Notes under the pieces: model-generated
Seen by the model: the letters and a program-made list of their open reading frames with translations, nothing else
The model's database searches: none
Told to the model about the DNA's origin: nothing
Part shown: one piece after another, positions 1 through 5,797 of the stretch
Numbering within the stretch: position 1 is the stretch's first letter
How the letters are laid out: every line of letters begins with the position of its first letter
Virus record (IMG/VR): IMGVR_UViG_3300020182_000003
Coordinates: 1 to 5,797 of that record
Length of the DNA stretch: 5,797 nucleotides
Reading direction: 5' to 3' (one strand)
Source of the DNA: a virus
Made by a program: the position numbers and the translations under genes

Positions 1-127
1 ATCTGAATTATTAGATAAATTATTATTTAAATCAGATAAAATTGGAATTTTAGAGACTTTTATTATTTCGTTTGAATTAAATTGAACCACGTTATTTGAT
101 ACTGAGAATGGTCTTGGGTTTGGTTTA
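1..127. repeat. Left copy of an exact 127-nt terminal direct repeat (identical to 5671..5797). This is an assembly overlap showing that the replicon is a 5670-nt circle.
   Basis: Comparison block by block shows bases 1..127 and 5671..5797 are identical. An ORF reads straight through the junction. 127 nt is a typical maximum k-mer overlap for de Bruijn assemblers. Confidence 0.95.
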
Positions 128-843
128 GGACCATCTGGTGAAAGAAAATTAAATAAAGTTGGTTTATTTTCATCAGAGTTTGCCCTGCGGCCAAGTAAAT
201 CAATTCCAAATGTTCTTTGCTGACCGGCTGAAGAAAAGAAATTGCCAATTTCTGTTCCTTCACCAAGCAATTCAGTAATTTGTCCCGCGCCCAAGCTTTG
301 AAATGGCTTGATACGCATGAATTCAGCAAGCGATTTAGGAATGACTAAATCAGTTCCTAAATAATTAGCAGGGACTTTATTATTAGTATCGTTATATTTG
401 CCCCAAACATCCTCAACTACTTTTGGCATTGCATTTGATGTATTCAATGCAATTTGAGATTTAATTAAATCGGTTTCTAATCCAAATTTTTGTTTTTGCT
501 GTTCCATCCCCATATAATTTTGATATCCACTATAAGCACCTGATAGGGCTTCTTTTATTCCAAAACTACCGTGATCAATTAATGGTGATGTATATTTGGT
601 AACAATATTACCCATTCCACCAGTTGTTCGAAGTGCTGTTAATGGATTAAAACCCGCCGCTCTGGCATCATCTGCTAATTGTTGAAAATTAACTCTTGTT
701 GAATTTGTTGATATTTCACCTCCACTTGTACGTGAATGTGATACTTTTTTATCAATTAGTCCGCCAATTCCTGCTCCAACTTTTGAACCTAATGGGCCAA
801 ATTGTTTTCCGAATAATCCGCCAATTGTACTAAATATACCCAT
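1..843 (-). CDS. VP2: DNA pilot / minor capsid protein (VP2-like, functional analogue of phiX174 H). This part holds the first 281 codons. The ORF leaves the window at base 1 and continues on the circle at 5670..5614, for 299 aa in total.
   Basis: I translated the minus strand by hand from ATG 843..841 to base 1 and found no stop. The same frame is closed upstream by TAG at 870..868. The N-terminus is glycine-rich and hydrophobic (MGIFSTIGGLFGKQFGPLGSKVGAGIGGLI). The motif FQQLADDARAAGFNPLTAL resembles the AAGLNPxLA motif I recall in gokushovirus VP2 proteins. The tail is Asn/Ser-rich. The gene sits directly upstream of the capsid gene. The ORF track misses it because each copy is truncated by the linearisation point. 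Confidence 0.82.
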   Translation of the reverse strand, partial: MGIFSTIGGLFGKQFGPLGSKVGAGIGGLIDKKVSHSRTSGGEISTNSTRVNFQQLADDARAAGFNPLTALRTTGGMGNIVTKYTSPLIDHGSFGIKEALSGAYSGYQNYMGMEQQKQKFGLETDLIKSQIALNTSNAMPKVVEDVWGKYNDTNNKVPANYLGTDLVIPKSLAEFMRIKPFQSLGAGQITELLGEGTEIGNFFSSAGQQRTFGIDLLGRRANSDENKPTLFNFLSPDGPKPNPRPFSVSNNVVQFNSNEIIKVSKIPILSDLNNNLSNNSD

Positions 844-935
844 TAATTTGATCCCAATAAATATGGGCTAAATAACGCCGCGCCAATTAAAATTCCCGCG
901 AGTAGGGCATATGTATATTGTTTTAATGTTGTCAT
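843..935 (-). CDS. 30-aa single-pass membrane peptide (MTTLKQYTYALLAGILIGAALFSPYLLGSN).
   Basis: The start is ATG 935..933, preceded by GGAG about 9 nt upstream. It forms an ATGA overlap with the stop of the upstream ORF. Its TAA (845..843) overlaps the VP2 ATG as TAATG. The hydrophobic core of about 19 residues is long enough to span a membrane. It is below the ORF-track size cut-off. Confidence 0.45.
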   Translation of the reverse strand: MTTLKQYTYALLAGILIGAALFSPYLLGSN

Positions 936-1237
936 TTTATAAATCTCCGTGTAAGGAGATCAATAAGAATACCGCAACCTAAAGTTGCGCCCAATACAAT
1001 GCTATCGACAGATTGAGTTGCAACACCCATTCCAGTCAAATATGCGCCTAATAGAGTACCACATCTAGTAATCAGTGGTCGAGCTATTGCTTTTATTAAT
1101 GTAATGTTTAAAATTTTAACCTCCTTGTTTAAGAGGTCAAAGTTACGTTTGGCCGATAATATATAGTATGATAACTTCCAAACGTAGTGTCCTTGACCTA
1201 CATGTTGTATGTAATTTGATTTCTTAACAGAAGTCAA
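932..1237 (-). CDS. Small hydrophobic glycine-zipper protein. The maximal ORF is 101 aa from a TTG start. A shorter form of about 60 aa (1114..932) is more likely.
   Basis: The C-terminal half, GTLLGAYLTGMGVATQSVDSIVLGATLGCGILIDLL, has two Gly-x3-Gly-rich hydrophobic segments. The strongest Shine-Dalgarno motif in the genome (AAGGAGG, minus strand 1126..1120) lies inside the ORF, 5 nt before an in-frame ATT (1114..1112). The TTG at 1237 has no SD and lies only about 9 nt downstream of a TATAAT box. The TGA stop (934..932) overlaps the next ATG. Confidence 0.5.
   Translation of the reverse strand: MTSVKKSNYIQHVGQGHYVWKLSYYILSAKRNFDLLNKEVKILNITLIKAIARPLITRCGTLLGAYLTGMGVATQSVDSIVLGATLGCGILIDLLTRRFIK
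1120..1126 (-). promoter_or_regulatory. Consensus Shine-Dalgarno motif AAGGAGG inside the 101-aa ORF.
   Basis: The plus strand reads cctcctt at 1120..1126. No ATG, GTG or TTG follows within 5-10 nt. The only candidate at normal spacing is the in-frame ATT at 1114..1112. Confidence 0.5.
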
Positions 1238-1260
1238 GAAATAAAATTATAATCTTTTTT

Positions 1261-1296
1261 CCTTGGAGAAAATAATTAAAATTATTTGCACCAAGG
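1261..1296. repeat. AT-rich 36-nt near-perfect palindrome (CCTTGG-ag-AAATAATT-aa-AATTATTT-gca-CCAAGG) spanning the stop codon of the basic ORF.
   Basis: Pairing by hand gives 15 of 18 symmetric positions complementary. The TAA stop at 1284..1282 lies inside it. On the coding strand a TATAAT box follows at 1251..1246. Confidence 0.7.
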
Positions 1297-1770
1297 AACA
1301 AAAGATTTTGACCCCCCTTTTCCTTTTTGTGCTTTTTTTGAATCTGGCCTTTCCTTACAAACGTCGCGCCTCTTTTTGGAGGACTGATCCTCAGGCTTTG
1401 GTTTTTCATTTCGGGCAGAATTGAGAGCAACAAGTTGCTCAAGTTTTTTTGATGGGGGTCTTGAGACCCCCAAACCCCCAACAATTTTGTGTTTTTGAAA
1501 TTGTTTTTGTTTTAGACCACGATCCGTCAGTCCTATTTTGTATAGGGTCCGTTCCAAACCTAATCGTTTAAACGATTGTGTTTTACTCCGAGATGGTACT
1601 CGATCGATTGACAAGACGGGTAGGGGGGGGAGTGTTATTTTTGGTTTTCTTTGCGTTTTCCAACGAGATAACACTTTTTTCACTAAACTTCTATTAACTG
1701 CTGCACTTCGTGGAGCAGTTAATAAGTTAGCGTTTTTTCTCGATTTTCTTCTTTTTCTGGTATTAGCCAT
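1282..1770 (-). CDS. Hypothetical highly basic protein of about 162 aa. It is a candidate DNA-binding/packaging protein, analogous to J or VP8 but much larger. Its coding status is uncertain.
   Basis: The frame is open for 188 codons. The first ATGs are at 1782 and 1770, and I chose 1770 (MANTRKRRKSRKN...). By my count it has about 46 K+R against about 10 D+E. It overlaps the VP4 3' end by 52 nt. The coding strand is A-rich and T-poor here, which makes stop-free frames more likely, and a second frame is also open for 86 codons. The stretch is packed with palindromes. Confidence 0.5.
   Translation of the reverse strand: MANTRKRRKSRKNANLLTAPRSAAVNRSLVKKVLSRWKTQRKPKITLPPLPVLSIDRVPSRSKTQSFKRLGLERTLYKIGLTDRGLKQKQFQKHKIVGGLGVSRPPSKKLEQLVALNSARNEKPKPEDQSSKKRRDVCKERPDSKKAQKGKGGSKSFVPWCK
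1454..1471. repeat. GC-rich hairpin GGGGGTC-TTGA-GACCCCC, inside the basic ORF.
   Basis: Perfect 7-bp inverted repeat with a 4-nt loop, read directly. It is flanked by another C5 run at 1475..1479. Confidence 0.75.
1562..1577. repeat. Perfect 16-bp palindrome AATCGTTTAAACGATT, inside the basic ORF.
   Basis: The sequence equals its own reverse complement. A second 8-bp palindrome, TCGATCGA, lies at 1600..1607. Confidence 0.85.
1692..1724 (-). promoter_or_regulatory. Conserved stem-loop, copy C. The stem is 11 bp (TATTAACTGCT / AGCAGTTAATA) around the invariant core GCACTTCGTGG. It overlaps the VP4 stop codon.
   Basis: The core 1703..1713 is identical to the cores at 3898..3908 and 5584..5594. 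The stem position next to the core is T:A here and A:T in the other two copies, a compensatory change. The VP4 TAA (1721..1719) lies in the stem. Confidence 0.8.
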
Positions 1771-2678
1771 ATCGCATTCCATTCGTCTGCTATTGTTTTT
1801 ATTATTATTGCGTCTTCGTCGTGATTTACAATTTTGTGTGCATCCCACCTTGGGTCTTTATTTTCCAATGTGTGCAATAATTTTTGCCAAAGATTTACAG
1901 GATCGTGTTTTACTAATTCATCCTCGTAATCTTCTACTATTTGTGAATATGGCATTTTTTTATAAGAAAATGCGTGTCGGTCTAACCATTCGTGCAAATA
2001 ATATTTTATATAATTTTTTCTGGTTTTGCCCTGTATATAAAATTCACGGCGTTTGCCATGTTTGTCAAATTCATCGTTAAAAGAATATATAAAAGTTTGT
2101 GGGCTTATGCCCTGTTCAACATGTTTGATTGCTAACTTTTTGAAATATTCATCGCCTAAAGGCGGTTTTTTACTTATTGCAAAATGATTTTGCTTTATTT
2201 CTTGTGCTTTTAATTTTTTTTCATCATGTTTTTGCTGTTTAAGCATATACTTAAACATATAATTAAATCCATGATATGTTGGTTTTTCTATAAAAGAATA
2301 TCCATGCTCCCAATAGTCCCATGTATAACATTCTTTATTATATACTAAACCTTTTGGCATTTTACCGCTAAAAAAACACGCGATATGCCAGTGACAGCGA
2401 CCATAAAAACTGCCCAGTTCGCCGCTAACTGCGTATCGGACTTTATACCCCTTATTTCTAAAATTTTTAATAAAATTTTGTACGTGCTTATAATTTAATA
2501 CTGTGCTTTCTGGTGTGTCACCGCCACCATAAGTGAGTGTAACAATTAATGTTAAATCACTGTGGATGGCTTCGGCAAGTGCTCTACCCGAATAATCATG
2601 TATTCGGTTTGCAGAGCATTGCCAGCATCCGTGACATGCAACCAACTGACCGTCAATATTATTTGGTGTTACACACAT
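1719..2678 (-). CDS. VP4: Replication initiation protein: a rolling-circle HUH endonuclease of the Microviridae VP4 / phiX174 gpA type.
   Basis: Cys-rich N-terminus (CHGCWQCSANR). Motif I is IVTLTY. Motif II is the HUH motif GRCHWHIACFF (HWH at 2393..2385). Motif III is YMFKY (2261..2247), matching the two-tyrosine YxxKY active site of phiX174 gpA. The RBS GAAGG lies 8 nt upstream of ATG 2678. Confidence 0.93.
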   Translation of the reverse strand: MCVTPNNIDGQLVACHGCWQCSANRIHDYSGRALAEAIHSDLTLIVTLTYGGGDTPESTVLNYKHVQNFIKNFRNKGYKVRYAVSGELGSFYGRCHWHIACFFSGKMPKGLVYNKECYTWDYWEHGYSFIEKPTYHGFNYMFKYMLKQQKHDEKKLKAQEIKQNHFAISKKPPLGDEYFKKLAIKHVEQGISPQTFIYSFNDEFDKHGKRREFYIQGKTRKNYIKYYLHEWLDRHAFSYKKMPYSQIVEDYEDELVKHDPVNLWQKLLHTLENKDPRWDAHKIVNHDEDAIIIKTIADEWNAIWLIPEKEENREKTLTY

Positions 2679-2744
2679 TTATTTTGCCTTCAGTCGGTTT
2701 CAAGTCACTAGATGCATATATGTACGAGAGTTGTATATGCTTTC

Positions 2745-2787
2745 GCTTCTCCCCCCTCCAATACTTGGAGTTTACGGGGGGAGAAGC
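2745..2787. promoter_or_regulatory. Nested GC-rich hairpin. It has a perfect 12-bp stem (GCTTCTCCCCCC / GGGGGGAGAAGC) and a 19-nt loop that itself folds as CTCCAA-TAC-TTGGAG.
   Basis: The arms at 2745..2756 and 2776..2787 are exact reverse complements. The inner 5-6 bp hairpin is at 2756..2770. It lies in the 143-nt non-coding gap between the peptidase stop and the VP4 start. Confidence 0.85.
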
Positions 2788-2790
2788 TCT

Positions 2791-2813
2791 GTTGAGTACG
2801 GGAGCTACTCAAC
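2791..2813. promoter_or_regulatory. Hairpin GTTGAGTA-CGGGAGC-TACTCAAC, 8 nt downstream of the peptidase stop on the coding strand.
   Basis: Perfect 8-bp inverted repeat with a 7-nt loop. A T4 run follows on the plus strand only. On the coding strand the hairpin is preceded by A4 and has no following T-run. Confidence 0.8.
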
Positions 2814-2821
2814 TTTTATGG

Positions 2822-3259
2822 TCAGTCAAATACTTGACCGTCCCAATCCTTCAATTGCCAATGTGCAGGATCATAAAATTCCCAATCAAACCCATTTTCA
2901 AGTTTGATATTCATTTTACGTGCAACATCATGGCCGATTTCATATAAAATCCGCCATTCTTTTTTTGTCATACCGTCCCATAGTTTTGTACTATGAACGA
3001 TATCTACAGCCGCACCGTATTGATGATAACTTTCACCCGCTTTTGCTTGTGAAAATCCTTTTTCATACAATTCTTGCTGACGTTCTGGTGTGCGCATCAT
3101 TTCAACCGCAAAAACTGGTATTGAATAGCCTTTGCAAGCTTTTACCATATTGCGTTCCCATTTGAGAATATCGGGGTGCGCGCCAATGCGCGCAGCCCTA
3201 AGTTGTTGTTGCTTGTAATTTATTGAATTAATAAATTGTTTATTCGCCATCGCTTTCAT
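2822..3259 (-). CDS. Zinc D,D- or L,D-peptidase of the LAS / Peptidase_M15 (VanY-like, M15_4-type) family. It is a candidate peptidoglycan endolysin of about 145 aa. An alternative ATG lies at 3250, and the maximal ORF extends to 3424.
   Basis: The motif RTPERQQELY is followed by SYHQYGAAVDIVH, giving H-x6-D with H134 at 3025..3023 and D141 at 3004..3002. A C-terminal DPAHW supplies H188 at 2863..2861. This is the His/Asp/His zinc triad layout of VanY and the phage T5 endolysin. A domain-only size of about 140 aa fits the ATG at 3259 or 3250. ATG 3250 overlaps the upstream stop (ATGGCGAATAA). No signal peptide or TM segment is evident. Confidence 0.87.
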   Translation of the reverse strand: MKAMANKQFINSINYKQQQLRAARIGAHPDILKWERNMVKACKGYSIPVFAVEMMRTPERQQELYEKGFSQAKAGESYHQYGAAVDIVHSTKLWDGMTKKEWRILYEIGHDVARKMNIKLENGFDWEFYDPAHWQLKDWDGQVFD

Positions 3260-3869
3260 TGCTAGATTGTGCGTTGTCGGCTGTGGCTTTCTCTGTACCA
3301 CTTTCTCCAAGTTTTGACGTATCTGTGCTACTGTCGTCTTTCTGAAGCCCGCTTGGCGGTAAAGTGGGTTTATTACCTCCCTTAAGTGGCGGGAAAGATC
3401 CTGTATCATTTTCAATAACCTCATCTTGTTTTGTTAATCTTTCCACTTGATCAATTAAAATTTGCTCGCGTTTTGATGTTTCTGTTTTTATCATATGCAT
3501 TAATCGTTCCATTTCTGGATTGCGTGTTCGACGCATTTCCAAACCAGTAAACTTAACATCCGAAAGTTTTTGTATTGTGTGATCTTGGGCGCGGTTTTTA
3601 TACGTAATAGATACGTTTTTGTCCTTACTTACTGCCCTAATATATGTTGTTGAACTAACGGTAGTGATTAATGTGAATAATCCCTCATCACTTACTAATA
3701 ATTTTTCATCATCAAAAGATTTTGTATTACTTGCATATATTGCAACTTTTTCTGAAGTGTTAAATTCAACACGAATGGTACGGTGGTTACCAATTACTTT
3801 AAATTCTAAATTTTCATTTAGTTTTAATTTGTTCCACCCGTCGAGAGCTTGAATTTGATATCGTTTCAT
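3240..3869 (-). CDS. Hypothetical 209-aa protein with no recognisable motif. It is a candidate scaffolding or decoration protein.
   Basis: ATG 3869 is preceded by AGGAAG at about 6 nt. It lies immediately downstream of the capsid gene and hairpin A. The N-terminal 100 aa or so show alternating beta-like segments (LEFKVIG, TIRVEFN, KVAIYAS, LFTLITTV, TYIRAVS, VSITYKN). A charged helical segment follows, then an acidic, Ser/Thr/Gly-rich and probably disordered tail ending NESDGE. Confidence 0.7.
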   Translation of the reverse strand: MKRYQIQALDGWNKLKLNENLEFKVIGNHRTIRVEFNTSEKVAIYASNTKSFDDEKLLVSDEGLFTLITTVSSTTYIRAVSKDKNVSITYKNRAQDHTIQKLSDVKFTGLEMRRTRNPEMERLMHMIKTETSKREQILIDQVERLTKQDEVIENDTGSFPPLKGGNKPTLPPSGLQKDDSSTDTSKLGESGTEKATADNAQSSNESDGE

Positions 3870-3889
3870 TGTTTCTTCCTATGTTGTTT

Positions 3890-3916
3890 GCCCTGCAGCA
3901 CTTCGTGGTGCAGGGC
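3890..3916 (-). promoter_or_regulatory. Conserved stem-loop, copy A. The 8-bp stem is GCCCTGCA / TGCAGGGC around the core GCACTTCGTGG. It lies 6 nt after the VP1 stop and 20 nt before the ORF209 ATG.
   Basis: The 23-nt block CCTGCAGCACTTCGTGGTGCAGG is identical to 5578..5600. The outer pairs differ from copy B in a compensatory way. On the coding strand it reads CCTGCA-C-CAC-GAA-GTG-C-TGCAGG. No T-run follows it. Confidence 0.85.
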
Positions 3917-3922
3917 GGTTGC

Positions 3923-5527
3923 TTATTTTGATAATCTTGTTTGATCTACATCCTCGATTACTTTGTCGTAATCATCAGTGCTTTCTCTAATTGCAGGTCC
4001 GAATACGGTGTTACCCTCAATTTGAAATTCGCCTTTTGCCGTGATTTCAAAATTATCTACCGTACTATCTGCAAATATTTTGTGGTGAATATCCGTACAC
4101 ATGTACCAATCACTTGAAAGCTCAACATCGATTTTTTCATTGGCCCAAAATTTTTGGCGTTCCTCGTCAAATGAAGCATCGACAGTTGGCCTATAATATT
4201 TGCCTCCGATATTTGGTGTTGAACGCATGTAACCATGGTTCAATGGTGCATAACCAAACACACTGTCAGGGTCAGAATGGTTTTGGTCTATATAGCCGTT
4301 TCGGACAGGTTCGACTGGCTCGGGATCGAGGTAATTTTTTACAAATTCTGGATAATCGGTTGTATCTGTTGTTGTAAGAAACAAGTCTTGTGTTCTTTCA
4401 AATAAATTGTCAGGTACAATTTGACATACAACTATTATTGTTCCACCACATGTAATAGCCGGTACTGTCATAGATAAATCTATTGAAGCACCACCAACTG
4501 TAACATGTTCGTCTAAATTTGCGGCATCTGTTGCAAATCTTTGTTGCATACCCATTTGTTGCGTTTTTTCAGCTAACAAAATTGGGTGTCGCAATTGCTC
4601 TGTGGGCACATTGATACCAGCCATCATGAGGTCTATAATATACTCATCCGAGTGGCCTTGAAAATCTTGACGCATTTTTGCAAATGCTTGTGTTTTTCTC
4701 GCTAGTTCAATATTTGCTAATGATACTGTAATGCCATTATTTTCTAATTCGGCAAATACTTCTATAGCACCTGTTGTGGCACTTTGTTTTACATAAGGAC
4801 TATCGTTTGCATGAGTAGAAAAACCACTTTCATTTCCTTCATTTGTATGTAAATTATGAAATTGGTTAGACTTTGTTGCGCCTGAACCGGCACCATAAAT
4901 ACCAGTAACTCTTAATCCGTTACCAGTGCTATTTAATGATACTTCACCATCAATAATAGCCTGGTCGAAATCAGGCTTAATGTGGTTCATATGTGGGTTG
5001 TTCCAAAAGGCAGGTGCTAATGTTGCATCGGTCATAGTTCTATGATCAATAGATTTAGAAACTTCTGTTCGCATATGATTAATTAATAAATTATATGCTT
5101 CTAAATACTGTCTGTTTACAGTTGCACCTTGTGTTGCATGTATACCTAATGTTTTATAAAATTCATCATTTCTATTAAATGTATGTGTTTTAATAAAATC
5201 AATTGGTGTTTCACCATCTTCGCGTGGTACACCCATGTATGACCTATTTAAATCATCCATTCCATTGAAATTGTCTTCAGCTAATTTAGGTACCAAATAT
5301 GCTGATGCTCTAACGTTAATTCCATTAAAAATAGGTTCTGCCATTTCCATGGCTTCAACATTAACTATCATTCGACCGCGTCGTACACGATCTTCTCTTA
5401 ATAAAGGTATTACACCTACTGGAATAATTTTACCTGCATTTGCAGATGTAATAACTGTCTTTCGATCAGTTCTAGTTGATTTAACAACTGGTATTGGAGT
5501 TGTTTTTAAATTATTATTTCTTTCCAT
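3923..5527 (-). CDS. VP1: Major capsid protein (Microviridae VP1 / phiX174 F-like), 534 aa.
   Basis: It is the largest ORF in a 5.67-kb circular genome that encodes a microvirus-type Rep. The basic N-terminus is followed by AGKIIPVGVIPLLREDRV ... INVRASAYLVPKLA, which parallels the aGxLiPi...evlPGD ... FFVPxR pattern I recall for F/VP1 proteins. The RBS AAGGA lies 7 nt upstream of ATG 5527. This is a divergent member of the family. Confidence 0.88.
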   Translation of the reverse strand: MERNNNLKTTPIPVVKSTRTDRKTVITSANAGKIIPVGVIPLLREDRVRRGRMIVNVEAMEMAEPIFNGINVRASAYLVPKLAEDNFNGMDDLNRSYMGVPREDGETPIDFIKTHTFNRNDEFYKTLGIHATQGATVNRQYLEAYNLLINHMRTEVSKSIDHRTMTDATLAPAFWNNPHMNHIKPDFDQAIIDGEVSLNSTGNGLRVTGIYGAGSGATKSNQFHNLHTNEGNESGFSTHANDSPYVKQSATTGAIEVFAELENNGITVSLANIELARKTQAFAKMRQDFQGHSDEYIIDLMMAGINVPTEQLRHPILLAEKTQQMGMQQRFATDAANLDEHVTVGGASIDLSMTVPAITCGGTIIVVCQIVPDNLFERTQDLFLTTTDTTDYPEFVKNYLDPEPVEPVRNGYIDQNHSDPDSVFGYAPLNHGYMRSTPNIGGKYYRPTVDASFDEERQKFWANEKIDVELSSDWYMCTDIHHKIFADSTVDNFEITAKGEFQIEGNTVFGPAIRESTDDYDKVIEDVDQTRLSK

Positions 5528-5548
5528 TTACTTTTCCTTTTGGTTTAT

Positions 5549-5563
5549 ATTGCTTTCGGCAAT
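5549..5563 (-). promoter_or_regulatory. Small hairpin ATTGC-CGAAA-GCAAT (coding strand) just upstream of the VP1 RBS.
   Basis: 5-bp inverted repeat with a GAAA-containing loop, read directly. Confidence 0.5.
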
Positions 5564-5575
5564 TCTTACATTTAC

Positions 5576-5602
5576 AGCCTGCAGCACTTCGTGGTGCAGG
5601 CT
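5576..5602 (-). promoter_or_regulatory. Conserved stem-loop, copy B. The 8-bp stem is AGCCTGCA / TGCAGGCT around the core GCACTTCGTGG. It lies 11 nt after the VP2 stop and 48 nt before the VP1 ATG.
   Basis: It shares the same 23-nt block as copy A. The outer stem pairs are A:T and G:C here, against G:C and C:G in copy A. Confidence 0.85.
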
Positions 5603-5613
5603 TGCGTTTTCGT

Positions 5614-5797
5614 TTAGCGCCCAATTAAAAGATTTTGATTTGTTATTGAGTTAAAAAAATCAGTAACTTTATCTGAATTATTAGATAAATTATTATTTAA
5701 ATCAGATAAAATTGGAATTTTAGAGACTTTTATTATTTCGTTTGAATTAAATTGAACCACGTTATTTGATACTGAGAATGGTCTTGGGTTTGGTTTA
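5614..5797 (-). CDS. VP2: 3' end of the same VP2-like ORF. The unique part is 5670..5614 (18 codons KVTDFFNSITNQNLLIGR plus TAA at 5616..5614). The segment 5671..5797 repeats codons already counted in 1..127.
   Basis: The frame continues across 1/5670 (843 nt = 281 codons exactly). The stop codon TAA is the reverse complement of tta at 5614..5616. Confidence 0.82.
   Translation of the reverse strand, partial: KPNPRPFSVSNNVVQFNSNEIIKVSKIPILSDLNNNLSNNSDKVTDFFNSITNQNLLIGR
5671..5797. repeat. Right copy of the 127-nt terminal overlap. This is redundant sequence, not extra genome.
   Basis: Identical to 1..127. Confidence 0.95.

Follow-up and report, generated by a model that had tools for sequence, protein, structure and literature searches.

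A lytic role for the M15 peptidase gene of microviruses has been proposed more than once (PMC3394797, 2012; PMC9512667, 2022; PMC9753089, 2022; PMC11499846, 2024). In human-gut Alpavirinae and Gokushovirinae, M15_3 peptidases (PF08291) are encoded at variable positions in 11 of 81 genomes (Roux et al. 2012, PMC3394797), and a horizontally acquired peptidase of the LAS clan was proposed there as the microvirus endolysin. The same idea applies to the genome described here, though its peptidase belongs to another Pfam family and is, in its lineage, a near-core gene whose position is fixed. Homologues are encoded by the cultured Roseobacter phages CRPss-151/152/153/155/251, the Rhizobium phages RHph_N25 and RHph_TM24, and others; GenBank labels the protein 'endolysin protein' or 'M15 family metallopeptidase' in the cultured Rhizobium and Roseobacter microviruses. 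The microviral hydrolase with biochemical support is Gp7 of Ebor, a Tainavirinae microvirus of Rhodobacter capsulatus, a peptidoglycan hydrolase of about 146 aa that is active in zymograms (PMC11980548, 2025). In this alphaproteobacterial microvirus, as in the genome analyzed here, the hydrolase gene stands free between the capsid gene and Rep, VP2 is preceded by a gene for a small membrane protein (45 aa in Ebor), and Rep is followed by one for a basic protein (PMC11980548). The best HHpred match of Gp7 is PDB 6SSC (PMC11980548), an entry that our M15 profile does not match when PDB sequences are searched with E up to 1. Gp7 is therefore probably of a different enzyme family, the two being set apart via PDB matches alone. 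Gp7 has zymogram evidence and the M15 type has none; as the earlier note had said, the M15 type still appears mechanistically uncharacterised in microviruses in the literature searched. The lack of any experiment on an M15-type microviral enzyme in that literature is a point against an endolysin model.

The window, the whole 5,797-nt stretch analyzed (IMGVR_UViG_3300020182_000003), is a complete circular microvirus genome of 5,670 nt with a 127-nt terminal repeat. Its G+C content is low (30-42% in 500-nt windows). Over at least 95% of its length, the capsid protein shares 33-45% identity with its counterparts in CRPss, RHph, tortoise and bat microviruses, against only about 21% with those of other microviruses; Rep matches PF23343 and PHROG 942. 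No Pfam family matched the capsid protein, and NCBIfam gave no match for the capsid protein, the 209-aa ORF, the basic ORF or the M15 peptidase. By capsid identity, Rep profiles, circle size and synteny, the genome can be assigned to the Occultatumvirinae, a proposed subfamily of the Microviridae. Because this is a different subfamily, the comparison with gokushoviruses drawn in the earlier note is beside the point. The late/structural block on the coding strand runs from a hairpin membrane protein through a 30-aa peptide, a VP2-like pilot protein, the capsid protein and a 209-aa ORF to the M15 gene, which is last. A scan for promoters and terminators was at or under shuffle expectation and is uninformative on transcription units.

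The order capsid, ORF of about 200 aa, M15 and Rep is shared by Rhizobium, Roseobacter, tortoise and bat microviruses, with the same synteny in CRPss-152, RHph_N25, Tortoise 78 and Flyfo Tbat2_98. In the CRPss and RHph phages the peptidase gene likewise lies between the post-capsid ORF and Rep, and the same hairpin membrane gene is upstream of VP2. The catalytic domain is 57-58% identical to that of CRPss-152 and 37-41% identical to those of the Rhizobium phages. The window differs from these phages in its low G+C, in a capsid that is only 33-45% identical and in a longer M15 extension (about 55 aa) lying within a 185-nt overlap. The nearest M15 sequences are on unannotated metagenome contigs (92-96% identity). 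Searches with the capsid protein and with the peptidase matched 73 GenBank phage records apiece, almost all from the same microvirus groups (27 Rhizobium, 18 tortoise, 11-12 bat, 5-6 Roseobacter and 2 rat), and at least 199 IMG/VR contigs encode an M15 relative. In this lineage, contrary to the premise of the earlier note, the gene is not sporadic; it is a recognised, near-universal feature of its subfamily and not new. For relatives without M15 (CRPss-154, Ciona microviruses), the M15 slot was scanned with Pfam and PHROGs for a replacement lysin, and none came up. A search for related loci with the CRPss-154 capsid protein gave no match.

The predicted peptidase and its active-centre residues are placed as follows.

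2822..3424, minus strand: ORF of the predicted M15/LAS zinc peptidase, 200 aa plus stop, ATG-initiated
2825..3274, minus strand: predicted catalytic region (residues 51-200), conserved, with pLDDT 92-98 over residues 51-190
3092-3094, minus strand: predicted active-centre residue R111
3023-3025, minus strand: predicted active-centre residue H134
3002-3004, minus strand: predicted active-centre residue D141
2870-2872, minus strand: predicted active-centre residue D185
2861-2863, minus strand: predicted active-centre residue H188

The ORF has three motifs: R111-T-P-E-R-Q116-Q-E-L-Y120; S132-Y-H134-Q-Y-G-A-A-V-D141, which is the LAS SxHxxGxAxD motif with its H-x6-D spacing; and D185-P-A-H188. In the phmmer alignment R111, H134, D141, D185 and H188 align one-to-one with R41, H62, D69, D114 and H117 of the endolysin LysECD7, for which the Zn-site ligands are listed in PMC11267749. 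All five are invariant or near-invariant among 32 homologues. The ORF matches PHROG 465 'endolysin' (E = 2.6e-16), and phmmer against the PDB finds LysECD7 (8q2g) with E = 1e-7; a 32-sequence family profile reaches E = 2e-14. The catalytic domain alone matches tailed-phage endolysins annotated as L-alanyl-D-glutamate peptidase. In the Pfam check that had been proposed, two families of clan Peptidase_MD came up: VanY (PF02557) scored 25.0 bits, exactly its 25-bit cut-off, and Peptidase_M15_4 (PF13539) 23.2 bits, slightly under its cut-off of 25. On Pfam alone family membership is borderline, while the PHROG, phmmer and profile-versus-PDB matches are clear. These scores near the curated cut-offs, like the lack of an NCBIfam match, also count against the endolysin model. 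The motifs were found where the earlier note had placed them and, with PHROG 465, the PDB matches and the predicted structure in agreement, its call of an M15/LAS zinc peptidase with the full zinc signature is confirmed by profile and model: ORF 2822-3424 is predicted to encode such an enzyme with an intact active centre.

The AF2 model has a pLDDT of 88.9 overall and 92-98 in the core. It shows the LAS fold, a central antiparallel sheet with helices on its flanks. Foldseek gave a probability of 1.00 to 8q2g, 2vo9, 5opz, 23ri and 6akv, which we count as five L-Ala-D-Glu endopeptidases; the top matches are LysECD7, Ply500, ChiX, the RB49 endolysin and LysB4. That label is carried by ChiX and RB49 in the Foldseek descriptions and by LysECD7 and Ply500 as PDB molecule names, while LysB4 is labelled merely endolysin in the Foldseek output. 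VanY, VanXY and LdcB come next. The target-normalised score (TMt) is up to 0.73. LysECD7 and the RB49/T5-type endolysins (MEROPS M15C), from tailed phages that infect Gram-negative bacteria, have in common with the window's protein a single-domain LAS fold, the SxHxxGxAxD motif and the H/D/H zinc triad with an Arg and an Asp; they are of similar size and likewise have no signal sequence. The window's protein has in addition a helical region of about 80 residues before the core, which includes an amphipathic N-terminus. The bond cut is most probably L-Ala-D-iGlu of the stem peptide, judging from these profile and model comparisons, though identity to the nearest solved L-Ala-D-Glu endopeptidases, those of the LysECD7 and RB49/T5 type, is about 25%, and specificity is not readable from such similarity.

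The peptidase has no hydrophobic segment (top Kyte-Doolittle 19-residue mean 0.67) and no signal peptide, SAR or TM, in line with what had been read from the sequence. Made in the cytoplasm, it would be a zinc-dependent peptidoglycan peptidase of the M15C type that acts as the phage endolysin. As it lacks a signal peptide and TM segment, it would therefore have to pass a lesion in the inner membrane to reach the wall. The best candidates for making that lesion would be two small membrane proteins that head the same gene block. A cationic amphipathic helix at the N-terminus of the enzyme may hold it at a membrane or help to breach the outer membrane. No spanin-like lipoprotein is present, a point against the model. 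We consider an endolysin with small-protein partners the likely overall explanation. All tests run supported endolysin-type lysis and the need for a membrane partner, as the earlier note had proposed; from them we infer the lytic role itself, its timing, the bond specificity and the roles of the partners.

The two candidate partners are encoded about 2.4 kb from M15, which counts against the model. Between the hairpin gene and M15 lie, in order, the other partner (the mini-ORF), VP2, the capsid gene and the 209-aa ORF.

932..1114, minus strand: 60-aa helical-hairpin membrane protein, candidate holin-like partner; ATT start, TGA stop overlapping the next ATG
843..935, minus strand: mini-ORF for a 30-aa single-pass membrane peptide (MTTLKQYTYALLAGILIGAALFSPYLLGSN); start/stop coupling links it to both neighbours, the hairpin gene on its upstream side and the VP2-like pilot gene on its downstream side

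The ATT start of the hairpin gene is preceded at 4 nt by AAGGAGGT (1119-1126). A 101-aa TTG-initiated ORF (932..1237) was considered as the hairpin gene and ruled out by an in-frame TAG 5' of the conserved part in a 96%-identical relative (L004). The family HMM matches 72 of the 92 M15-bearing loci, with P13, R17, G19, L26, G30 and D52 invariant. AF2 predicts helices at residues 2-28 and 33-59 (pLDDT 84); the hydrophobic stretches reach a Kyte-Doolittle value of 1.87, and the C-terminus is TRRFIK. Small size, at least one predicted TMD and a charged C-terminus fit a holin, while neither family similarity nor adjacency to the endolysin was found. In Pfam and PHROG scans of the small membrane proteins, holin matches were all sub-threshold and scattered among different families; the best for the hairpin were phrog_6116 with E = 0.0039 and PF23987 with E = 0.0052 (17 bits, its cut-off being 27), each reached by a single member of the hairpin family. 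With the window's protein as query, a set of 5.8 billion proteins yielded one protein, the ORF being seldom called. The family alignment found only 'hypothetical' proteins on microvirus-sized contigs, concatemers or prophages, so that this set gave no independent functional context for the hairpin relatives.

Class II holins and pinholins (two TMDs, about 60-75 aa, charged C-terminus) resemble the hairpin protein in size and in the two hydrophobic stretches. Its basic N- and C-terminal flanks, the Gly/Ala/Thr-rich first segment and its co-occurrence with an endolysin are also holin-like traits. It differs from holins in having no significant family similarity and a gene not adjacent to the endolysin, and from class II holins in its short hydrophobic stretches of about 15-16 residues, one with an invariant Asp. 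Pinholins normally accompany SAR-domain endolysins, and unlike these usual partners the M15 protein has no SAR domain.

Homologous mini-ORFs occur at 61 of the 64 loci with a gap of at least 60 nt at the same position. Only CRPss-251 has one annotated, as hypothetical protein CRPss251_03. Where an M15-bearing genome lacks the hairpin, another single-pass protein fills the same slot. Of the contigs that are 5,300 nt or longer, 49 encode M15, hairpin and mini-ORF, seven M15 and hairpin, two M15 alone and 27 none of the three; no genome in this set encodes the hairpin or the mini-ORF without M15. The 27 genomes form only about two clades and the co-occurrence thus amounts to about two independent events; a Fisher p of 4e-19 is not valid as a probability, the genomes being phylogenetically non-independent. 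Because they occur only in M15-bearing genomes of the sample, the two small proteins are candidate membrane-permeabilising partners of M15. The hairpin gene is also always coupled to VP2, which could instead indicate a role in DNA delivery.

The amphipathic helix lies in a part of the peptidase that is read in a second frame.

3240..3424, minus strand: N-terminal extension of M15 (residues 1-61), in a second frame within the 3' end of the upstream ORF
3240..3869, minus strand: upstream ORF of 209 aa, overlapping the first 61 M15 codons (185 nt) in the other frame

The helix spans residues 6-23, with a net charge of +5 and a hydrophobic moment of 0.80 that is equalled in 0.2% of shuffles. AF2 places a helix at residues 2-25 (pLDDT 74-77). 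M1 (3424) and M6 (3409) are the start candidates. The sole product could also be a short form of about 142-145 aa from M56 or M59, its first 55 codons being open by accident and the extension functionless. Gene callers do start the closest relative (P0001, 147 aa) at the equivalent of M56, and conservation across the family begins around residue 50; AF2 confidence for residues 1-50 is 63-77. Several terrestrial and gut relatives are annotated with no N-terminal helix, and the annotated Rhizobium, bat and rat proteins lack it. Alternative-frame runs of at least 60 codons do arise by chance in the genome (2 of 97). Against this, stops in the same relative frame elsewhere (7.2% per codon) give a probability of about 0.012 for 60 open codons, and the frame is open from the same ATG in 96%-identical relatives and also in a second group at 54-60% identity, in which tblastn spans residues 2-199. 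In all, 18 genomes from the two groups keep the ATG and an open frame of 59-61 codons. Between the groups the extension is 45% identical and thus slightly more conserved than the tail of the upstream protein that it overlaps, which is 38% identical. Substitutions in the overlap relative to the 96%-identical relative fall mainly at third positions of the peptidase frame (3/7/12 by codon position). A GAGGT within codons 2-3 sits 8 nt 5' of M6, whereas no Shine-Dalgarno sequence precedes M56. Most marine subclades again have N-termini that are cationic and, for the most part, amphipathic; the annotated gene of CRPss-152 includes the helix. We regard a short form alone as unlikely, and the extension appears, from its sequence conservation, to be translated.

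The enzyme might also act elsewhere than in lysis from within. Carried in the virion, it could open the wall locally for genome delivery, instead of lysis or besides it, much as Ebor Gp7 was found in trace amounts in purified virions (PMC11980548). The M15 protein has no export signal, and its basic extension could bind packaged ssDNA or the capsid interior. Its closest non-microviral relatives, however, are tailed-phage endolysins and not virion lysins; it is free-standing and not a domain of the pilot protein; sister clades that share the capsid and pilot genes do entirely without M15, although the wall they must cross is the same; and the gene co-occurs with small membrane proteins, as in lysis cassettes. 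An entry role is thus improbable. A non-lytic wall-remodelling carboxypeptidase of the VanY/LdcB type, serving for example superinfection exclusion or host fitness in a carrier state or lysogeny, would agree with the top Pfam name (VanY, 'D-alanyl-D-alanine carboxypeptidase'), with the significant fold matches to VanY, VanXY and LdcB structures and with the relatives that exist as prophages (PMC11499846). We consider it very improbable, as endopeptidase endolysins match clearly better both in the family profile (E = 2e-14 versus 0.07-0.4 for carboxypeptidases) and in the model (TMt 0.6-0.73 versus 0.42-0.48). The cultured relatives are lytic, their papers assign the gene to lysis, and M15 lies within the structural/late block. 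An endolysin aided by small membrane proteins is the reading we retain.

The M15 gene itself adds nothing new, but it supports enzymatic lysis over inhibition of wall synthesis of the phiX174-E type in this abundant environmental lineage. It poses the question of how a phage that has only six to nine genes brings an endolysin without a signal to the wall, and the hairpin, the mini-ORF and the overprinted N-terminus are concrete candidates for that route. None of the three (the amphipathic extension, the hairpin protein at 932-1114 and the peptide at 843-935) was found in the clade literature searched. Cultured relatives exist in the Roseobacter CRPss and Rhizobium RHph phages. More tentatively, and at clearly less than even odds, marine Occultatumvirinae, whose genomes are only about 5.6 kb, may lyse their hosts by a largely unannotated multi-component system in the style of tailed phages: a new family of 60-aa hairpin holin-like proteins, which gene callers miss because the starts are often not ATG, a single-pass membrane peptide of 27-33 aa and an M15 peptidase with an overprinted membrane-active N-terminus, all gained or lost together. 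If this is true, it would be a minimal holin-endolysin system with a new family of holins, and current microvirus annotations would systematically miss such genes.

The ORF at 2822-3424 encodes an M15/LAS peptidase. Each motif named in the earlier note was found at the expected place: RTPERQQELY at residues 111-120, H134-x6-D141 inside an S-x-H-x-x-G-x-A-x-D motif, and D185-P-A-H188. The anticipated Pfam match was borne out in part, as VanY reached its cut-off exactly (25.0 bits) while Peptidase_M15_4, at 23.2 bits, stayed just under its cut-off of 25. The protein also matched PHROG 465 'endolysin' (E = 2.6e-16) and, in a phmmer search of the PDB, LysECD7 (8q2g; E = 1e-7). With a 32-sequence family profile, the PDB matches were LysECD7, RB49 endolysin, Ply500, LysB4, and ChiX (E = 2e-14 to 2e-12). 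The predicted fold is that of an M15 peptidase. An AF2 model computed from the family alignment (mean pLDDT 88.9; 92-98 over residues 51-190) was closest by Foldseek to the same five PDB proteins, with probability 1.00 and TMt of up to 0.73; all five are L-Ala-D-Glu endopeptidases of the endolysin type. In BFVD the best matches were unnamed viral proteins with 24-42% identity to the query, probably microviral judging from their accession ranges, followed by tailed-phage endolysins. In LysECD7 the zinc ligands are H62, D69, and H117, and R41 and D114 have an auxiliary role (PMC11267749). In a pairwise alignment these correspond to H134, D141, H188, R111, and D185 of the window protein, all invariant or near-invariant among 32 homologues. 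As had been noted, the protein lacks a signal peptide or transmembrane segment; no hydrophobic segment is present (maximum Kyte-Doolittle 19-residue mean 0.67).

The window, 5,797 nt long, carries an exact 127-nt terminal direct repeat (1-127 and 5671-5797) and is therefore a circularly closed genome of 5,670 nt. All long ORFs are on the minus strand. The VP2-like pilot ORF is missing from a plain ORF listing because it crosses the circular junction. The gene order along the coding strand is:

3923..5527, minus: capsid protein, sharing 33-45% full-length identity with GenBank microvirus capsids (PHROG 514)
3240..3869, minus: 209-aa ORF, between the capsid gene and M15
2822..3424, minus: M15 peptidase, 200 aa
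1719..2678, minus: Rep (PF23343 and PHROG 942)
1282..1848, minus: basic ORF, overlapping the 3' end of Rep
932..1114, minus: 60-aa hairpin membrane protein, ATT start at 1112-1114, upstream of the VP2-like gene
843..935, minus: 30-aa single-pass mini-ORF, its start overlapping the hairpin-gene stop and its stop the VP2 start
from 843, minus: VP2-like pilot ORF, about 299 aa, running across the junction

Phage_F, which we take to be the capsid family model expected to match, misses the capsid protein. No Pfam match was found for it and its PHROG 514 match is weak (E = 1e-10); the same remark was made by Zucker et al. for this microvirus group (PMC9753089). The position of the 209-aa ORF is conserved across the subfamily, and no Pfam or NCBIfam family matched it. 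Its tail, overprinted by the M15 N-terminus, has a conserved FPxLKxGNKPxLPPSG motif and then an acidic low-complexity end. The highly basic ORF is 188 aa long from a GTG, and gene callers give it 162 aa in relatives. Its C-terminus has a conserved ...KGxGGxKxFxPWC motif that Tortoise 78 and CRPss152_02 share, and in position and charge the ORF resembles Ebor Gp10, a 'putative charge-mitigating virion protein'. Directly after the M15 stop, within the 143-nt gap before Rep, lies a hairpin with an 8-bp stem (GTTGAGTA...TACTCAAC, 2791-2813). It is not a typical coding-strand terminator, as its T-run is on the non-coding strand, and could be a structure of the ssDNA. The G+C content of 500-nt windows ranges from 30 to 42%, which is much lower than the 59-60% reported for the Rhizobium microviruses (PMC9512667), so the host of this sub-lineage is probably a low-G+C bacterium.

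The first 61 codons of the peptidase overlap the 209-aa ORF by 185 nt. Gene callers chose M56 as the start in the closest relative, and the N-terminal helix is absent from the annotated Rhizobium, bat, and rat proteins, as would be expected if only a short isoform were made. That is somewhat unlikely. The same ATG and open frame are found in 96%-identical relatives. A second group, at ~55% identity, likewise keeps the frame open, and every one of the 18 genomes examined retains the 59-61-codon overlap. Comparison of the two groups gives 45% identity for the extension, against 38% for the part of the upstream protein's tail that it overlaps. A close relative differs from the window by 22 substitutions in the overlap, distributed 3/7/12 over peptidase-frame codon positions 1/2/3. 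In the rest of the genome this relative frame has a stop frequency of 7.2% per codon, giving 60 open codons a probability of ~0.012; 2 of 97 open runs there reach at least 60 codons. A GAGGT lies 8 nt upstream of M6, while no Shine-Dalgarno sequence precedes M56. A strongly amphipathic cationic helix spans residues 6-23, and its hydrophobic moment of 0.80 is attained by 0.2% of shuffles; the first 30 residues carry a net charge of +5, and AF2 models residues 2-25 as helical with moderate confidence. A cationic, usually amphipathic N-terminus recurs in most marine subclades, and in CRPss-152, a Roseobacter-associated relative, the helix lies inside the annotated M15 gene. A long form beginning upstream of M56 is thus probably made, judging from these sequence comparisons. 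The extension could serve in membrane association or help at the outer membrane.

The earlier note regarded M15 peptidases as sporadic in microviruses, which does not hold for this lineage. Searches by tblastn found 73 GenBank phage records with the peptidase and likewise 73 with the capsid protein, both sets almost wholly Rhizobium RHph, Roseobacter CRPss, tortoise, bat, and rat microviruses. The CRPss-152 homologue is annotated 'M15 family metallopeptidase' and that of RHph_N25 'endolysin protein'; both lie between a ~180-aa post-capsid ORF and Rep, as in the window, and Tortoise 78 and Flyfo Tbat2_98 share the gene order. A pattern scan of IMG/VR found a relative on at least 199 contigs, with 4 at 92-94% identity and 18 at 54-60% over residues 2-199, and ENA and JGI contigs encode a 96%-identical protein. 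Roux et al. (2012) described 11 gut microviruses with M15_3 peptidases, which they proposed to act as endolysins (PMC3394797). The basic gene set of Rhizobium microviruses is mcp, rep, and lys (PMC9512667), and Zucker et al. (2022) list a 'lysis protein' among the usual Tainavirinae and Occultatumvirinae proteins (PMC9753089). A 2024 Roseobacter study found a peptidase/endolysin-like gene in most Occultatumvirinae and its absence from subgroups 6 and 7 (PMC11499846). The finding is real yet not new, its kind being already well documented. The claim that the M15-type microviral enzyme is uncharacterised agrees with the literature searched. Among ssDNA phages, Ebor is reported as the first with a peptidoglycan hydrolase verified biochemically, and the best HHpred match of that enzyme is PDB 6SSC (PMC11980548); as 6SSC is not among the PDB matches of the M15 profile, the Ebor hydrolase probably belongs to a different enzyme family.

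Several metagenome contigs of 14-19 kb (in the set L120-L123 and L125) are concatemers in which a related microvirus genome is repeated head to tail two to three times. One in this set is a 54-kb bacterial contig with an integrated relative adjoining a MAPEG-family gene; the integrated copy starts with the hairpin gene and ends shortly after Rep, with a 126-aa ORF next.

The small membrane ORFs, mentioned generically in the earlier note, could be located: two lie directly upstream of the VP2-like gene. A 101-aa ORF with a TTG start (932-1237, minus) was rejected for the first, as in L004, which is 96% identical, an in-frame TAG directly precedes the conserved part, which comprises the last 60 codons only. 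AAGGAGGT (1119-1126) is conserved and followed 4 nt on by the ATT; in L004 it reads TAGGAGGT, whose TAG is the stop. AF2 predicts a two-helix hairpin (pLDDT 84). Residues P13, R17, G19, L26, G30, and D52 are invariant. Homologues are present in 72 of 92 M15-bearing loci, those without being mostly truncated contigs, and gene callers passed over the gene in close relatives. In a large protein database every member of the family is labelled 'hypothetical' and comes from a microvirus-sized contig, a genome concatemer, or a prophage. Most marine relatives keep the mini-ORF between the hairpin gene and VP2, and clearly related ORFs of 27-33 aa fill the slot in 61 of the 64 loci having a gap. It is annotated as a hypothetical protein in CRPss-251 and unannotated in CRPss-152 (about 1620-1710).

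Co-occurrence of the three genes in contigs of at least 5,300 nt
M15, hairpin, and mini-ORF: 49 contigs
M15 and hairpin: 7 contigs
M15 only: 2 contigs (rat microvirus and L036)
None of the three: 27 contigs
Hairpin or mini-ORF without M15: 0 contigs

This is the pattern expected of a holin-endolysin pairing, from which we infer the two small proteins as candidate membrane partners. The 27 genomes with none of the three fall into about two clades, so the number of independent events is only about two. In two clades whose capsid proteins are related (CRPss-154 and L093-L119), M15, the hairpin gene, and the mini-ORF are all missing, and Pfam and PHROGs revealed no recognisable lysin in the corresponding slot. 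M15 genomes without the hairpin gene, among them the rat microvirus, L036, Tortoise 38, and Flyfo Tbat2_93, have in this slot ahead of VP2 a different small single-pass membrane ORF, ending in aromatic-x-x-x-(F/L)-C with Y or F as the aromatic (for instance PETFVAFC, PETYASFC, PIYHNAFC, PAYHKALC):

L010, 4616-4831: different single-pass ORF
L036, 2218-2373: different single-pass ORF
L127, 5030-5245: different single-pass ORF
L129, 5113-5247: different single-pass ORF

Upstream of VP2, Ebor likewise encodes a membrane protein, of 45 aa (PMC11980548).

Against the pairing, the small membrane genes are not adjacent to M15, their matches to holin families were all sub-threshold, and the clade literature searched mentions neither transmembrane proteins nor holins. 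Their tight coupling to VP2 could equally point to a role in DNA delivery. For the peptidase, action at entry is improbable. A non-lytic carboxypeptidase is more improbable still; with the family profile, PDB carboxypeptidases reached only E = 0.07-0.4, and Foldseek ranks VanY, VanXY, and LdcB after the five endopeptidases. The data support the earlier interpretation of a cell-wall peptidase in endolysin-type lysis, the lytic role resting on homology and literature. M15 would be made in the cytoplasm, probably late since its gene stands last in the structural block, at whose head lie the two membrane ORFs, and would reach the murein through a membrane lesion. There it would cut stem peptides, most likely at L-Ala-D-iGlu, until the sacculus fails and the cell lyses. 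What is still of interest are the small membrane genes, which lack annotation, and M15's overprinted N-terminus.

Follow-up and report, generated by a model that had tools for sequence, protein, structure and literature searches.

The window, a stretch of viral DNA of 5,797 nt analyzed here at its full length, repeats bases 1-127 at 5671-5797 and therefore represents a circular genome of 5,670 nt. Every credible gene lies on the minus strand, in the order VP4, a 162-aa basic protein, two small hydrophobic ORFs, a VP2-like protein, VP1, ORF209, and an M15 peptidase (Table 1). In the Microviridae, the coding strand, here the minus strand, is the packaged (virion) strand as well. The window is a microvirus of the marine Occultatumvirinae: its VP1 aligns with the capsid proteins of Rhizobium and Roseobacter microviruses of this group (42-45% identity), and its gene order agrees with that of the Roseobacter phages CRPss-151 and -153, which have been assigned to this proposed subfamily (PMC11499846). 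The 299-aa VP2-like ORF has no Pfam match. Two papers on the subfamily (PMC11499846, PMC9753089) make no mention of hairpins, terminators, or origins, and a full-text literature search on Microviridae intergenic hairpins and terminators returned nothing relevant.

Table 1. Genes and hairpins of the window (coordinates refer to the 5,797-nt stretch)
Feature	Position	Strand	Details
VP2-like gene, 5' part	1..843	-	299-aa ORF, start 843, wraps round the circle; named by position and weak similarity to the 253-aa ORF upstream of VP1 in CRPss phages
VP2-like gene, 3' part	5614..5797	-	stop 5614-5616; 5671-5797 duplicates 1-127
Hairpin of the basic-protein gene end	1255..1302	-	spans the stop; -21.5 kcal/mol, z -6.1
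Conserved 162-aa highly basic protein gene	1282..1770	-	ATG 1770, stop 1282; overlaps VP4 3' end in another frame; hosts copy C
Hairpin copy C	1692..1724	-	TATTAACTGCT-C-CAC-GAA-GTG-C-AGCAGTTAATA; covariance model 46.7 bits
VP4 replication initiator, 319 aa	1719..2678	-	phrog_942 (4.5e-28); PF23343; stop 1719-1721
Long conserved hairpin between M15 and VP4, candidate origin	2746-2786		apical CTCCA-AGTAT-TGGAG, found in CRPss phages too
Gene-end hairpin after M15	2791..2813	-	8 nt past the M15 stop
M15-family peptidase/endolysin-like gene, 200 aa	2822..3424	-	profile matches
Gene-end hairpin after ORF209	3174..3198	-	~45 nt past the stop, inside M15 coding sequence; -22.6 kcal/mol; covaries in relatives
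ORF209 (function not assigned)	3240..3869	-	kept in relatives
Hairpin copy A	3890..3916	-	GCCCTGCA-C-CAC-GAA-GTG-C-TGCAGGGC; covariance model 47.9 bits
VP1 major capsid gene, 534 aa	3923..5527	-	phrog_514 match; 42-45% identity to Occultatumvirinae capsids; stop 3923-3925
Hairpin copy B	5576..5602	-	AGCCTGCA-C-CAC-GAA-GTG-C-TGCAGGCT; covariance model 56.1 bits

The original prediction concerned a stem-loop present in three copies (A, B, and C) around an 11-nt core. This core, GCACTTCGTGG, indeed occurs exactly three times, on the plus strand at 1703, 3898, and 5584; by simple arithmetic, about 0.003 exact matches would be expected by chance for a given 11-mer in 2 x 5.8 kb. On the coding/virion strand, all three copies have the same architecture, namely an outer stem, a C·C 1x1 mismatch, a CAC/GTG stem, and a GAA triloop. 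Copies A and B are identical over 23 nt (3892-3914 and 5578-5600), and the pair swaps described for the outer stems are present as claimed (GCCCTGCA in A, AGCCTGCA in B, TATTAACTGCT in C). Folding-energy calculations returned the expected shape for all three copies, as DNA or RNA and on either strand. The predicted RNA energies on the minus strand were -18.9, -17.3, and -16.2 kcal/mol (z = -3.1 to -5.4). The predicted DNA energies were -9.8 to -10.8 kcal/mol, and the nearest-neighbor parameters used are not known to hold a special bonus for a loop of this type. A covariance model built from the family found only these three sites in the window, all on the minus strand. An Rfam 15 search of the whole window (E <= 1) gave nothing at the hairpins; three sub-threshold, miRNA-like chance matches lay elsewhere.

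All three copies adjoin stop codons at 0-11 nt, as had been noticed. Copy A begins 6 nt past the VP1 stop, with 20 nt left between its end and the ORF209 ATG; copy B begins 11 nt past the VP2-like stop, and 48 nt separate its end from the VP1 ATG. Copy C holds the VP4 stop inside its stem and lies 46 nt downstream of the next start codon. Round the 5,670-nt circle, the copies are spaced 1686, 2195, and 1789 nt apart. Like intrinsic terminators, the copies are GC-rich hairpins directly downstream of genes. The coding strand has no T-run downstream of any of them, as originally reported; their flanks on the transcribed strand are AAACAACAT, GTAAATGTA, and GAAGTTTAG, with no U-tract directly 3' of the stem. 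Thus, they are not canonical intrinsic terminators, and a consensus terminator scan of the window had none of the three among its matches.

Copy C is not noncoding but in frame within a conserved protein gene, that of the basic protein (Table 1). The ORF starts with MA(N/R)..RK.., it is uninterrupted in every relative (113-164 aa), and its C-terminus, RPDSKKAQKG.GGSK.FVPWCK, is conserved; CRPss-153 has an annotated ORF at the corresponding place. Copy C is read as L-T-A-P-R-S-A-A-V-N, the hairpin part being T-A-P-R-S-A-A. Because the palindrome has its center at the third base of a codon, each third position of one arm faces a third position of the other, and the compensatory changes seen leave the protein unaltered in either arm. 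Specifically, CCA/AGT to CCG/AGC and ACT/GCA to ACG/GCC are synonymous, and so is the change of CGA to CGT in the loop. The earlier statement that the copies mark the ends of VP2, VP1, and VP4 holds for copy A, which follows the VP1 stop, and for copy B, which follows the VP2-like stop, but only approximately for VP4, as copy C tracks the basic-protein gene. Several relatives have the hairpin 27 to ~100 nt downstream of the VP4 stop, yet at a constant position within the basic gene.

Relatives of the window were gathered as ~50 non-identical environmental contigs by protein-anchored and pattern-anchored scans of IMG/VR and JGI metagenomes. They form two clades, one close (VP1 80-95% identical) and one more distant (~60%). 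The VP2-VP1 junction was sampled via a neighboring conserved 20-mer, so as not to select for the hairpin, and the post-VP1 and post-VP4 sites via the ends of the VP1 and VP4 genes. In these relatives the module occurs at the same three sites as in the window, where the covariance model scores it at 41 to 56 bits; the model found nothing in the CRPss, Rhizobium, or rat microviruses. All 23 distinct versions are fully paired, with double compensatory changes at 6 of the 11 pairs, although complete pairing is partly by construction, the counted instances having been picked for pairing. The covariation score over the 23 distinct sequences was 0.513; shuffles scored 0.134 and slid partners no more than 0.09. 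RNAalifold independently gave the same structure. The outer pairs show compensatory changes within orthologous sites. Selection on the structure, proposed at first from the three copies of the window, is thereby upheld in the relatives.

The variation within the module is narrowly confined. The inner stem reads CAC/GTG, CGC/GCG, CTC/GAG, or TAC/GTG, and the pair adjoining the mismatch flips from A-T to T-A. The triloop is C(GNA)G in 23 of 23 distinct sequences (GAA, GTA, or GGA), its first G and third A being constant. The C-GAA-G triloop was read correctly and broadens to G-N-A in the relatives; the G-N-A triloop is the DNA mini-hairpin motif of Hirao and colleagues (PMC13037366). The core itself, described as invariant, varies among relatives in two places, the central pair of the inner stem and the central loop base. 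The 1x1 position varies among C·C, T·C, and T·T but is always a pyrimidine·pyrimidine (Y·Y) mismatch and never a pair. Altogether, G10/C11 with G25/C26, C16-G20, G17, A19, and the Y·Y mismatch are fixed in all 23 distinct sequences at three unrelated sites, and mismatch and loop are retained across ~40% divergence of the capsid protein. Six of the 23 depart from Watson-Crick pairing, in every case by T·G on the coding strand. When the search was relaxed to admit any triloop and any 1x1 position, neither a repaired mismatch nor a non-GNA loop turned up in the family, and the site surveys contained a single degenerate copy, after VP4 in contig L086.

The module is dispensable and interchangeable with other hairpins. 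The post-VP2 module is missing in ~26 of 43 distinct contigs (~60% of relatives), and one contig (L008) has two copies of the VP2-VP1 junction, one with the hairpin and one without. After VP1, a hairpin is present in 29 of 29 distinct relatives with a predicted RNA energy of -18 to -23 kcal/mol whatever its apex, which may be the GNA module, a GNNA tetraloop (GAAA, GTAA, or GTGA), or, in 8 of the 29, an AT-rich stem. Substitutes at this site are GCCCCGC-GAAA/GTAA/GTGA-GCGGGGC or AT-rich stems, and the alternative apices include GCGAAAGC, GCGTAAGC, and GCGTGAGC. After the VP4 stop, relatives have GCGTTAGC and GCGACAGC, which are not GNRA; the GTTA and GACA tetraloops there match the DNA GCGNNAGC rule and not the RNA GNRA rule. 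In the basic gene, a weak palindrome coding for Ser/Thr takes the place of the module. Contig L257 has the module at none of the three sites, nor a GNA or GNNA hairpin there. The exact GCGAAGC heptamer is confined to relatives with a CGC/GCG apex (e.g., L003, L009, and L086), and the window copies read ACGAAGT, with A-T as the second pair.

An identical variant (CGC apex plus a T·G wobble) stands after VP1 in L003 and after VP2 in L009. In the basic gene, the flanks of the module differ between L247 and L009, and the module stands in place of a Ser/Thr-rich segment. Neither a transposase nor a target-site duplication is present. A degenerate 17-nt core searched against 185,579 genomes gave, among the matches listed, single chance-level matches, mostly in GC-rich taxa and probably coding, and the matches listed do not point to a host. 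Most of the 119 viral-contig matches to the core pattern were likewise at chance level. Loci selected for the 17-nt core reached at most 32.6 bits with the covariance model, as against 41 to 56 bits for full copies in the clade. Thus, among the genome matches listed and the viral contigs, full hairpins occur only at the three sites of this phage clade.

The module is part of a wider pattern. A strong hairpin stands at 6 of the 8 gene ends of the window, and this module at only 3. Among the 12 strongest 44-nt local folds of the coding strand, 6 lie 0-45 nt past stops (VP2, VP1, ORF209, M15, VP4, and the basic gene). Two of the six gene-end hairpins lie within coding sequence belonging to the following gene, which suggests that hairpins track gene ends and not merely free space. 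The CRPss and Rhizobium relatives have hairpins after VP1, VP2, and Rep; those after VP1 and VP2 in Rhizobium are U-less, and the post-VP1 hairpin of CRPss-151/-153 is followed by CTTTT and looks terminator-like. The three copies are therefore one sequence variant of a general feature of the group, a stable hairpin on the coding strand past the gene end. Separately, a census of hairpins (at least 5 bp, 3- to 4-nt loops) for G..A enrichment was dominated by chance hairpins.

The folding strand, judged from its base pairs, is the coding/virion-sense strand, because all wobbles are T·G there and the loops are G-N-A rather than T-N-C. An antisense terminator on the plus strand, where T-rich runs follow the stems, was rejected, since the wobbles would become A·C on that strand. 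A double-stranded palindromic protein site is also unlikely, because the outer stems differ wholly between copies and yet always pair. As the RNA and the virion DNA are of one sense, sequence analysis cannot fully tell them apart. The broad list of roles first suggested could nevertheless be narrowed to two serious candidates, an RNA hairpin at gene ends and a mini-hairpin of the virion ssDNA.

Our preferred reading, held just short of even confidence, is that the copies work in the RNA, as gene-end hairpins without a U-tract that terminate leakily or stabilize 3' ends, as in phiX174. We infer RNA as the acting molecule and 3'-end formation or protection as the effect. The hairpins would act on the polycistronic mRNA, a fraction of the transcripts ending at each of them. 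After termination, or after cleavage in the AU-rich flanks, the hairpin may keep 3'-to-5' exonucleases from attacking the upstream cistron at its 3' end. The outcome would be a graded set of messages like that produced by the leaky terminators TJ, TF, TG, and TH of phiX174. On this reading, a compact cassette, formed at the apex by the Y·Y mismatch, the C-N-C/G-N-G stem, and the G-N-A loop, was copied onto three pre-existing hairpin sites in this lineage.

Several observations favor the RNA role. The hairpins track stop codons, even into coding sequence; what has been kept after VP1 is stability and not sequence; at the corresponding place, a terminator-like version is seen in a distant cultured relative; and phiX174, of the same family, offers a precedent. 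The clustering of contig ends gives a weak hint in the same direction. Four independent partial contigs (L007, L301, L271, and L263) stop inside the post-VP1 hairpin or no more than about 20 nt from it, and 13 or 14 contigs begin in a ~90-nt stretch around and downstream of a conserved TTGACA-type box past the basic gene, a clustering that could equally reflect assembly breaks at strain-variable spots. Against the RNA role, canonical intrinsic termination is not expected where no U-tract follows the copies, and a plain stabilizer leaves the fixed G-C/C-G pairs, the unrepaired Y·Y mismatch, and the strict G-N-A loop unexplained. The C(GNA)G unit is extraordinarily stable as DNA, its RNA counterparts being much less so (PMC13037366), and the GTTA and GACA tetraloops obey the DNA rule. 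Moreover, copy B, if it terminates, would reduce VP1 expression, and it is absent in ~60% of relatives; copy C lies within a gene and, in some relatives, far from the VP4 stop.

That the module is a dispersed structural signal on the packaged strand, a mismatch-bounded mini-hairpin serving either as a multi-copy priming entry or as a protein-recognized condensation or packaging site, seems to us somewhat unlikely. In its priming form, the main rival to the RNA role but one that we rate as unlikely, virion-strand DNA mini-hairpins would be the entry point for host primase or RNA polymerase in complementary-strand synthesis. The C(GNA)G apex would stay folded and exclude SSB, the lower stem beyond the Y·Y mismatch could be opened, and three copies would provide redundancy. 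Such a role accords with the G-N-A loop and C-G closing pair of all 23 distinct versions, with the exact GCGAAGC of the CGC variants, with the virion sense of the folding strand, and with the occurrence in relatives of GCGAAAGC and GCGTTAGC, known from microvirus origins. An unrepaired Y·Y mismatch is also easier to rationalize in DNA or protein recognition than in a simple RNA stabilizer. However, the module is dispensable, as L257 and the AT-rich post-VP1 stems indicate, and the window apex is not the canonical heptamer. The complementary-strand origins known from microviruses each occupy one site and form larger structures of several hairpins, and a consistently placed primase trinucleotide is missing, CTG lying 3' of the stem in copy B only. 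The tracking of stop codons inside coding sequence is not predicted by an ssDNA role.

It is improbable, in our estimate, that the apex is instead a binding site for a phage or host protein that reads the flipped pyrimidines and the G-N-A loop, the copies then serving as operators or as dispersed signals for packaging or condensation. Candidates for the partner would be the basic protein, the inside of the capsid, or a regulator of translation. In all 23 distinct sequences, from three unrelated sites, the fixed positions do exceed the needs of pairing, the mismatch stays unrepaired even though quasi-palindromes tend toward template-switch "correction," and the spacing of the copies round the circle may be counted on the same side. 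Nevertheless, the module is lost or replaced at single sites and, in L257, at all three, and the copies have no common placement relative to the next start (A and B lie 20 and 48 nt upstream of it, C 46 nt downstream). The coding constraint on copy C, together with copying between sites, may account for some of the invariance, and we know of no sequence-specific packaging signal of this kind in the Microviridae.

A selfish or neutral quasi-palindromic cassette, functionless and spreading among pre-existing hairpins by template switching or gene conversion, appears decidedly improbable. It would account for the presence/absence polymorphism at every site, including the two junctions of L008, for the variant shared by different sites of L003 and L009, and for the differing flanks in the basic gene, where the module replaces a Ser/Thr-rich segment; in-frame insertion into genes is known for Rickettsia palindromic elements. 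It fits poorly with the restriction to three sites, which bear some other hairpin when the module is absent, and with the lack of full copies beyond the clade, where core-selected loci stay well below the scores of the family. The retention of mismatch and loop over ~40% capsid divergence, the independent compensatory changes in orthologous copies, and the lack of a transposase or target-site duplication also speak against such a cassette.

Recognition or nicking of the copies by the VP4 rolling-circle replication protein, an option in the original list of roles, is very unlikely: HUH endonucleases often recognize imperfect ssDNA hairpins and these hairpins are on the virion-sense strand, but three nick sites would split the genome into sub-genomic circles, the 3-nt loop is too small for a nick motif, and the long hairpin between M15 and VP4, with an apex shared with CRPss phages (Table 1), is a better origin candidate.

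Further candidates were rejected. The stems (11-15 bp with a mismatch) are too short for an RNase III site. The lack of an 11-6-11 architecture and the number of copies, three, speak against a XerCD/dif-like integration site. Translation of copies A and B by read-through was likewise set aside, since their frames differ from each other and from that of copy C and they lie behind stops. Sliding identity against L001 and L002 shows mosaicism, with breakpoints that are not on hairpins A or C, and recombination junctions were accordingly dismissed. The boundary between the VP2 C-terminus and hairpin B is the only sharp break in identity, and it may simply reflect the hypervariability of VP2.

Taken together, the comparative data show the module to be real, neatly defined, and well conserved, with a function that is probably ordinary. 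As a target of 27-33 nt, it is defined with precision and backed by comparison among relatives, its G-N-A loop being strict and its mismatch obligatory. Copy C is a natural case of a structured element within coding sequence in which both arms compensate by synonymous changes. In the sea and in guts, few ssDNA viruses are more abundant than the microviruses outside the phiX174/G4 group, and to our knowledge almost nothing is known of the cis-acting signals of these phages. If the packaged-strand signal were true, the module would be the first sequence-defined cis element at the ssDNA level outside the phiX174/G4 group of Microviridae, with one copy written into a coding gene in the single frame that pairs wobble positions with wobble positions. 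A DNA-level role would also link the mini-hairpin chemistry of Hirao to a second, distant branch of the family.

Among known systems, the module resembles REP sequences and Rickettsia palindromic elements (RPEs) in being a multi-copy imperfect palindrome past stops, with presence/absence polymorphism and one copy in frame. In contrast to these, it occupies only three fixed sites, in a single small clade of phages, has no cognate transposase, and is far shorter than RPEs; REP/MITE-like spread beyond the fixed sites was not seen, with no host copies among the genome matches listed. The promoters of the phage N4 virion RNA polymerase are likewise small hairpins with a 3-nt loop (GGA or GAA), have a 5-bp stem, and are recognized single-stranded (PMC13037366). 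Unlike them, the present copies sit after genes and not before early genes, and an N4-type promoter was rejected because it needs the 3,500-aa N4 virion RNA polymerase, which is not encoded and could not be in 5.7 kb.

The G4 complementary-strand origin is located in the intergenic region after the major capsid gene, and copy A is similarly placed. Whereas a G4-type origin is one site of ~100-140 nt with several hairpins, the module occupies three dispersed, dispensable sites of 27-33 nt. The mini-hairpin motif GCGNAGC/GCGNNAGC is extraordinarily stable in DNA (PMC13037366). It occurs as GCGAAAGC in hairpin I of the G4 origin and as GCGTTAGC in St-1 and alpha3, all Microviridae, and as CCGAAGG in ssiA of RSF1010; SSB binds such mini-hairpins poorly, and their RNA counterparts are much less stable (PMC13037366). 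The module shares with this DNA the G-N-A loop (sheared G·A) and the C-G closing pair, on the virion-sense strand of a microvirus (PMC13037366). Relatives hold the exact GCGAAGC, GCGAAAGC, and GCGTTAGC motifs of the G4/St-1/alpha3-type sites, whereas the window copies lack the full GCGNAGC heptamer, their second pair being A-T.

The closest parallel for the preferred RNA reading comes from phiX174, in which four weak intergenic terminators block 20-70% of transcription (bioRxiv 10.1101/2020.03.05.979765). The phiX174 elements have been called Rho-independent terminators and were found by terminator predictors, whereas the window copies are without a U-tract. Furthermore, the window copies differ in their common, sequence-specific apex and conserved mismatch and in the location of one copy within a gene. 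On the other hand, TJ, TF, TG, and TH belong to the same virus family and present the same arrangement, several hairpins in short gaps after structural genes of a polycistronic genome coded on a single strand. One phiX174 hairpin also follows the major capsid gene, as copy A does here. As in phiX174, several hairpins lie in the gene gaps of one microvirus genome, and the relatives keep hairpins at the matching sites.

The basic-protein gene opens with MANTRKRRKSRK and ends with RPDSKKAQKGKGGSKSFVPWCK, and its reading frame is uninterrupted in all relatives. It carries in frame hairpin copy C, the module copy at the end of the replication initiator gene VP4. Searches of Pfam and PHROG returned no match for this protein, which may be a DNA-binding internal protein analogous to J/VP8. 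Inside the gene, the CGAG/CTCG stem becomes GCAG...CTGC in three relatives (L005, L253, and L306), a covariation that alters the encoded peptide from SIDRVPSR to SVDAVPSA; the stem differs from the predicted minimum-energy fold. The hairpin over the stop of the gene is absent from the relative L001 and is also the source of a sub-threshold chance match to the Rfam family 'mir-2363'.

Coordinates and properties of the features described in the text
Feature	Position in window	Strand	Remarks
Two small hydrophobic ORFs	~846-1120	-	directly upstream of VP2
TTGAC(A/T) box with -10-like element	~1237-1140	-	conserved; 3' of basic-gene stop
Hairpin over basic-gene stop	1255-1302	-	-21.5 kcal/mol, z -6.1
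Basic-protein ORF	1282-1770	-	162 aa, highly basic, conserved; overlaps VP4 3' end in a different frame
Small covarying stem in basic gene	1589-1602 (within 1586-1615)	-	CTTGTCAATCGAT-CGAG-TACCAT-CTCG-GA, conserved
Long GC-clamped hairpin, M15 peptidase gene-VP4 gap	2746-2786	-	apex CTCCA-AGTAT-TGGAG
Second hairpin, adjacent to the former	2791-2813	-	
M15-family peptidase gene	2822-3424	-	~185-nt overlap with ORF209
Strong hairpin	3174-3198	-	GGGCTGCGCGC-ATTG-GCGCGCACCC, -22.6 kcal/mol
20-mer at VP2-VP1 junction	5548-5567	-	AAGAATTGCCGAAAGCAATA; small hairpin 5549-5563, ATTGC-CGAAA-GCAAT

At the VP2-VP1 junction, the small ATTGC-CGAAA-GCAAT hairpin lies past hairpin B and ahead of the VP1 ribosome-binding site. 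The surrounding 20-mer is exact in 11 of the 12 relatives covering the junction, all located by means other than the 20-mer itself, and L003 differs by one base. The exact carriers include relatives devoid of hairpin B. The 20-mer may be a VP1 expression element. The contig L008 (7,039 nt, above unit length) holds two VP2-VP1 junctions (1122-1141 and 6585-6604) 5,463 nt apart, where hairpin B is present at one (6550-6576) and missing at the other. Thus, L008 indicates a presence/absence polymorphism of hairpin B inside a single sample.

Directly downstream of the TTGAC(A/T) box, 13-14 of ~40 partial environmental contigs start within a ~90-nt stretch, in the surroundings of the conserved TATCGGCC. 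Several partial contigs end at the post-VP1 hairpin. The loci in this observation include L006, L007, L084, L258, L267, L274, L297, and L307, among others. These starts and ends could reflect either transcript boundaries or assembly breaks.

The strong 3174-3198 hairpin lies ~45 nt past the ORF209 stop, within the M15 coding sequence, and covaries via a G·U intermediate (C-G in the window, U·G in L001, and U-A in L002). The M15-family peptidase and the two hydrophobic ORFs may together constitute a lysis set of the holin/endolysin type, an unusual feature for Microviridae. One of these ORFs (~65 aa) has no clear start codon, and the other (30 aa) starts with MTTLKQYTYALLAGILIGAALF.

The long hairpin between the M15 gene and VP4 is a candidate for the viral-strand origin or the Rep nick site. 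Its CTCCA/TGGAG apex also occurs in the close relatives L001-L004 and is shared by the cultured Roseobacter phages CRPss-151/153 (CTCCATATATTGGAG); the more distant clade (~60% VP1 identity) has a variant apex. The AGTATT in the window's apex is reminiscent of the circovirus nonanucleotide.
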